Positions 1 through 64,000 of a stretch of DNA of 64,000 bases are shown here, in pieces. The stretch comes from Candidatus Omnitrophota bacterium (lineage in GTDB: Bacteria; Omnitrophota; Omnitrophia; Omnitrophales; Aquincolibacteriaceae): contig JAHFHG010000001.1 of NCBI GenBank assembly GCA_023247035.1, positions 2,021-66,020 of the forward strand, in the 5' to 3' direction. The notes under the pieces are model-generated. The model searched no databases, had not been told where the DNA came from, and saw only the letters and a program-made list of their open reading frames with translations. Numbering within the stretch: position 1 is the stretch's first letter; every line of letters starts with the position of its first letter. The translations under genes were made by a program, and so were the position numbers.

Positions 1-630
1 GCAAGCCGTCCGATCAAAGAAAAAGAAATCGAAAAGGCCCGGCAGGCCGGCTATTATCCCGAAGAATTCAAGGTGGCGATGGACAGCCTGGCCGTGGTGG
101 TCCACAAAAATAATGCTGTCGAGGTTCTCAGCCTCAAACAAATCATGGGGATCTATACCGGCAAGATCAATAATTGGCAGGAGGTCGGAGGGAAAAACAG
201 CCCGATCCTCCGCTACTGCCGCGAATCCAACAGCGGCACTTATGTCTTCTTTAAGGAACAGGTACTGAAAAATTTTGATTACGCTCCGGACTGCCAGACG
301 ATGCCCGGTACAAGCGCGGTCGCTAACGCGGTTTCGAAAGATCCGGCGGGTATCGGCTACGGAGGAGCCGCTTATTTTTTAACGCAGCCTTCGTTGAGAA
401 TTCTTTCCATTCAGAAGAAGGACGGCGGGGAAGCGGTCAATCCTGCACAAGCCGCCGGGAAATTGGATTATGAAGCGGCCTGGACAGGGCGTTATCCTAT
501 TGCGCGCTATCTGTATATGTATACGGGATTCAAACCGAAAGGGAAAATTAAAAACTACCTGGATTGGATCCGCGGCCCGGAAGGGCAAAAAATTGTGGAA
601 GAAGCGGGCTACGTTCCTTTAAAATCCTAA
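1..630 (+). CDS. pstS: Phosphate ABC transporter substrate-binding protein PstS (PhoT family), 5-prime partial; frame is open from base 1
   Basis: Frame 1 has no stop from position 1. Translation ...DSLAVVVHKNNAVEVLSLKQIMGIYTGKINNWQEVGG... is typical of the PstS/PhoT C-terminal lobe. It is followed directly by pstC, pstA, pstB and phoU. Confidence 0.75.
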   Translation, partial: ASRPIKEKEIEKARQAGYYPEEFKVAMDSLAVVVHKNNAVEVLSLKQIMGIYTGKINNWQEVGGKNSPILRYCRESNSGTYVFFKEQVLKNFDYAPDCQTMPGTSAVANAVSKDPAGIGYGGAAYFLTQPSLRILSIQKKDGGEAVNPAQAAGKLDYEAAWTGRYPIARYLYMYTGFKPKGKIKNYLDWIRGPEGQKIVEEAGYVPLKS

Positions 631-643
631 GCGAGCCGGATCT

Positions 644-1675
644 ATGCCCATTTTCCAAGACGCCGATTCTCCAAAGGAAGATCAGAACGCCCCTAGGGAA
701 GTGTTGCTTCCCCTAGGAGAGTCTTCTTTGGATTTTCAGCGTTTTATCACCTCCAAGAAATTCCACTTCTCGGAATGGCTGATGGAGAAATTGCTTCTGA
801 TCGCCGGCGTCTCCTCGGTTTTGATCATCCTGCTTATTTTTATCTTCCTCTTCAAGGAGGCTGTGTTCTTCTTTCAGACAGGCCGTCTCCTGGATCTGAT
901 TGGAAAATGGGTTTATGATCCCTGGGATGAAAAGACCTCATTTAAAATGATGTGGCAGGCCGTGTCGGAAATTCCAAAATATTCCCTTATCCCTCTTTTG
1001 TGCGGGAGTTTTTTGGTGGCTATCCCGGCGACGATTATTTCCACCATTCTCGGGATCGGCAGCGCGGTTTATCTGTCCGAAATCGCTTCGGCCAAGACGC
1101 GCGAAATATTGAAACCGACGCTGGAGCTTTTGGCCGGGATCCCGACCGTCGTGATCGGATTTTTTATGCTGGCCGTGGCCGCGAGTTTTCTGCAGGAGAT
1201 TTTCCATACCCAATTCCGCCTTAACGCGTTTGCCGGTTCCCTCGGGGTTGCCATCACCACGCTTCCGATTATCGTGACCCTTTCAGAAGACGCCTTGCGG
1301 GCCGTCCCTCAGGAACTCCGGAATGCCTCCCTGGCCTTGGGCGCTTCCAAGTGGCAGACGATCTGGGGAACGGCGCTGCCTGCCGCTGTTTCGGGGATCT
1401 CGGCCTCTGTGATTTTGGGTTTTGGCCGCGCGCTGGGCGAGACAATGATTGTGGTGATGGCTACGGGAAATGCGGCGCTGGTGACGGGCAATATTTTTTC
1501 CAGCGTCCGCACGATGACGGCCAATATTGCGGCGGAACTCGGTTCCGTGGACCGGGGAAGCGAGCACTATTACGCCCTTTTTGTCGTGGGCGCGGTTCTT
1601 TTTACGCTGACATTTTTCCTGAACCTTTCCTCCGAAATTGTTCTTAACAAAATGCGCCGCCGCTTAAGGATGTGA
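644..1675 (+). CDS. pstC: Phosphate ABC transporter permease PstC
   Basis: 343-aa polytopic membrane protein. It carries the ABC permease EAA-like loop (SLALGASKWQTIW). It sits between pstS and pstA, 14 nt after the pstS stop. Confidence 0.85.
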   Translation: MPIFQDADSPKEDQNAPREVLLPLGESSLDFQRFITSKKFHFSEWLMEKLLLIAGVSSVLIILLIFIFLFKEAVFFFQTGRLLDLIGKWVYDPWDEKTSFKMMWQAVSEIPKYSLIPLLCGSFLVAIPATIISTILGIGSAVYLSEIASAKTREILKPTLELLAGIPTVVIGFFMLAVAASFLQEIFHTQFRLNAFAGSLGVAITTLPIIVTLSEDALRAVPQELRNASLALGASKWQTIWGTALPAAVSGISASVILGFGRALGETMIVVMATGNAALVTGNIFSSVRTMTANIAAELGSVDRGSEHYYALFVVGAVLFTLTFFLNLSSEIVLNKMRRRLRM

Positions 1676-1676
1676 T

Positions 1677-2642
1677 ATGCCGGAACTTTTGCTCTCCCTT
1701 CCTAAATTGCGAAGCCGGAAAATAGACTGGGTTGAGATTGCCTCTTCTTTGACGGTCCGGTTTTTTACACTCGTTCCGCTGCTTGTGCTGCTGGCGATCT
1801 TAGGCAAAGTTTTTATCGAGGGTTCGGGGCGTATGAGCTGGTCCTTTTTAACCGAAGCCCCTGCCGAAGGAATGACTCAAGGAGGGATATTCCCCTGTAT
1901 TTTCGGCACGGCTGCGGTGACGGTTCTCATGATTATAATGGCCCTTCCTTTGGGCGTCGGAGCGGCCATTTATCTTGTTGAATACGGCAGCAGCAGCCTG
2001 CTTGTGCGGATGATCCGCGCTGCGGTGAACAATCTGGCCGGCGTGCCTTCTATTGTTTTTGGACTTTTCGGCGTCGGCTTTTTCATTCTCTTCGTCGGCC
2101 GGAATATCGATCGCGCGCTTCAGACAGGCCTTCTCTTCGGCCAGCCTTGTATGCTTTGGGCGGCGGCCACGCTTTCTGTTCTCACGCTTCCGGTGATTAT
2201 CGTGTCTACCGAGGAGGCGTTGAACGCGGTTCCGCAAAGCCACCGCGCCGCGTCTCTTGCGCTGGGAGCCACCAAGTGGCAGACGATCCGGGACGTTGTG
2301 TTGCCGCAGGCCCGCGGCGGGATTCTCACCGGCGCTATTCTGGCCATCAGCCGGGGCGCGGGCGAGACCGCGCCGATCCTTTTTACCGGCTGCGCCTACT
2401 TTCTGCCGCGCCTTCCGGTGGTGGAATTTTTAGGCATTCCGATGATCAATCCTTTGGACCAATTTATGGAACTTTCGTATCATATTTTCATTATGACGAC
2501 CCAGTCGATCAATGCCCAGGCCACGCGCCCCATTCAATATGCGACGACTTTGGTTTTGATTGTTTTGACGTTTTTACTTAATCTTTCAGCGGTCCTTTTG
2601 CGGTTTTATTTTAGAAAAAGGCTGGGACGGATTTCCCTGTAG
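1677..2642 (+). CDS. pstA: Phosphate ABC transporter permease PstA
   Basis: 321-aa membrane protein with a second permease signature (SLALGATKWQTIRDVVLP). Its start lies 2 nt after the pstC stop. Confidence 0.85.
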   Translation: MPELLLSLPKLRSRKIDWVEIASSLTVRFFTLVPLLVLLAILGKVFIEGSGRMSWSFLTEAPAEGMTQGGIFPCIFGTAAVTVLMIIMALPLGVGAAIYLVEYGSSSLLVRMIRAAVNNLAGVPSIVFGLFGVGFFILFVGRNIDRALQTGLLFGQPCMLWAAATLSVLTLPVIIVSTEEALNAVPQSHRAASLALGATKWQTIRDVVLPQARGGILTGAILAISRGAGETAPILFTGCAYFLPRLPVVEFLGIPMINPLDQFMELSYHIFIMTTQSINAQATRPIQYATTLVLIVLTFLLNLSAVLLRFYFRKRLGRISL

Positions 2643-2834
2643 CGAAATGACGTTTGAAATGCCGGGCAGGGAATATCCGAGGCTCCGTCAGAGGGGAAGT
2701 GATCCGCCATTTCTTCAAACTCCGGCGGAGCGCGATTTCTCAAGTGAGCAAGTGAGTTTGAATCCTAAGAAAGTAAGTTGGGTTCTGCGAATTTCCGAAT
2801 TCATGGAACATCACTCTTTGTGAGACAAGCGGTT

Positions 2835-2956
2835 GTCATTCCCGCGGCGGCCCCGAGAAACACCAAGCGTTTCCGGAGCTCAAGTCCTGGGAATCGCTCT
2901 GCGATTTCACGGGGGAATCCAAAATCCGTCATTCCCGATAAAAACATTCATGACGG
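2835..2956. repeat. Cluster of short palindromic repeats (TGTCATTCCCG / CCGTCAT...ATGACGG / GGGAATCC motifs) inside an anomalous pstA-pstB spacer
   Basis: TGTCATTCCCG lies at 2835-2845. CCGTCATTCCCG at 2927-2938 is paired with ATGACGG at 2950-2956. The same core recurs at 4641-4712 and 10359-10406. Confidence 0.4.
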
Positions 2957-3008
2957 AAAGAAAAGCAAAATTTGCGGAACTCAAGAATAAAGTAAGAAAG
3001 GCGGAACC

Positions 3009-3899
3009 ATGCGGAATGAAAAATGCGAGTTCACGGAAGCTGAAGAAGACACCTTCGAGCCTAAGGAGAATCCTATTTTAAGCCACGAGGAATTGAATTC
3101 CGACGAAAACGCTGGGCCGTCCCAGCCGGAATCGCTGGAAAAGGGGCGCATTAAAATCCGTGTGCGGAATTTAAGTTTGTTCTACGGCCCGACCCAGGCT
3201 TTGAAACAGGTCTATATGAAGATTTTGCGCCAGTCCGTGACGGCGCTGATCGGCCCTTCGGGATGCGGGAAGTCCACCTTTTTGCGGACGCTGAACCGGA
3301 TGAACGATACCATTCCCGGAGTGCGGATTGAGGGGCGGGTCCGGATCGATAACATTGATATTTACGGGCCTCAAATCAATGTCGTCGCTTTGCGCCGCGT
3401 GGTCGGGATGGTTTTTCAAAAATCAAACCCCTTTCCGAAAAGTATTTTTGACAACGTCGCTTACGGCCCGCGCCTGCACCGCATTAAAAGCCGGATTACC
3501 TTGAAGGAAATCGTCGAATCAAGTTTAAAAAAGGCGGCGTTGTGGGATGAGGTCAAGGACCGCCTTCATCAGTCCGCAATGGAGCTTTCCGGCGGCCAGC
3601 AGCAGAGGCTTTGCATTGCGAGGGCCTTGGCCGTGAATCCCGAGATTCTTTTAATGGACGAGCCGGCTTCCGCCCTCGACCCCATTTCTACGGGAAAAAT
3701 CGAAGAGCTGATCCATTCCCTGAAAGAAAATTACACGATCATTATCGTGACTCATAATATGCAGCAGGCGGCAAGGATCAGCGACTATACGGCTTATTTT
3801 TACCTTGGCTCCCTGGTGGAATATGGAACCACCAAGAAAATTTTTACCAATCCCGAACGCAAAGAGACCGAAGATTACGTGACCGGCAGGTTCGGGTAA
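3009..3899 (+). CDS. pstB: Phosphate ABC transporter ATP-binding protein PstB. The true start is probably downstream of 3009, for example TTG near 3092
   Basis: Walker [13 protein letters not shown] signature LSGGQQQRL and Walker [13 protein letters not shown] are present. The ORF track gives a roughly 50-aa acidic N-terminal extension running into the repeat-filled spacer, which is atypical for PstB. Confidence 0.85.
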
Positions 3900-3926
3900 C
3901 AGCCCAAGGGGGTTAAACGCCTATTT

Positions 3927-4592
3927 ATGTCCAGACATTTTCACGAAGAGCTTGAGGATCTGAAAAAAAGGCTCATCGAAATGAGCCTGCTCGTGGAAGA
4001 GGCAATTCAACGGGCGATTGAAGGGCTCCTTTATCGGAACACCGAGGCCGCTAAAGAAGTTTTCAAAAAGGAAAAGGTGATCAACAAACTTGAAATCGAG
4101 ATTGACGATAAGGGGCACAGTCTGCTGGCCCTTGGCCAGCCTATGGCCGTAGATATGCGGCTTATTACCTCCATTCTCAAAATCAATACGGACCTCGAGC
4201 GGCTGGGAGACCACGCCGTGAATATCGCCGAGCGGGCCCTTCTGCTTGCCGAAGAGCCTCGACTGGAAACCAACCTTTGTCTTCCTCAAATGACACAAGC
4301 TGTTCAGAGAATGCTCAGGATATCCCTGCGTGCTTTTATGACAGGCGATTTGGAGCTCGCGGGAAGAGCGCTTAAAGGCGACGACGAGGTGGACGCTTAC
4401 AATGATTTTCTTTATTCTCGAATGCAAGAGCTGATGGAAAAAGATGAGCTTGTCATCAAAACGGGAATGAAGCTTGTGCGGGTAGGGCACGATTTGGAAA
4501 GAATCGCGGACCTCGCCAACAACATTGCTGAAGACGTGATTTATTTAAAGCAGGGTAAAGAGGTCAGGCATCACCTCCACGATCCTGCCTAG
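3927..4592 (+). CDS. phoU: Phosphate transport system regulator PhoU
   Basis: 221 aa with two PhoU repeats (DxxGDHAVNIAE and ERIADLANNIAEDVIY). It is the last gene of the pst operon. Confidence 0.85.
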   Translation: MSRHFHEELEDLKKRLIEMSLLVEEAIQRAIEGLLYRNTEAAKEVFKKEKVINKLEIEIDDKGHSLLALGQPMAVDMRLITSILKINTDLERLGDHAVNIAERALLLAEEPRLETNLCLPQMTQAVQRMLRISLRAFMTGDLELAGRALKGDDEVDAYNDFLYSRMQELMEKDELVIKTGMKLVRVGHDLERIADLANNIAEDVIYLKQGKEVRHHLHDPA

Positions 4593-4642
4593 AAGCGTTC
4601 TCATAAAGAACCGCTTCTAGTACGGTGTCAATTTTATTTTTG
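4591..4642 (+). terminator. Putative intrinsic terminator of the pst-phoU operon
   Basis: Imperfect hairpin AGAAGCGTTC/GAACCGCTTCT overlaps the phoU stop and is followed by a T-rich run at 4632-4642. Confidence 0.4.
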
Positions 4643-4712
4643 TCATTCCCGCACGATGTTAAGCGGGAATCCACAAGCTTTGGATTCCCGATGAAACCAT
4701 TCGGGAATGACA
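4641..4712. repeat. Nested palindromic element (REP/MITE-like)
   Basis: Outer inverted repeat TGTCATTCCCG (4641-4651) pairs with CGGGAATGACA (4702-4712). Three internal hairpins are enclosed: ATTCCCGC/GCGGGAAT, GGAATCCA/TGGATTCC and CCCGA/TCGGG. Confidence 0.5.
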
Positions 4713-4961
4713 ATTTTAAACTTGACAGGGTACTAGGTTGGTTCAATTTTTCGGGTTTTTATCCTGATATTTCAGCGTCCAGATTTCAGAAACCACGACG
4801 TCTTCTGAAGCTACCCTATATCCCGGGTCGCGGGAAGAATCCATGGAATCGCCCTACTTTTCCAATAGAGTGGGGGCGCCTTGATCACTTGGCTGGCCCC
4901 TATCTGGATTCCCTCCGTTTTTAGAATCATTGAGGCGTTTTTTCTTGAGTCGAAATAAAGA

Positions 4962-4990
4962 TTGACATTCAAAGGCAACAAGTGCATTAT
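4962..4990 (+). promoter_or_regulatory. Sigma70-like promoter (TTGACA, 17-nt spacer, CATTAT) upstream of the csp leader
   Basis: TTGACA at 4962-4967 and CATTAT at 4985-4990. Confidence 0.4.
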
Positions 4991-5013
4991 CACTGCCTAA
5001 TCGAGAGTGAACT

Positions 5014-5055
5014 TATCCGTAAGGCTTAAGACTTTCGCCTTACGGATTTTTTTAT
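5014..5055 (+). terminator. Perfect 11-bp-stem hairpin plus T-run in the csp 5-prime leader. It could be an attenuator/terminator or the 3-prime end of a short sRNA
   Basis: ATCCGTAAGGC (5014-5024) pairs with GCCTTACGGAT (5036-5046), followed by TTTTTTTAT. It lies about 20 nt downstream of the predicted transcription start and about 85 nt upstream of the csp ATG. Confidence 0.5.
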
Positions 5056-5139
5056 TTAGGCCGCTTTTCAAGGATGCCCTTCTAAATAAATAGCCCGCTC
5101 TAAAAGTTTTTTATCTTCAAAAGAAAGGAGGATTTTCCA

Positions 5140-5340
5140 ATGGAAACAGGTATTGTGAAATGGTTTGATAACTCCAAAGGTTATGGATTTATCTCCCGTA
5201 GTACCGGCAAAGATGTGTTTGTTCACCACTCTGCAATTCAGGGTGAGGGTTACAAGTCCCTGTCCGAAGGCCAGCAGGTCGAGTTTGAAGTGACTCGAGG
5301 GCCCAAGGGCGATCAAGCCGTCAATGTTGTTGTGCGGTAG
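5140..5340 (+). CDS. Cold-shock protein (CspA family)
   Basis: 66 aa [18 protein letters not shown]...VFVHHSAIQ with RNP1/RNP2 motifs. Strong RBS AAAGGAGG at about 5123-5130. Confidence 0.9.
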
Positions 5341-5345
5341 TCACG

Positions 5346-5385
5346 AGCCCGGCTGTAAAAGGCCGGGCTATTTTTTTTGAGATTG
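5346..5385 (+). terminator. Intrinsic terminator after csp
   Basis: GCCCGGC, loop tgtaaaa, GCCGGGC, then a T8 run. Confidence 0.6.
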
Positions 5386-5774
5386 TGTGAGATTGTGTTA
5401 GACATTCGCTCCAATTTGTAATTTACTACATCAAGGAATAGGGATTTTAGACTTAGGCTGGCGCCTTAAGCTTCCTATTCCTTCTCTACTGGATTTCTCC
5501 TTCGCGGCCGATGCTTTAAAGAATCATGATACCGCAGCGCCAGAGCCGGCCAGCTCATCAAACGCAATAGGCGGATAAAGCCGCCGCGCAAGGGTAGCAT
5601 GTTTCTTAACCTTAGAAGAGGGATCATGCCGATGAGTCCAACGTCGTTCCAAAAAGAAAAACGGTTATTAATATCCTCGAGCGGGGCGTCCATTGCCGAT
5701 TTCAACAACCTCGCGCTTTCAGTCTGGCGGGCTGCAGAGGACTGGAATGCGATGCCGAAATCCTCGAGAGTGAT

Positions 5775-6980
5775 TTGATGCGGAAAATATTGCCCGATCC
5801 GGATTACGCGTTTAAAAAGATCAACTGGGCGAATATCCTATTTTTTACGGTGACCGGCGTCGGCGGGCTTGGGGTCATGCCGTTTTACCTGCACCGGAAC
5901 GGTTTTGTGCTTTCGGACTGGATCCTTTTTGCCGTTTATTTTGTTTGTTCGGGCTTGAGCATTACCGCCGGCTACCACCGGCTTTACGCGCACCGCACTT
6001 ATCAGGCCCGTCCGCTGCTTCAACTTTTCCTTCTTTTTTTCGGCGCCTCGGCTTTCGAACAGTCCGCCCTCAAATGGTCGTCGCAGCACAGGAATCATCA
6101 TCTTTATCTGGACACCGAACGTGATCCCTACTCGATCACGAAAGGATTCTGGCACGCCCACATGGGCTGGCTGGTCGGCTGGGACAGGACAAAGAATTTT
6201 GAGAACGTCGCCGATCTTCGTCAAAACGCACTGATCGTCCACCAGCACGCCCATTTTAAGCTTTGGGCGATTGGTGCGGGGATCGTGACGCCAGTTCTGA
6301 TCGGCGCTCTGGCCGGCCATGCCCTCGGGGCTTTTTTGATCGGGGTCTGTTTTCGAATTGTCTTCGTTCAGCAGATGACTTTTTGCATCAATTCCTTTTG
6401 CCACTTGATCGGGACGGCCAATTACGATCCGAGCACGAGCGCGCGGGACCACTGGTTCATCGCTCTTTTGACCTTCGGAGAGGGCTACCATAATTTTCAC
6501 CACCGGTTTCCGAGCGATTATCGAAACGGCATCCGCTGGTATCACTGGGACCCGAGCAAGTGGGCCATCTCGCTCTTTCGCAGGGCAGGACAGGCCTATA
6601 ATCTTCGCAAAGCGCCTTATTTTCATATTCTGCACGCGCGCCTGGCCAGCCAAAATCGCCAGGTCCGGTTACGGCTTGCCCAAAAACTGTCCCGCCACCC
6701 GGACTTCATCCGGTTCAACCGCGCCTTTGAACGTCATTATCAAAAACTTCAGCGGGCTTTTTCGAGTTTCCAATCCGCGGCGACAGAATACCAGCGGCTT
6801 GTCCGCGCCAAGGTCGCTTCACGGGCATCCGTGGAGGGAATTAAAAAAACAGCTTTAGAAAATCTCCGCGCCCGCAAAGAGGCATTCCGTTCTACGTATC
6901 AGAAATGGGTGAGGTATATTGAAGCCCGGCTGGCCGTTGAAGCGTTGCCGCTGCAAGCAGACAAAAGGGGGATTTCGTGA
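5775..6980 (+). CDS. Acyl-lipid/acyl-CoA delta-9 fatty acid desaturase with a roughly 100-aa charged C-terminal extension
   Basis: Three histidine boxes: HRLYAHRTY, HRNHHLYLDTERDP and GEGYHNFHHRFPSDY. The N-terminal TM helices fit the membrane desaturase fold. Confidence 0.85.
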   Translation: MMRKILPDPDYAFKKINWANILFFTVTGVGGLGVMPFYLHRNGFVLSDWILFAVYFVCSGLSITAGYHRLYAHRTYQARPLLQLFLLFFGASAFEQSALKWSSQHRNHHLYLDTERDPYSITKGFWHAHMGWLVGWDRTKNFENVADLRQNALIVHQHAHFKLWAIGAGIVTPVLIGALAGHALGAFLIGVCFRIVFVQQMTFCINSFCHLIGTANYDPSTSARDHWFIALLTFGEGYHNFHHRFPSDYRNGIRWYHWDPSKWAISLFRRAGQAYNLRKAPYFHILHARLASQNRQVRLRLAQKLSRHPDFIRFNRAFERHYQKLQRAFSSFQSAATEYQRLVRAKVASRASVEGIKKTALENLRARKEAFRSTYQKWVRYIEARLAVEALPLQADKRGIS

Positions 6981-8054
6981 GTCTTGAATGGCAAAGGAAA
7001 ACCGACGGGCTGTGGCCCGAGCTTTCCCAATTCAATCCAAACGGGAGCCTCGAAGGAGTCTGCATTATTTGACGCGGCGTGCCTGATCCCGGAATTGTGG
7101 GTGTCGGGCACGGGAACATCGGAGAGCGTTTAAAATCCGAATTCGAAGATGAGCGCGTCCGCCCTTTTTTGAAATACCGGCTTTATGTCGGCTGGGCGCC
7201 GGCTGCGATGAATGCCAGGCTGGGGATCGTGATTTATCTCATGGATAAATTAAGCCTGAAGGTGGAAGCGAAAGCGATCCCCGTGAATTTGCCTTGGAGG
7301 CTGAAAGAAAATTAGAAGCGGTTTCACAAGTCATTGTAAGTCTAAGGGCAGGCTCCTTGCGGCTTTTGGACGGACCCCTCCCTATCCCGCGCATCATTCC
7401 AAAGAGTTTTATTCGGATAGCCCCCGAAAGATTTTCCTGGGATCCCGAAGCGCAATTTTTTTTCGCCCGGCCTCCGGTTGATTTTCGTTTTTTGTTAGAT
7501 GGCCGCCTCGATAAGCCGCCCAGGATCCTTCCCTCTTTTTAATTTCCGCAGTTTTATTCATTTATCAAATCCCCGACGGCATCGACAGCCGGCAGAGACC
7601 GCTTTTCAGCAGGTTTTAGTTTTGCCTATCACCGTTACCCTTCGATCTCCGCCCGTGACGCCCGCCAGCTTCATCACCGGGGCCGGAATGTGCACGGAAA
7701 AAATCATGAAACGTTTTACAATCTCGACTTCGGCTACGGCCTTCTCGAGGATTTTGATTTTTATCTTTCTGCCCCGGTTGTTTCCAAGAATTCCATTGAA
7801 ATCCACGATCATGAGACCCTGGAATGAAAGAAAGAGCGGCGGGTTTCGGCGATAGGCAGCTCCTCGGCAAGCGCCGGATCAGATTCCGTTGATTTCCCGT
7901 GGCGATAAGGCTGTTTTGCGGTAGAATTGAGACGATTACTTTCAGCGGTTCCCGAAATTTATGAGTTATAAATTTATCATTGATACAAACATACTCGATG
8001 AAGAGTCTGTCGATCAATGGGTGAGCGGCGGAATCATATCAGCTAAAGCAGAAA

Positions 8055-8486
8055 TTGACACTTCTATCGAATGGAGGTGAGTTCACAGATGAAGAGAAAC
8101 GAGAAATCAGCGCTTATTTAGAATCATGGAAAGTCAAAAAGGAAAACAATCGGGAAGCGTACAAATCGATGCGAGTGGAGATCATTAAGAAATTACAAGA
8201 GGACAAATCACTTTCTCGGAAAGGGTCAAGTTTTAATTCATTTCTAAAATTAACATTTGAGCCGACAGCAATTGAGAAAATCAAAAATAGTATTACTGAG
8301 GTTTCAAAATCCAAAGGATACGATCCCCCCTCGGATTCCCTTGATTTTCCAAGGGAGAGGGGAGGAGGGGCGATATCCATTGAGTCCCGAAACCTCAGTA
8401 ACTCGAAAATTCCAAAAGATCGATTGGTTGAATATTGGACGCAACACAAGGAAAGATGCCCCTATTTTAATAAGGCCGTAGAATGA
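8055..8486 (+). CDS. Hypothetical protein in an AT-rich segment (start codon TTG; doubtful)
   Basis: 143-aa ORF with no motif I recognise. Local GC is clearly lower than the neighbours. It is preceded by a 39-aa ORF (7961-8080) that begins MSYKFIIDTNIL, a PIN-domain-like start. Confidence 0.25.
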   Translation: MTLLSNGGEFTDEEKREISAYLESWKVKKENNREAYKSMRVEIIKKLQEDKSLSRKGSSFNSFLKLTFEPTAIEKIKNSITEVSKSKGYDPPSDSLDFPRERGGGAISIESRNLSNSKIPKDRLVEYWTQHKERCPYFNKAVE

Positions 8487-8612
8487 AAATGGATTTATTA
8501 AAGCAGCGTGTGAGACTTTATTCCCGAATAAGGATTTTTTTACAGTTGAACAATTTGTGACATTTTTACAGAGCACAGTTCCGGCCTTCAAGCGATCACA
8601 AGATAACCTTCA

Positions 8613-10340
8613 ATGAAAACCCCGATGACGAAAGAGAAAATGGTGCAGGTCCTTGAGGAAATAGCGTTTCTTCTGGAGATAAAGGGCGAGAATTTTTTCA
8701 AGGTTCGGGCGTTTCAGAATGCAGCCCGTATTCTTGAAGGGCATCCGAGCGACGCGGGGACTCTGATTGAGACGGGCGAGCTTGAGAAGCTGAAAGGAAT
8801 CGGGAAGGGAACGATTGCAGAGATTGTCCACGATCTTTATGAGAAAGGGAAATCAAAGGGCTACGAAGAACTTCGCAAGGGATTTCCCGCAAGCCTGTTT
8901 GAACTTTTCAAAATACCCGGCTTCGGCGCCAAACGCATCAAGGCCGTTTACGAAAAGCTGGCCGTTCAATCCGTCGAAGGACTTGAATCCGCCGCTCAAA
9001 ACGGCCGCCTCGCCAAACTGGAAGGATTCGGAGAAAAATTGCAGGATAGGATTCTGGCGAATATCCGGCAGATGAAAAAATCCGAAGGGCGTTTTTTGAT
9101 CGACGTCGCCACAAACCAGGCGGGAAAATTACTTGCCTACCTCAAAAAACAAAAGGGGATCGAACGGATCGAAATTGCCGGAAGCCTCAGGCGCTGCAAA
9201 GAAATCGTCAAAGATATTGATATCCTTGTCAGCGCGAAAAATCCGCAGGCTATTCACGAGGCGTTTATCCAATATCCCGAAACGGCTTCGGTCATTGCGC
9301 ACGGCGAGACGAAATCCAGCATCGCGCTCAAGTCCGGAATGAATTGCGATTTAAGAACCGTGTCCCTTCGAGAGTTTCCCTGCGCCCTTTATTATTTCAC
9401 CGGAAGCAAAGAACACAACGTCGCCGTTCGGACAATTGCCAAAAAGAAAGGAATCAAAATCAACGAATACGGCCTGTTTAAAGGCAAGCGCCTGATCCCT
9501 TGCGCCAGCGAGGCGGAAATTTTTGAGCGCGTCGGGCTTCATTATATTCCTCCCGAGGTGCGGGAGAATACGGGCGAGATCGAATGGGCCGCCGAAAATA
9601 ATTTTCCCGATCTTATCGAAGAAAAAAATATCCGCGGAGTGTTTCACGTTCACTCCACTTACAGCGACGGCGTCGCCAGCCTTGAGGAAATGATCCGAAG
9701 CGCCCAAGAAAAAGGCTACGAATACGTGGGGATTTCCGATCACAGCCAGTCCGCGAAATATGCAGGAGGGCTCGAAGAGAAAAGGCTTTACCGGCAGTGG
9801 AAAGAAATCGACCAGCTTCAGAAACGTTTCAAGATCCGGATTTTTAAAGGGATTGAATCCGACATTCTGCGGGACGGGAGCCTCGACTATCCGGAGCCTA
9901 TCCTTTCTCAATTTGATTTTGTGATCGGCTCCGTGCACAGCCGCTTCAATCTTCCTGAAGCCGAGATGACGGAACGCCTGTGCCGCGCAATGGAAAATAA
10001 ATACACGACATTTTTGGGTCATCTCACGGGACGGCTGCTTTTGAGCCGCGAGGGTTACGCTCTCAATATGGAGCGCGTGATTCAAGCCGCAAAACAAACA
10101 GGCGCGGCCATTGAGCTGAACGCCCAGCCGCAGCGTCTTGAACTCGACTGGCGGTTTTGTCAAACCGCCAAGCGCGAAGGTGTCGGTATCAGCATTCACC
10201 CTGACGCGCACGCCGTGAGCCATATGAATTACGTGACGTACGGAATAGGAATTGCGCGCAAAGGCTGGCTTGAGAAAGAAAATGTGACGAATACCATGAA
10301 TCTCAATGCGATGGAAAAATTTTTGAAGAAGAGGAAGTAG
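8613..10340 (+). CDS. DNA polymerase X family protein with C-terminal PHP phosphoesterase domain (PolX)
   Basis: N-terminal HhH motifs (LKGIGKGTIAEI, IPGFGAKRIKAV). Pol-beta-like nucleotidyltransferase core (GSLRRCKEIVKDIDILV). PHP motifs (FHVHSTYSDG, ISDHS). Confidence 0.85.
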   Translation: MKTPMTKEKMVQVLEEIAFLLEIKGENFFKVRAFQNAARILEGHPSDAGTLIETGELEKLKGIGKGTIAEIVHDLYEKGKSKGYEELRKGFPASLFELFKIPGFGAKRIKAVYEKLAVQSVEGLESAAQNGRLAKLEGFGEKLQDRILANIRQMKKSEGRFLIDVATNQAGKLLAYLKKQKGIERIEIAGSLRRCKEIVKDIDILVSAKNPQAIHEAFIQYPETASVIAHGETKSSIALKSGMNCDLRTVSLREFPCALYYFTGSKEHNVAVRTIAKKKGIKINEYGLFKGKRLIPCASEAEIFERVGLHYIPPEVRENTGEIEWAAENNFPDLIEEKNIRGVFHVHSTYSDGVASLEEMIRSAQEKGYEYVGISDHSQSAKYAGGLEEKRLYRQWKEIDQLQKRFKIRIFKGIESDILRDGSLDYPEPILSQFDFVIGSVHSRFNLPEAEMTERLCRAMENKYTTFLGHLTGRLLLSREGYALNMERVIQAAKQTGAAIELNAQPQRLELDWRFCQTAKREGVGISIHPDAHAVSHMNYVTYGIGIARKGWLEKENVTNTMNLNAMEKFLKKRK

Positions 10341-10358
10341 GGGCAGGTCAGGTTTGCT

Positions 10359-10406
10359 TTGTCATTTGTGGATTCCGGCTCGGCCTTTGGCCGTCCGGAA
10401 TGACAA
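10359..10406. repeat. Palindromic element related to the 4641-4712 repeat
   Basis: TTGTCATT pairs with AATGACAA, and GGATTCCGG with CCGGAAT. The element sits between polX and nth, and the nominal nth ORF extension reads through it. Confidence 0.4.
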
Positions 10407-10431
10407 GCAGGATACAAATATCATTAACGTG

Positions 10432-11151
10432 ATGAAAGAGACCTTAAAAGCAAAACGAAGCCGCGTACGGAAAATTATCCAGACCTTGCGCAAAGTCTAC
10501 CCAAATCCCAAATGCGCGCTTCATTTTTCCAATCCATTTGAACTTCTGGTGGCGACCGTTCTTTCGGCGCAGTGCACGGATAAGCGCGTGAATATCGTCA
10601 CGCCCGCGCTTTTTCAAAAATTCCGGAGCGTTCAGGATTTTTCAAAAGCCAAACTCGAGAGCGTTGAAGAGATAATACGCTCCACTGGATTTTACAAAAA
10701 CAAAGCAAAGAACATCGTTGGAGCGGCATTAGAAATTGTAAAACGTTTTGGCGGCAAGGTGCCGCACCGGCTCGAAGATATGATCTCGCTGCCCGGCGTT
10801 GGACGCAAGACGGCGAATGTGATCTTGGGGAATGTCTTCGGTATTCCCGGCCTTACCGTGGACACTCACATGATCCGGATCAACGGGCGCTTGGGACTGA
10901 CCGAGCGCACGGATCCTGTGAAAATCGAATTTGATTTAATGCCGCTCGTTCCGCAAAAAGAATGGACGGATTATTCTCATTGGATTATCCACCACGGCCG
11001 GACGCGCTGCCCCGCCCGGAAGCCGGATTGTCCCAACTGTGAAATCCTGCGCTATTGTCCGGCGGGGAAGAAGACGAATAGCATTGTAGGGACGGGGCTT
11101 GTCCCCGTCCGTGGGCGACCACGAGGGTCGCCCCTACGTAAGCAACAATGA
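10432..11151 (+). CDS. nth: Endonuclease III (Nth), DNA-(apurinic or apyrimidinic site) lyase
   Basis: HhH-GPD motifs (LPGVGRKTANVIL) and a 4Fe-4S cluster loop (CPARKPDCPNCEILRYC). Start chosen at in-frame ATG 10432 (MKETLKAK). The last roughly 25 codons are encoded by a double-hairpin repeat. Confidence 0.8.
   Translation: MKETLKAKRSRVRKIIQTLRKVYPNPKCALHFSNPFELLVATVLSAQCTDKRVNIVTPALFQKFRSVQDFSKAKLESVEEIIRSTGFYKNKAKNIVGAALEIVKRFGGKVPHRLEDMISLPGVGRKTANVILGNVFGIPGLTVDTHMIRINGRLGLTERTDPVKIEFDLMPLVPQKEWTDYSHWIIHHGRTRCPARKPDCPNCEILRYCPAGKKTNSIVGTGLVPVRGRPRGSPLRKQQ
11086..11137. repeat. Double-hairpin GC-rich palindromic element fused to the 3-prime end of nth
   Basis: GGGACGGGG/CCCCGTCC and GGGCGACC/GGTCGCCC stems are bracketed by GTAGG/CCTAC. 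The element ends 10 nt before the queG start. Confidence 0.35.
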
Positions 11152-12311
11152 CACAAATCGCAGAAGATAGGGCTTCCCAAATTAAGCGCCTCGCCCGTGA
11201 AATTGGCTTTGATGAGATCGGGATTACTCCGGTGGAAATCGAAGGCCCGGGGGAAAAATCAATCCGGGATTGGGTCAAAGAAGGCCGCCACGGAGCGATG
11301 AAATACCTTGAAGATTTTTCCTCCCGCCGGCAGAATTTTTTTTCGGATTTCCCGGACGCAAAAAGCGTGATCGTGCTGGGAGCCAACTACTACACTCAAG
11401 AGTCGCCGGAAAGGTTCTTCAACCCTTCTCTTAAATTACAAGGCCGTATTGCCCGCTACGCCTGGGGGAAAGATTATCACGAGGTCATTACCAAAAAACA
11501 TCAAATTTTTCTGGAACGTTTGAGGAAGCTCGTAGATTTTCCGCTCAAGGCAAAATCCTGTGTCGATATTCAGCCCGTTCCGGAAAGGTATACGGCCGTA
11601 CGCGCCGGCCTGGGTTTTATCGGAAAACATACCGGGCTTTTGAGCCAAAGGTTCGGGCCCTGGCTTTTCCTTTCTGAAATTGTTACGAATCTTGACCTGC
11701 CTGCGGATATTCCAAGCGAAGGAGATTGTGGAACCTGTTCGTATTGCCAGGGCGCGTGCCCGACCGGAGCGCTCGATCAGGATTATAAAATCGACGCGCG
11801 GCTTTGCATCGCCTATTTGACGATTGAATATAAAGGGATCATTCCGCGCGCGCTGCGTCCCAAAATAAAGGATTGGATTTTCGGCTGCGACGAATGCCTG
11901 GCGGTTTGCCCCTTCGGATCCAAAGCCAAGGAAAGCGGCTGGCAGGAATTGAAACCTGCGGCCGGTCACGGAGCGCGGCTTGATTTTGAGGAACTCTTTG
12001 ATCTCGCTTCCAACTCTTCTTACGAAAAACAATATCAAGGCACGGCGCTTCTGCGCGCGAGCCGCAAACAAATGCTCCGCAACGCCTGTATCGTGCTCGG
12101 CAATTCCGGAAGGGAAGAAGCGATTCCTTATCTTGCGCGGGCGCTTTCGTCAAAGTTTCCGCTCGTCCGGCTTCACGCGGCCTGGGCCCTGGGGCAATTG
12201 AGATTTCCGCGCTCCGCTCAAATTCTAAAACAGAGCCTGGAATCCGAATCCGATCCCGCCGTCCACGAAGAAATATTTTTTTCGTTGTCCCAGCTCGGCG
12301 CGGCGGATTAA
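11148..12311 (+). CDS. queG: Epoxyqueuosine reductase QueG
   Basis: Two 4Fe-4S ferredoxin motifs (CGTCSYCQGACP, CDECLAVCP). The C-terminal HEAT-like repeats are typical of QueG. Confidence 0.8.
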   Translation: MTQIAEDRASQIKRLAREIGFDEIGITPVEIEGPGEKSIRDWVKEGRHGAMKYLEDFSSRRQNFFSDFPDAKSVIVLGANYYTQESPERFFNPSLKLQGRIARYAWGKDYHEVITKKHQIFLERLRKLVDFPLKAKSCVDIQPVPERYTAVRAGLGFIGKHTGLLSQRFGPWLFLSEIVTNLDLPADIPSEGDCGTCSYCQGACPTGALDQDYKIDARLCIAYLTIEYKGIIPRALRPKIKDWIFGCDECLAVCPFGSKAKESGWQELKPAAGHGARLDFEELFDLASNSSYEKQYQGTALLRASRKQMLRNACIVLGNSGREEAIPYLARALSSKFPLVRLHAAWALGQLRFPRSAQILKQSLESESDPAVHEEIFFSLSQLGAAD

Positions 12312-12344
12312 AGGTTCAAAGAGGAAGGGAGGAAGGAAATTTTC

Positions 12345-13655
12345 CTAAATCTTGACCGCCAATACGGTCGTGTCGTCGTGCTGCTCCGCGCCTTGGGTGA
12401 AGACTTCCCAATCGTGCAGAATTTCAGAAGTGTAGTTCGATGCCCGAGGTAATTTTTTATTCACGGCCTTCGCTAACCGCTCAAGAGAATACTCAACGCC
12501 CGCCTTGTTCCTGGCTTCAATGACGCCGTCGGTGTAAGTAATAAAGACATCTTGCGGATTTATCGCAACGGTATTTTCCGAATAGGGACTTCCTTCCACA
12601 AGTCCGACCGGCGGCCCGCCTGTATTGGCCAGACTTTCCACTTTGCCGGAGGCTGCGCTCACTTTGAGAATAGGGTGGTGGCCGGCGGAAGTATACGTTA
12701 AGGTTTTTTTCTCCAAGTCCGCAATCATATAAAGTAAAGTGACAAACATTCCGCGCGGGCTGTCCTTGGCCAGGACATTATTTAGAGCGCTTAACAGGCT
12801 TGCGGGAGTTTGAAGGCGCGGGGCGAGGAAACGGTATTCGGAAATGGCGCGGACCATATACAGGGCTGCGGGGACGCCTTTGCCCGAAACGTCGCCGATC
12901 ACAATCCCGGTTTTTGAATTGTCCAAATTGACCACGTCGTAAAAATCTCCGCTGACCTGGCGCGCGGGAATATTTTTTGCCGCGATGTCAATTCCGAAGC
13001 GGTTCTTGTTCAGATCCGGCAGAAAGTTCTGCTGGATTTCCTGGGCAATTTTAAGCTCCTGGCGCGTCTTTTCCTGCTTGACCGTTTCCGCGTGAAGCCT
13101 TGCATTCTCAATGGCGAGGGCGGCTTGATCCGCAAAGATCTCGAAAAGTTTAAGGTCGCCGGATAAAAATTTCGCGCGGCCGATCGGGTTGATCGCCTCG
13201 AGGACTCCGATCAATTTTCCTTTTGCCCGCATCGGGACGCAGATCAAGGCCTTGGTGAGAAAGCCCGTCGCTTGATCGAAACGTTTTGCAAATCTCCGGT
13301 CTTTGCGCGCTTCATTGACGATAAGGGGTTTCCCGCTCAGGGCTACAGATCCGGCGATCCCTTCTCCCAATTTGACGCGGAATTTTTCCACCAGATCGTT
13401 TCCCTTGGAGCCTAAGGCGATTTTAAAGATCAGTTCCTGCCTTGTTTCATCAAGCAGCATAAGCGAAGCCACTTTGGCGCTCATCACTTTTGCCGCCGTA
13501 TTCATAATGACCGTAAGCAGCTCGCCGATTTCCAGGGTGGAATTAAGCCGGGCGTTGACGGCCAGGACTTTTTGAAGATGATGGACCGTTGTCTTTAGGG
13601 ATTCCCGGCTGTTTGTTCTCTTCGCTTTTCTTTTTTGCGTCGTGCGTTTGCTCAA
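12345..13655 (-). CDS. GAF domain-containing PP2C-family serine phosphatase (RsbU/SpoIIE-like)
   Basis: N-terminal GAF domain. C-terminal PP2C/SpoIIE motifs (SGDFYDV, GDVSGKGVPAALYM, TDGVIEARN). Confidence 0.8.
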   Translation of the reverse strand: MSKRTTQKRKAKRTNSRESLKTTVHHLQKVLAVNARLNSTLEIGELLTVIMNTAAKVMSAKVASLMLLDETRQELIFKIALGSKGNDLVEKFRVKLGEGIAGSVALSGKPLIVNEARKDRRFAKRFDQATGFLTKALICVPMRAKGKLIGVLEAINPIGRAKFLSGDLKLFEIFADQAALAIENARLHAETVKQEKTRQELKIAQEIQQNFLPDLNKNRFGIDIAAKNIPARQVSGDFYDVVNLDNSKTGIVIGDVSGKGVPAALYMVRAISEYRFLAPRLQTPASLLSALNNVLAKDSPRGMFVTLLYMIADLEKKTLTYTSAGHHPILKVSAASGKVESLANTGGPPVGLVEGSPYSENTVAINPQDVFITYTDGVIEARNKAGVEYSLERLAKAVNKKLPRASNYTSEILHDWEVFTQGAEQHDDTTVLAVKI

Positions 13656-13665
13656 TGGAGAACTC

Positions 13666-14379
13666 CTACCCGATCCACCGGCGGGATAAAAGCCCCACGG
13701 CCGCCGCGTACAGGAAACTCAAAATAAAATCCGGCGCATTTTTGAGACGCGCCGAGGCAAATCTCAAAACGCCTACGGACGGGGACAAAGCTAATAACGG
13801 CGCCGAAGAGGGAGCGGCAAAAAGGGCGGTAATCAAAATCCGTTCAAGCCCGCCGTGAAGGATTTCCAAGGTCGTGATCGAGTGGTCGGGCCGGCTGCTC
13901 TCCGGGAAATAACTTTTCCGAAAGTTGTGCAGGAGATAACTCCCGCCGAGCGTTGTCAGAAGAAAAACGATGGCAAGCCGGGTCCAGCGTTCCTTGAGAT
14001 AAAAGATATCAAGCGCCTGCATATCGGGGAAGCCGATCTTCAGCTTTGAAACGGGAAAAAACAGGATGCTCGCTAAAAATAAAATATGAATCATCTGGTC
14101 GGTCAAAAAAACCAAACATTGAGAACGCGGGTACTTTTCTTGGAGGGAATATTTAAAGCGGTCCTGGAAAAAGTGGATCAGCGAAATGGCTCCGGTGAAA
14201 ATCCAAATAAACGGTTTATCCAAATAAGGAAAGAGGAGAAGCAGGTAGGTCCCGAAATGGATCAGGATATGGGCGAAGTGCCCGAGCCGGCTGCGGAGTT
14301 TTAAACGGTAGAGTTCCTCAAATTGAAGGAAGAAATCCGCAATCAAATGGCCGAGAATGAGTTTGTAGAAAATAAACAT
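13666..14379 (-). CDS. Polytopic membrane protein, DUF3307-like
   Basis: 237 aa and very hydrophobic (LILGHLIADFFLQ...). It lies 10 nt downstream of the phosphatase gene on the same strand. Confidence 0.45.
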   Translation of the reverse strand: MFIFYKLILGHLIADFFLQFEELYRLKLRSRLGHFAHILIHFGTYLLLLFPYLDKPFIWIFTGAISLIHFFQDRFKYSLQEKYPRSQCLVFLTDQMIHILFLASILFFPVSKLKIGFPDMQALDIFYLKERWTRLAIVFLLTTLGGSYLLHNFRKSYFPESSRPDHSITTLEILHGGLERILITALFAAPSSAPLLALSPSVGVLRFASARLKNAPDFILSFLYAAAVGLLSRRWIG

Positions 14380-14517
14380 AGGCGACGGCTCTGAAATTTA
14401 AAGATATAGGATATAGGATTTCCCTTTATTAACGGTTAGAAATCAAAAAAAGATAAGAATTCCCGCCTCCCCCGAGTTGGCTTGAATTAAAGGGTAACCG
14501 AAGAAAGGGGTTGCATC

Positions 14518-14784
14518 GTGAATCCGCAGTCCAAAAAAGAGCGCCGCAAAACCTTAGGGTTACGTTATCAAAAAGCCTCTCGAAAAGAAAAATCTCAAAT
14601 CCTCGATGAGATTTGTACCAATCTTGGTTTTAACCGTAAATACGCCGTCCGTTGGCTTCGAAACTGGAAACTCCCAAGACGCCGGAAGCCTAAAAATAAA
14701 CCCGGCCCCAAACCCCAATACCAACATCCCAATTCCCTCAAGAAAATCTGCATTGCCACCAACCTCATCTGCTCCAAACCCTGA
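14518..14784 (+). pseudogene. Truncated transposase N-terminus (IS remnant)
   Basis: 88-aa basic ORF (GTG start) RRKTLGLRYQKASRKEKSQILDEICTNLGFNRKYAVRWLRN. This resembles the HTH N-terminus of DDE transposases (LxERYxKAxKKEKxxILDEF...YHRKYAIRLL). No catalytic domain follows. GGTTGCA motifs flank it at about 14497 and about 14818. Confidence 0.45.
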
Positions 14785-14857
14785 GCCGGAAGCGCGGAGG
14801 AAGTTGGTGGAGCAGGCAGGTTGCAATACGTCCCTACTTATAGGATAATCACAGCCT

Positions 14858-16345
14858 ATGACTCATAGTCCATTCGTTGAGGAAAAAAAGAAAAACAAAA
14901 CTTATAAAAATCTCTCTTCCTTTATTTCGGAGCTTCGCCGCTGCGGCGAGCTTCACGAAATCCGCGCGGCCGTGGATCCGGTTTTAGAGGTCGCCGAAAT
15001 TTATGACCGGGTTGTCAAGAACGAAGGCCCGGCGCTTCTCTTTCATAACATCAAAGGATCGCAGATTCCCTTAGGCATCAATCTGTTCGGATCCACGAAA
15101 CGAATGGCCTTGGCATTGGGCGTTTCATCGCCTGAAGAAGTCGCCCGCCGGATTGAGGAGCTGGTCGAGGCCAAGCCGCCGCAGGGAATTATGGATAAAA
15201 TCCAATGGATCCCCAAAATGGGCGCTTTGCTGAATGCCTTGTCCCCGAAAATAGTTGCGAGCGCTCCGTGTCAGGCAGTGGTGGTTCGCGCAGGCGAAGG
15301 CCCTTTACTGGATAAGCTTCCTATCCTCCAATGCTGGCCTGAAGACGGCGGCAAGTTTATTACTTTTCCTCTCGTCATTTCCCGGGATCCCGAAACCGGA
15401 AAGCGCAATGTGGGCCTTTACCGGATGCACGTTTATGACAATCAAACTACAGGAATGCATTGGCAGATTCATAAGGACGGGGCCGAACATTTCCGCAGGC
15501 TGGGAAAGCAAAAAAGGCTCGAAGTCGCGGCGGTCATCGGCGCAGATCCGGCGACTATGTTTTCGGCCGCCTGCCCGCTTCCCTCCGGAATGGATGAGTT
15601 GATGATGGCCGGTTTCTTGCGCCAGGAGCCCGTGGAATTAGTCAAATGCAGGACGATTGATCTTGAGGTGCCGGCCGAGGCCGAGATTGTTTTAGAAGGA
15701 TACGTCCAAGAAGGGGAGCTGAGAACCGAAGGCCCGTTCGGCGATCACACCGGTTTTTATTCCCGAGCCAAGGAGTTTCCCGTTTTTCATATCACCTGTA
15801 TGACGCACCGGAAAAATCCTGTCTACGCCACGACCGTCGTGGGCCGACCGCCAATGGAAGACTGTTATATGGGAAAGGCGATCGAAAGAATTTTCCTGCC
15901 GCTTATCCGCAAACAAGTCCCTGAGATCGCGGACATTCATCTTCCTTGGGAGGGATGTTTCCATAACTGTATGATCCTTTCAATCCGTAAGAGCTACCCG
16001 GAGCACGCCAAAAAGGTGATGAGCGCGATTTGGGGCTTGGGGCAAATGATGTTTTCCAAATGTATTATTGTTTTGGATCAGGACGCCAATATTCAGGATC
16101 TAAAGGAAGTGGCTTGGCGCACTTTCAATAATGTGGATCCTAAAAGGGACATCCTGTTTACGGAAGGGCCTGTTGACGAGCTGGATCATTCCGCGAGCCA
16201 CGATTTTTTCGGCTCCAAAATGGGAATCGACGCCACGCGGAAAAGCGCCGCAGAGGGCATGAAAAAGCCGTGGCCGGCAGATATCGTTATGAGCCCGGCA
16301 ATGAAGGATCTGGTGAGCAAGAGATGGAAAGAGTACGGCTTTTAA
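14858..16345 (+). CDS. UbiD-family decarboxylase (menaquinone/ubiquinone biosynthesis, MqnL-like)
   Basis: 495 aa with hallmark UbiD segments (VISRDPETGKRNVGLYRM, GPFGDHTGFY). Confidence 0.85.
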   Translation: MTHSPFVEEKKKNKTYKNLSSFISELRRCGELHEIRAAVDPVLEVAEIYDRVVKNEGPALLFHNIKGSQIPLGINLFGSTKRMALALGVSSPEEVARRIEELVEAKPPQGIMDKIQWIPKMGALLNALSPKIVASAPCQAVVVRAGEGPLLDKLPILQCWPEDGGKFITFPLVISRDPETGKRNVGLYRMHVYDNQTTGMHWQIHKDGAEHFRRLGKQKRLEVAAVIGADPATMFSAACPLPSGMDELMMAGFLRQEPVELVKCRTIDLEVPAEAEIVLEGYVQEGELRTEGPFGDHTGFYSRAKEFPVFHITCMTHRKNPVYATTVVGRPPMEDCYMGKAIERIFLPLIRKQVPEIADIHLPWEGCFHNCMILSIRKSYPEHAKKVMSAIWGLGQMMFSKCIIVLDQDANIQDLKEVAWRTFNNVDPKRDILFTEGPVDELDHSASHDFFGSKMGIDATRKSAAEGMKKPWPADIVMSPAMKDLVSKRWKEYGF

Positions 16346-17220
16346 CCGAGAGCCTCGGGCAAAAGACCCGCCTTTTTCTGGAGATGATCAAATTTGAGCA
16401 TTCCATTTTCGCCCTTCCTTTTGCTTACCTCGGCTTATTTTTAGCTCAAAAGGGCTGGCCGCGGTGGGATTTGTTTATCCGGGTCAGCGTGGCGATGATT
16501 TCGTTCCGGACAATGGCTATGGGATTCAACCGTTTGATCGACCTTCCCATTGACGGAGAAAATCCGCGCACGAAAAACCGGGCGCTTCCCGCCGGACATT
16601 TGAAACCTGCTTTTGTTTGGATCCTGACAGGGACGTCTTGGCTGGTTTTTGAGCTTAGCGCTTTTCGATTAGGTCAATTATGCTTTATGCTTTCTCCGGT
16701 TCCCGTCATTCTTGCCTGGATTTATCCTTGGACCAAAAGATTTACCTGGTTCTCCCATCTTGTTTTGGGTATCATACTCGGCATCGCCCCTTACGGCGGC
16801 TGGCTTGCAAGCCGGCCGGAGTTTTCCTGGGTGCCCGGGCTTCTGATGCTCGGCGTCGTGACTTGGGTTGCCGGATTCGACATCATTTACGCGCTGCAGG
16901 ATGAAAGTTTCGACCGCCAAAAAGGCCTTTATTCTTTTCCCGCCTGCTTCGGGCCTAAGGCTGCGCTCCGAGTGACAACCCTTTTTCACGTTATGACTTG
17001 GCTGGCTTGGTTTTCGGCAGGGATGCTTGCCGGCCTTGGGCATATCTATCAGCTTGGGATGGCGCTCGCGGGATTGTTTCTTATCCGGGAGCACTGGCTG
17101 ATCCGATCCTTCGGCATTCAGAAAGTCGAAGAGGCGTTTTTCACGATGAATGCCGTCGTCAGCGTTTCTGTTTTCTTAGCGGTTGTCGCAGATTTTTCTT
17201 TGGGGAAATTTTTCCAATGA
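16323..17220 (+). CDS. UbiA-family polyprenyltransferase (MqnP-like)
   Basis: FALPFAYLG...NRLIDLPIDGENPRTKNRALP is a UbiA Asp-rich motif. Start taken at internal ATG 16323 (MERVRLL), which overlaps the UbiD-like stop by 23 nt. Confidence 0.8.
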
Positions 17221-17846
17221 AACCTTACATTGTGGCCTTCACGGGAGCCAGCGGTATTCTTTACGGGACCCGGCTTGTCCAGGTCCTGGCCGAGATGGGG
17301 AATACGGTTGAGCTGATCATTTCCGAATCTGCGCGGCTCGTGATCCGCGAAGAAACGGGCTGTTTGCTCAAGAGCTTCACGGATAAGGAAGATTTGGAAA
17401 AGCTGCTGGGTGATTCTATCAAAAATGTCCGCGCTTATTCTCCCCGTGATTTTACCGCCCCGGTTGCGAGCGGCTCTTATCCGACTCAGGGAATGATTGT
17501 TGCGCCGTGCAGTATGGGGACGCTGGGCGCGGTGGCTTCGGGGATCAGCCAGAATCTGATTCACCGGGCCGCCGATTGTATCCTGAAGGAAGGGCGGAAA
17601 CTGGTTCTCGTCCCGCGCGAAACTCCCCTTCACGCGATCCACTTGGAAAATATGCTGAAGCTTTCCCGCCTCGGGGCTAGGATTGTCCCTGCGATGCCTG
17701 CTTTTTATTCCGGCGCAAAGACGATTCGGGATCTCGTCGATTTCATGGTGGGCAAGATACTGGATCAGATGGAGATTGCGCACGGGCTTTATCCGCGCTG
17801 GACGGGGCCTGCGGGAAGCGCTTCGGAGACCTTGAAAAGGTTATGA
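17217..17846 (+). CDS. ubiX: Flavin prenyltransferase UbiX
   Basis: MKPYIVAFTGASGILYGTRL... flavoprotein fold. ATGA start/stop overlap with the upstream gene. Confidence 0.85.
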   Translation: MKPYIVAFTGASGILYGTRLVQVLAEMGNTVELIISESARLVIREETGCLLKSFTDKEDLEKLLGDSIKNVRAYSPRDFTAPVASGSYPTQGMIVAPCSMGTLGAVASGISQNLIHRAADCILKEGRKLVLVPRETPLHAIHLENMLKLSRLGARIVPAMPAFYSGAKTIRDLVDFMVGKILDQMEIAHGLYPRWTGPAGSASETLKRL

Positions 17847-18715
17847 AAAGCGGCCTTAAGGTCAAAACGAAGATAAGAATCGGAAAAATTTGTTACCTTA
17901 ACTGCCTGCCTTTTTATCACAATTTCAATCCTTCGGAATCCTATGACCTCGATTTTTATGAGGCCGTGCCCGCCGAGATCAATGGGGCGATGAGCCAAGG
18001 GAAAATCGATATCGCCCCTATTTCCTCCTTGGAATACCTGAATCATCAGAAAGACTATTTGATCCTGGAGCCCTTGGTGATCAGCGCCCGTGATTTTTCC
18101 GGCAGCGTGCTTTTATTCTCGCATAAAAAAGTTGAGGAGCTGGATCGGGCCGTGATCGCCCTCTCGCGCGAAAGCCTGAGCTCGGCCGCCCTTCTTAAGA
18201 TCCTTTTGAAATTCAAGTACAAATTCGAAAATGAGTTTGCGGCGGTGGATTCCAATCCCCAGGAAATGCTCGAGCGCTACGATGCGGCCCTGGTCATCGG
18301 CGACAACGCGCTTTTTTATCGTCCCAAAGAATTTGTCTATAAAAATGACTTAAGTGAGATCTGGTGGAACTGGACGGAGAAGCCCTTTTGCTTTGCCCTG
18401 TGGGCCGCACGCCGGGAATTTGCGGAAAATTTTCCCGAGGAAACAGCCGCCTTCTTGAGGAACCTTAAAAAGAATCTAAACAAAAATTTGGAAGATCTCG
18501 AAGGGTTGATTAAAGACGGCCTGAAGATGTCTTTTTTAGACGAGCGGTTTTCGAAAGTTTTCGGATATCTTTTTAATCTGAATTACGGTTTGGATGAAAC
18601 GATGCAGGAAGGCCTTGAGCTTTTTTATCGCCTCGCCGGCCGGCTTAAAGTTTCCCCGAGATTCCGGGAATTCGAATTTTTCAAATCGCCCGGAAATAGC
18701 GGAACCCTATCATGA
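17843..18715 (+). CDS. MqnA/MqnD-family menaquinone biosynthesis protein (futalosine pathway)
   Basis: The N-terminus IRIGKICYLNCLPFYH is characteristic of the MqnA/MqnD periplasmic-binding-like fold. 4-nt overlap with ubiX. Confidence 0.7.
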   Translation: MKSGLKVKTKIRIGKICYLNCLPFYHNFNPSESYDLDFYEAVPAEINGAMSQGKIDIAPISSLEYLNHQKDYLILEPLVISARDFSGSVLLFSHKKVEELDRAVIALSRESLSSAALLKILLKFKYKFENEFAAVDSNPQEMLERYDAALVIGDNALFYRPKEFVYKNDLSEIWWNWTEKPFCFALWAARREFAENFPEETAAFLRNLKKNLNKNLEDLEGLIKDGLKMSFLDERFSKVFGYLFNLNYGLDETMQEGLELFYRLAGRLKVSPRFREFEFFKSPGNSGTLS

Positions 18716-19794
18716 CGGCGGATATTTGCGGCCGAATTTTGCAGAAGCGTTTAGACGGGGGGCGTTTGAGCCTGGAAGAGGGGATTTTACTTTATTCCTG
18801 CGACCTTTTGCGTCTGGGCCAAGCCGCTCGTGCCCTGGTCCACAGGCTTCATCCCGGCGGCCAGGCCACATTTATCATCGACCGGAACGTCAGTTATACG
18901 AATGCCTGCGTGGTGGATTGCGATTTTTGCGCCTTTTACCGCTCGCCCGGGCATGAAGAGGCCTACACGCTTTCTTACGAGACGATTTTTGAAAAAATCC
19001 AGGAATTAGTCGATCTGGGCGGGACGCAAGTATTGATTCAAGGCGGCGTCAATCCCCAGCTTCCCCTGGAATATTATCTGGACCTTATCGCCGCGATCCG
19101 TCGGCGTTTTCCCCAGGTTCACATTCATTCTTTTTCCGTCGTTGAGTTTGATATGATCTCGAAAAAATTCCGCCTGAGCCTGCAAGAGGTTTTCCGGCGC
19201 TTTAAAGAAGCGGGGCTGAATTCGCTGCCCGGGGGCGGGGCGGAAATTTTAGTGGAACGGGTGCGCAGGCTGATCAGCCCGAAAAAGGCTTCTTCCGACC
19301 GCTGGATTGAAGTGATGAGAGCCGCCCACAGCGCGGGGCTCAAATCCACCGCTACAATGGTGTTCGGCCACGTGGAGACGATCGAAGAACGCATCCTGCA
19401 CCTGATCAAGATCCGCGAGCTGCAGGACGAAACCGGAGGATTCCGCGCGTTTATTCCCTGGACGCTTTCGCCGCACGGCACGCCGAGGATGAGCCGGTTC
19501 AAGCCGGCGGGCGGCGCGGATTATTTAAAGACCGTGGCGATCTCGCGCCTGATGCTGGATAATATCGAGCACCTTCAAAGCGGCTGGCTGACCGAAGGCC
19601 TTAAGCTCGGCCAGGTTGCGCTCGGCTTCGGCTGCGACGATATGGGCGGCACGCTGCTTGAAGACAAGGTCCTTGAGCCCACCGGCATTGCGGTCCACAC
19701 CCGGCGCGAAGATTTGGTCCGCCTGATCCGTGAAGCGGGCTTCGTGCCCGCCCAGCGCGACACCAACTATAGAATCCTTCATGTCTTCAACTGA
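18712..19794 (+). CDS. Radical SAM enzyme of the MqnC/MqnE family (cyclic dehypoxanthinyl futalosine or aminofutalosine synthase)
   Basis: CxxxCxFC motif (CVVDCDFCAFY). The length and C-terminal region are typical of MqnC/MqnE. Confidence 0.8.
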   Translation: MTADICGRILQKRLDGGRLSLEEGILLYSCDLLRLGQAARALVHRLHPGGQATFIIDRNVSYTNACVVDCDFCAFYRSPGHEEAYTLSYETIFEKIQELVDLGGTQVLIQGGVNPQLPLEYYLDLIAAIRRRFPQVHIHSFSVVEFDMISKKFRLSLQEVFRRFKEAGLNSLPGGGAEILVERVRRLISPKKASSDRWIEVMRAAHSAGLKSTATMVFGHVETIEERILHLIKIRELQDETGGFRAFIPWTLSPHGTPRMSRFKPAGGADYLKTVAISRLMLDNIEHLQSGWLTEGLKLGQVALGFGCDDMGGTLLEDKVLEPTGIAVHTRREDLVRLIREAGFVPAQRDTNYRILHVFN

Positions 19795-20482
19795 AGCCGC
19801 CTTGCAGGCTCCGCCGCTCCGGGTTTTTTTTGACGCGATCGCCTTCCGCTACGATTTTTTAAACAACCTTTTAAGCTTTCGCCTCGATGAATTGTGGAGA
19901 AAAAAGTCGGCCGCGATCGTCCTCCGGAATTCGGCGGCAAGTTCGATCTTGGACCTGGGGATCGGCACGGGGAAATTCATCCGCGTTTTTATGGAAGCCA
20001 AAAAATGGAAAAGGCTGGCGGGGATCGATTTTTCTTTCCCGATGCTTCACGCCGCAAAGAAAATCCTTCCTTCGGGCGTTGGATTCCTCCGCGCGGATTT
20101 TCAATCCCTGCCTTTCAGGAAGGGGAGTTTTGACCTTGTGATCTCCGCTTTTGCCTTAAGGAGCGTGCGGCAAATGCCGCTGTTCCTGCAAGGCGTCTGG
20201 GAGGTTTTGAGTGAAAAAGGCAAAGCGGCCTTTCTGTGCCTCACGCGTCCGGAAAATATTTTCTGGAGGATTTTTTATTTTCCCTACTTGAAATTTTACC
20301 TCCCCGTTGTCGGAGGCCTCGTTTCCGGTAATTTTCAGGCCTACCGGTTTCTTTCCGATTCTATTTTAAGCTTCCAGGAGCCGGAGAAGACGGCCTCAAT
20401 GATGCGCGAAACCGGATTCCAAAGCGTTAAGATCCACCGTTTTTCTTTTGGGATTGCGACTTTGATCGTGGGTGAAAAATAA
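19781..20482 (+). CDS. Class I SAM-dependent methyltransferase, UbiE/MenG-like (demethylmenaquinone methyltransferase)
   Basis: FDAIAFRYDFLNNLLS...ILDLGIGTGKF motif I. Start taken at in-frame ATG 19781, overlapping the stop of the radical SAM gene. Confidence 0.7.
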   Translation: MSSTEAALQAPPLRVFFDAIAFRYDFLNNLLSFRLDELWRKKSAAIVLRNSAASSILDLGIGTGKFIRVFMEAKKWKRLAGIDFSFPMLHAAKKILPSGVGFLRADFQSLPFRKGSFDLVISAFALRSVRQMPLFLQGVWEVLSEKGKAAFLCLTRPENIFWRIFYFPYLKFYLPVVGGLVSGNFQAYRFLSDSILSFQEPEKTASMMRETGFQSVKIHRFSFGIATLIVGEK

Positions 20483-20497
20483 AGAAAGCTGAATGAA

Positions 20498-21004
20498 ATG
20501 CCGGTGGATTATCAAAGAAGAATCCAGGAATTGAAACTTCATTTGCCGAAGGCCCCCCAGCCTTCGGGTTCTTACCGGCCCGTTGTCATTTCCGGAGAAT
20601 ACGCTTTTTTGAGCGGGCAAATATCGAAAACGTCCGACGGCCGGATCTTATCCGGGAAATTAGGGCAAGACCTGACCCTTGAAGCCGGCCAGGCGGCGGC
20701 AAAGTGCGCGGCGCTTAACGTGCTGGGAGTGATTCATGACCTGATCGGATTCGCGCGCTTTGAGCGGATGATACGGGTTGTCGGGTATGTTCAGTCCTCG
20801 GCCGGTTTTTATGAAATTTCACAAGTGATGAACGGGGCCTCGGATTTCTTCCTTGAGGTTTTGGGAGAAAGCGGCCTCCACGCCCGTTCGGCTGTGGGAA
20901 TGGCGAGCCTTCCGCTCAATGCCGCCGTGGAAATCGAAGCTACGATTCAAATCATTAAATCGGGCCATTCAGAAAAACCCCGGAGGTTGCGGCGGACACC
21001 ATGA
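20498..21004 (+). CDS. RidA/YjgF-family reactive intermediate deaminase
   Basis: PSGSYRPVVISGEYAFLSGQIS ... AVEIEATIQI fits the chorismate-mutase-like fold. Confidence 0.65.
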   Translation: MPVDYQRRIQELKLHLPKAPQPSGSYRPVVISGEYAFLSGQISKTSDGRILSGKLGQDLTLEAGQAAAKCAALNVLGVIHDLIGFARFERMIRVVGYVQSSAGFYEISQVMNGASDFFLEVLGESGLHARSAVGMASLPLNAAVEIEATIQIIKSGHSEKPRRLRRTP

Positions 21005-21020
21005 AGCGGATGCAATCGAA

Positions 21021-21908
21021 ATGAAGCCACTTTTTAAATTCTTTCTTCTTTTTATCGGTATTGTGCTCCTGAGCGCTTTTCTTGCCCCGGTACTTTTCGA
21101 TTTTCTGCCCTTCAAATTCGAAAAGATATTCAACCGCCTCGTCATGATTTTTTCGGTTGCAGCCGCAATTTTTTTTGTACGGATCCGCCGCCAGACCCTG
21201 GTGAATTACGGGCTTTTAGGGAAGTCCGGAAGCCTTTCCCTGCTGCTGGTTTCCTTGGCCAGCGGGGCGGCCATTTTATTTCTGTGGGACGGGCTTAAAA
21301 TTGCCTTTGGCACGGCGGTTTGGGCCCCGGCCGGACTGGGCCCCGGCATGTGGGCAGTGGAAATTATAAAAGCGCTCAGCGCGGCTCTGATCATTGGTTT
21401 TATCGAAGAATTTTTTTTTCGCGGCGTTATTTTTTATTCTCTGAATCAAAAGATGGCCTTAAACCGATTTGCCAGTATCATGGTGACGAGTCTTTTTTAT
21501 TCCCTGGCCCATTTTGTGGATTACAAATCGCCTTTCATCGGCCCGGACCCTACTTTTTTTGACAGCCTGCGGCTGATCGCCGCCCCGTTGGAGTCGCTGC
21601 GTCACTTTAAAGAAATAGCGCCGGAAATTTTGGGATTATTTATTTTCGGCATGATCCTCAATGGAGTCCTTCTGACCACGGGGTCGCTTTACGGGCCCAT
21701 CGGGCTGCACGCGGGCTGTGTTTTTTTTCTTAAGCTCGACGGCCTTTTCATCAATTTCTTGAGCCCCAAAAACATTTTTTGGGGGAGCTCGAAAGGTTAT
21801 GACGGTATTCTGAGCTGGATTCTCTTCGGCTCTTTTTATTTCCTGTTTCAATGGATCTCGAAGAAACCGCATTCGACTCGCAAAGGAGCCGTGCCGCGCA
21901 GTGTCTAG
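21021..21908 (+). CDS. CPBP-family intramembrane metalloprotease (CAAX protease / Abi)
   Basis: EEFFFRGVIFYSL (motif 1) and FYSLAHF (motif 2) in a polytopic membrane protein. Start taken at ATG 21021. Confidence 0.75.
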   Translation: MKPLFKFFLLFIGIVLLSAFLAPVLFDFLPFKFEKIFNRLVMIFSVAAAIFFVRIRRQTLVNYGLLGKSGSLSLLLVSLASGAAILFLWDGLKIAFGTAVWAPAGLGPGMWAVEIIKALSAALIIGFIEEFFFRGVIFYSLNQKMALNRFASIMVTSLFYSLAHFVDYKSPFIGPDPTFFDSLRLIAAPLESLRHFKEIAPEILGLFIFGMILNGVLLTTGSLYGPIGLHAGCVFFLKLDGLFINFLSPKNIFWGSSKGYDGILSWILFGSFYFLFQWISKKPHSTRKGAVPRSV

Positions 21909-22527
21909 AAAATTTTCAAACCTAACCCTTGCGTTTTGCCTGCGCGGAATTTTGATCTTTAGCGGGGCAGTTTTAATTTTTCCGCCGGCTCTCCCGGCTG
22001 AGCAGTTTGAGATATGGGCCGAACATTCGGACGCCCTTTACCGTTTTCAGGAACACCTGCTTGAAGCCGAGGCCTCTGTGCTGCTGAAAGGCCGGGAGCC
22101 CCTGATCGGAACGTGGAAGGAAGACCGCTTTTATTTTCCGGAACTTACCCCGCTGGCCCAGGTGAAGCTTATTGAAGAACAGTCCCCGGAAGGAAAAGGA
22201 AAAGCCGTACGATTCAATCCTGTTGAAAAAGCCGTGCGGCGCCTCGTTTTTCACGACGTTCCGCCCGGATCGCGGCTTGATTTCTTTTACAAGGTGAGTG
22301 CGGGATCTAAAAAAGAACCGTCCCCTTATCTCTTGCTTAAGATTTTGGCGGGCCGTCATTTGATTAAAAGCATGAGAATTTTTCAACAGGATGAAAACTG
22401 GAAAAAAGAGGAAATCGATTTGGGCGTGGCGGCTTTTTTAAAGCGCCGCACGCTCGTCACGTTCGAGGTTTCTTCCGATCTTACCGAAAACCTCCTTTTC
22501 ACCTTCGCCGGCGAGATCAGGCAGTAA
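21901..22527 (+). CDS. Hypothetical secreted protein
   Basis: N-terminal signal-like segment (LAFCLRGILIFSGAVLIFPPALPA). No domain recognised. Confidence 0.4.
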   Translation: MSRKFSNLTLAFCLRGILIFSGAVLIFPPALPAEQFEIWAEHSDALYRFQEHLLEAEASVLLKGREPLIGTWKEDRFYFPELTPLAQVKLIEEQSPEGKGKAVRFNPVEKAVRRLVFHDVPPGSRLDFFYKVSAGSKKEPSPYLLLKILAGRHLIKSMRIFQQDENWKKEEIDLGVAAFLKRRTLVTFEVSSDLTENLLFTFAGEIRQ

Positions 22528-22623
22528 GGGCTTTCTTTCTAACAAGGCCTTCCCAATATCCTTACAAGCTGCACTTCCTCCTTGAACTCGGGTATTCCTT
22601 CGGCGGAAAAATTTATATCAATT

Positions 22624-22657
22624 TATAACAATTCATATCATCAAGAAAATTGTTATA
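22624..22657. promoter_or_regulatory. Perfect 10-bp inverted repeat TATAACAATT-N14-AATTGTTATA (operator-like) just upstream of the promoter of the Cys-rich repeat protein gene
   Basis: Seen directly in an AT-rich region. A TTGACT-17-TACACT promoter follows at 22663-22691. Confidence 0.35.
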
Positions 22658-22759
22658 TTTTTTTGACTCTTTAGGGATTGAAAGCTACACTTTAGTTTGG
22701 GGTTTAAAAAGAGTCCTTAGCAAAGAGAAGAGGGAAGGAGAAAGAGCCCGCTATTTTCA

Positions 22760-24181
22760 ATGCAGAATCCAAGCGAAGGCCAAAAGCAGCGGAACGCGAG
22801 CTATTTCATCGTCTTTTTGATAGCGGCCGGAATTCTTTTTTTATCCTTTTATGTTTTTGCTGAAGATCAGGCCTCTGAAAAAAAATCCTCTGAAAAATCC
22901 TCGAATGTAAAAGACGAAAAGCAGCTGCTCCCTGTTCCTCCGAGTCAAAGCAAGGGCCTTGTCGATCCTTATGGCCCAAGCTCCGAAGAGAACGCCGATT
23001 TTTTTTCATCGAATTCTGCTTTAGCGGGCCGGGCCATTTGCGGCAACGGAATCCGTGAACCCGCGGGAGGCGAAGAGTGCGACGACGGCAATCAGATTGA
23101 TGGCGATGGGTGCTCTGCAAGGTGTCTTTCTGAATTTTGCGGAGACGGTGTCGTCCAGCCTCCTGAAGAATGTGACGATGAAAATTCGGATATTAACGAC
23201 GGCTGTGCGGGCTGCAGAAGGTTCGACGGGCCACTGTGCGGAGATGGAATCGTCCAAACTCAATTCGGGGAGGAGTGTGACGACGGAAACAGGGTAAGCG
23301 GAGACGGGTGTTCCGAGAACTGCCGAAAAGAAACTTCAGCCGGCCAAAGATGCGGGGACGGCATTGTCCAGCCGCCGAGGGAAGAGTGCGACGACGGGAA
23401 TCTTGTCAGTAATGACGGCTGCAGTTTTCAATGCAAGCTTGAACGATGCGGGGACGGCGTTGTCCAGCCGCCGAGGGAAGAGTGCGACGACGGGAATCTC
23501 GTCAGTAACGACGGCTGTACTTTTCAATGCAAACTCGAACGGTGCGGGGACCTGATTGTCCAGACTCGCGAACAATGCGACGACGGAAATCAAGAAAATG
23601 GAGATGGGTGCTCTGCTCAATGTACTTTCGAGTGCGGAAACGGCACGAGGGATCCCGGTGAGGAGTGCGATGATGGGAATAGAAATTCCGGAGACGGGTG
23701 CTCCTCCGCTTGCGTTCGAGAATATTGCGGCGACGGAATCGTTCAGCAGGGCTTAGGGGAACAGTGCGACGATGGCAATACCCGGAACGGAGACGGCTGT
23801 TCCAGAGACTGCAGAACTGAAGAAGCCGTTTGCGGAAACGGAAGGGTGGAAGAGGGCGAGCAATGCGACGACGGCAACACCAACGACGGGGACGGGTGTT
23901 CTTCCGCCTGCACGAATGAGCCGGTCTGCGGAAATAGAATCGTCGAGCCTCCCGAGCAGTGTGACGACGGCAATCTCAATGACGGGGACGGATGCAGCAG
24001 GACCTGCCGGTGGGAAAGCTGCCGGAGCTACCGGGACTGCAACATGAAATGCGGAACTTACAGCATAGGCGGTGCCGTTCAGGAAGTGGCAAACGCCTGC
24101 GATAGCTGGATCGCGCAGCCGGACGGCTCCTGTGTGTGCGCGCCGTCGGCCTGCGTGTGGCGGGAATGTTTTACCGCGTAA
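22760..24181 (+). CDS. Secreted/anchored cysteine-rich repeat protein (Myxococcus-type CGDGxVQxxEECDDGN...DGCSxxC repeat, 10 copies)
   Basis: N-terminal hydrophobic anchor, then a Ser/Lys-rich linker, then ten 32-36-aa Cys-rich repeats. Two adjacent 96-bp units (23349-23444 and 23445-23540) are about 94% identical at the DNA level. Confidence 0.8.
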   Translation: MQNPSEGQKQRNASYFIVFLIAAGILFLSFYVFAEDQASEKKSSEKSSNVKDEKQLLPVPPSQSKGLVDPYGPSSEENADFFSSNSALAGRAICGNGIREPAGGEECDDGNQIDGDGCSARCLSEFCGDGVVQPPEECDDENSDINDGCAGCRRFDGPLCGDGIVQTQFGEECDDGNRVSGDGCSENCRKETSAGQRCGDGIVQPPREECDDGNLVSNDGCSFQCKLERCGDGVVQPPREECDDGNLVSNDGCTFQCKLERCGDLIVQTREQCDDGNQENGDGCSAQCTFECGNGTRDPGEECDDGNRNSGDGCSSACVREYCGDGIVQQGLGEQCDDGNTRNGDGCSRDCRTEEAVCGNGRVEEGEQCDDGNTNDGDGCSSACTNEPVCGNRIVEPPEQCDDGNLNDGDGCSRTCRWESCRSYRDCNMKCGTYSIGGAVQEVANACDSWIAQPDGSCVCAPSACVWRECFTA

Positions 24182-24263
24182 CCCTTTTCTATTGCGCCGC
24201 GGACAAGCCTCTTTCGCCGCCTGATTTCAAAGAAATGATTTTGAACTCTCCGGCGGCTCAAAA

Positions 24264-25667
24264 ATGAAAAACTCTTCAAGAAGCAATCCCTTATTTTTAT
24301 TCTTTTTCCTGGGCTTTATCGCGCTTCTTTTTCTCAGCTTGGGGGCGGATTTCCCCGGCCATTTCAAGGCCAGAATTTTATACGGGACTTTTTTATTGAT
24401 TTTTTTCCTGTTCCTTCGGTGGAAAATCGAATGTCGGAATTTTATTTTTATCCCTCTGGCGGCATTCCTCATTTTTCAAATCGTGCGCTTCCTCGGGGCG
24501 ATTTACAGCCTTTACTTCATCCCTACGGAGAACGCAGCGGCCGTTTTATTCGCAATTCAGGCCCGTTCTCCTCTCCGCTGGATTTTTTATTTCGCTTTTT
24601 TCCTCCTGGCCTACTCTTTCTTCAAACAGCGAGAGTCCGTTTCGGCCCTGGTGAAAGGCATGAGTTGGTTTGGATTTTTTTTGGCGTTAAACGCCATCCC
24701 TCCGCTTCTCCACAACGGAAGTTTTGGATACTTGATCGAGGGAAATGAGCTTCGGTTTTTCCATCCCGTTTTTTATTTTCATCCCTGGGCGTCTCACTAT
24801 GTCCTCGCGGTCCTCACGCATTCGAATTTTCTGGGCGATATTATGGCCTTCGGCTTCTTCCCCGCGCTGGGGCTCGCCTTTTATTCCTTCCGCTCCCTTG
24901 AAAGCAAAGACAGAGAGGATGCGGAATCTGCAGACAGGAAGGATAGAAAACGCGCCATTTTCAGTTCTTTGCTGCTTTATATGATCTTAGGTTTCGTGAT
25001 CGGCGCGGCCGTCTTCCTTCTTTTTTCACGCGGCACGATCGCTTTTTTCTTCATCTCATCTTTTTTCTTCCTTGCCGCGTGCCTTTTGAAATTTCCTTCC
25101 CGGCCGCAGCTTATTTTTACGCTTTCAGTTCTGATGATCGGAGGGGCATTTTTTTTCTGGGGAGGAAATTTGGAGAAGGCGTGGAAGGAAGTCCAAACTT
25201 TACAAAAGGAAGCGGACCCGAAAACGCGCCGGAGCTTTGCGACGAACGTTGAGGGCTGGAACCGGGCCTTGCGCATTTATAAAGCCTATCCGGTATTCGG
25301 AGCGGGCACGGGAGGTTACGGCGCCGTCGCTAAACGGTTCGCTGCGCCGGGGCTTGAAAAGAGTGACCCGCTTGCAGATTTTCAAACGATGTGCCATTAC
25401 ATTCAGGTCCTGGCCGAAGAAGGCGCCGGCGCTTTTTTTTATTATTCATTTATCCTCGTCTATCTGTGGCAGATGACGAAAGGTCTGTTTACCACGCGAA
25501 GCCGGTTTAAATTTTTAACGGGCCTTTCTCTTTTCGCTCCCGTGCTCCTTATTTTGGGCCACGCATCCATTAATGACCTGATGGAGCGTTTCTCCACGTC
25601 GATGCTGGTTTACATCACGATGGGCGCGGGCCTTGCCGTGCTCCGGAAGGATTTCGGGCATCCATAA
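24264..25667 (+). CDS. O-antigen ligase-like (Wzy_C) polytopic membrane protein
   Basis: About 11 TM segments plus the PVFGAGTGGYGAV motif of O-antigen ligase/polymerase family periplasmic loops. Confidence 0.7.
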   Translation: MKNSSRSNPLFLFFFLGFIALLFLSLGADFPGHFKARILYGTFLLIFFLFLRWKIECRNFIFIPLAAFLIFQIVRFLGAIYSLYFIPTENAAAVLFAIQARSPLRWIFYFAFFLLAYSFFKQRESVSALVKGMSWFGFFLALNAIPPLLHNGSFGYLIEGNELRFFHPVFYFHPWASHYVLAVLTHSNFLGDIMAFGFFPALGLAFYSFRSLESKDREDAESADRKDRKRAIFSSLLLYMILGFVIGAAVFLLFSRGTIAFFFISSFFFLAACLLKFPSRPQLIFTLSVLMIGGAFFFWGGNLEKAWKEVQTLQKEADPKTRRSFATNVEGWNRALRIYKAYPVFGAGTGGYGAVAKRFAAPGLEKSDPLADFQTMCHYIQVLAEEGAGAFFYYSFILVYLWQMTKGLFTTRSRFKFLTGLSLFAPVLLILGHASINDLMERFSTSMLVYITMGAGLAVLRKDFGHP

Positions 25668-25668
25668 A

Positions 25669-26451
25669 ATGCGCGACATGATTCCGGCGGCCTGGCTCTT
25701 AAGGTTGATGAGGCGATCCCGAATCCCGGCAAAAGGCTTTTTTATTCTTGAGGGAATATTTTTATATCTTCTTTCCCCGGCGCTTATTTTGTCCGCAAAA
25801 AGTGATTATGCTATCGTTGAGGACGTGATTCCGGCCCCGAATGTTTCCTCCGGCGGGACGAATGAACTTCAGTGTGCTTTGCTGGCCTTTGATGCTCAAG
25901 ACCCGGGTGAAAAATTTCCTCTTCTGCTGGCGCTGCATCCGGCGGGGAATACGGCGAAGGGATATTTGAGGCTTTGGGAAGAAGAAGCGGTCCGGCGGCG
26001 TGTGATGGTGGCCGCGCCTGTCTTGAGCCGTCCTTACGGAAATCATCCCGCGGATTTAGCGGAATTTCATCAGCTTGTCGTTCATATCGCAGAAAAATAT
26101 CCCGTGGATAGAGAGAAAATTTTTTTGATCGGCGCTTCGGCTGGCGCGCTTACGGCCGAGCGGCTTATGATCCGCTATCCTTCGGTGTGGCGGGGAGTTG
26201 TTCTTATTGCCGCACCTCCCAATCATGACCTGATCCTAGAATCGGATACGCCCATCCCGCCGCCTTTGCTTTGGATTCATGGCCAAAAGGACACGCAGTT
26301 TCGTTACGCGGAAGTCGTGCATTTATTTGAAAAATTAAAACAGAGGCCGGGGACTGAGGAACTTTGGTCCGATCCGCAGGCAGGCCATGAAGATAAAAAG
26401 GAATGGCATTCTGTGATTTGGGAATGGCTTAGGGGAAAAGGATTGTCCTGA
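25669..26451 (+). CDS. Alpha/beta hydrolase (carboxylesterase/phospholipase-like)
   Basis: GxSxG nucleophile elbow (IGASAGA) and a later HGxxD block (WIHGQKD). Start at ATG 25669, 1 nt after the ligase stop. Confidence 0.6.
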   Translation: MRDMIPAAWLLRLMRRSRIPAKGFFILEGIFLYLLSPALILSAKSDYAIVEDVIPAPNVSSGGTNELQCALLAFDAQDPGEKFPLLLALHPAGNTAKGYLRLWEEEAVRRRVMVAAPVLSRPYGNHPADLAEFHQLVVHIAEKYPVDREKIFLIGASAGALTAERLMIRYPSVWRGVVLIAAPPNHDLILESDTPIPPPLLWIHGQKDTQFRYAEVVHLFEKLKQRPGTEELWSDPQAGHEDKKEWHSVIWEWLRGKGLS

Positions 26452-26466
26452 AGACGGCAGGGATTT

Positions 26467-27789
26467 TTATTCTTGAATCTTAAACGAGCTTTTAATATCT
26501 TTTTTAACCGCGGTCTTCACCTCGGTGGTAGCGCTCATGCAATCAAAATAATCTGCGAAATCTCTTTTTGCGTTCGAAACGCCCGCCAGGGAAATCGCAA
26601 GCAGGGGAAATCGGATCATGATTTCCTCGCCGGTTTCCGTTAACCGCCGGCGGTCCAGGTGGAGCGTATGGCCCCGCTCAAGGTCCTCTTTTTTATAGAG
26701 CGTACGGACCACTTCTTCGTCGAATTGTCTGCAAAGCATTTCCCCCAGCGCCGCGGCCTGCTGCGGACGCGTTATAAGGATGAAGTCATCTCCTCCCTGA
26801 TGTCCTATGAAATCGTCGGCGGCGCCTTTGGCCCGGACCATTTTCTTGATAAGTTCAGCCGTCCTTTTAATGGCCTCGTCTCCTTTAGCAAGGCCGAAAT
26901 GGTCGTTGAAGACCTTAAACCTGTCCAAATCCGCGTGGAAGAGGACGAATTTCTGGTGCTCATAGATCCTTTTCTGAACCTCACGGAAAATTCCCTGGTT
27001 TCCGGGAAGCCCCGTCAGCGGATTGGCATCTTCAGCGTGTTTTCTGATGGTCTGAAGAGTTTCGCTCATCCGGTTAAACGTATGCGCCAGCAGCTCGATC
27101 TCATCCCCGGTTTTGATCCCGACATGTTGCCCTAAATTTCCTTTCATGATTTCTTGAGTCGCTTTGTTGAGAGCCTGGATGGGTTTGACAATCGATTGGG
27201 CAAGTCCATGCCCGATCGCGATTCCCGTCAACAAGATAAAAAAAAGCATGACCAGAAGAGAGCGGCGGGACCGGACCAGCGCGTCTTTAATGCCCGCCAG
27301 GGAGAATGTAACGCGCGCCACGAGAATGAGATGGGGGTCTGTTTGCAGGGGAATGTAAGCGGTTAATCTTTTATTTTTTCGGTCGACCACCTTCCAATAA
27401 GATGCCCCGGATTGCGCTCTTTGGCGAAGACTTCTTTCGATAGGCTCTTCGGAAGGAAGAAACGAATCAGAGTTTTTGTCTAAAATTGGATTTTTTTCAA
27501 TGGCGTTGAAGATTTCAATATCCAAAACCCCGTAAGCGCTTTTCATGTCCTCGATTTTTCGCTTCAGGGTTAAAAGGTCGGAAGGAAGCCCTTCTTTAAA
27601 TTCCTGCTCCAGGATTCCCTGAATACGCTCAAAGGCCCATTGACTTTCAATGCGGTGGAGCTCGTTTAACGTGTTGATCTGGTTTGTAAGCTGGAGGGCC
27701 GTAATGGTGCTCCCAAGAATAAAAAGGGGAAAACAAAGCCTTAACATGATCCTCATGAAGAGGGATATTTTAGGCGTGTATTTTTTCAT
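26467..27789 (-). CDS. Membrane sensor diguanylate cyclase (HAMP + GGDEF domain with a GGDDF variant motif)
   Basis: GGDEF domain core NPLTGLPGNQ...DLDRFKVFNDHFGLAKGDEAIK...HQGGDDF. One N-terminal TM segment and a HAMP-like linker. Confidence 0.8.
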   Translation of the reverse strand: MKKYTPKISLFMRIMLRLCFPLFILGSTITALQLTNQINTLNELHRIESQWAFERIQGILEQEFKEGLPSDLLTLKRKIEDMKSAYGVLDIEIFNAIEKNPILDKNSDSFLPSEEPIERSLRQRAQSGASYWKVVDRKNKRLTAYIPLQTDPHLILVARVTFSLAGIKDALVRSRRSLLVMLFFILLTGIAIGHGLAQSIVKPIQALNKATQEIMKGNLGQHVGIKTGDEIELLAHTFNRMSETLQTIRKHAEDANPLTGLPGNQGIFREVQKRIYEHQKFVLFHADLDRFKVFNDHFGLAKGDEAIKRTAELIKKMVRAKGAADDFIGHQGGDDFILITRPQQAAALGEMLCRQFDEEVVRTLYKKEDLERGHTLHLDRRRLTETGEEIMIRFPLLAISLAGVSNAKRDFADYFDCMSATTEVKTAVKKDIKSSFKIQE

Positions 27790-27887
27790 AACTCATTTAA
27801 ATATAAATAGTTCATTGACGTCTCGCACAACTTTTTTAAGGCCAGCGTTTCATAAAAAGAATATATCATTTATGATCATTTGACAAT

Positions 27888-29852
27888 ATGTTCTATCATA
27901 AGTTATCTTCTTATTGTAAAAACATCTTTTTAAAAACTATTAAAAATTCAAGGAAGAGCAATTTGAAGCATCTTCGGCGACTTTTTATTTTTGCCGCTAT
28001 TTTGTGCCTGCCCGTCGTTTTCTTTTCGCTCTATACCCATTTTCTTTTGGATTATTCATTAGACAGCCTTGAGTTTGCGCTCCAGATGACGCACAGAAAA
28101 CCTGAAGAGGTATCGACGCTCGGCCGCAAAGTTTATCATTCGGTCGTCAAGGATCTGATCCTTGAAGAGGCCTTCGCGGAAAATGTGAATTATGAAAATT
28201 TGGCGCTGCTTGAATTGACGGCGAGATCTTTCAATGAGTCCCTGGGGCGCCAGGGTTATAAAAACGCGGAACTTTATCTGAATGAGATTGTAAAAAATAA
28301 GTTGCCCGGCCGTCACCCGATCCTGCGCTTCCTGGATTTTCTGTACCTGCGTTTTTTAGATCTCCACCGTTCCTTTTCCTCATTTATGGAATATCAAAAC
28401 GCGCGCAAAGCCGCTAAGAAACAAGCGGCAAGCCCGGCGCTTGAGTATTCAGGAAGCCTTCTTTTAACTCAGGCCCAGGCGAGCGAAGAAAAAAAAGATT
28501 TGGCCAAGGCCCTGGAACTCTACAGAGAATATTTAAAGTTTTATCCTAAAAGCCCGGACCGCGGTTTTGTGCAAGTTTCCATAAGCCAAATCCTGATTCA
28601 GCAGAAAAGATTTTACGAGGCCGAGAACTTGCTTGAGGATGTCCAAAACAATTTTAAGGGGCAGCATGAGGCTGAGATTTCACAGCGCCTTTTGAGAAAA
28701 ATCGAGATCCTCAGGAAGCGGCAAAAATGGGCCAAAGAATTGGAGCGCCTCCTCCTCAAACCGGAATCCCGCAACGATCTCGAAAGCGAATTTTTAGACC
28801 TCAAACTGAAGCTGGGCATTTCCTATTTTTCTCTTTATGAATTCGAACGCTCCAAAGAGATCTTCGAGGCCTTGAGCAAAAGCCGTGAGGCCCGGATCAG
28901 GCAGAAAGCTCAATTTTATCTTGCGTGGCTCTACAAACAGAATGCCGATTTTAATCAAGGCGAAAAAGTCATCCTCGGCCTCCTGAAGGATCCGCTCCTG
29001 GATGAGCAAATGAATTTGGGGCTCCACGCCGGACTTGCAGATATTTATTATCAGCAGAAGGATATCCCCAAAGCCCTTGCGCAATATGAAGATCTCTCCC
29101 AAAAGATTCAAAAGAAAAGTTTAAATCACAGGGCCATTTATGAAGCCTGGGCTGCGCTGGCAGAATTGGAGCAGGCCATGATTTATTTTTATGATTTTTC
29201 GAGCTTGGAGGAAACCCAGAAGCATCTCAATCTCGCAAAACTGTTTACCTTCGCCCTTTCGGATTTTGATTTCGAGACGATGTTAAAGACCCATGAAAAT
29301 ATGAGTCTCCGGGATTACGCTTTTTCTCTCTTGTTTCAAAGAAAAGTGACCCTTGCCTTCGAAGTATTTAAAAAACACCTGGAGCGTCATCCCGAAGATG
29401 CCTGGGCGCATTCGGGCATTGCAACCGTTCATATGTTGATGGGGGATATGAATGAGGCCCGGCGTTCCGCGCAGAAGGGGTACAAACTCAAAGGCGACGA
29501 ATATACCGCTTCCGTGCTTGCCTACCTTTACAGTTTGCGCCAGAAAGATAAAACGGCGCTCATTCTTTATACGAAAGCCGTCCGCTGGAATCCCGAATAC
29601 CTCATTGCGCGATTTAACCTCGGCTGCGTTTATCTCAAATTAGAAAGATTCGAAACAGCGATTCAAGCGTTTGAGAAAATAGACCGTGCGCTGCCCCTGC
29701 ATCGTTATATGCGCGCAAAAGTATTCAACAATATGGGCTACGCGTACTGGGGCTTGGGCCGTCAGGACAAGGCCGTGGAAAAGTTTAAGGAAGCCCTGGC
29801 CTTGAGCGCGAAATCCCAAACCGCGAAAGACAATTTGGAGCAGCTTCAATGA
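27888..29852 (+). CDS. Membrane-anchored TPR-repeat protein (PrsT-like, first gene of polysaccharide export module 1)
   Basis: 654 aa with an N-terminal TM segment and multiple TPR-like helical repeats (AxxYxxxG patterns). Confidence 0.65.
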   Translation: MFYHKLSSYCKNIFLKTIKNSRKSNLKHLRRLFIFAAILCLPVVFFSLYTHFLLDYSLDSLEFALQMTHRKPEEVSTLGRKVYHSVVKDLILEEAFAENVNYENLALLELTARSFNESLGRQGYKNAELYLNEIVKNKLPGRHPILRFLDFLYLRFLDLHRSFSSFMEYQNARKAAKKQAASPALEYSGSLLLTQAQASEEKKDLAKALELYREYLKFYPKSPDRGFVQVSISQILIQQKRFYEAENLLEDVQNNFKGQHEAEISQRLLRKIEILRKRQKWAKELERLLLKPESRNDLESEFLDLKLKLGISYFSLYEFERSKEIFEALSKSREARIRQKAQFYLAWLYKQNADFNQGEKVILGLLKDPLLDEQMNLGLHAGLADIYYQQKDIPKALAQYEDLSQKIQKKSLNHRAIYEAWAALAELEQAMIYFYDFSSLEETQKHLNLAKLFTFALSDFDFETMLKTHENMSLRDYAFSLLFQRKVTLAFEVFKKHLERHPEDAWAHSGIATVHMLMGDMNEARRSAQKGYKLKGDEYTASVLAYLYSLRQKDKTALILYTKAVRWNPEYLIARFNLGCVYLKLERFETAIQAFEKIDRALPLHRYMRAKVFNNMGYAYWGLGRQDKAVEKFKEALALSAKSQTAKDNLEQLQ

Positions 29853-31321
29853 ACTCGATAGGCGAAACAGCGCGGGAGCGGCGGGCCGTGAGATTCTCTA
29901 AAGGAATCAGGATCCTCTCGAAGGCCGCGGCGGCCGGCCTGATCCTTTTTGTCACCGCGCCCAAGCCGGCCGAAGCCATTGTCGGAAAGGCCGAAGAATA
30001 TGATCCTTTCGAGCAAGAAGCCCTGGAAGAATTTCAAAGGTCTCTGACTCTGGAAGACCGCGGCCGGGATAAGGTCCAGGAATCTCTTGAGGCCTTGGAG
30101 AAAAAACAAAAGGAGATCAAGACGGCCGCCAAAGGAAAGCGGAAGGATTCTATGGAAAAGGAAATTGAAAGCTTGAAACAGCAAATTTTAAAAATCCCCA
30201 AGCGTGACCGCCTTCTTTTTGAAATCAATGGACAGCATATTTATGAATCCAACGTTGAGCGCCGTACCCCCCACTACGAGAAAGGGGACTCTATTTTTGA
30301 TCTCAGGCCGACGGCGATTGTGGATCTTTCCGGAAAGAAGACGGACCTGCGCCTGGAGCTGGCGGGAGGCAAGCAGTGGAACATCAAATTTCCGGTCAAA
30401 GATTTTTGGGAAGGTTCGGAGAGGATACGCTACCGCAGAAGGTATTTCAAAAAGGTCCACCAGGCGATCAATTCCAAGATTGCGCGCCACAGCAGCAAAA
30501 CGGTTGAAGTCAATCAGACCCGCGTCCGGTGGGACTCGGACCAAGTCCATACGGTCAATCTTGCGCTTTCGAAGAAGTTCTCCATCAATAATGACACAAG
30601 CCTGTTGCACCGGCAGTTTACGCACGAAAATTTTGATCAGGATTCCAACTGGCAATTTACGGAAGCCCCCAGCCTCTTTTTCCACCTCACGCCGAAGAGC
30701 CGGATTTCGGCGGGCTATTCTTTTGGCGCAAGCCGTATCCGCAGCAAGGCAGGAGACGCCAACGCGCACGAGGTGCACCTGGGCTATTTCGGAGCGGTGA
30801 CCCGGAAATCCTCGGTCAGCTTTGATGCGGCCTTTTCTCACCAGACACCCCGGTCCCGGGAAACCAGCAGGACAAACACTTATAAAACCGGCGTCGGGTA
30901 TATTTGGCAAATGACCCCGAAGAGCCAAATGGTGGTCCAGCTTATTCGTTCCCTGCAGGATTCGACCTCCGAGACCGTAAGCAGCACGGCTTCCACAAAT
31001 AGCGCGCCCCAGGCCGAGAAAACAGATACTCACTTTATCAATGAGAGCCTTTCCATTTCTTTGAATTCCCGTTTGACGAAAAAATTCACGACTATTTTTA
31101 CAGTCAACGGCGCCCATTTTAAGAGCAAGGTCCAAAAGGGCGGGGACAAGAGCAGTGAAAGCCAGCAGTGGAGTTTGCCCATTACCTTGACGCTCATTTA
31201 CTACCTGCGCCAATGGATGACGCTCACGGCAGACTATACCTTTTCTTACCGGAGAGGCGATGCCAAAGCGGATGAATATCGAGACCATATTCTCAAATCA
31301 TCCCTGCGGATGATTTTTTAA
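29849..31321 (+). CDS. Predicted outer-membrane beta-barrel protein of the polysaccharide export module
   Basis: Signal peptide ending AEA, a coiled-coil N-terminus, and alternating amphipathic beta-strand pattern. The C-terminal ...SLRMIF ends in an aromatic residue. 4-nt overlap with the TPR gene. Confidence 0.5.
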   Translation: MNSIGETARERRAVRFSKGIRILSKAAAAGLILFVTAPKPAEAIVGKAEEYDPFEQEALEEFQRSLTLEDRGRDKVQESLEALEKKQKEIKTAAKGKRKDSMEKEIESLKQQILKIPKRDRLLFEINGQHIYESNVERRTPHYEKGDSIFDLRPTAIVDLSGKKTDLRLELAGGKQWNIKFPVKDFWEGSERIRYRRRYFKKVHQAINSKIARHSSKTVEVNQTRVRWDSDQVHTVNLALSKKFSINNDTSLLHRQFTHENFDQDSNWQFTEAPSLFFHLTPKSRISAGYSFGASRIRSKAGDANAHEVHLGYFGAVTRKSSVSFDAAFSHQTPRSRETSRTNTYKTGVGYIWQMTPKSQMVVQLIRSLQDSTSETVSSTASTNSAPQAEKTDTHFINESLSISLNSRLTKKFTTIFTVNGAHFKSKVQKGGDKSSESQQWSLPITLTLIYYLRQWMTLTADYTFSYRRGDAKADEYRDHILKSSLRMIF

Positions 31322-31337
31322 AAAGGAGGTTTTTGCG

Positions 31338-31979
31338 ATGAAACGAGCGGAATATTTTTTGGGGGGACTCCTCTTCATGTGCCTCATGAGGAATCCGGCG
31401 TTGTTTGCCGGGCCGCAATCGGCGGACGCATCCCTTTTGGCAAGTAAAAAGGAGGTGGAAAAAGCCTACGTGCTGGAGGCCGGGGACCGGATTCGCGTTA
31501 AAATTTATCCCGACGATCCGTTTATCAGGGGCGGGGATATGCAGATCAGCTCCGACGGAAACATTACGCTTTCTCTTCTCGGCAAAGTTCATGTCGAAGG
31601 AAAGCCCGTGAATGAAGTCGAGAGATTACTCTCGGAGAAAATTGATCAGGATTACATTGTCAGCCCCGAGGTGGTGATTGAAGTTTTGCAATTTAGAGAA
31701 AAAAGTGTCGTGCTCCTGGGGGAAGTGCGAAAACCCGGGACCTATCCGTTTCCGCAAGGCGCGACCCAAATGACTTTGCTCGAAGCCGTTTCGCTGGCCG
31801 GCGGATTTTCGGATATTGCGAATATTAAAAAAGTTAAAATCATCCGAAAGCGCGCCGAAGGGACGGGGGAAGTGAAGGAAATCCTCCACGCCAATGCGGA
31901 AGCGATCATTAGCGGTGAACAAGAGGACGTGCCTCTTGAGTCCGGAGACGTCGTTCACGTTTCCGAAAGCCTGTTTTAA
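31338..31979 (+). CDS. Polysaccharide export protein, Wza/EpsE-like (short form)
   Basis: Signal peptide and Poly_export/SLBB motifs (GDRIRVKIYPDD, ISSDGNITLSLLGKVHVEGK, GDVVHV). Confidence 0.8.
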   Translation: MKRAEYFLGGLLFMCLMRNPALFAGPQSADASLLASKKEVEKAYVLEAGDRIRVKIYPDDPFIRGGDMQISSDGNITLSLLGKVHVEGKPVNEVERLLSEKIDQDYIVSPEVVIEVLQFREKSVVLLGEVRKPGTYPFPQGATQMTLLEAVSLAGGFSDIANIKKVKIIRKRAEGTGEVKEILHANAEAIISGEQEDVPLESGDVVHVSESLF

Positions 31980-32052
31980 CGGAGGTTCCATAAAAGAATC
32001 GTGGAAAGAAAACAGAACCTTGCCGATACATTCTTAAATTGAGTTTCAGCTT

Positions 32053-33858
32053 ATGAAAGACGAACGTGTCATAGCCAGCTACGGTTACGTTGAAGACGTC
32101 GAAAAACCGATCGACTACAAATATTACTTCTTCCTCTTCAAAAAGAACTTCTACATTGTTTTTACCTTTTTTATTATTTGCGTGACGCTTGCGGGAATGT
32201 ATGTCTCCAAACTCCCCACGCAGTACCAAGCGATCACTCAAGTGCTTATCGAAAGGCCGCCGGCTCCTTGGAAAGAGGACTCGCCCTCAGGCCCTGAGTC
32301 GGCTGCGGGAAGCTGGCCCTTGGATTATTACAGCACCCAAATGGAGATTATGCGCAGCCCGGCCGTTTTAAGGCAGGTGGAAGAAGAACTGCAGCTTTCC
32401 AATTACTTTGGAGTGGACAATCCGGATTTAGCGGTGGTGAAAATTCGGGAGATGGTTTTCATCCAGCGTGTCGCAGAGAGCCGTCTTTTTAATATTTTTG
32501 CCAGATTTCCGGAAGCCCAAATGGCGGCCAAAGCCGCTAATGCCGTGGCGCGGGCCTATATCCGGAAGAATTTTGAAAACGCTCTTTATTATTCCAAGGA
32601 AATCCTGGGCTGGCTTCCTCAAAAAGGCCGGGAAGAAGAGATGGTTACCATTGAGGATCCCTTCGGAGGGATGAGGCAGATTTCCCGCCACGAACTTGTC
32701 GAAAGCCTTCCCTCGATCCGGACCGACCCCACGTTACGCAGCTTGAGAGAAAAGAAAAGCGCGCAAGAAGCGGAACTGGCCGCGCTTCTCAAACAATACC
32801 GCGAGAAACACCCTCTTCTTGTCAAGGCCCGCGCGAATCTGAAATTTCTTGAAGAAAGCATCGAAGCGGAAAAAATGAGGATTATCGAGGGCCTCAAAAC
32901 CCAGGCCGAGGGCCGCCACCAGGCCGGCTACGCCAGAATTATTGAAGAAGGCAAAATTCCCAAAGCGCCGCTGCCCGTCGACCGGGGAAGAATTATTTTC
33001 CTCGTCGGACTGGGCGATCTGCTGGTGAGTTTCATCCTGATTGTCCTGATTGATTACTTTGACGACACGATCCGAACGGTCGAGGATTTTGAGCGCAGGG
33101 GGCTGATTCTTCCGTTCTTAGGCCCGATTCCTTTGGTGAAGAAGAAAAATTGGGAAATCGATAAAGAAAACATTTCAGGTTATTACGGAAAGAATCCGGA
33201 CATTGCCGAAGCCTTCCGCTACCTGCGCGTGGCGATCAATTTTTCCGGCTCGCCGGAGGCTTTGAAAATCCTTGTCTTTTCAAGCTGTCTTCCGCACGAA
33301 GGCAAGAGTTTTACGTCTCACAATATTGCCATTTCCCTGGCCCTTGATGGAAACAGGACTCTCCTGATCGACGCGGATCTCCGCCGCCCTATTTTGCACC
33401 AGACCTTCCAGGTGGAAAATTCTTCAGGGCTTTCGAACTATCTTACAAGCAAGGTGGAGTTTCAGTCTGTGATCAGGGAATCCTTCGTGGATAATTTGTT
33501 TCTTGTCGTCAGCGGGCCGATGTCTCCGAATCCCGGGGAAATTTTAGGCTCGGACCGGATGAAACAGTTCCTCGAAGAGGCCAGGGACAGCTTTGACCGT
33601 ATCATTATTGATTGCCCGCCCCTGACCGGGATCGGCGACGGCTACGTCGTCGGCAGTTTGATCGGCCAGCTGATTCTTGTTGTGGCTGCGGGCAAAACGC
33701 CTGCCGACCTTATTAAGCATACCCAAAAACAGCTCGAGAAAGCTCACGTGAAAGTGATGGGTTCGGTCCTGAATATGGTGGACCTTGAAAAAGAACGCTA
33801 CAGCGGCTACTCCAAACATTATTACAGTACCTACACCCGCTATTATAAGCAGGATTGA
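32053..33858 (+). CDS. Wzc/GumC-like polysaccharide co-polymerase fused to a BY-kinase P-loop ATPase domain
   Basis: Two TM segments flank a periplasmic coiled coil. The C-terminal CapB-like domain has a Walker A variant (SCLPHEGKSFTSHNIAISLA), LIDADLRRP, and a Walker B (IIIDCPP). Confidence 0.8.
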   Translation: MKDERVIASYGYVEDVEKPIDYKYYFFLFKKNFYIVFTFFIICVTLAGMYVSKLPTQYQAITQVLIERPPAPWKEDSPSGPESAAGSWPLDYYSTQMEIMRSPAVLRQVEEELQLSNYFGVDNPDLAVVKIREMVFIQRVAESRLFNIFARFPEAQMAAKAANAVARAYIRKNFENALYYSKEILGWLPQKGREEEMVTIEDPFGGMRQISRHELVESLPSIRTDPTLRSLREKKSAQEAELAALLKQYREKHPLLVKARANLKFLEESIEAEKMRIIEGLKTQAEGRHQAGYARIIEEGKIPKAPLPVDRGRIIFLVGLGDLLVSFILIVLIDYFDDTIRTVEDFERRGLILPFLGPIPLVKKKNWEIDKENISGYYGKNPDIAEAFRYLRVAINFSGSPEALKILVFSSCLPHEGKSFTSHNIAISLALDGNRTLLIDADLRRPILHQTFQVENSSGLSNYLTSKVEFQSVIRESFVDNLFLVVSGPMSPNPGEILGSDRMKQFLEEARDSFDRIIIDCPPLTGIGDGYVVGSLIGQLILVVAAGKTPADLIKHTQKQLEKAHVKVMGSVLNMVDLEKERYSGYSKHYYSTYTRYYKQD

Positions 33859-33934
33859 ATTTTTTTTTGAGCCTTCCCTAAGCCCTCCGTAACGGATAGT
33901 CCTTTTGGTCGCCCGCCCCGGCCTTACGGCTTTA

Positions 33935-33963
33935 TTGACATTGAAATTGAAAATGGGATAATG
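33935..33963 (+). promoter_or_regulatory. Sigma70-like promoter upstream of nifS (TTGACA-17-ATAATG)
   Basis: TTGACA at 33935-33940 and ATAATG at 33958-33963. Confidence 0.35.
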
Positions 33964-34052
33964 GATTCTCTTGTCCGGCTGGATTAGAACCTATAATCCT
34001 CGATAAATTCAAGATTTAAAAAACAGAAAGGGGCCTCTTTTTCTCATTTTCA

Positions 34053-35246
34053 ATGTCTCCCTATTATTTTGACTACAACGCAACAACACCGCTGGCTCCC
34101 GAGGTCTTAAGGGAAATGGAGCCTTATCTGACCCGGCATTTTGGGAATCCCTCCAGTTTTTATCAATTGGGCCGCGCCGCAAACCGCGCGCTCAGGCAAG
34201 CCCGGAAGCTCACGGCCTCTTTATTGGGCGCGGCTGACGACAACGAAATCATTTTCACAAGCGGCGGAACCGAGAGCAATAACACGGCCATCCGTTCGGC
34301 GCTTTCTATTTCCGGAAAAAAACAGATCCTCACGAGTGCGGTGGAACATTCCAGCGTGCGCAACGTGGCCGGGCAGCTTCGCAAAGAAGGTTATCAGATC
34401 ACGGAAATCGGCGTGGACGCCCAGGGCCGTCTAAATTTGGAACAGCTTCGGGAGGCTGTTTCTGATCAAACCGCTGTGATTTCTCTGATGATGGCCAATA
34501 ATGAAACGGGCGTTATTTTTCCCGTCGAAGAAGCCGGAAAGATCGCCAAAGAAAAGGGAATCTTTTTTCACGTCGACGCGGTCCAGGCCGCCGGAAAGAT
34601 TCCCCTTCATTTGAAGGACAGCGCGGTTGATTTCCTTTCCGTTTCCGCGCACAAGTTTTACGGCCCCAAAGGCGTCGGCGTCCTCTACGTCAAAAAGGGG
34701 ACCGGTTTTTCACCTTTGATTTCCGGAGGATCGCAGGAGCGCGGCAGGCGGGCCGGCACTGAAAATGTTCCGGGCATTGTGGGCCTTGGCGCTGCAAGCG
34801 AATGGATTCAAAAAGAACTGCGCGAAGAACCGGCGCGTTTGAAAAAATTGCAGGTTGAATTCGAAACCGCGATCCGCAGCCGGGTCTCGGGTGTCACGGT
34901 AAGCGGGGAACGGGCGGACCGGCTCCCCAACACAAGCCATTTGCGATGGGAAGGAATCGAAGCAGAAACCCTTCTGATTGCCCTGGATCAAAGGGAGATT
35001 TATGCTTCAAGCGGCTCGGCCTGTATGAGCGGCTCGCGCCGGCCTTCGCACGTTTTAAAAGCAATGGGCTGCACGGACGAGGCGGCGGCTTCTGCGGTCC
35101 GCTTTAGTTTTGGGAAATATACGACTGAGAAAGAGATTCAGTTTTTGGCCGAAGAATTAAGCCGTCTTGTGACTCACTTGAGATCAGGAAACGGAAAATC
35201 GCACGCCCACTTTTCCGAACGTTTCGCCAAAGAGGGCGTCCTTTAA
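34053..35246 (+). CDS. Cysteine desulfurase (NifS/IscS class V aminotransferase)
   Basis: PLP lysine motif SVSAHKFYGPKGVGVLY and the catalytic Cys loop (SSGSACMSG). Confidence 0.85.
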   Translation: MSPYYFDYNATTPLAPEVLREMEPYLTRHFGNPSSFYQLGRAANRALRQARKLTASLLGAADDNEIIFTSGGTESNNTAIRSALSISGKKQILTSAVEHSSVRNVAGQLRKEGYQITEIGVDAQGRLNLEQLREAVSDQTAVISLMMANNETGVIFPVEEAGKIAKEKGIFFHVDAVQAAGKIPLHLKDSAVDFLSVSAHKFYGPKGVGVLYVKKGTGFSPLISGGSQERGRRAGTENVPGIVGLGAASEWIQKELREEPARLKKLQVEFETAIRSRVSGVTVSGERADRLPNTSHLRWEGIEAETLLIALDQREIYASSGSACMSGSRRPSHVLKAMGCTDEAAASAVRFSFGKYTTEKEIQFLAEELSRLVTHLRSGNGKSHAHFSERFAKEGVL

Positions 35247-36281
35247 ATGTCCGCTCCCACCCAAGAGCAAATCCTCGGCATTCTCAAAACGGTCGAGGAT
35301 CCGGAACTCAAACGCGATATTGTTTCGCTCGGGATGGTCAAGGAGATCGTTATCCAGCCGCAGGATTTGTCCGTTCATTTGAATGGAGCCTCAACGCCGC
35401 CTGCCGTGATCGACGCGGTCAAGAATCAGATTGAAAAGAAACTTTCCGTCCTGGAAGGGATTAAAAATGTGAAAATTAATTTCAGCCGTCCGGCCCCGCA
35501 GACGGGATCTCCTCCTTTGGCAAGGCGGCAGTCTATTCCGGGGATCTGTGACGTGGTGGCCGTGGCAAGCGGTAAAGGCGGGGTCGGCAAGACGACGGTG
35601 GCTGTGAATCTTGCGCTGGCCTTTGCCAAGCACGGGTATACAGTCGGCTTGATGGACGGGGATATTTACGGCCCCAATGTTCCTCTGATGCTCGGCGTGT
35701 CTTCTGAGACGCGTCCGCAAGTCAACTCTCAGGAAAAATTGATCCCGATTGAAGCGCAGGGAATACGGATGATTTCAATGGGAGTTTTGGTTCCTCCGGA
35801 CCAGCCGATGGTCTGGCGGGGGCCGATGCTTCACAGCGCGGTGACGCAATTTTTACAAAAGGTCGATTGGGGGGAGCTTGATTTTTTGCTGGTGGACTTG
35901 CCGCCGGGCACGGGCGATGTCCAGCTTTCTTTGGTGCAAAGCGTCCCGCTTTCGGGATCTGTGATTGTGACGACTCCCCAAGAGGTCGCGCTCATGGACG
36001 TCCGCAAAGGAATCGCAATGTTCCGAAAAACGGAAGTGCCGATCCTGGGTATCATTGAAAACATGACCGGCGAGGTCTTCGGAAAAGGCGGCGGCCGGAA
36101 GGCGGCTCTTCAATATAAGGTCCCTTTCTTGGGCGAGATCCCGCTCGACAGCCGGATCCGCGAGGGCGGAGATAAGGGAACGCCGATTGTTTTATCCGTT
36201 CCGGACAGTCCGGCAGCCCGGGGTTTTATGAAAGCGGCCGAGGCGCTTGAGCAAGCGGTCGGCGCGGGAGTAAAAAAATAA
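35247..36281 (+). CDS. Fe-S cluster carrier ATPase Mrp/ApbC/NBP35 with N-terminal DUF59/MIP18 domain
   Basis: Deviant Walker A (VAVASGKGGVGKTTVAVNLALA). CxxC-containing motif absent or variant. Start abuts the nifS stop. Confidence 0.85.
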   Translation: MSAPTQEQILGILKTVEDPELKRDIVSLGMVKEIVIQPQDLSVHLNGASTPPAVIDAVKNQIEKKLSVLEGIKNVKINFSRPAPQTGSPPLARRQSIPGICDVVAVASGKGGVGKTTVAVNLALAFAKHGYTVGLMDGDIYGPNVPLMLGVSSETRPQVNSQEKLIPIEAQGIRMISMGVLVPPDQPMVWRGPMLHSAVTQFLQKVDWGELDFLLVDLPPGTGDVQLSLVQSVPLSGSVIVTTPQEVALMDVRKGIAMFRKTEVPILGIIENMTGEVFGKGGGRKAALQYKVPFLGEIPLDSRIREGGDKGTPIVLSVPDSPAARGFMKAAEALEQAVGAGVKK

Positions 36282-36887
36282 ATGGAACCTTCAGCGCATT
36301 CTGTGATTCCGGGCGCCAAATCTTCGGATACCCAGCAGATGGAGGCGATTGTCTACGATCTGTTAAAACTCCTGGGAGAAAATTCCGAACGGGAAGGGCT
36401 TCTGCGGACTCCCAAACGCGTGGCCGCTTCTTTGAAATATTTGACGCAAGGCTACCGGCAGGACATTCAAAAGATTTTGAATAACGCGATCTTTCAAGAA
36501 CCCTACAGCGAAATGGTGGTGGTCCGGGACATTGAAATATTTTCGCTTTGCGAACACCATCTCCTTCCTTTTTACGGCAAAGCGCACGTGGCTTATATCC
36601 CCAACGGCAGGATCATCGGCTTAAGCAAGATCCCGCGCGTGGTGGAGGTTTTCGCCAAACGCCTCCAGGTGCAGGAGAGGCTCACCATGCAGATTGCCAA
36701 TTGCCTGATGGATGCCCTTCGGCCGTGCGGCGTAGGCGTGGTGATCGAGGCCTTCCACCTTTGTATGGCGATGCGGGGCGTGGAAAAATCCAATGCCTTT
36801 ACGGTGACGAGCGCAATGCTGGGGAGTTTCCTGAATTCCGAAAGGGCCCGCGGGGAATTTTTGAGTTTGATCGGCAAGAAATATTAG
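36282..36887 (+). CDS. folE: GTP cyclohydrolase I (FolE)
   Basis: [18 protein letters not shown] active-site motif. 201 aa. Confidence 0.85.
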
Positions 36888-37964
36888 TTAAGACCGGCCG
36901 CCCGGCCGGCGTCCAGGGACGGTCAGACACGCGTCGATTTTCTTTTCGAGTTCCGCAATCTGTTCCTTCAGCCTTTGGATTTCATCCAGCATTTCAGCGG
37001 ATCTGAGCTGAGCCGCGATCTGCCTGCGCGCTTCCTGATAAGGGCGCGCCGGTTCTCCAAAAACAACTTGTTTTGCAGGGACTTTTTTTCCGCTCGGGAA
37101 ACCCGATCCGGCGCCGACCATCGTCCAATCCCCGATCTCGACGTGGTCGCCGACCCCGACTTTGCCTCCCATTGTGACGTGCGCGCCGATTTTACAGCTT
37201 CCGGATATTCCCGTCTGCGCGGAGATGACCGTGTGCGGGCCGATCGAAACGTTGTGGGCAATCTGGACCTGATTATCGATCTTCACGCCTTTGGAAATCC
37301 TCGTGGAGCCGATCGTCGCGCGGTCGATGGTCGTCAGGGCCCCGATCTCCGCCTGATCTTCAATGACGACATTCCCGACCTGAGGGATTTTTTCCTGCGC
37401 CTCCGGAGTCGCGACGTAGCCGAAACCGTCCGCGCCGATAACGGAACCCGCGTGGATGACAACCGCATTTCCAATCTGGCAATTTTCGTAGATTGTCACG
37501 CCGGGGTGCAAAATGGATTTCTGGCCGATCCTGACATTCGAACCGACAAAAACGCGGCTCCGGATCACGGCTTCGTCACCGATTTCCGCAAGGTCTGAAA
37601 TCACGGCGAAAGGCTCTATCGTGACGCGCCGGCCGATTTTTGCGGAAGGTGAAATCACGGCCTTCTCGGAAATCGTCTGGCTGTAAGAAGCGGCCGGAAA
37701 GAAATATTCCAACAGTTTGGCCCAGGCGAGCTTGGGCTGGGGAACTTGAATCAGAGGCTTTGAAGAGCCCTCCAGGCTGGAAGGAACAATGAGGCAGGCG
37801 ATCGGCGAGGACTCTAAGCGCTTCAAGGTTTTCTCATCCTGGACAAACGTAATAAGGCCCGGCCCGGGCGACTCAAGGTTGGTGATGCCTGAGATGAGAA
37901 CTTGCCCGTCCCCAATCACACGTCCTTTGATTAAGGCGGCTAACTCCTGGACGGTCTTTGACAT
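36888..37964 (-). CDS. lpxD: UDP-3-O-acylglucosamine N-acyltransferase LpxD
   Basis: N-terminal LpxD domain ([14 protein letters not shown]...[10 protein letters not shown]), left-handed beta-helix hexapeptide repeats, and a C-terminal coiled-coil helix. Start set at ATG 37964; the upstream ORF extension is proline-rich junk. Confidence 0.85.
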
Positions 37965-38031
37965 AAGGCCGCGAGTATAACAATCGTGCCAGATACTTGT
38001 CAATGAAGGCAGGCTCGAAATTTTTAGAAGG

Positions 38032-38832
38032 CTAAATTCCCTTGGATCGGGGTTCGGCGGAAGAAGGGGGGGCAGAACCGGCAGAAGCGGTCGCCGGCGC
38101 CGGTGGAGGCGAAGGGCTTTCGGATTCAGGTTCCGCTTTTGCTTCGAGAGGGGGCAAGTGGTCTTTAAGATTCGCTCTTTTCTGAACTTCAAAGCGCCAC
38201 TTCAGAAAGCGCTCATATCTTTTCTGCTCCTCAAACTCTTTGAGGTATTGTTCCTTAAGCGTACCTTCAAATTTTTTTTCGGAAGGAAGATTGTGCGCGC
38301 GTTGGAACCTGAGAAGCGCGGCTTCTTCGTCGGCCGTGGCGCGCTCAACGGGTTCTTCATTGATTTTACGCATCAGTTTTTGGATACGCAGGATCTCGCG
38401 GACTTGGCTCTCAAACTCTTGCGGGGTCTGGCGCAGGCCCGCGGCCAGCCAATGTCTATAAACTTCAGGAGTGGGATCTTTAATCTGACGGTCTTCAAGA
38501 AGCCGGAGGATTTCCCGGCGGGCCTCCTCGTCTGAGACCTCGATTTTTCGGCGTTTTGCCTCGTGGGAATAAATAATGTTTTGCCAAGTTTTGCGCCTCA
38601 GCAAATCTTCAGCTTCCGGCGCAGGGCTTCCGAAGTTGAAAATCCGGCTGGCGCGGTAAAAGAGATTGTATTCCTGAAAAGAAATCTCCTTTCCAAAAAC
38701 TTCGCCGGCAACCCTCCCGCGTTTCTGAAATTGAGTGCCGATGCTGAATCCGCCCCACAAGGCAAAGCATAGAATGACGGCCCAGATAATGACTTTCGTA
38801 TTTTTCCTTAAACTTTTAAGCATGACCGCCAT
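38032..38832 (-). CDS. Periplasmic chaperone-like protein (SurA N-terminal domain-like), membrane anchored, with a Pro/Ala/Ser-rich tail
   Basis: N-terminal TM helix plus a helical domain resembling SurA_N/PpiD N-terminal regions. It lies upstream of lpxD on the same strand, the position where skp/ompH usually sits. The assignment is weak. Confidence 0.4.
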
Positions 38833-38991
38833 AAATTAGCACGGCGCGCCTTTCAAGGGAAGGCGATTTTTAAAATCCGGGCCGCGGGCAGAACAGGCAG
38901 GCGAAAAGCCAAGGTTAAAGAAATCCAGAGAGCCTTACGATACACAACAGTAACCTTATCTTTAGAGAACCTTCAGCAAACAGGTCATGAG

Positions 38992-39750
38992 ATGAAAAAA
39001 GAATCAAAAAATTTTTCCCTTCCGGAACTCCGGCATGATGGCGAGCGTTTTTGGAAGGGCCAGAAAATGCTTGTCATTTCTCCCCACCCGGATGATGAGG
39101 CGTTCGGCTGCGGCGGCACAATGGCCAAGGCCAAGGCGCTGGGCTGTGAAGTCTATTTGATGGTATTTTCAGTTGGGGACCTGAATTTTTTCGAGAAGAA
39201 AAAGTGGGTCACAGCCCGGGAGCGTCTGCAAGAACTTAAGAAGGTTTCGAATATCCTCGGCTTAGACGGCTGCGAGGTTTTGTATACGGACGCGAAAACT
39301 CATCTGCGGCTTGACGCCATTCCCAGGCGGGATCTCATCGCGAAAATAGAGACGGAAAGCTCGGTTTCTTTAAACCGCATCCGCCCGACGATCCTTGCAA
39401 TCCCCGCGCCTTCTTATAATCAGGATCATGAAGCCGTCTTTAAAGCAGGCCTTGCGGCCGCGCGCATTCACGCCGGAGGAATCAAGGCCAACCCGCCGGC
39501 CGTTCTGGTTTACGACAGTCCGACGCTTTCGTGGAACGAAGCGGGGCGCGAATTCCGGCCGAATTTTTACGTGGACATTTCAGATTATTTGGAGATCAAA
39601 TTAAAATTGATCCGCACCTATTCCTCCCAGCGGCGCCATCCGAACGATCCCGCGAGTCTTGAAAGCCTGGAGGATCTTACCCGCGCGCGGGGAAGGGAAG
39701 CGGGGCGCGCTGCCTGCGAGGCTTTTGAAGCCCGCCGGCTTATTTTTTAG
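38992..39750 (+). CDS. PIG-L/LmbE-family N-acetylglucosaminyl deacetylase
   Basis: LVISPHPDDEAFGCGGTMAKA zinc-binding motif and a downstream HxDH motif. Confidence 0.8.
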   Translation: MKKESKNFSLPELRHDGERFWKGQKMLVISPHPDDEAFGCGGTMAKAKALGCEVYLMVFSVGDLNFFEKKKWVTARERLQELKKVSNILGLDGCEVLYTDAKTHLRLDAIPRRDLIAKIETESSVSLNRIRPTILAIPAPSYNQDHEAVFKAGLAAARIHAGGIKANPPAVLVYDSPTLSWNEAGREFRPNFYVDISDYLEIKLKLIRTYSSQRRHPNDPASLESLEDLTRARGREAGRAACEAFEARRLIF

Positions 39751-39752
39751 AA

Positions 39753-40475
39753 ATGCTTCTGACGGGGCATCAGCCGAACTACCTGCCTTATTTGGGCTTT
39801 TTCCACAAAATTTATCACGCCGGTATGTTTGTGATTGTAGACAATGTCCAGTTCGTCAAGCGGGGGCCCTTCGGCTGGATGAACCGGAACAAGATCCGGA
39901 CGGCGGAAGGCGCCCGGTGGCTGACGGTTCCGGTCCTCGTCAAAGGGAAGTTCGAGCAGCAAATCAAAGATACGAAAATTAATACGGCCCTGCCCTGGGC
40001 GAGAAAACACTGGAGAACGCTCGCGCGGAGCTATTCCAAAGCGCCCTACTTTACGCGATACGCCGATTTTTTTGACGAAACCTACAACAAAAAAAAATGG
40101 GAGAACTTTTGTGATTTGAGTACGCACCTTATTTTTTTTCTTCTTAAAGCTCTGGGGATAGACAGACCGGTCAAGATCGCCTCAGAGCTTGGAGGGCGCG
40201 GAAAAGGGGACGATCTCATTTTGGATCTCTGTGAGAAAACGGGCGCCGACGCGTACCTGCACGGCAAGCACGGTGCGGATTATATCGATGAGGAAAAATT
40301 CAGGGCGCGCGGCGTCGGGTGCGCGTATCAAAATTTCGAACATCCTGTTTACCGCCAGCAGCACTTGCCTTTTCTTTCGCATTTGTCCGTCGTGGATCTG
40401 CTTTTTAATCACGGCGCGGAAAGCCTGGAAATTTTATTGGGCCGGAAAATTTATTCTGAGAAAAAAATTTCATGA
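39753..40475 (+). CDS. WbqC-like family protein
   Basis: MLLTGHQPNYLPYLGFFHKI N-terminus is diagnostic of the WbqC family found in O-antigen loci. Confidence 0.7.
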   Translation: MLLTGHQPNYLPYLGFFHKIYHAGMFVIVDNVQFVKRGPFGWMNRNKIRTAEGARWLTVPVLVKGKFEQQIKDTKINTALPWARKHWRTLARSYSKAPYFTRYADFFDETYNKKKWENFCDLSTHLIFFLLKALGIDRPVKIASELGGRGKGDDLILDLCEKTGADAYLHGKHGADYIDEEKFRARGVGCAYQNFEHPVYRQQHLPFLSHLSVVDLLFNHGAESLEILLGRKIYSEKKIS

Positions 40476-41515
40476 ATACGGCCTGGCTGTGGGCTTATCT
40501 TCGAGTTTTTGGAGCGGCAGTTTTAATCACGCTGGTCCTCACGCCTTGTGTCCGCTGGCTTGCTCCCAAGCTGGGTGCGATGGACCATCCTTCTGCAGTG
40601 AAGATTCATTTAAGGGCTACGCCGAGGCTGGGAGGCGCCGCTATTTTTTGCGGTTTTCTCATCAGCCTTTTAGGCCTGGGGATCATTACCGAAAGCCAGA
40701 AAGGGGTCCTGATCGGAGCCATTCTCGCGCACGGGATTGGATTTCTTGACGACACGCGCTCGGTTCCGGCCGCGATCAAACTTGCCGCCCTTTTTGTAAT
40801 TACCGCGTTCCTGGCCCGCTCCGGCGTGATGGTCCACCTTTGCCCTTTCCCGGTTGTCAATTTTATCCTCACGCTTTTGTGGATTGTGGGAGTCACAAGC
40901 GCCTTCAACGCAATGGACCATATGGACGGATTGGCTGCAGGACTGACCTTCTTCGCTTCGCTTGCTTACGCGTATGTTTCTTTTCAGAACGGGCAGTGGG
41001 CTTGGGGCCTTATGTCCGTGGCCTTGATGGGAAGCAGCCTGGGATTTCTTGCCTATAATTTCCCGCCCGCCTCCATTTTTATGGGAGATTCAGGAAGCTT
41101 TTTTCTGGGATACCTTTTGGCGGCGATGAGCATTATGGGCATTTGGTCGACGAATCCCATGAAATCAATGTTCGTCCCCGTTTTTATTTTGGGCCTGCCC
41201 ATCTTTGACTTGATTTATACGGTCATTCGCAGGCAGCGGAACCGGGTCACCCGATCCTTGAATCAAATTGTGACTTTCAGCGGCAAGGATCATTTCTCCC
41301 ACCGCCTCCTCAAAATGGGGATGACACAGCGCCAAGCGCTTTTTTTCAGCTACGCGGCGGCCTTTGCCTTGAGCCTCGGAGCCGTGACGATCCGCTACGT
41401 TTTTAAAGTGGAGGCGATCCTGCTGGCCGTTCAATACCTGATCACTATTTTTTTGATCGTGATCCTGATGGAATTCGTTGACAGAAAGTCAAAAAAGCCG
41501 ATAGAATCCCGTTAA
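40472..41515 (+). CDS. Polyprenyl-phosphate N-acetylhexosamine-1-phosphate transferase (WecA/MraY glycosyltransferase family 4)
   Basis: Conserved DDxxD-like loop (GFLDDTRS), the NAMDHMDGLAAG motif, and 10-11 TM segments. Confidence 0.8.
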   Translation: MNTAWLWAYLRVFGAAVLITLVLTPCVRWLAPKLGAMDHPSAVKIHLRATPRLGGAAIFCGFLISLLGLGIITESQKGVLIGAILAHGIGFLDDTRSVPAAIKLAALFVITAFLARSGVMVHLCPFPVVNFILTLLWIVGVTSAFNAMDHMDGLAAGLTFFASLAYAYVSFQNGQWAWGLMSVALMGSSLGFLAYNFPPASIFMGDSGSFFLGYLLAAMSIMGIWSTNPMKSMFVPVFILGLPIFDLIYTVIRRQRNRVTRSLNQIVTFSGKDHFSHRLLKMGMTQRQALFFSYAAAFALSLGAVTIRYVFKVEAILLAVQYLITIFLIVILMEFVDRKSKKPIESR

Positions 41516-42321
41516 TGTATCTCGCCTATTGGGGATTTAACGAGGAGCCCTTTCAGAACACTTCCGACCCAAAATTTTTTTGTTTCTCCGAGCAGCATGA
41601 AGAAGCTCTAAGCCGCCTCCGGTACGCGGTTCAGGAATATAAAGCCTGCGCGCTTTTGACGGGTATTTTCGGCTCGGGGAAGACGCTTCTGGCGCAGACG
41701 CTTTTGGACAATCTTCCGCCGGACAAGTTTGCGCGCGCGTTTATTTTTAATCCTCAGTTGAATTCCGTTGAAATTTTAAGAGAAATCATTTATCAGCTTG
41801 GAATCCACGACAACCTTCCGGAACAAAAAACCGATATCCTTCACCGCCTAACGGATATTTTAAATGACAATTACGCGGAGGGAAGGCACACCGTGATTAT
41901 CGTGGATGAAGCCCACTTGATCGAGGACCGGCTTCTTTTTGAGGAACTGCGCCTGCTTTTGAATTTTCAAAAGCGCGATAAATTTTTGCTGACGCTCATC
42001 CTGATCGGACAGCCCGAGCTGCGCGACAAAATCACGCATCTGAAACCCTTTGATCAAAGGGTTTCGATCCGCTTTCATCTTAAGGGCCTTACCCTTGAAG
42101 AAACCAAGGCTTATATCCTCCACAGGCTGCGCGTGGCGGGAGCCGCCCGCCCTATTTTTGAAGAAGAAACGTTTACGGCCATTCACGAATCCACGGGCGG
42201 AATCCCCCGGCGCATCAACCAAGTCTGCGACCTGGCCCTCTTGGCCGGTTTTGGGATGAAGGCCCAGGAGATTAATGTTTCGATTATCCAGGAAGTGGTT
42301 ATGGACCCTCAGACTTTATGA
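41515..42321 (+). CDS. ExeA/GspA-like AAA ATPase (PEP-CTERM-locus putative secretion ATPase type)
   Basis: Walker A GIFGSGKT, Walker B VIIVDEAHL, and the N-terminal FGFNEEPF motif typical of the ExeA-like family. Confidence 0.7.
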   Translation: MYLAYWGFNEEPFQNTSDPKFFCFSEQHEEALSRLRYAVQEYKACALLTGIFGSGKTLLAQTLLDNLPPDKFARAFIFNPQLNSVEILREIIYQLGIHDNLPEQKTDILHRLTDILNDNYAEGRHTVIIVDEAHLIEDRLLFEELRLLLNFQKRDKFLLTLILIGQPELRDKITHLKPFDQRVSIRFHLKGLTLEETKAYILHRLRVAGAARPIFEEETFTAIHESTGGIPRRINQVCDLALLAGFGMKAQEINVSIIQEVVMDPQTL

Positions 42322-42342
42322 GCAGCAGAGGAGATTTGAAAA

Positions 42343-43923
42343 ATGCGGCTTTCTGAATTCATGAAAGAGGCACCTTCGCCGGCCAGGACTAAAAAAAAGG
42401 CAACCGCTCTTTCCATTCCCTCTCCTTTAGGACTTCCTGAGCAAATTTCGGCCCTTGAAAAAGATATCCGGCAGCGGCTTGAAAAGGAATTTCAAACCCG
42501 ATTCGAAGGGATCGAGAACGAAAAACAGGAGATGTCCCGGCAAATCCAGGAATTGAAGAAAAAAAGCGAAGGATTGCAGGGGCGGACGGACCCGGGCCTT
42601 AAAACGGATCCGGCGCGTCAGATCGAATCCGAACGCCGGCAAATGAATCTTGAAATGGAGCGCCTTAAGGATCAGATCCTGAAGAAAGAGGAGGAAATAC
42701 GGGAGAGGGAAAGGCTCTTTTCCGATGAAATGGCGCGGCATCTTGAGATCGAGAAGATGAAAGCTGAAGAAAAGCTGCGGCCGCCAAAGATTGCGGAGGC
42801 GGAAAAGAAAGAGGAAGGGCCCGTACCGCAGCCTGAAAAAGAAGAAGCTCCGGACCGAACGGCCGTGACCGCCTCGCCGGAGATCGGAATTCCCGATGAA
42901 AAAACGCTTAAAGCAAGGGAAATTTACGCCGGCCTGATTGACGCGGGGCAGAATATTTTTGACCAAATTGCGCGCAAACAGCCGCTGGAAATTTCCCTGT
43001 TTCAGACCTCCGTGCGCACCTTGGTGGAGTTCGCTCTTAAAAACGACGCGGATCTGATTGAGGCCGTTCTGGAAGAGTATCCCGACTCGAGCTATTTTGC
43101 CTATCACGCCGCCAATTGCGCGATTCTGAGCGTGATCCTGGGGCTTGATTTTAAATTGTCCAAGAATCAGCTCGAAGAGCTCTCGTTCGCGGCTTTTTTC
43201 CATGACGCCGGGCTTCTGGGAATTCGTGAGAACCTGGATTATCCGAAGCAGTTGACGCCTGAGCTTCAAAGTGAAGTTCTCCGGCATCCGGAGCGAGGGG
43301 CCAAGATCCTGCAGGGAGCTCTCCCCGAGTGCGTGGTGAATGCCGTTTTGCAGCATCATGAAACGATCAACGGCAGGGGATATCCTCAGGGCCTCGCCGA
43401 AGAGAAAATTCACTTGTATGCAAAACTTATTCAGGTTGCGGATTCGTTCGAGGCGATGACTCACTTCCGCCCTTACCGTAAAAATCCCATGCCGGTCCAT
43501 GAAGCGATTAAAGAAATGATCGAAAAAGGGCGGGGCGTTTATGACCGGGAGGTTTTAAAAGCCCTCCTGGGAAGGATCGGGCTTTATCCCGTAATGTCGC
43601 TTGTGGAACTGAGCAATAAACAAATCGGCAGAGTCGTCCGCCAGCATCCCCGTTTTCCCCTAAGCCCTGTGGTTTGCATCGAATTCGATGAGGCGGGAAA
43701 TAAACTGAGCCGTCCCCTCGTTATGGATTTGACAAAAAATCAGCTGATTCACATTGTGAATCCCTTGAAGGCCGTTTCTTCTTATGCCAAAGTCCGGATG
43801 GAACACGAACAAAGCCAGAGCGAAAAAAAGTATAAGACGGTCACCGCGATCCAGGAATTCCTTCCCTTTGTTCTGATTGTCGCGATCCTGGCTTTGCTGA
43901 TTTATATTGTTTTTAAAATTTAG
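42343..43923 (+). CDS. HD-GYP domain c-di-GMP phosphodiesterase with N-terminal coiled coil and C-terminal TM anchor
   Basis: HD motif (FFHDAGLL), HHE...GRGYPQGL (the HD-GYP signature), and a C-terminal hydrophobic segment (LPFVLIVAILALLIYIVF). Confidence 0.8.
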   Translation: MRLSEFMKEAPSPARTKKKATALSIPSPLGLPEQISALEKDIRQRLEKEFQTRFEGIENEKQEMSRQIQELKKKSEGLQGRTDPGLKTDPARQIESERRQMNLEMERLKDQILKKEEEIRERERLFSDEMARHLEIEKMKAEEKLRPPKIAEAEKKEEGPVPQPEKEEAPDRTAVTASPEIGIPDEKTLKAREIYAGLIDAGQNIFDQIARKQPLEISLFQTSVRTLVEFALKNDADLIEAVLEEYPDSSYFAYHAANCAILSVILGLDFKLSKNQLEELSFAAFFHDAGLLGIRENLDYPKQLTPELQSEVLRHPERGAKILQGALPECVVNAVLQHHETINGRGYPQGLAEEKIHLYAKLIQVADSFEAMTHFRPYRKNPMPVHEAIKEMIEKGRGVYDREVLKALLGRIGLYPVMSLVELSNKQIGRVVRQHPRFPLSPVVCIEFDEAGNKLSRPLVMDLTKNQLIHIVNPLKAVSSYAKVRMEHEQSQSEKKYKTVTAIQEFLPFVLIVAILALLIYIVFKI

Positions 43924-43970
43924 CGCCTTTCTTCAATCCGCAATCCTTGAAGCCCCGGCCTGTAGAGGAA

Positions 43971-44942
43971 TTAAAAATCTAAGCCGCCGCGGGCGCCGCT
44001 GGTTTTTGAACAATCGGCCGGAGAATGTTCAAGCCTCGAAAGAATATGATGAATTTCCTCCTTAAGATTGCCTTGGAATTCAAAGCCGCAGTTTGCCAGG
44101 CGTTTAGAAGACACTTCATACGACCACTCATTCATTAAAGCGGAATCGACGAAGCGAAGGGCAAGCGAGGGAATCCTCCGGCGGATGATTTGGATAATTT
44201 CCTCAACCGTTGAATGAGTGGTCGCGGCATTGTAGATATCTCCGCCAAAGAGCCTGTTCTGGATTACAAATTCAATGGCACGCACGGCATCTTTTAATTC
44301 GAGATAGGGCCTGCGCCGGCGAAAAGCCGTGCGCCAGACCGTCACCGGCTGATGAGCCGCGGCCTGCCGGCAGAACTTATGGACGGCCGTCTGAAACTGC
44401 ATCCCGGGAGAGACTCCAAAAATGGAGGCGAATCGGAAAATCACGGACTCAAGTTTTCCTTGATCCGTAAATCCGCGGATCAACCGTTCGGCCTTGAGCT
44501 TCGATTGAGCATAAGGACTTTGAGGGTTTAAATCTTCCGCCGTTTCTTCCTCGGCGGTTCCTTCTTTCTTTCCGTAAACACTTGTCGTTGAGATGAAAAC
44601 CAGCGGAGCGCCGACGCTCGCGCAGGCCTTCGCCACCCTTTCCGTTCCGTAAACGTTCACTTCTTCCATTGTTTCAAGCGAGTCCGCAGGAAGGGGATGC
44701 GTGATTGCGGCGAGGTGCACCACCGCACGGGCTCCTTCAAAGAGGGCGCAAAGATCGGCGTCCAGGATGTCGGCTTCGAGGAAACGGTAATTCCCTTCGC
44801 AAGGCAAATCCAAGAGCGAGCCGTAACGCCTGCTGTAGAGATTATCAAGCATCAGAATTGCTGATCCAGGAAAGGAAAAAGGCAGGCCGCGGATCAGCCT
44901 TGAACCCATTTGACCTAATGCGCCCGTCACGACAATTTTCAT
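43971..44942 (-). CDS. NAD-dependent epimerase/dehydratase (SDR family)
   Basis: N-terminal Rossmann motif MKIVVTGALGQMG and an SDR Y-x3-K motif. Confidence 0.75.
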   Translation of the reverse strand: MKIVVTGALGQMGSRLIRGLPFSFPGSAILMLDNLYSRRYGSLLDLPCEGNYRFLEADILDADLCALFEGARAVVHLAAITHPLPADSLETMEEVNVYGTERVAKACASVGAPLVFISTTSVYGKKEGTAEEETAEDLNPQSPYAQSKLKAERLIRGFTDQGKLESVIFRFASIFGVSPGMQFQTAVHKFCRQAAAHQPVTVWRTAFRRRRPYLELKDAVRAIEFVIQNRLFGGDIYNAATTHSTVEEIIQIIRRRIPSLALRFVDSALMNEWSYEVSSKRLANCGFEFQGNLKEEIHHILSRLEHSPADCSKTSGARGGLDF

Positions 44943-46033
44943 GCCGCTCCGCGATCCTCCGGCTTGGAATCCTGATGAAAGCGTCTCAGCGTCGCGTCGA
45001 TTCCTTCGTCAAAAGAGTAAGCAGGAACCCACCCCGTCAGCTCGGTAAAATGATAAGGATTCGCCACAAAATTTCTGCATTCAATTGCGGATAAAAGAGA
45101 GGGGGGCTCCGCCGCTTCGACGGGCGCTCTCCGTCCGGTAAGGATTTTTGCCCGGTCTGCCGCCAAATGAAAGGCATCCCAAAGAGTGTATCCTTTGCCC
45201 GTCCCGATGACGCAGTGCTGCCCGTTGAGTTTGCCGATAAGGTCTCCAGCCAGAAGGAAAGCCCTGAGCGCATCTTCAATATAAAGGTAGTCGCGCATCT
45301 GAGTGCCCGGACCGTAGACCGATAATTTCTCGCCGGCCAGCGCCTTACGGATGATTTGATTCAGAACGCCGCGCTCCGGGCTGCCGGACGCAGGGCTTGG
45401 CCCGTAAACATTCGGGAGCCTCAGGCTTACGGCGCGCACAAGGCCTCGATCCGCGTAGAGTTTCAGATACTGCTCCGCCATCAGCTTATGAAGGTCATAA
45501 AAAGTCGCGGGCCGGTCGGGATGAGTTTCGTCCACAGGGAGCCTTTCGGGGATTCCTGCTTGAGTGACCGTTCCCGCAAAAATAATGTCCAAATTTTTTT
45601 TCTTTTTTCTGCAGGTTTCAAGGAGCTGGCAAACCGGCAGACAATTGACCGAAAAATCTTCCGAAGGATTTTTTTCAGAGAAAACGGCGCTTGTCTGGGC
45701 CGCCAAATGAAAGAGGATGTCCGCCTCCAAAATAAGATCATGCCATAAACCGGCGTCGCGAAGATCGGCGGTTCTGTCCTTGAATCGCGCGGCGCGGCCG
45801 ACGGGAGCGGTAAAATTTCCGTTGCGGCTCAGGCGCATAATTTCGCAGTCGATCCCGGACAACTTTTCGACGAGGCGGGCGCCCAGATATCCGTTCGCGC
45901 CCGTGACGAGAATTTTTTTCTTCTCATAAGAGGCCGGTATCGTGCCGTCAAACGCGCGTCTCTGCAGGCCGGCTTGATTGGAAATCGGCCCTTTTCCCCC
46001 GGGATCAGCCGAGGATTTTAACTTCAGGGACAT
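44939..46033 (-). CDS. NAD-dependent sugar epimerase/dehydratase (extended SDR)
   Basis: ILVTGANGYLG Rossmann motif and YxxxK (YDLHKLMAEQY). Start set at internal ATG 46033, because the nominal ORF would overlap the upstream gene by 220 nt. Confidence 0.7.
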   Translation of the reverse strand: MSLKLKSSADPGGKGPISNQAGLQRRAFDGTIPASYEKKKILVTGANGYLGARLVEKLSGIDCEIMRLSRNGNFTAPVGRAARFKDRTADLRDAGLWHDLILEADILFHLAAQTSAVFSEKNPSEDFSVNCLPVCQLLETCRKKKKNLDIIFAGTVTQAGIPERLPVDETHPDRPATFYDLHKLMAEQYLKLYADRGLVRAVSLRLPNVYGPSPASGSPERGVLNQIIRKALAGEKLSVYGPGTQMRDYLYIEDALRAFLLAGDLIGKLNGQHCVIGTGKGYTLWDAFHLAADRAKILTGRRAPVEAAEPPSLLSAIECRNFVANPYHFTELTGWVPAYSFDEGIDATLRRFHQDSKPEDRGAA

Positions 46034-47228
46034 AGGCAATCCATTTTCCTCCTTGGGCCGTGAATTCTTTTTCTTTTTCCAGAATTTCTTTCGCGTGATT
46101 CCACGCAAAGAGGAGCGCGAAATCCGGATAAGGAGCGCGGAAGGCGCGGGAAGGGACAATAGGAAGGTGAGCGCCCGGGCTGAACTTTCCCTGTTTCGCC
46201 GGAGTCGAATCGCAGATGGCTTCAACGAATTCGCGGCCGATCCCGCAAAAGTTAAGCACGGTCGTACTCTTGGAAGCGGCCCCGTAGCCCAGGACGCGTT
46301 TTCTTTTTTGTTTCAGATCCGTTAAAAGGCGCACCAAATCTTTTTTAGATTTTCCGCACCGGATTCTGAATTTTTCATAGGTCGAGAAATCCGCAACGCC
46401 CGATTTTTTTTCCGCGGCAAAGAGTTTCTCAACGCCCTTGGACGGAACATGCTCTCCCTCGCGGGCAACGGTATAACGCATCGATCCGCCGTGCGTTTGC
46501 TGCGGGTTAACGTCAATCACCCGCAGGCCGTGAGGCTGAAGAGCGTTCTGTAAGGACGTCAGGGAAAAAACAAAGGCGTGTTCATCATAGATTTGGTCGT
46601 AGGAGGTTTGGCGAAGCATATCGCAGAGGTAAGGATCTTCAAAAATCGCGACTCCTTTGGTTTTCAGGAGAATGCGGATCCCTTCCAGGGCGGAGTGGAG
46701 GTAAGAAATATGGCACATCACGTTGGCGGCCAGAAAAACGTCGGCCGGCCCGGAATCACGCACAATGTGCAAGGCCAGCGCTTCATCGAAAAAACCCGAG
46801 TGAACCTGGACGCCGTGTTCTTGGGCGGCGCGAGCGACGCCGGCGGAGGGCTCGATTCCTAAGTGGCGAATACCGGCTTCGGAGAAGTGTTTCAGCAGTG
46901 TGCCGTCGTTCGTGCCGATTTCAACGACAAAGGCCGTTGGATCGGGAATGAAATGTTCCAGGACATCCCGGGCTAAGGATTGGAAGTGAGAAGCCATATG
47001 GGAGGAACTTCCGGAAAGAAAAGGATAGCCGTCGTGAAACATGGATTCCCTGGCCGGCTGATCCAGGAGCTGGACCATTTTACACGAAGGGCAAAACGCG
47101 GCTTTTAAGTCGAAAAAGATTTCGCCCGCGAACTCCTCTTCGGACAGAAACGCATTGGCCTTGGGCATCGGCCCCAAATCCAAAAAAGGCTCGATCGGGA
47201 AGCCGCAGATCAGGCAGTTTTTTCCCAT
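46005..47228 (-). CDS. Sugar C-methyltransferase (N-terminal Cys4 zinc finger + class I SAM MTase + C-methyltransferase C-terminal domain)
   Basis: CLICG...CPSCKMVQL zinc ribbon. A SAM-binding motif (VVEIGTNDG). The overall length and architecture resemble NDP-hexose C-methyltransferases. Confidence 0.7.
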   Translation of the reverse strand: MGKNCLICGFPIEPFLDLGPMPKANAFLSEEEFAGEIFFDLKAAFCPSCKMVQLLDQPARESMFHDGYPFLSGSSSHMASHFQSLARDVLEHFIPDPTAFVVEIGTNDGTLLKHFSEAGIRHLGIEPSAGVARAAQEHGVQVHSGFFDEALALHIVRDSGPADVFLAANVMCHISYLHSALEGIRILLKTKGVAIFEDPYLCDMLRQTSYDQIYDEHAFVFSLTSLQNALQPHGLRVIDVNPQQTHGGSMRYTVAREGEHVPSKGVEKLFAAEKKSGVADFSTYEKFRIRCGKSKKDLVRLLTDLKQKRKRVLGYGAASKSTTVLNFCGIGREFVEAICDSTPAKQGKFSPGAHLPIVPSRAFRAPYPDFALLFAWNHAKEILEKEKEFTAQGGKWIAYVPEVKILG

Positions 47229-47231
47229 GAT

Positions 47232-47996
47232 TTAGAAAGACACGAGGAGGCCCGGCCTTCCGGCATTCATCGTAAGGCTTTCCGGCACAATCGTGGCGTT
47301 GAGATTCAGGCGCCGGATCAATGCCGCAAGTTCTTTTTCCGAAAAAATAAGCGTCTTGGCGGTCTTGCCGAAAGTCCGGTAGTCGCCGCCGGAAAAATAA
47401 TTTTCGAGAACGCCTTCCTTAAAGAGTTTATAGAGATAACCTTCTCGAAGTCCCAGCAGGATAGACCGAAGCGCGTCTCCGAAGGACTGCCAAGGGTTTC
47501 TGCTTAAAGGGATATCCGCGATGAGCAAACGCGCGCCGGGCCGCGCAATTCGTTTGGCATTTTGGATCATGTTTTCAATTTCCCGGATATTCCGGTAGTA
47601 CTGGACGACGCTGACAAAAAGGAACAGGGTGAAATTTTTTTTGCAGAAATCGAAGTCCGTATAATCGCCTTCTATTTGCCGGACGGTGACGTTTGCAGAG
47701 GCCCTGCAATTTTTCTTGCACATTTCCACGAAGCGCGGCGAAGTATCCAGCGCGTGAAGGCTCTTTACGTGCGGCGCGAGGAGGGATTCCAAATGGCCCG
47801 TCCCGCAGCCGACTGTCAGGACCTCATCTTCAGGTTGAAGGGCGACAACGGCTTTGAAGCGGTTGAAGAAAATTCGCGCGTTGATCTCCCACAATTCGGA
47901 GGAGGTCCAAAACTGGTCCTGATTCCAGTATTCGATCCAGCCGGAAGGGATCTCAGGCGGCGCATTGGATTTGGCATTCAAGACGGAGGGCGTCAT
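47232..47996 (-). CDS. Class I SAM-dependent methyltransferase
   Basis: Motif I (VLTVGCGTGHL) and an acidic motif II. Start set at internal ATG 47996 (MTPSVLNAK) to avoid a 105-nt overlap with the upstream gene. Confidence 0.6.
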   Translation of the reverse strand: MTPSVLNAKSNAPPEIPSGWIEYWNQDQFWTSSELWEINARIFFNRFKAVVALQPEDEVLTVGCGTGHLESLLAPHVKSLHALDTSPRFVEMCKKNCRASANVTVRQIEGDYTDFDFCKKNFTLFLFVSVVQYYRNIREIENMIQNAKRIARPGARLLIADIPLSRNPWQSFGDALRSILLGLREGYLYKLFKEGVLENYFSGGDYRTFGKTAKTLIFSEKELAALIRRLNLNATIVPESLTMNAGRPGLLVSF

Positions 47997-49432
47997 TGGG
48001 CAAACTCCGCCGGGCTTAGCGCGGATTCCGTTTCCGGCCGTAAAATTTTTTCGCCGTTCAAGAGTTTCTCCGCCAAGTCGAAAGCCCGGCGCATACATTG
48101 ATCCGCGTCCCCGTAAAGAAATTCACCCGATCGGCCCAAGGTATAAAAATTCCGTTTGTTTTGGATGAATTCCATAAGCGCCGCCAAATGTCCGGCATAA
48201 TTTTTCCGGTAAATAGGATAAGCATAAGGCGCCTTGACGAGCAAAAGCCGGCTTACGTCTTGGCGCTTTAAAAAACCGTCTTGCGACAAACTTTCGATGC
48301 AGCGCTCGAATAATTTTTCTTTCGAGGCATTCCAAATCTCGTCTCCGCGCCGGCAGGGGATTTCCGCTGCAAGAATGTTTTCACCTTCAGGACTGGTGCG
48401 CTCGCTGAACTTATTCATTTCGGTAATCCGGTTATAAGGCCGGTGGAGGAGATAAAGGTAATCGCAAGGCAGAATGTTTTGTTTTTGCGTCGCCATTCCA
48501 AGCATCAGAAGAGGCCGGTAGTCCAATTTCGAAGCGGCTTCCAGCACGGCGGCGGGCGGCGGCGGATCAAAAGAATGAATCAGGATCGGCAGGGGAAGGG
48601 TGGAAATAACGCAATGTCCCGCGGCCCATTTTTCCCGCCCCTCTTTTTCATATTCAATTTCAAAACCCCCGTCCGGAAGCTGATGAATGCCCGTCACGCG
48701 GCAGGAAAGCCGGAGCCGGCCGCCTCGTGAAAGAAACCGGTTTGCCATCCTCTCTGAAATTTCTCCGTAGCCGGTCGAGGGATAATAGGTGGGAAGCCGC
48801 TCGCGGTCAATGATCGAAAGCGAATGGACGCCGTTGTATTTTTTGAGCAAATGCCCGAGCGTTTTCAAAAAACTCAGGCGGGTGTGGCTCGGGATCGAGC
48901 GCGCCGAAAGTTCGCAGGCCGGTATTTTCCAAAATTGCTCCGTGTAGGGTTTGAAAAAAGTTTGATAAAGGTAGTCTCCGAAGTTCTGCTTCGCCCATTC
49001 CTCGACGCTTTGATTCTCAAGATTATTTTGCGCCGCTTTTTCGGGATCGAAGAGTTTCGCCTTAAGCAGGCTTAGCAGGGCGCGCAAGCCGGGCCCCGGC
49101 CCCATTTGAAAAAGAATATGGAATGCGGTCAGCGGGTAGTCCAGGTAATTTCCTTCGAAATAGAATTTGACGCGGCGCGTTTTTCCCTTCAAGGGCGGGT
49201 CAAACAATTCGCGGACCGTGCGGGATATTTCCTCATCTTCCGAAAAAAAGGAATGAGGCCCGAAGTCTAAAGAGTAGCCGTCTTCGCGAAGGGTTCCGGC
49301 CAGGCCGCCGGGCCGGCAGGAGGCCTCGAGGATTTCGGCGGCGGCGCCTGCAGAAGCCAGTTTCCAGCCGAGAGTCAGACCGGAAATACCTCCGCCCAGA
49401 ATCAGGTATCGATTTTCCATTTCCTTCATCAT
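47993..49432 (-). CDS. FAD/NAD(P)-binding oxidoreductase (amine-oxidase/protoporphyrinogen-oxidase-like fold)
   Basis: GxGxxG dinucleotide-binding motif (YLILGGGISGLTLGWKLA) at the N-terminus when started at ATG 49432 (MMKEMENRY). Confidence 0.7.
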   Translation of the reverse strand: MMKEMENRYLILGGGISGLTLGWKLASAGAAAEILEASCRPGGLAGTLREDGYSLDFGPHSFFSEDEEISRTVRELFDPPLKGKTRRVKFYFEGNYLDYPLTAFHILFQMGPGPGLRALLSLLKAKLFDPEKAAQNNLENQSVEEWAKQNFGDYLYQTFFKPYTEQFWKIPACELSARSIPSHTRLSFLKTLGHLLKKYNGVHSLSIIDRERLPTYYPSTGYGEISERMANRFLSRGGRLRLSCRVTGIHQLPDGGFEIEYEKEGREKWAAGHCVISTLPLPILIHSFDPPPPAAVLEAASKLDYRPLLMLGMATQKQNILPCDYLYLLHRPYNRITEMNKFSERTSPEGENILAAEIPCRRGDEIWNASKEKLFERCIESLSQDGFLKRQDVSRLLLVKAPYAYPIYRKNYAGHLAALMEFIQNKRNFYTLGRSGEFLYGDADQCMRRAFDLAEKLLNGEKILRPETESALSPAEFAQ

Positions 49433-49666
49433 AATCAAGACCGCCCGGCAAATCAAAATAAAAGCGGCGTCCCTTTGCCCTGTCCGGGTTGAAGAAAAAG
49501 CCGGCGGGAGGGGAGGCGCGGGCTCGAAACATTTTACTTCCGACAGTGAAGCCCGAGGAGGTAAAATCCGATAAGACAGCAAACGCTGCGCGCTTCATAC
49601 AGATAGAGTTTAACCGGAGCAACTAAAACCAAAGACTTTATTTTAGAAAAAGGCGAGGTCGGAACT

Positions 49667-50107
49667 ATGAAAGGCCAAAAAGATTCAGTTTTCTCTGCCG
49701 TTCGGTTTTCATCGAAAGGATTTACGCTCATCGAAATCCTGCTTGTCGTGATCATTATCGGTATTTTGGTTTCCCTGGTCGCGCCTCGGCTTGCGGGGCG
49801 TTCGGAAGAAGCCCGCAAGCAGGCGGCCCGCGCCGATATCGACGGAGGGATCAGCCTCGCCCTTGATCTGTATGAAATGGATAATGGGCGGTACCCGGCA
49901 AAACTTGAGGATCTAACGGCCAAGCCCGGAGATAGTTTGAACTGGAAAGGGCCCTACCTGAAAAAGGGAATCCCGAAAGATCCGTGGGGCAATCTTTATG
50001 CCTATAAATTTCCAGGGGCTCAAAATACCTTAAGCTACGATTTGTATTCTCTGGGCCCTGATAAGCAGGAGGGTACGGCAGACGATATCGCAAACTGGTC
50101 CAATTAA
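49667..50107 (+). CDS. gspG: Type II secretion/type IV pilus major pseudopilin (GspG-like), apparently orphan
   Basis: Prepilin leader and N-methylation site (KGFTLIEILLVVIIIGILVSLVAPRL). The GspG-specific C-terminal DPWGNLYAY motif is present. Confidence 0.8.
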   Translation: MKGQKDSVFSAVRFSSKGFTLIEILLVVIIIGILVSLVAPRLAGRSEEARKQAARADIDGGISLALDLYEMDNGRYPAKLEDLTAKPGDSLNWKGPYLKKGIPKDPWGNLYAYKFPGAQNTLSYDLYSLGPDKQEGTADDIANWSN

Positions 50108-50128
50108 GAAAGATTCTTCATCCTAAAG

Positions 50129-50875
50129 TTAAGACTCTTGATCCCTTTTCAGCGCCTCGGCGGCCTCACCGTATGAAAAACCTTCCCGTTGCATTAAAGA
50201 AATAATCGCTTCTTCCGGGCTTGATGCCTCCTGAATAAGAGATTCGGCATCCGACTCGGAATAACCCATCTGAACCAGGCGGTCAATAATCGCAGGCTTA
50301 TTTTTTTCGAATTCTTTTTGGCCGTCATCGGCGCCAAAATAAAAGGGATTATTGACTAAAGCGCCGGAGCGCGGAGGCCTTGAGCGTCCTTTTTTCTCCT
50401 CGGCAGGCTGAGGCCGGTTTTTTTTCGCTTCTTTTTGCCTTTGCTCGGATTCCTCGTAAATTTCATCCATCTGCTTTTGATAATTCTTTTCACCCGCACG
50501 GATTCGCGGTTCGAGCGGGATATCGAGGGGATGCTTGCCCCGGCCTTCCCGGTCGCTTTTTTCGGTTTCTTCTTCGAGATCCGTTTTTCCCCGGGGCTTT
50601 TCCTCGAGGAAAGGTTCCGCCGTTTCCGGCCCGGCGGAAAGCGCTTGTTTTCTTTCCAAGTCCTCGTGGGCGACGTAGTTTTTATCGAGCGAGGGCCGGC
50701 TATTAAAAGTAGCGTCAACCTTTGTCTGGAAACTGCCGGAAGATGTCTGCCCCGTCGCCTGCTGAAGCATTCTCAAACGTTCCGTGCTTTCGACGCCGCG
50801 GGCGCGCGCAAGTGTCAGGGAAGGGAAAAGAAGGATAAACGTTGACAATATTTGCCTGAGGATTCGGCCGCTCAT
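50129..50875 (-). CDS. Hypothetical secreted low-complexity charged protein with a small C-terminal helical module
   Basis: Signal peptide (ILLFPSLTLARA), a Glu/Lys/Arg-rich middle region, and a C-terminal YSESDAESLIQEASSPEEAIISLMQREGFSYGEAAEALK. Confidence 0.4.
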   Translation of the reverse strand: MSGRILRQILSTFILLFPSLTLARARGVESTERLRMLQQATGQTSSGSFQTKVDATFNSRPSLDKNYVAHEDLERKQALSAGPETAEPFLEEKPRGKTDLEEETEKSDREGRGKHPLDIPLEPRIRAGEKNYQKQMDEIYEESEQRQKEAKKNRPQPAEEKKGRSRPPRSGALVNNPFYFGADDGQKEFEKNKPAIIDRLVQMGYSESDAESLIQEASSPEEAIISLMQREGFSYGEAAEALKRDQES

Positions 50876-51032
50876 AGGATCCTAACTCTTTCAAAACTCG
50901 CAAGTTGCAATATAGCATAAGGCTAAAATGTTTACAACACAGAGTTCCCTTAAGATTTGCCCGCAAGTCGTCGATGACATTACGGAAACGCCGTCGATTC
51001 GGCAGAGTTTTCCAAAAATATAAACCTATCGA

Positions 51033-52283
51033 ATGATGAATCAAAAAGCCCGAAAAATTCTACTTCACGAAAGAGTGGCGATGATTGCCCTTATTCTTTC
51101 TTTTTGTCTGCGGGCTGATTTTCTCTATGCCCAAGACCCTTTTAAAAAGTTGCGCGCGGAAGACATCAAAGCCAAAGAGAAGCGGGCCGGTGAACTCGCT
51201 CAGAAAGCCGGCGCTTTCGAAAAACAACTCGGAGAAGAGCAGCGTCAAAATAAAACGTCGCAGGAAAAGATGTGGAAAGATTTCATAGACGGCCTTGAAG
51301 CTGAAAGGGGAAATCTTCAGGGCAAGATCCTTGCGCTGGAAGGCCGCCGGCGGAGTTTCGAAGCGGAATTGGAGAAAAACCGCGGCCAGGACGAGCTCCG
51401 GGCCCACGAAAAACAGAATGAGATTCAGCTCTTAATGCTGGAAAGCCGCAGATTGCAGGCTGAGGCGGAACAGGACAAGAAAATTTTTGAGGACGAACTC
51501 GGGGCGGCAAAAAACCGGTCTTCTTCTGAAAGCGCGCCGGATTCTTCTTCCATCAAAGATGCTCTGCAGGCTGCGGAAGGGAAAATTTTGGGAAGCGGGG
51601 CCTTCAAAATCAATCCCGAAAGCGGGCGTCCCATGACGGAAGGAAGCCCCTTTCAGACACGGCTCATCCGGCCCGAATATTATTTGGAGATCGGCGACGT
51701 CTTGGAGATTGACGTCTGGAGGGTCTCTGATTTTTCCCGCGTCGTGATCGTGCGCCCGGACGGCCGCATTTCCTTGCCGCTCGTCGGGGATTTATATGTT
51801 TTCGCAATGAGCCTGATCGAGGTCCGCGACATTTTGACCAAAAAATTATCGGAGTATATCCGCAATCCTCAAGTATCCATTTCAATGCGCCAGTTTGGAG
51901 GGCGTAAATTCGTCATCCTCGGGGAGATCAACACTCCCGGCGTTTATCGGTTCCAGCAGGAAATTTCCCTTCTTGAAGGCGTCGCCCTTGCGGGAGGATT
52001 CAAGCCCGATGCCAAACGGGGAAAAATTATGGTGATCCGCGGAGACATCCGCAAGGAGCCCCAAGTCAAAATCATCAAGGCGAATGTTGAAAATGTGCTG
52101 AAGAAAGGAATGATCAGCGAAAACCTCCTCATCATGCCCAATGATATTGTTTACGTGGCCAAGGATCTGATCGGGGATTACCGCGAGATTCTCGATAATC
52201 TCGTGCAGCCGGCTCTGGACAACAGCATTGATTTCTTCGTTCTCCGCAGCGCCATACGAACCGCTCAGGGCCGCCGCAATTAA
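51033..52283 (+). CDS. Polysaccharide export protein Wza-like with a long N-terminal coiled-coil region
   Basis: Poly_export/SLBB motifs (GDVLEIDVWRV, RPDGRISLPLVGDLYV, PNDIVYV). It is preceded by roughly 180 aa of coiled coil. Confidence 0.8.
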   Translation: MMNQKARKILLHERVAMIALILSFCLRADFLYAQDPFKKLRAEDIKAKEKRAGELAQKAGAFEKQLGEEQRQNKTSQEKMWKDFIDGLEAERGNLQGKILALEGRRRSFEAELEKNRGQDELRAHEKQNEIQLLMLESRRLQAEAEQDKKIFEDELGAAKNRSSSESAPDSSSIKDALQAAEGKILGSGAFKINPESGRPMTEGSPFQTRLIRPEYYLEIGDVLEIDVWRVSDFSRVVIVRPDGRISLPLVGDLYVFAMSLIEVRDILTKKLSEYIRNPQVSISMRQFGGRKFVILGEINTPGVYRFQQEISLLEGVALAGGFKPDAKRGKIMVIRGDIRKEPQVKIIKANVENVLKKGMISENLLIMPNDIVYVAKDLIGDYREILDNLVQPALDNSIDFFVLRSAIRTAQGRRN

Positions 52284-54274
52284 TGGCAGAAATATCCGGT
52301 AACTTTTCCAGCCGCGTTGCTTCTGAAATCCATCGTTATGAATTAACCCTCAGTGATTATTGGCGGATCATTGTGAAGCGGCGGCTGGTGGTATTTTTCA
52401 CTTTCGTCTCCGTACTTTTAAGCACCATTTTTTATACCCACATTCAAACCGCCCTTTATGAAGCAAGTTCCATGGTGCGGGTGGGGACGGGCGGCAGGGT
52501 CTTTCAGTTTCAAGGCGGTTATTATTTGGCCCAAGGCGCTGATCCGATGATCACTTATGCCAATATGATTACCGGCAAAGAAGTGCTGGAGCGGGTGGTG
52601 ATCCGTTTGGGGTTTTTAAGCAAGGATTCCAAGGCTGAGGATCTGATTGAAAAATCCGCCGAGATCCGCGAGGCCGTCACCGCAACGCGCGTCACCGAAA
52701 CGGATATGATCCAGATCAGCGTCGTTTATCCGGATCCGAAGCTTGCCGCCGCAATCGCCAATTCCACGGCCGACGCTTTTATCGAGGTGGATTTTTTGCA
52801 GAAGACACGCCAGGCCCGGAATCTAAGGCGTTTTATCGAAAAACAGCTGGAGATCCTTTCGAAAAAATTAAAGTCTGTCGAGACGCAAATCCAGGACTTC
52901 CGCCAATCGGGCCGCGCTTTCGGGCTTGCGATGGGTTTGGAACAGCGGCTTTCGGAATTGGAAAAGGACCGGAATGTTTTGCTCAAGCAATTTACCGAGA
53001 AACATCCCGACGTCCTGAAGTTTGACGATCAGATCCAGGGTGTCCGGCAGCAAATCCGCCGACTGCCGGCTCATGAGCTTGAGTTTGCAAGGTTCCAGCG
53101 GGAGCTTGAAATTAACGATCGCGCCTACCGGGTCATGAAAGAAAAATATGAAGCCGCCCGGCTTGCGGAGGCGGAGGAAGTCAGCGACGTGACGATTATT
53201 GAATCCGCAACCGTGCCCGCCCACCCTATTTCACCTCGCAAAGACCTGAACAAGATGCTCGGGGCCTTTATCGGATTGATCCTGGGATTGGCCTTCGCCT
53301 TTATCCATGAAAATCTGGACACCTCAATCGGCACGATTGATGATGTCGAAAGGACCGTGCGTCTTCCCGTCATCGGGATTGTCCCTTATTTTAATCCGCA
53401 CGAAGAAGACTTCCCGTGGTGGAGGATTGACCGCTCAATCATTCAACTTTTTCGAAACCCGAGAGAGCTGCCCCCTGACTCGGCTTACCTCATCATGAAC
53501 CAGGATACCCTTTCAACCCTGGCTGAGGCCTACCGCATTTTGAGAACGTTTGTAGAATTTATTATGGAAAAAAAGACTGGCCAGGCAAGGACGTTGATCA
53601 TCACAAGTACGGGGCCGCAGGAAGGGAAAACTCTAACGGCCTCCAATTTGGCTATTTCTATGGCGCAGGCCGGCAAGAAAACATTGTTGATTGATGCCGA
53701 TTTAAGACGTCCGACAATCCACCGCCTCTTCGGGCTTCAAAGGGCCCCCGGCCTGAGCGAGGTTTTGCTGGGAACCGTCCATTACAATCAGGCGTGCAAG
53801 GCTATGGGCGATATCCTCGTGGGGGACAACTCCAAATGGGATCATCTGACGGCGACAAAGCTGCTTGACCGTTTGGAGATTCTTACGACCGGAGTCCACA
53901 ACCCGAATCCGGCGGAATTGATCGCCTCTGAAGAAATGAAGAATCTTTTAAATCAACTCCGTTCGGAATATGACTACATTATTCTTGATACCCCTCCTGT
54001 GCTGCCTGTCACGGATTCACGCACCCTGGGGCTTCTGGCGGACGCCACTTTTTTTGTTTACCGCGCCGGAAAGACCGCAAGACGCGCCCTGACGCGCGCC
54101 CGCGAAGAGCTTAATCTTGCCGGAGTGAACGTCAAAGGGATCATTCTGAATCAGGCGACGCCGGAGGTGACCTTGACGGATTCTTATTATTATCAATATT
54201 ACGGCGAGAAGAAGCCCAAGAAAGGCAAGCCCCCTTCGGAGATCCGTTCTTCAAAAGGCGTCGGGGTGAGCTGA
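52283..54274 (+). CDS. Wzc/GumC-like chain-length determinant fused to a BY-kinase ATPase domain (second copy)
   Basis: Wzz-like TM, a periplasmic coiled coil, and a second TM. The C-terminal Walker A variant is TSTGPQEGKTLTASNLAISMA, with LIDADLRRP and a Walker B ILDTPP. Confidence 0.8.
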   Translation: MAEISGNFSSRVASEIHRYELTLSDYWRIIVKRRLVVFFTFVSVLLSTIFYTHIQTALYEASSMVRVGTGGRVFQFQGGYYLAQGADPMITYANMITGKEVLERVVIRLGFLSKDSKAEDLIEKSAEIREAVTATRVTETDMIQISVVYPDPKLAAAIANSTADAFIEVDFLQKTRQARNLRRFIEKQLEILSKKLKSVETQIQDFRQSGRAFGLAMGLEQRLSELEKDRNVLLKQFTEKHPDVLKFDDQIQGVRQQIRRLPAHELEFARFQRELEINDRAYRVMKEKYEAARLAEAEEVSDVTIIESATVPAHPISPRKDLNKMLGAFIGLILGLAFAFIHENLDTSIGTIDDVERTVRLPVIGIVPYFNPHEEDFPWWRIDRSIIQLFRNPRELPPDSAYLIMNQDTLSTLAEAYRILRTFVEFIMEKKTGQARTLIITSTGPQEGKTLTASNLAISMAQAGKKTLLIDADLRRPTIHRLFGLQRAPGLSEVLLGTVHYNQACKAMGDILVGDNSKWDHLTATKLLDRLEILTTGVHNPNPAELIASEEMKNLLNQLRSEYDYIILDTPPVLPVTDSRTLGLLADATFFVYRAGKTARRALTRAREELNLAGVNVKGIILNQATPEVTLTDSYYYQYYGEKKPKKGKPPSEIRSSKGVGVS

Positions 54275-54280
54275 GGCCTT

Positions 54281-55345
54281 ATGAGAAGAGTGTTAGTTAC
54301 AGGAGGGGCGGGTTTTATCGGATCCCACCTGATGGATTTCCTTTTAGAGCGCGGGGATTATGTCCTCTGTCTTGATGATTGTTCCACAGGAACTCTAGGC
54401 AATATCGCCCCCCACCGCAAAAACCGCCGCTTTGAATTTGTGTCCGGCAGCATCCTGCAGGGAAGAATCGTTGCGAAGTGTGTCCGGAATGCCGACCTTA
54501 TTTTTCACTTTGCGGCGGCGGTGGGGGTCAGGCATATTGTGGAGAATCCTTTGAGATCCATTCGCGTCAATGTAGAAGGCGCGGCGAATGTTTTGGAAAA
54601 GGCATTCCGCTACAAAAAAAAGATTATCCTCGCCTCATCCTCCGAAGTTTACGGAAAAAGCACGAATCTTCCTTATCGTGAAGAGGATGACCGCCTTTTG
54701 GGCCCGACCACGATTAACCGCTGGTCTTACGCGGCCGGCAAAGCGATTGATGAGCACTTGGCTCTGAACTACGGAAGGCAGGGGCTCGCGGTCGTTATCC
54801 TGCGTTTTTTTAATACCTACGGCCCCAGGATAAATGAAGAGGCCTACGGCACCGTGATTGCGCAATTTATCCGGCAGGCTTTTTTGGGCGAGCCCTTGAC
54901 CGTTCACGGGGACGGCAAGCAGGTAAGGTGTTTTTCTTACATCACGGATATCGTGGCCGGAATCATTAAAGCTTCCGAAATCAAGGCCGCGGAGGGAGAA
55001 ATTTTCAATCTCGGCAATCCGAACCCTTCTACGATTATGGAATTGGCCGAATCCGTGAAGCGTGTGACGGCGAGCCTTTCGCCGATTCAACAGGTGCCTT
55101 ACCGGGATTATTACGGCCAGAGTTACGAAGACACGCCGGTCCGTATCCCTGACATTTCGAAGGCCAAGCAGATTCTGAACTTCGAGCCGTTCGTTTCGCT
55201 CGCCGAAGGCCTGCGGAGGACGGTCGCGTGGTGCCGCCGGAATTACCGGTCGAGTTTGGAGCCGGAGCCGGCAAACGGCCGGCCGAAAACTCCACCCGCC
55301 GTTTTGCTTGACAAGCTGAAGCGGCAGGGGCGGCCGCTCTCCTGA
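54281..55345 (+). CDS. NAD-dependent UDP-sugar epimerase/dehydratase (UDP-glucuronate decarboxylase/4-epimerase-like)
   Basis: VLVTGGAGFIGSHL Rossmann motif, a catalytic SSSEVYG region, and YAAGK. Confidence 0.8.
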   Translation: MRRVLVTGGAGFIGSHLMDFLLERGDYVLCLDDCSTGTLGNIAPHRKNRRFEFVSGSILQGRIVAKCVRNADLIFHFAAAVGVRHIVENPLRSIRVNVEGAANVLEKAFRYKKKIILASSSEVYGKSTNLPYREEDDRLLGPTTINRWSYAAGKAIDEHLALNYGRQGLAVVILRFFNTYGPRINEEAYGTVIAQFIRQAFLGEPLTVHGDGKQVRCFSYITDIVAGIIKASEIKAAEGEIFNLGNPNPSTIMELAESVKRVTASLSPIQQVPYRDYYGQSYEDTPVRIPDISKAKQILNFEPFVSLAEGLRRTVAWCRRNYRSSLEPEPANGRPKTPPAVLLDKLKRQGRPLS

Positions 55346-55385
55346 TTTTTAGATTTATCCCTCATTATTTTTTCAAGCTTTCCTA

Positions 55386-55415
55386 ATTGACAATGAATTG
55401 GGCGTTTTTGTATGA
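55386..55415 (+). promoter_or_regulatory. Sigma70-like promoter upstream of the IMPDH-family gene (TTGACA-18-TATGAT)
   Basis: TTGACA at 55386-55391 and TATGAT at 55410-55415. A perfect palindrome TTGCTCAA-gaaa-TTGAGCAA follows at 55455-55474. Confidence 0.4.
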
Positions 55416-55550
55416 TACGGCAAATGGAAAACCTTCTGCCGCAAAATTCCCGCTTTGCTCAAGAAATTGAGCAAGATTTTTTTATGGATCCCTGCAGCGT
55501 TTCGCCGTTCGCAAATCCGGCCTTAAAATTCCAATCCGAGGAGCCCTGTT

Positions 55551-56711
55551 ATGTCTGAATTTATCGGCCGCGACCGCAAGGCCCGGCGCGCTTACGGCTT
55601 TGATGAAATCGCCCTCGTCCCGGGGGAGGTGACGCTGAATCCGGAGGAGGTGGATATTCATTTTAAATTAGGCAATAAAACCTTTGAGATCCCCTTTTTG
55701 GCTTCCGCAATGGACGGCGTTGTGGACCCGCATTTCGCCGCGGCGATGGGCAGGCTCGGCGGGCTTGCGGTCTTGAATCTCGAGGGAATTTATACCCGTT
55801 ACGAGGATTACGATTCCATTTTAAAGGATATCGTTAAAGCGACTTCGGAAGAGGCTACGCAGCTTGTGCAGAAAATTTATCTGGAGCCTGTCAAGGAAAA
55901 GTTGATCGTCAAGCGGATTGAGGAAATCAAAAAAGCAAAAGGGCCTTGCGCCGTGAGCTCGATCCCGCAAAAAGCGGAGAAATTCGGCAAAATTGCGGAG
56001 GAAGCGGGCGCGGATATTTTCGTGGTCCAGTCCACCGTGACAACCGTCAATCACATTTCGAAATCCTATAAGGTGGTTGATTTCCGTAAATTCTGCAAAG
56101 AAATGAAGATTCCCGTGATTCTCGGCAATTGTGTCACTTATAAAGTGAGCCTTGAGCTTGCTGAAACGGGCTGTGCCGGCCTTCTCGTGGGCATCGGCCC
56201 GGGTTCGGCGTGCACGACGCGGGGCGTTTTAGGCCTCGGCGTTCCTCAAGTCACGGCGATTGCAGACTGTGCCGCGGCCCGCGAGGTGTACCATAAAAAA
56301 ACGCGCAAGTACGTGGCCATTATTGGAGACGGCGGGATGTCGACGGGCGGGGATATTTGCAAGGCCTTTGCCTGCGGGGCGGACGCGGTCATGGTAGGCT
56401 CGGCCTTTGCGCGCGCCAAGGAAGCGCCGGGCAGAGGATTCCATTGGGGAATGGCGACCCCGCACGCGAATCTGCCGAGGGGAACGAGGATCCGCGTCGG
56501 AACCACGGGGACTCTTGAGGAAATTTTATACGGCCCGGCCTCGCTTGATGACGGCACTCAAAATCTGGTCGGCGCTCTGCGCACGTGTATGGGAAACGTG
56601 GGCGCGCGCGATATCCGCGAAATGCAATTGGCGGAAGTCGTGATCGCCCCCGCCATACGCACCGAAGGCAAACTTTTTCAGGCCGCCCAGCGCGTGGGAA
56701 TGGGGAAGTAA
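55551..56711 (+). CDS. IMP dehydrogenase-family protein lacking the CBS pair (GuaB-related)
   Basis: IMPDH catalytic loop GIGPGSACTTR and TIM-barrel motifs. There are no CBS domains between barrel strands. It lies immediately upstream of guaA. Confidence 0.7.
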   Translation: MSEFIGRDRKARRAYGFDEIALVPGEVTLNPEEVDIHFKLGNKTFEIPFLASAMDGVVDPHFAAAMGRLGGLAVLNLEGIYTRYEDYDSILKDIVKATSEEATQLVQKIYLEPVKEKLIVKRIEEIKKAKGPCAVSSIPQKAEKFGKIAEEAGADIFVVQSTVTTVNHISKSYKVVDFRKFCKEMKIPVILGNCVTYKVSLELAETGCAGLLVGIGPGSACTTRGVLGLGVPQVTAIADCAAAREVYHKKTRKYVAIIGDGGMSTGGDICKAFACGADAVMVGSAFARAKEAPGRGFHWGMATPHANLPRGTRIRVGTTGTLEEILYGPASLDDGTQNLVGALRTCMGNVGARDIREMQLAEVVIAPAIRTEGKLFQAAQRVGMGK

Positions 56712-56848
56712 AAGGAAAGTAAAAGCTGAAAAGGGAACAGGAAAAATCACAATTAAAAATTTAAAAGTAGGATCCAATTGAAAAATGACGGATCATTTTC
56801 AATTTTAAATTGCGGTTTCCCCTTTTTCATTTTTCCTTTTGAATTTTT

Positions 56849-58387
56849 ATGAATGAAACTCTAATCATCCTCGATTTCGGATCCCAGTATACCCAGCTCA
56901 TCGGCCGTCGCGTAAGAGAGCAAAAGGTTTTCTCGAAAATCTTCCCTTATAACGCCCCGCGGGACACGATCATGCAGGAAAATCCGAAAGGGATTATCCT
57001 TTCCGGTTCGCCCGCCAATGTCTATCATCCCAAAGCCCCTTTGCCCGACCCGCGGATCTTCAAGGAAGGGATTCCGATTTTAGGGATTTGCTACGGGCTG
57101 CAGCTGATCGCCCATGTTTTCAAAGGAAAAGTCCACCGCTCAGCCAAAAGGGAGTACGGCCTGGCCCAGCTTCAGGTGGACCAGAGTGAAGGACTTTTTT
57201 CCGGCCTGCCGCGCGAGCTCACCTGCTGGATGAGCCACGGGGACAAACTGGACCGCCCGCCGCGGGGTTTCGAATCGATCGCTCACACGGACAACGCCCC
57301 GGTCGCCGCGCTGGCCGACACGAAGCGCCGGATTTACGGCGTTCAGTTTCATCCCGAGGTCGTCCACACGCCGCAGGGCGCCCAGATTCTCGGCAATTTC
57401 CTTTTTCAGATCTGCCAATTCAGAGGCGACTGGACGCCCGCCGCCTTTATCCAGGAAACCATCGAAAGAATCCGGCTGCGGGTGGGCGATGCCAAAGTCG
57501 TGCTCGGGCTTTCGGGAGGCGTGGATTCTTCCGTGACCGCGCTTTTGATTCACAAGGCAATCGGGAAAAATCTCACTTGTATCTTCGTGGACAACGGCCT
57601 GCTCAGGCTTAACGAGGCCGCGCAGGTCAAAAAGATGTTCCAGGACCACTTTAAAATGAACCTTCGATTTGTCGACGCGCGCCGGACATTTTTAAAAGAG
57701 CTGCGCGGCGTCGTCGCTCCCGAAAAAAAACGGAAAATTATCGGAAGGGTATTCATTGAGGTGTTCGAGAAGGAGGCCAAAAAACTGGGGCCTGTTCCGT
57801 TTCTTGCCCAGGGCACTCTTTATCCGGACGTCATTGAGTCCGTGTCTGTTTACGGCGGGCCCACAAGCACGATTAAATCCCACCACAACGTGGGCGGGCT
57901 GCCCTCCAAAATGAAATTCAAACTGATCGAGCCGCTGCGCGAACTTTTCAAAGATGAGGTGCGCCAGGTCGGCAGCGTCCTGGGGCTTTCCGAAGAGCTG
58001 ATGCACCGCCACCCGTTTCCCGGCCCCGGCCTTGCGGTCCGTATTCTGGGCGAGGTCACGGAAAAACGCTTAGAACTGCTCCGCCGGGCCGACTGGATTG
58101 TGATCGATGAAATCAAGCAGGCCGGCCATTACAAGGAGATTTGGCAGGCCTTTGCCGTCCTTCTTCCGGTCAAAAGTGTCGGCGTAATGGGAGATGAAAG
58201 GACTTACGAGAACGTTGTGGCCGTGCGGGCGGTCACGTCTCAGGACGGAATGACCGCGGACTGGGCAAAATTGCCCGATGATCTTTTAGGCAGGATCTCG
58301 AACCGGATCATCAATGAAGTGCGCGGCATCAACCGCGTCTGCTACGACATCTCCAGCAAACCTCCCGCCACGATTGAGTGGGAGTAG
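56849..58387 (+). CDS. guaA: GMP synthase (glutamine-hydrolysing) GuaA
   Basis: Class I GATase domain ([12 protein letters not shown]). ATP-PPase P-loop SGGVDSSV. The C-terminal dimerisation domain ends ...PPATIEWE. Confidence 0.9.
58364..58386 (+). repeat. Left copy of a 23-bp perfect direct repeat (CCCGCCACGATTGAGTGGGAGTA), formed by the last codons of guaA
   Basis: An identical 23-mer recurs at 59284-59306, bracketing the Fic-bearing islet. Confidence 0.7.
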
Positions 58388-58395
58388 CTGTTAAA

Positions 58396-59049
58396 ATGAA
58401 AAAATCCGGACGTTATAAAACCTCTCACCTGGTGGAAGATCAGTATCAGCCGGGGTCTGGCGGCCGTGTCCTACGGAATCTTCTTGGTATTAAAAGTAAA
58501 AGGGAAATGGATAGGGTTGAAGGCCGAGAACAGGCTCGCGCTTTGGAAGAACTACTTGGGAATTACGGGAGAAATCATAGATTCAGAGCGGCTGATATTT
58601 GCCGCATTCACAAGATTTGGCTTGGCCATGTTTATTCATGGGCGGGAAAGTTCCGTCAGGTGAACATTACAAAAGGAAATTTTTCTTTCGCCGCGTCTCA
58701 GCATAGCCCTTCTTTGGTGAGTGAATTTGAAAAAGGACCTCTTGCCAAGTTTACTCCCTGCAATTTTCAGTCGGAAGAGGAAATATGCAATGCGCTTGCG
58801 GTTATTCACGCGGAGTTGGTTTTGATTCATCCCTTTCGGGACGGCAACGGGCGGGCTGCCCGATTGTTTGCGATTTTAATGGCAGTGCAGGCAGGGCTGC
58901 CGCCTTTAGATTTCGGCGGACTCAAAGGCAAGTTGAAGCAGAAATATTTTATAGCGGTAGAGGCTGCGCTTGAGAGAAATTATGAGCCGATGAGGCAGAT
59001 TTTTCATTCAGTGGTTCGACGAACGATGAGAAGATTTGGAAGAAGATGA
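58396..59049 (+). CDS. Fic-family protein (class-I-like AMPylator/toxin; canonical HPFRDGNGRAARL motif)
   Basis: FIC motif HPFx[DE]GNGRxxR is intact. I found no [ST]xxxE[GN] inhibitory motif inside the protein. Confidence 0.8.
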   Translation: MKKSGRYKTSHLVEDQYQPGSGGRVLRNLLGIKSKREMDRVEGREQARALEELLGNYGRNHRFRAADICRIHKIWLGHVYSWAGKFRQVNITKGNFSFAASQHSPSLVSEFEKGPLAKFTPCNFQSEEEICNALAVIHAELVLIHPFRDGNGRAARLFAILMAVQAGLPPLDFGGLKGKLKQKYFIAVEAALERNYEPMRQIFHSVVRRTMRRFGRR

Positions 59050-59226
59050 TTTGCGTGCAATCCATCCACCCCCTTTTCGGAAAAAGACCTGCTTGCTCAG
59101 GTGAACGCCTTCGATGGCAGTGGAAGTCGAAACCGACAGGATAATCAGCTTTCTGCGTTCCGCAGGATCTTTCAGATAAGGGTTGGTTTCGCTCAACGGT
59201 TTTTGCACGGCCAAATTATAGCACAT
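59008..59226 (-). other. Small convergent ORF carrying the Fic-inhibitory motif [ST]xxxE[GN] (STAIEG). Candidate Fic antitoxin, or the Fic_N remnant of a decayed second Fic gene
   Basis: 72-aa ORF ...RRKLIILSVSTSTAIEGVHLSKQ... The motif is encoded at about 59110-59127 in the spacer between fic and the right-hand direct repeat. The low-complexity tail overlaps the fic 3-prime end. Confidence 0.3.
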
Positions 59227-59283
59227 TTATCGGGGCACTCTTGGGAAAGGTTTTCACTGCGCATTAAAAATTTCTGACAATCG

Positions 59284-59306
59284 CCCGCCACGATTGAGTG
59301 GGAGTA
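59284..59306 (+). repeat. Right copy of the 23-bp direct repeat
   Basis: Exact match to 58364-58386. It is followed after 4 nt by the ATG of an AT-rich ORF. Confidence 0.7.
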
Positions 59307-59310
59307 AAAA

Positions 59311-59856
59311 ATGGACATCAATGTTATAGCCAAAGTTTTACGTTATTTCGGACTCATTGGGATAGTTATAGGAACTTTTGGATGGATAGCTTATGACAGG
59401 GAAAAGGAAAACAAAGTCATCGGAGATTTATTTTTTAAAGATTTAAGGGCCGGCATTGAGAAGCTTTCTAATGTAGGTAATGGATATGATCACCAAACCC
59501 TTACGGAGAGTGAGTTTGTCAAAAGTTATCACGCCATACTTAAAGTAATTAAGCGAAATGCCCAAAATTTAAAGTATGAGCACGTAACAGGTATCGAAAG
59601 TAAGGCGATAACAAAATACCGTACCTGGGCAGAGGTGGAAAGTCCAGTTATAAATCTCGTGTCACCGCCTATTACGCTTTTATCCTCCATTAAAAAAGGA
59701 GAACAACCCGTTACTACGCTAGATGTATTAAAAAGTTGGATTACTGCTTATGAGATGAGTCAATATTTAATGTGGATTTTTATCAGTTTATTTATAGGCA
59801 TTGTCTTTCAATTCTTGGGCAGCGAATATGGTTATAAAGTAACAAAAATAGAGTGA
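59311..59856 (+). CDS. Hypothetical membrane protein (AT-rich, probably horizontally acquired)
   Basis: 181 aa with N- and C-terminal hydrophobic segments. Its codon composition is much more AT-rich than guaA or dnaE. Confidence 0.4.
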   Translation: MDINVIAKVLRYFGLIGIVIGTFGWIAYDREKENKVIGDLFFKDLRAGIEKLSNVGNGYDHQTLTESEFVKSYHAILKVIKRNAQNLKYEHVTGIESKAITKYRTWAEVESPVINLVSPPITLLSSIKKGEQPVTTLDVLKSWITAYEMSQYLMWIFISLFIGIVFQFLGSEYGYKVTKIE

Positions 59857-59898
59857 TGGACACAAAGAAGGGGACAACTCCAATGAAGGAACGGGTTA

Positions 59899-62800
59899 AT
59901 GCCGCACGTTGATTTTGTTCATCTTCACTGCCATACGCAATACAGCCTTCTCGATGCCGCCTCCAAGATAGCCCCGCTTTTAAAGCGCGCCGCGGAATTG
60001 AAATTTCCCGCCCTGGCGATGACGGATCACGGCAACCTGTTCGGCGCCATTGAATTTTATTCGCAGGCGCATAAGCAGGGGATCAAACCGATTATCGGAA
60101 TGGAAGCCTATATCGCCCCGGGCTCCCGCTTTGAAAAGCAGGCTCACGGGATTAAGGAGGCCTCTTTTCATCTGACGCTTCTGGCCCGCAATGAAACGGG
60201 ATATCAAAACCTGATGAAGCTGACCAGCGCGGGCTACCTCGAGGGCTTTTACTACCGTCCGAGGATCGATAAAGAAATCCTCCAGCAGCATTCCGAAGGG
60301 CTTCTTGCGCTGACCGGCTGCCTTAAAGGCGAGGTCCCTTATTATGTCCGTAACGACCAGCCTCACGAAGCCAAAAAGGCGCTCGGCGAGTTTGTGAACA
60401 TTTTCGGGAAGGAAAATTTTTATTTTGAGGTGATGGATCAAGGGCTTGAACCTCAAAAGAAAATCGCGAATGAATATCTAAAACTATCCAAAGAATACGG
60501 CCTCAAACTCGTCGCCACCAACGACTGCCACTACATTTACCGCCAGCACGCCCAGGCTCACGACGCTCTCATTTGTATTGGGACCGGCTCCACGCTGGAT
60601 GAGCCGAACCGGATGCGCTATCAAGGGGACAATTTTTATATGAAATCGGCCGAAGAAATGAAAGAGCTTTTCAAGGATATTCCCGAGGCTGTTAAGACCA
60701 CGGTCGAAATCGCCGAGCGCTGCAATCTTGAACTGGATTTTTCGAAAACCCATCTGCCCCATTTTGAGCCTCCGCCGGGAAAAACGCAGCGGGGTTATCT
60801 GGAGGAGCTTTGTCTGATCGGGATGAAGACTCGTTTTAAAGGCGCGGAAATCTCTGAGGAATATCCAAAGCGGCTGCGGTATGAGATCGAACTGATTTGC
60901 CGGATGGGCTACACCAGTTATTTTTTAATTGTTTGGGACTTTATCCGGTATGCCCGGGAGCGCGGCATTCCGGTCGGCCCCGGCCGCGGATCTGCGGCGG
61001 GCAGCCTTGCGGCTTATGTTTTAGGCATTACCAATATTGATCCGATCCAGCACGGCCTTATCTTTGAGAGGTTTCTAAATCCCGACAGGGTCAGTATGCC
61101 GGATATTGATATTGATTTTTGTTACGAGCGCCGGGACGAGGTGATCGATTATGTCCGCCGCAAATACGGGAGCGAAAACGTGGCCCAAATCATTACGTTC
61201 GGAACCATGGCCGCGCGCGCCGTGGTCCGCGACGTCGGCCGGGTGATGGGAATTTCTTATCAGGACGTGGACCGGCTGGCCAAGCTGATCCCGATGGAAC
61301 TTAACATTACGATTGAACAGGCCGTCGAGCGCGAGCCCAAGCTGCGCGAAACCATTCAAACCGATTCGCGGATCGCCCAGCTCATTGAAACCTCCAAGGC
61401 CTTGGAAGGGCTTTCGCGCCACGCCTCGACCCACGCGGCCGGCGTGGTCATTTCGGACGTTCCTCTGACGGAGTACGTACCCCTCTTTAAAGCCAATGAG
61501 CAGGTCTCCACGCAATACACAATGAAAGACCTCGAGAAGATCGGCCTTCTTAAAATGGATTTCCTCGGCTTGAAAACGCTCACCATGATTCAGCACACGC
61601 TGAAAATCATCAAACGGACGAGGGGAATAGAACTGGATATTGACAACATTCCCTTTGACGATCCTCCGGCCTACGAAATGCTGGGCAGGGCTGAAGCGGC
61701 CGGCGTGTTCCAGCTTGAAAGTTCGGGCATGCGCGACCTGCTTAAAAAAATGAAGCCCGCCAAGTTTGACCATTTAGTGGCGCTCTTGGCCCTTTATCGT
61801 CCGGGTCCTTTGGGCAGCGGAATGGTGGATGATTTCATTCAGCGTATGCATCAATCGTCTTTGATTAAGTATGACCACCCGGCCTTGGAGCCCGTTTTGA
61901 AAGAGACTTACGGTGTTATTCTCTACCAGGAACAAGTGATGAAAATCGTAAGCGAACTTGCCGGCTTCACCCTTGCCCAGGCCGATTCTCTGCGCCGCGC
62001 GATCGGAAAAAAAATTCCCGAAATTATGGACCGCGAAAAAAAGGCGTTTATCGACGGGGCCATGAAGAAGGGAGTGCGTGAGACCATTGCGGAGAAAATT
62101 TGGAACCTCATCGATTATTTTTCAGGATACGGGTTCAACAAATCCCACTCGACCGCTTATGCCCTTATTTCCTATCAAACCGCCTACTTGAAGGCCCATT
62201 ATCCGATTGAGTTTATGACCGCGCTTTTGACTTCTGAAATGGGCAATACGGATAAAGTCGTCCAGCATATTGAAGAAAGCAAAAAAATGGGGATTCAGGT
62301 CCTGCCGCCTTCCGTGAATGAAAGTTTCGCGGAGTTTACCTGTGTCGGGGACAGGATCCGCTTCGGCCTGACGGCCGTAAAAAATGTGGGAACCACAGCC
62401 ATCGAATCCATTCTGGATTCGCGCCGGAAGATCGGGCCCTTCAAGTCCTTTTTTGATTTTACCGAGCGCGTGGATTTGCGCGTCTGCAACCGGAAGGTTT
62501 TAGAGAGCCTCATTAGATGCGGCGCGTTCGACCCATTCCGGCTTCACCGCTCTCAATTGATGGCGCTGGTTGATCAAGGGCTCGAGCGCGGGGCGAATTT
62601 TCAGAAAGACAGGACTCGCGGGCAATTTTCTTTTTTTGGAAGCCGCGCCGACGTTGCGACCTTTCAGGAAAGCGGAATGGAAATCCCGGACATTCCGGAA
62701 TGGCCTGAAAGCCAGAAGCTCGCTTATGAGCGGGAACTCCTTGGATTTTACGTGAGCTCTCATCCGCTGGCGAATTATTCCAAGATTTTGAAAAATTACG

Positions 62801-63339
62801 CCACGGCTTCAATCTGTTCGCTTCACGAACTGCCCGATCAGGCGGAAGTTACCCTCGGGGGCTTGATTGACAACATCAAAGAAATTTTGACCAAAAAGGG
62901 AGACAAAATGGCCTTTTTGGCGCTGCAGGACCTGAGCGGATCCTGTGAGGTTGTCGTCTTTCCTGAGGTCTACAAAAATTTTCTTTCGCTCATCAAAAAA
63001 GACGCGCCGATTTTTGTCAAAGGCAAGATGAATACGCGCGAAGACATTCCCAAAGTCCTGGCTGAGGAAATCGTACCGATTGAAGAGGTGCAGGCCCGTT
63101 TCACGCGTTCGCTTTTTATTGAATTGCAAACGGCCGGCCTGGATCCCAATTTATTGAAGGATGTCCGCGGGCTTCTTTCCAATTATCGCGGCTCCACGCC
63201 GGTGTATATTCATTTTCGTGACCCGGCAGGCAAGTCCGCAGTTATTTATTTGGGAGAAGACTTGAAAATAAAAACGACGGACGAACTTTTGTCGGTCCTG
63301 GAAAAATTAGTGGGCGAAAATAGCATTAAGATACGATAA
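59899..63339 (+). CDS. dnaE: DNA polymerase III alpha subunit DnaE
   Basis: 1146 aa with a PHP domain (FVHLHCHTQYSLLDA) and polymerase core motifs (PDIDIDF, GLLKMDFLGLKTL). Confidence 0.9.
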   Translation: MPHVDFVHLHCHTQYSLLDAASKIAPLLKRAAELKFPALAMTDHGNLFGAIEFYSQAHKQGIKPIIGMEAYIAPGSRFEKQAHGIKEASFHLTLLARNETGYQNLMKLTSAGYLEGFYYRPRIDKEILQQHSEGLLALTGCLKGEVPYYVRNDQPHEAKKALGEFVNIFGKENFYFEVMDQGLEPQKKIANEYLKLSKEYGLKLVATNDCHYIYRQHAQAHDALICIGTGSTLDEPNRMRYQGDNFYMKSAEEMKELFKDIPEAVKTTVEIAERCNLELDFSKTHLPHFEPPPGKTQRGYLEELCLIGMKTRFKGAEISEEYPKRLRYEIELICRMGYTSYFLIVWDFIRYARERGIPVGPGRGSAAGSLAAYVLGITNIDPIQHGLIFERFLNPDRVSMPDIDIDFCYERRDEVIDYVRRKYGSENVAQIITFGTMAARAVVRDVGRVMGISYQDVDRLAKLIPMELNITIEQAVEREPKLRETIQTDSRIAQLIETSKALEGLSRHASTHAAGVVISDVPLTEYVPLFKANEQVSTQYTMKDLEKIGLLKMDFLGLKTLTMIQHTLKIIKRTRGIELDIDNIPFDDPPAYEMLGRAEAAGVFQLESSGMRDLLKKMKPAKFDHLVALLALYRPGPLGSGMVDDFIQRMHQSSLIKYDHPALEPVLKETYGVILYQEQVMKIVSELAGFTLAQADSLRRAIGKKIPEIMDREKKAFIDGAMKKGVRETIAEKIWNLIDYFSGYGFNKSHSTAYALISYQTAYLKAHYPIEFMTALLTSEMGNTDKVVQHIEESKKMGIQVLPPSVNESFAEFTCVGDRIRFGLTAVKNVGTTAIESILDSRRKIGPFKSFFDFTERVDLRVCNRKVLESLIRCGAFDPFRLHRSQLMALVDQGLERGANFQKDRTRGQFSFFGSRADVATFQESGMEIPDIPEWPESQKLAYERELLGFYVSSHPLANYSKILKNYATASICSLHELPDQAEVTLGGLIDNIKEILTKKGDKMAFLALQDLSGSCEVVVFPEVYKNFLSLIKKDAPIFVKGKMNTREDIPKVLAEEIVPIEEVQARFTRSLFIELQTAGLDPNLLKDVRGLLSNYRGSTPVYIHFRDPAGKSAVIYLGEDLKIKTTDELLSVLEKLVGENSIKIR

Positions 63340-63375
63340 CTTCCTTTGCGCCAATGAGTTATATCTAAAATCAGC

Positions 63376-63404
63376 TTGACAATGAAGAAAGGATTTGCTA
63401 ATTT
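63376..63404 (+). promoter_or_regulatory. Sigma70-like promoter upstream of the HU/IHF-like gene (TTGACA-17-TAATTT)
   Basis: TTGACA at 63376-63381 and TAATTT at 63399-63404. An RBS AAAGGGAGG precedes the start. Confidence 0.35.
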
Positions 63405-63465
63405 TGCGTATCTTTAAGCAATTCAAAGAGTTGTATTCATTGCAAGCAGAAGATCAAAAAGGGAG

Positions 63466-63744
63466 GTGCGCGTGACAAAAAAAGATATCGTAATAAAAGT
63501 TTCAAACGAGACGAATCTCACCCAGATTGACGTAAAAAAAATTGTTCAAAGGACTCTTGATGTCGTCATTGAGAGCCTTGAACGGGGGGAGACGGTGGAA
63601 TTGAGAAATTTCGGTGTTTTTAAAGTCAAACACAGGCGCGGCCGCGTCGGGCGCAACCCCCGAACAGGCGACGAAGTTTCTGTCCCGGAAAAAAAAGTCG
63701 TGGTCTTTAAACCGGGTTTGATTTTAAAACAAAGGGTTAAATAA
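63466..63744 (+). CDS. HU/IHF-family DNA-binding protein (IHF-beta-like)
   Basis: 92 aa [24 protein letters not shown]...[41 protein letters not shown] start; an alternative GTG lies at 63472. Confidence 0.85.
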
Positions 63745-63790
63745 CGAATTTAGACCGTCACCTAGCAAAGAAAGATGGAGGAAGAAAAGA

Positions 63791-64000
63791 ATGTCAGAGA
63801 AGGGGAAAGTAAAGTGGTTTTCAAATGTCAAAGGATATGGATTTCTTGAAAAAGACGGCGGGGGAGAGGACATTTTCGTTCATTACTCGGTGATCCAGGG
63901 CGAAGGCTATAAAAAACTTGAAGAGGGTGAAGAAGTGACTTTTGACATCGTCAAGGGTGAAAAAGGCCCTCAAGCTGCCAATGTTGTACGTTCCAAGAAG
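63791..64000 (+). CDS. Cold-shock protein (CspA family), 3-prime end at or beyond the window edge
   Basis: [54 protein letters not shown]... RBS GGAGG lies upstream. Confidence 0.8.

Follow-up and report, generated by a model that had tools for sequence, protein, structure and literature searches.

A two-gene Fic module lies between guaA and dnaE in the 64,000-nt stretch of Candidatus Omnitrophota DNA analyzed here (the window), and it has been acquired laterally. The islet, bounded by two copies of a 23-bp guaA-end sequence, is a small, fairly ordinary scar of lateral transfer with one unusual gene layout, and its novelty is modest. Judged from its sequence, the cargo is a toxin/antitoxin pair of class-I-like Fic type, corresponding to PADLOC candidate PDC-S04, whose genes are arranged atypically. 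Site-specific integration at the end of guaA, by an integrase that was lost or acted in trans, is favored as the route of arrival with a little less than even confidence; a non-integrase route explains the guaA-end scar about equally well. The features of the region are as follows.

56849-58387, plus strand: guaA, encoding GMP synthase of 512 aa (Pfam); intact, stop codon TAG
58364-58386, plus strand: direct repeat copy 1, attL-like; the last 23 nt and true end of guaA
58396-59049, plus strand: fic, encoding a 217-aa Fic toxin (Pfam Fic, 1.7e-18)
59008-59208, minus strand: antitoxin-like gene, 66 aa from a GTG at 59208
59215-59223, minus strand: extended -10 box TGCTATAAT, 6 nt upstream of the GTG start
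59251-59283, plus strand: unique right-end islet DNA, from the conserved module to copy 2
59278-59296, no strand assigned: junction palindrome CAATCG-CCCGCCA-CGATTG, at copy 2 only
59284-59306, plus strand: direct repeat copy 2, attR-like or a displaced resident guaA end
59311-59856, plus strand: AT-rich gene for a 181-aa protein with two transmembrane segments (GC 0.36, hydropathy)
59899-63339, plus strand: dnaE, the ancestral right-hand neighbor of guaA (Pfam domains, synteny)

The guaA product matches Pfam GMP_synt_C (6.6e-47) and GATase (8.5e-47) and is 60-81% identical to GuaA proteins of Omnitrophota and other phyla. The gene order in relatives is guaB-guaA-dnaE-HU, and among 44 related genomes (43 Omnitrophota and one Planctomycetia MAG), 37 have dnaE starting at most 130 nt after guaA. 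Since guaA abuts dnaE in these 37 genomes, the 1,511-nt gap found here represents inserted DNA. Moreover, the GC content of the islet is 0.47, compared with 0.56 for guaA. The original prediction that the Fic segment is an insertion that left guaA regenerated is upheld. In the search for an empty site that it proposed, abutting genes were found among the relatives, but an empty site of the same species was not. Exact-protein look-ups of fic and of the membrane-protein gene returned only the same arrangement, and those of guaA and dnaE returned no matches. The nearest of the relatives shares only 81% GuaA identity, and the only same-species contigs, L001 and L002, which come from two other samples, carry the islet.

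The repeat, CCCGCCACGATTGAGTGGGAGTA, is present exactly twice in the window, at 58364-58386 and 59284-59306, and no further match was found there with up to three mismatches allowed; its chance expectation is 0, and it did not occur in 100 shuffles. Its reading as a duplication of the last codons of guaA is thus borne out (perfect in the window, 22/23 in L001 and L002), and the possibility that it is a common repeat is not supported within the window. Copy 1, which holds a GGGAG Shine-Dalgarno-like run, is followed by G and ends in the stop codon TAG, while copy 2 is followed by A (TAA), then AAA, and then an ATG. No extension of similarity was detected 5' of the two copies (p ~0.1). In L001 and L002, copy 2 has a G at window position 59290, and the two mismatches are reciprocal, with (A, TAG) at attL and (G, TAA) at attR. 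The junction palindrome has arms of 6-7 bp and a spacer of 5-7 nt, the general form being CAATCG(N5-7)CGATTGAGTGGGA; in L001 and L002 it reads CAATCGC-CCGCC-GCGATTG. Its chance probability, assessed post hoc, is 0.1% when the palindrome is defined strictly and 2.8% when it is defined leniently. Toward the right end, homology to loci L003 and L004 fades at ~59250-59265, and no significant fold was found in the DNA between the module and copy 2. A scan of IMG/VR viral contigs with the 23-mer gave no match, and a search of positions 56000-61000 against Rfam yielded nothing relevant. A candidate third, decayed copy of the guaA end before dnaE was rejected as not significant (10-nt patch, p = 0.03).

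The fic gene begins with an ATG 8 nt after the guaA stop codon. As expected at the outset, a Fic gene with an intact motif lies between the repeats: a motif check located HPFRDGNGRAAR at residues 145-156 (nt 58828-58863), which conforms to HxFx(D/E)GNGRxxR, and the protein scores 67.7 bits against Pfam Fic (cut-off 24). A regex search across all 217 residues found no internal inhibitory (S/T)xxxE(G/N), and fic has no recognizable promoter of its own. The closest PDB entry is VbhT (4.5e-16), and the match to PDLC04839, the PADLOC model for PDC-S04, is full-length (2.5e-69, 231 bits; residues 6-208 against profile positions 3-203 of 205). Scores stay below the cut-offs of three curated equivalogs: NF045983 for VbhT (61.7 bits against 800), NF007672 for EcFic (54.8 against 181), and TIGR02613, the mobile mystery protein B equivalog (54.7 against 124.4). 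A metagenome scan with the Fic protein gave six loci, and a scan of viral contigs was empty.

The 234 nt that follow fic (59050-59283), initially taken for spacer, are mostly coding and accommodate a conserved antitoxin-like gene on the minus strand. This gene is convergent with fic, their 3' ends overlapping by 42 nt, and an upstream ATG at 59226 would extend its product to 72 aa. The small protein carries S-T-A-I-E-G, an instance of the Fic-inhibitory S-x-x-x-E-G; the notion of a lone Fic toxin as cargo gives way to a complete two-gene module with a conserved convergent partner. Among Fic homologues with readable downstream sequence, the convergent pair was found in all 14 independent contexts, from Omnitrophota to E. 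coli, and across 22 sequences of the antitoxin motif the S, I, and E are invariant and the G nearly so. Codon differences are eight synonymous and no nonsynonymous relative to L004, and 10 and three, respectively, relative to L003; by this measure, the reading frame is under purifying selection. Motif, synteny, and selection together suggest that the small protein acts as an antitoxin. It has no match in Pfam, NCBIfam, or PDB, and no sequence relation to VbhA, FicA, or AntF was detected; just 10 entries were found in 5.8 billion proteins, and the named ones (three of the 10) are all called 'hypothetical'. Gene callers mostly overlook the small convergent gene.

Upstream of this gene, the window, L003, and L004 share a conserved arrangement of TGnTAYAAT, 6 nt, and start codon. 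TGCTATAAT probably serves as the antitoxin promoter and would give rise to a leaderless mRNA; its lack of a -35 box explains why a generic promoter scan passed over it. A possible scheme of control is that the Fic protein, whose AMPylation motif is canonical and which lacks an inhibitory helix of its own, would be kept inactive by the small convergent protein, whose invariant S-x-x-x-E-G would, by analogy with VbhA and VbhT, place a glutamate in the ATP site. Expression of fic would then depend on read-through from guaA and that of the antitoxin on its own extended -10 promoter, and the 42-nt overlap may add antisense control and transcriptional interference.

The module resembles the class I Fic modules VbhT/VbhA, EcFicT/YhfG, and Fic-1/AntF in that a single-domain Fic protein with HxFx(D/E)GNGRxxR and no internal inhibitory helix is paired with a separate small protein bearing (S/T)xxxE(G/N). 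In the known class I modules, the antitoxin gene immediately precedes the toxin gene and shares an operon with it (PMC5033356, PMC13327609, PMC5651007). In contrast, the partner described here lies downstream on the opposite strand, in convergent orientation and with overlapping 3' ends; moreover, it is not detectably related to VbhA, FicA, or AntF, and the Fic protein falls well short of the cut-offs for the VbhT and EcFic equivalogs. The full-length match to PDLC04839 (2.5e-69) connects the toxin to PDC-S04. That system is modeled with one gene and lacks experimental verification; one test revealed no defense activity. Unlike that model, the locus has an unannotated convergent partner, as do all contexts examined. 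The neighbors of Fic homologues include type IIG restriction-modification genes, DarTG-like pairs, Gabija-like genes, and toxin/antitoxin modules.

The AT-rich membrane-protein gene was correctly placed by the original prediction: it starts 4 nt after copy 2 (59311-59856), has a GC content of 0.36, and encodes two hydrophobic segments. Its product has no match in Pfam, NCBIfam, or PADLOC, and a word-index search gave no match either. An exhaustive search of 1.84 billion representatives found six matches, one of them a 53-aa fragment that is 100% identical, and a homologue is located in an unrelated leuD/leuB gap. Because it is absent from relatives, has such a low GC content, and has a homologue in that unrelated gap, it is regarded, on sequence grounds, as a second foreign gene, from a rare family. 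The proposal that it forms a second cassette holds as to its foreign origin but not as to its boundaries, since no third repeat bounding the gene was found.

How the islet reached the end of guaA is best considered by starting from site-specific integration. A small circular element, or a larger island later shrunk by deletion, would have carried an attP mimicking the guaA end, and a tyrosine-type recombinase, since lost or supplied in trans, would have recombined it with the guaA 3' end. The outcome would be a regenerated guaA (attL, TAG) and an attR (copy 2, TAA) left before the then-downstream gene, with the addictive toxin/antitoxin pair as the surviving part of the element. The empty site would read ...AGCAAACCT-23mer-AAAAATGGAC and the circle junction ...CTGACAATCG-23mer-GCTGTTAAAATG. 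In favor of this route, the repeat is a sharp-edged copy of a gene 3' end including the stop codon, an attP-like dyad occurs only at the element-side junction (copy 2), and the reciprocal mismatches in L001 and L002 are the pattern expected from an attB x attP crossover. Island edges in E. coli and IncHI plasmids carry tyrosine integrases followed after 4 nt by homologous Fic/antitoxin pairs, and the closest homologue adjoins a tmRNA 3'-end fragment. The guaA 3' end is, as stated in the original prediction, a known integration site: it has been shown experimentally to be the att site of GIsul2, with the core GAGTGGGA (PMC9376610), and Tn5801 also integrates there (PMC4844618). Integrase-less units bounded by guaA att sites can be moved in trans (PMC9376610). 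The islet resembles GIsul2/Tn5801-like islands in its guaA-end direct repeat and regenerated gene, and CR2-sul2 or CIME-type elements in being an integrase-less segment between att sites that is movable in trans. The GIsul2 core also falls within the 23-mer, but because the universal IEWE codons dictate this core, finding it there is no evidence of kinship. Unlike the known guaA islands, the unit is 0.9 kb long, has no integrase, no helper seen, and no space for arm sites, and its host belongs to an unrelated phylum.

Other observations weigh against integration, among them the absence of the 23-mer from IMG/VR and of a second guaA-end copy from the other guaA tails checked. The element contains fic and the antitoxin gene only, and, as anticipated, an integrase is absent: none was found by a motif scan of all window ORFs of at least 80 aa, and the 20 integrase-sized ORFs scanned against Pfam are all housekeeping genes. 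Non-module DNA inside the repeats amounts to 8 nt on the left and ~33 nt on the right, which leaves no room for arm-type sites. The claim of a site-specific scar stands as regards the repeat and the regenerated guaA, but neither a circular junction, an attP, nor a same-species empty site was found; likewise, the search of the flanks yielded the attP-like dyad at copy 2 but no integrase. This islet and the closest Fic modules (83-85% identical) have no att-like flanking sequence in common.

Integrase-free hotspots between core genes and displaced gene-end remnants, e.g., in Rhs/CDI orphan arrays, offer another model, with conserved core flanks, variable small cargo, and, in loci related to this one, partial duplicates of neighbor-gene ends. 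The islet may have arisen by one-sided homologous recombination (homology-facilitated illegitimate recombination) at an integrase-free guaA/dnaE hotspot, an alternative that is only somewhat less probable than integration. DNA of a related lineage with other post-guaA cargo would have recombined homologously within guaA or dnaE, and its other end would have undergone illegitimate joining 23 nt ahead of the stop codon of the resident guaA, making copy 2 a displaced resident guaA end and not an att site. Unrelated cargo does occupy the guaA/dnaE junction in seven of 45 genomes, the window counted, and no repeats were found at the other insertions, nor a second guaA-end copy in 47 other loci whose guaA tails were checked. 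In the four cargo cases inspected (L031, L050, L055, and L059), no integrase-like ORF was evident, and L050 carries a type IIG restriction-modification gene directly after the guaA stop together with its own Fic/antitoxin pair. Elsewhere, homologous Fic modules have truncated and diverged neighbor-gene ends at their flanks, not classical att sites: L005 has 68 nt (88% identity) of the 3' end of an MmeI-like restriction-modification gene, and L094 has 60-232 nt (87-90% identity) of hsdR 5' ends. By comparison with these long remnants, or with those of the Rhs/CDI type, the repeat of this islet is short and perfect, has sharp boundaries, and is accompanied by a dyad at the junction. Identity between the copies stops exactly where coding constraint does, at the third base of the stop codon, which fits recombination at the hotspot, as do the identical guaA ends of separate lineages (in L026, the last 32 nt are shared). 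In L001, guaA identity jumps sharply from 77.7% to at least 99.7% at ~58048, consistent with a switch within the gene, but this mosaic, located at a contig end, may be an artifact of chimeric assembly. Moreover, hotspot recombination requires that fic had earlier been inserted cleanly, 8 nt after guaA, in a donor, which was not seen, and it predicts neither the junction palindrome nor the reciprocal mismatches.

The remaining routes are much less probable. A target-site duplication from a staggered cut of the transposase or casposase kind, or an integron cassette inserted at a secondary site, would suit a small, gene-dense insert without a recombinase, and the Fic/antitoxin pair of L101 belongs to an array of toxin/antitoxin cassettes with ~130-160-nt repeats between them. 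Such an origin is nevertheless very improbable: the islet ends have no terminal inverted repeats (read directly, and no matching inverted pair among the 25 longest of 54 pairs in 55000-64000), no transposase was found among the window ORFs tested, and the 23-bp repeat is longer than usual target-site duplications. Nor was an attC-like or any other structure found at the islet ends, with no stable fold at the right end on either strand of 59215-59315 (z-scores +0.6 and +0.5). It is just as hard to credit a local duplication without mobile-element meaning, made or kept since GGGAG serves as the ribosome-binding site of the next gene. This run does precede the membrane-protein ATG by 6 nt and the fic ATG by 11 nt, and in relatives the same guaA end precedes or overlaps the dnaE start; however, a ribosome-binding site needs ~5 nt, not 23 identical nt including a stop codon, and the idea accounts for retention of the copy, not for its origin.

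The comparison documents guaA/dnaE as a hotspot for small cargo in Omnitrophota. The small convergent gene is a useful by-product, as it has no family model and accompanies this clade of Fic genes across a range that extends from Omnitrophota to islands of E. coli and to IncHI plasmids. In its broadest form, which is unlikely to hold as a whole, the proposal would be that Fic and its convergent overlapping antitoxin form a widespread, unannotated two-gene system (PDC-S04 being mis-modeled) that travels as a minimal integrase-less cassette, is captured at conserved gene 3' ends (guaA here, tmRNA in the closest relatives) by recombinases acting in trans, and is controlled by protein inhibition and 3'-end antisense. 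If the small protein is an antitoxin, PDC-S04-type Fic genes would be two-gene toxin/antitoxin systems, and tests of PDC-S04 as a single gene may fail or prove toxic on that account. The class I layout rule, with the antitoxin upstream in one operon, would then gain an exception that adds antisense control.

The best GuaA matches come from Candidatus Omnitrophota MAGs (63-81% identity), and in the GuaA-matching Omnitrophota genomes the guaB-like gene, guaA, dnaE, and HU are syntenic. Measured from the guaA stop to the dnaE start, the gap does not exceed 130 nt in 37 of 44 other loci that contain both genes (43 from Omnitrophota and one from a Planctomycetia MAG), with a median of 97 nt; in three loci, including those of the closest relatives (L011 and L012), the genes overlap. 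In the window, the gap reaches 1,511 nt; therefore, the Fic segment and the AT-rich gene behind it are both insertions, with which the GC contents agree (guaA, 0.56; islet between the repeats, 0.47; AT-rich gene, 0.36; dnaE, 0.51). The region is organized as follows:

56849-58387, plus strand: guaA, an intact 512-aa GMP synthase (GMP_synt_C, 6.6e-47; GATase, 8.5e-47)
58364-58386: copy 1 of the 23-mer, at the guaA end
58396-59049, plus strand: fic, its ATG 8 nt past the guaA stop
59226 or 59208 to 59008, minus strand: antitoxin-like ORF encoding ...KPLSETNPYLKDPAERRKLIILSVSTSTAIEGV..., sharing 42 nt with the 3' end of fic
59284-59306: copy 2 of the 23-mer
59311-59856, plus strand: 181-aa membrane-protein gene
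59899: dnaE start

The guaA-dnaE junction is a minor hotspot. Other loci carry a type IIG restriction-modification gene with a membrane protein and their own Fic pair (L050, 47% identity), small membrane proteins (L059), a DUF3800-like gene (L031), or a four-helix-bundle gene (L055) at this position; none of the four shows a repeat, and no integrase-like ORF is evident in their ORF lists. In none of the 47 other loci with guaA tails examined does the locus's own guaA end recur downstream over at least 15 nt. Upstream of guaA, the 32% GC intergenic region behind the guaB-like gene (56712-56848) contains a near-perfect palindrome, TTGAAAAATGA-CGGA-TCATTTTCAA, at about 56778-56802, which has no Rfam match and may be an operator.

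As originally predicted, the 23-mer CCCGCCACGATTGAGTGGGAGTA occurs twice in the 64-kb window; no third match was found there with up to three mismatches, nor any match in 100 shuffled sequences. Copy 1 is the 3' end of guaA, where the next base, G, completes the TAG stop. After copy 2 come A (giving TAA), AAA, and then directly the membrane-protein ATG, also as predicted. Upstream of the two copies the sequences show no relationship (p ~0.1), so the repeat is sharp-edged. No tRNA or tmRNA gene was found in the window. Among the window and two loci of the same species from other samples, both with the islet (L001 and L002), only the window has a perfect repeat: 59290 in copy 2 is A, and the equivalent base is G in L001 (2234) and L002 (939).

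The islet does hold a Fic gene with an intact motif (HPFRDGNGRAAR, residues 145-156). Its nearest solved relative is VbhT (4.5e-16). Along its whole length it is matched by the PADLOC candidate PDC-S04 (2.5e-69), a system never verified as defence and negative in one native-host test; against the curated models VbhT, EcFic, and 'mobile mystery protein B', the Fic protein scores far under the cut-offs. No inhibitory motif was found inside the Fic protein. The roughly 235 bp after fic, initially taken for spacer, is mostly occupied by the conserved minus-strand ORF. A convergent, 3'-overlapping small ORF adjoins every Fic homologue with downstream DNA available: L003 (85% identity) and L004 (83%), the closest homologues; L005-L010, L098, L099, L101, and L092-L097 (54-65%); L050 (47%); and the IncHI plasmid pNDM-CIT and E. 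coli NCTC9064 (about 39%). The overlap with fic is 35-47 nt among homologues and 4 nt in enterobacteria. Alignment of 22 of the small proteins shows no variation at L, N, L, S, I, and E and hardly any at T, P, Y, D, R, V, T, and G; the consensus S-T-x-I-E-G corresponds to the Fic inhibitory motif (S/T)xxxE(G/N) (PMC13327609). Purifying selection acts on the frame: across 31 codons, the window differs from L004 by 8 synonymous and 0 nonsynonymous codons and from L003 by 10 and 3. The small protein has no match in Pfam, NCBIfam, PADLOC, or PDB and only 10 entries among 5.8 billion clustered proteins, of which the three with a source name are all 'hypothetical'. The window, L003, and L004 share a conserved extended -10 box (TGnTAYAAT) 6 nt 5' of the start codon, suggesting that the predicted antitoxin mRNA is leaderless. 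Inside the ORF, just past the conserved N-terminal 35 residues, a terminator-like hairpin with a T-run (59087-59102, minus strand) could truncate the transcript ahead of the fic overlap. Judged from its sequence, the cargo is thus predicted to be a complete Fic toxin/antitoxin module whose antitoxin-like gene is convergent and unannotated. This layout is atypical, as in known class I Fic modules the antitoxin gene (VbhA, YhfG/EcFicA, AntF, or C. fetus Fti) directly precedes fic in one operon (PMC5033356, PMC13327609, PMC5651007), whereas here the small gene is downstream and convergent.

The window, L003, and L004 are homologous from 3 nt ahead of the fic ATG to ~59250-59265, about 20-40 nt past the antitoxin promoter; between the repeats, the module leaves just 8 nt uncovered at its left end and about 33 nt at its right. 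L003 and L004 also share a region of about 160 nt after their modules. Fic pairs elsewhere neighbour type IIG restriction-modification genes (L050, L099), and in L101 (4532-13545) the pair is one member of a row of toxin/antitoxin and other small cassettes (HicAB, PIN, RelB/YafQ, and HEPN among them), all on one strand and with direct repeats of about 55-160 nt between them; the row may be an integron-like cassette array. The NCTC9064 locus is the edge of an island with an AlpA-like HTH gene, YfjI, an inovirus Gp2-family gene, and a nuclease/helicase pair.

Two options lead for the origin of the islet: insertion by a decayed or satellite integrative element, or a recombination scar. Site-specific integration at the guaA 3' end is tentatively favoured, at a little under an even chance. 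The scar is of the classical form, a guaA-end repeat flanking an insert, and the original prediction was right that this gene end is an integration site elsewhere: GIsul2, whose core GAGTGGGA is contained in the 23-mer, integrates there, and its integrase also mobilises an integrase-less unit bounded by such sites (PMC9376610); Tn5801 uses the same site with 11-bp repeats (PMC4844618). Copy 2 and the abutting DNA form a dyad (CAATCG-CCCGCCA-CGATTG), whose arms the G in L001 and L002 lengthens to 7 bp (CAATCGC-CCGCC-GCGATTG); it would be the remnant that an attP core leaves at attR, with a chance probability of 0.1% by a strict and 2.8% by a lenient definition in a post hoc test. The two repeat mismatches in L001 and L002 are reciprocal, attL being (A, TAG) and attR (G, TAA), as would be expected of an attB x attP crossover. 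Homologous pairs would also count for integration: in E. coli and IncHI plasmids they lie at island edges, 4 nt downstream of tyrosine integrases, the Fic gene being followed by a convergent 52-aa 'hypothetical protein' containing SSTAIETG (pNDM-CIT, L105 3686-5776; NCTC9064, L107 9001-11091), and the L004 module stands beside a 50-nt tmRNA 3'-end fragment (1071-1120; Rfam tmRNA, E = 5e-5; internal 328 nt missing). L003 likewise has a tmRNA-like 3' end at its contig start (1-30).

One-sided homologous recombination within the hotspot, with copy 2 as the displaced end of the resident guaA, is a credible but less probable origin, against which the dyad and the reciprocal mismatches are counted. 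In its favour, the predicted lack of an integrase held (scanning every window ORF of 80 aa or longer for integrase motifs gave nothing, and 20 integrase-sized ORFs that were scanned are housekeeping genes), the islet has no room for arm sites, exact-protein look-ups with fic and the membrane-protein gene found no empty site or circle, and viral-contig scans gave no match for the 23-mer or Fic. The proposed empty-site check yielded short junctions in relatives but no empty site at species level. The repeat-less insertions at other guaA-dnaE junctions point the same way, as do truncated, diverged copies of non-att gene ends flanking homologous modules. In L005, a 68-nt copy (88% identical) of an MmeI-like type IIG restriction-modification gene 3' end (4284-4351 vs 6861-6928) follows a block of a 194-aa gene, a GIY-YIG gene, and the Fic/antitoxin pair; in L094, the hsdR 5' end occurs three times (2119-2184, 3250-3481, 5481-5712; 87-90% identical) around a Fic/antitoxin and a DarT/DarG-like pair, an arrangement suggestive of defence modules stacked one after another, with displaced remnants of gene ends. 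Moreover, L026, a distinct lineage, shares the last 32 nt of guaA, and in L001 (1-1331 vs window 57105-58387) the guaA 5' 940 nt are only 77.7% identical, with at least 99.7% identity from ~58048/58049 onward, islet and dnaE included; the switch reflects either recombination with a breakpoint in guaA or a chimera at the contig end. Transposon or integron routes are very improbable, and a purely functional duplication of the 23-mer is hardly to be expected.

The membrane-protein gene, suspected to be a second cassette, is indeed an insertion, but no repeat bounding it was found. Its product has two hydrophobic segments, no family match in Pfam, NCBIfam, or PADLOC, and only six matches in 1.84 billion representatives, one being a 53-aa fragment identical to the query. 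The only clear homologue for which context was obtained (47% identity; L102, 1085-1609) is a low-GC insert in a leuD|leuB gap (0.33 vs 0.51), which suggests a rare mobile ORFan family. GGGAG in copy 2 lies 6 nt before the ATG, suggesting that the gene abutted guaA before fic arrived; the mirrored order is possible.

The precedent target of class I FicT toxins is GyrB/ParE. In the islet, fic is probably co-transcribed with guaA, and GGGAG in the guaA end, 11 nt before the fic ATG, would serve it. By analogy with VbhA/VbhT, the motif glutamate of the small protein would inhibit Fic, and the convergent overlap may add antisense interference.
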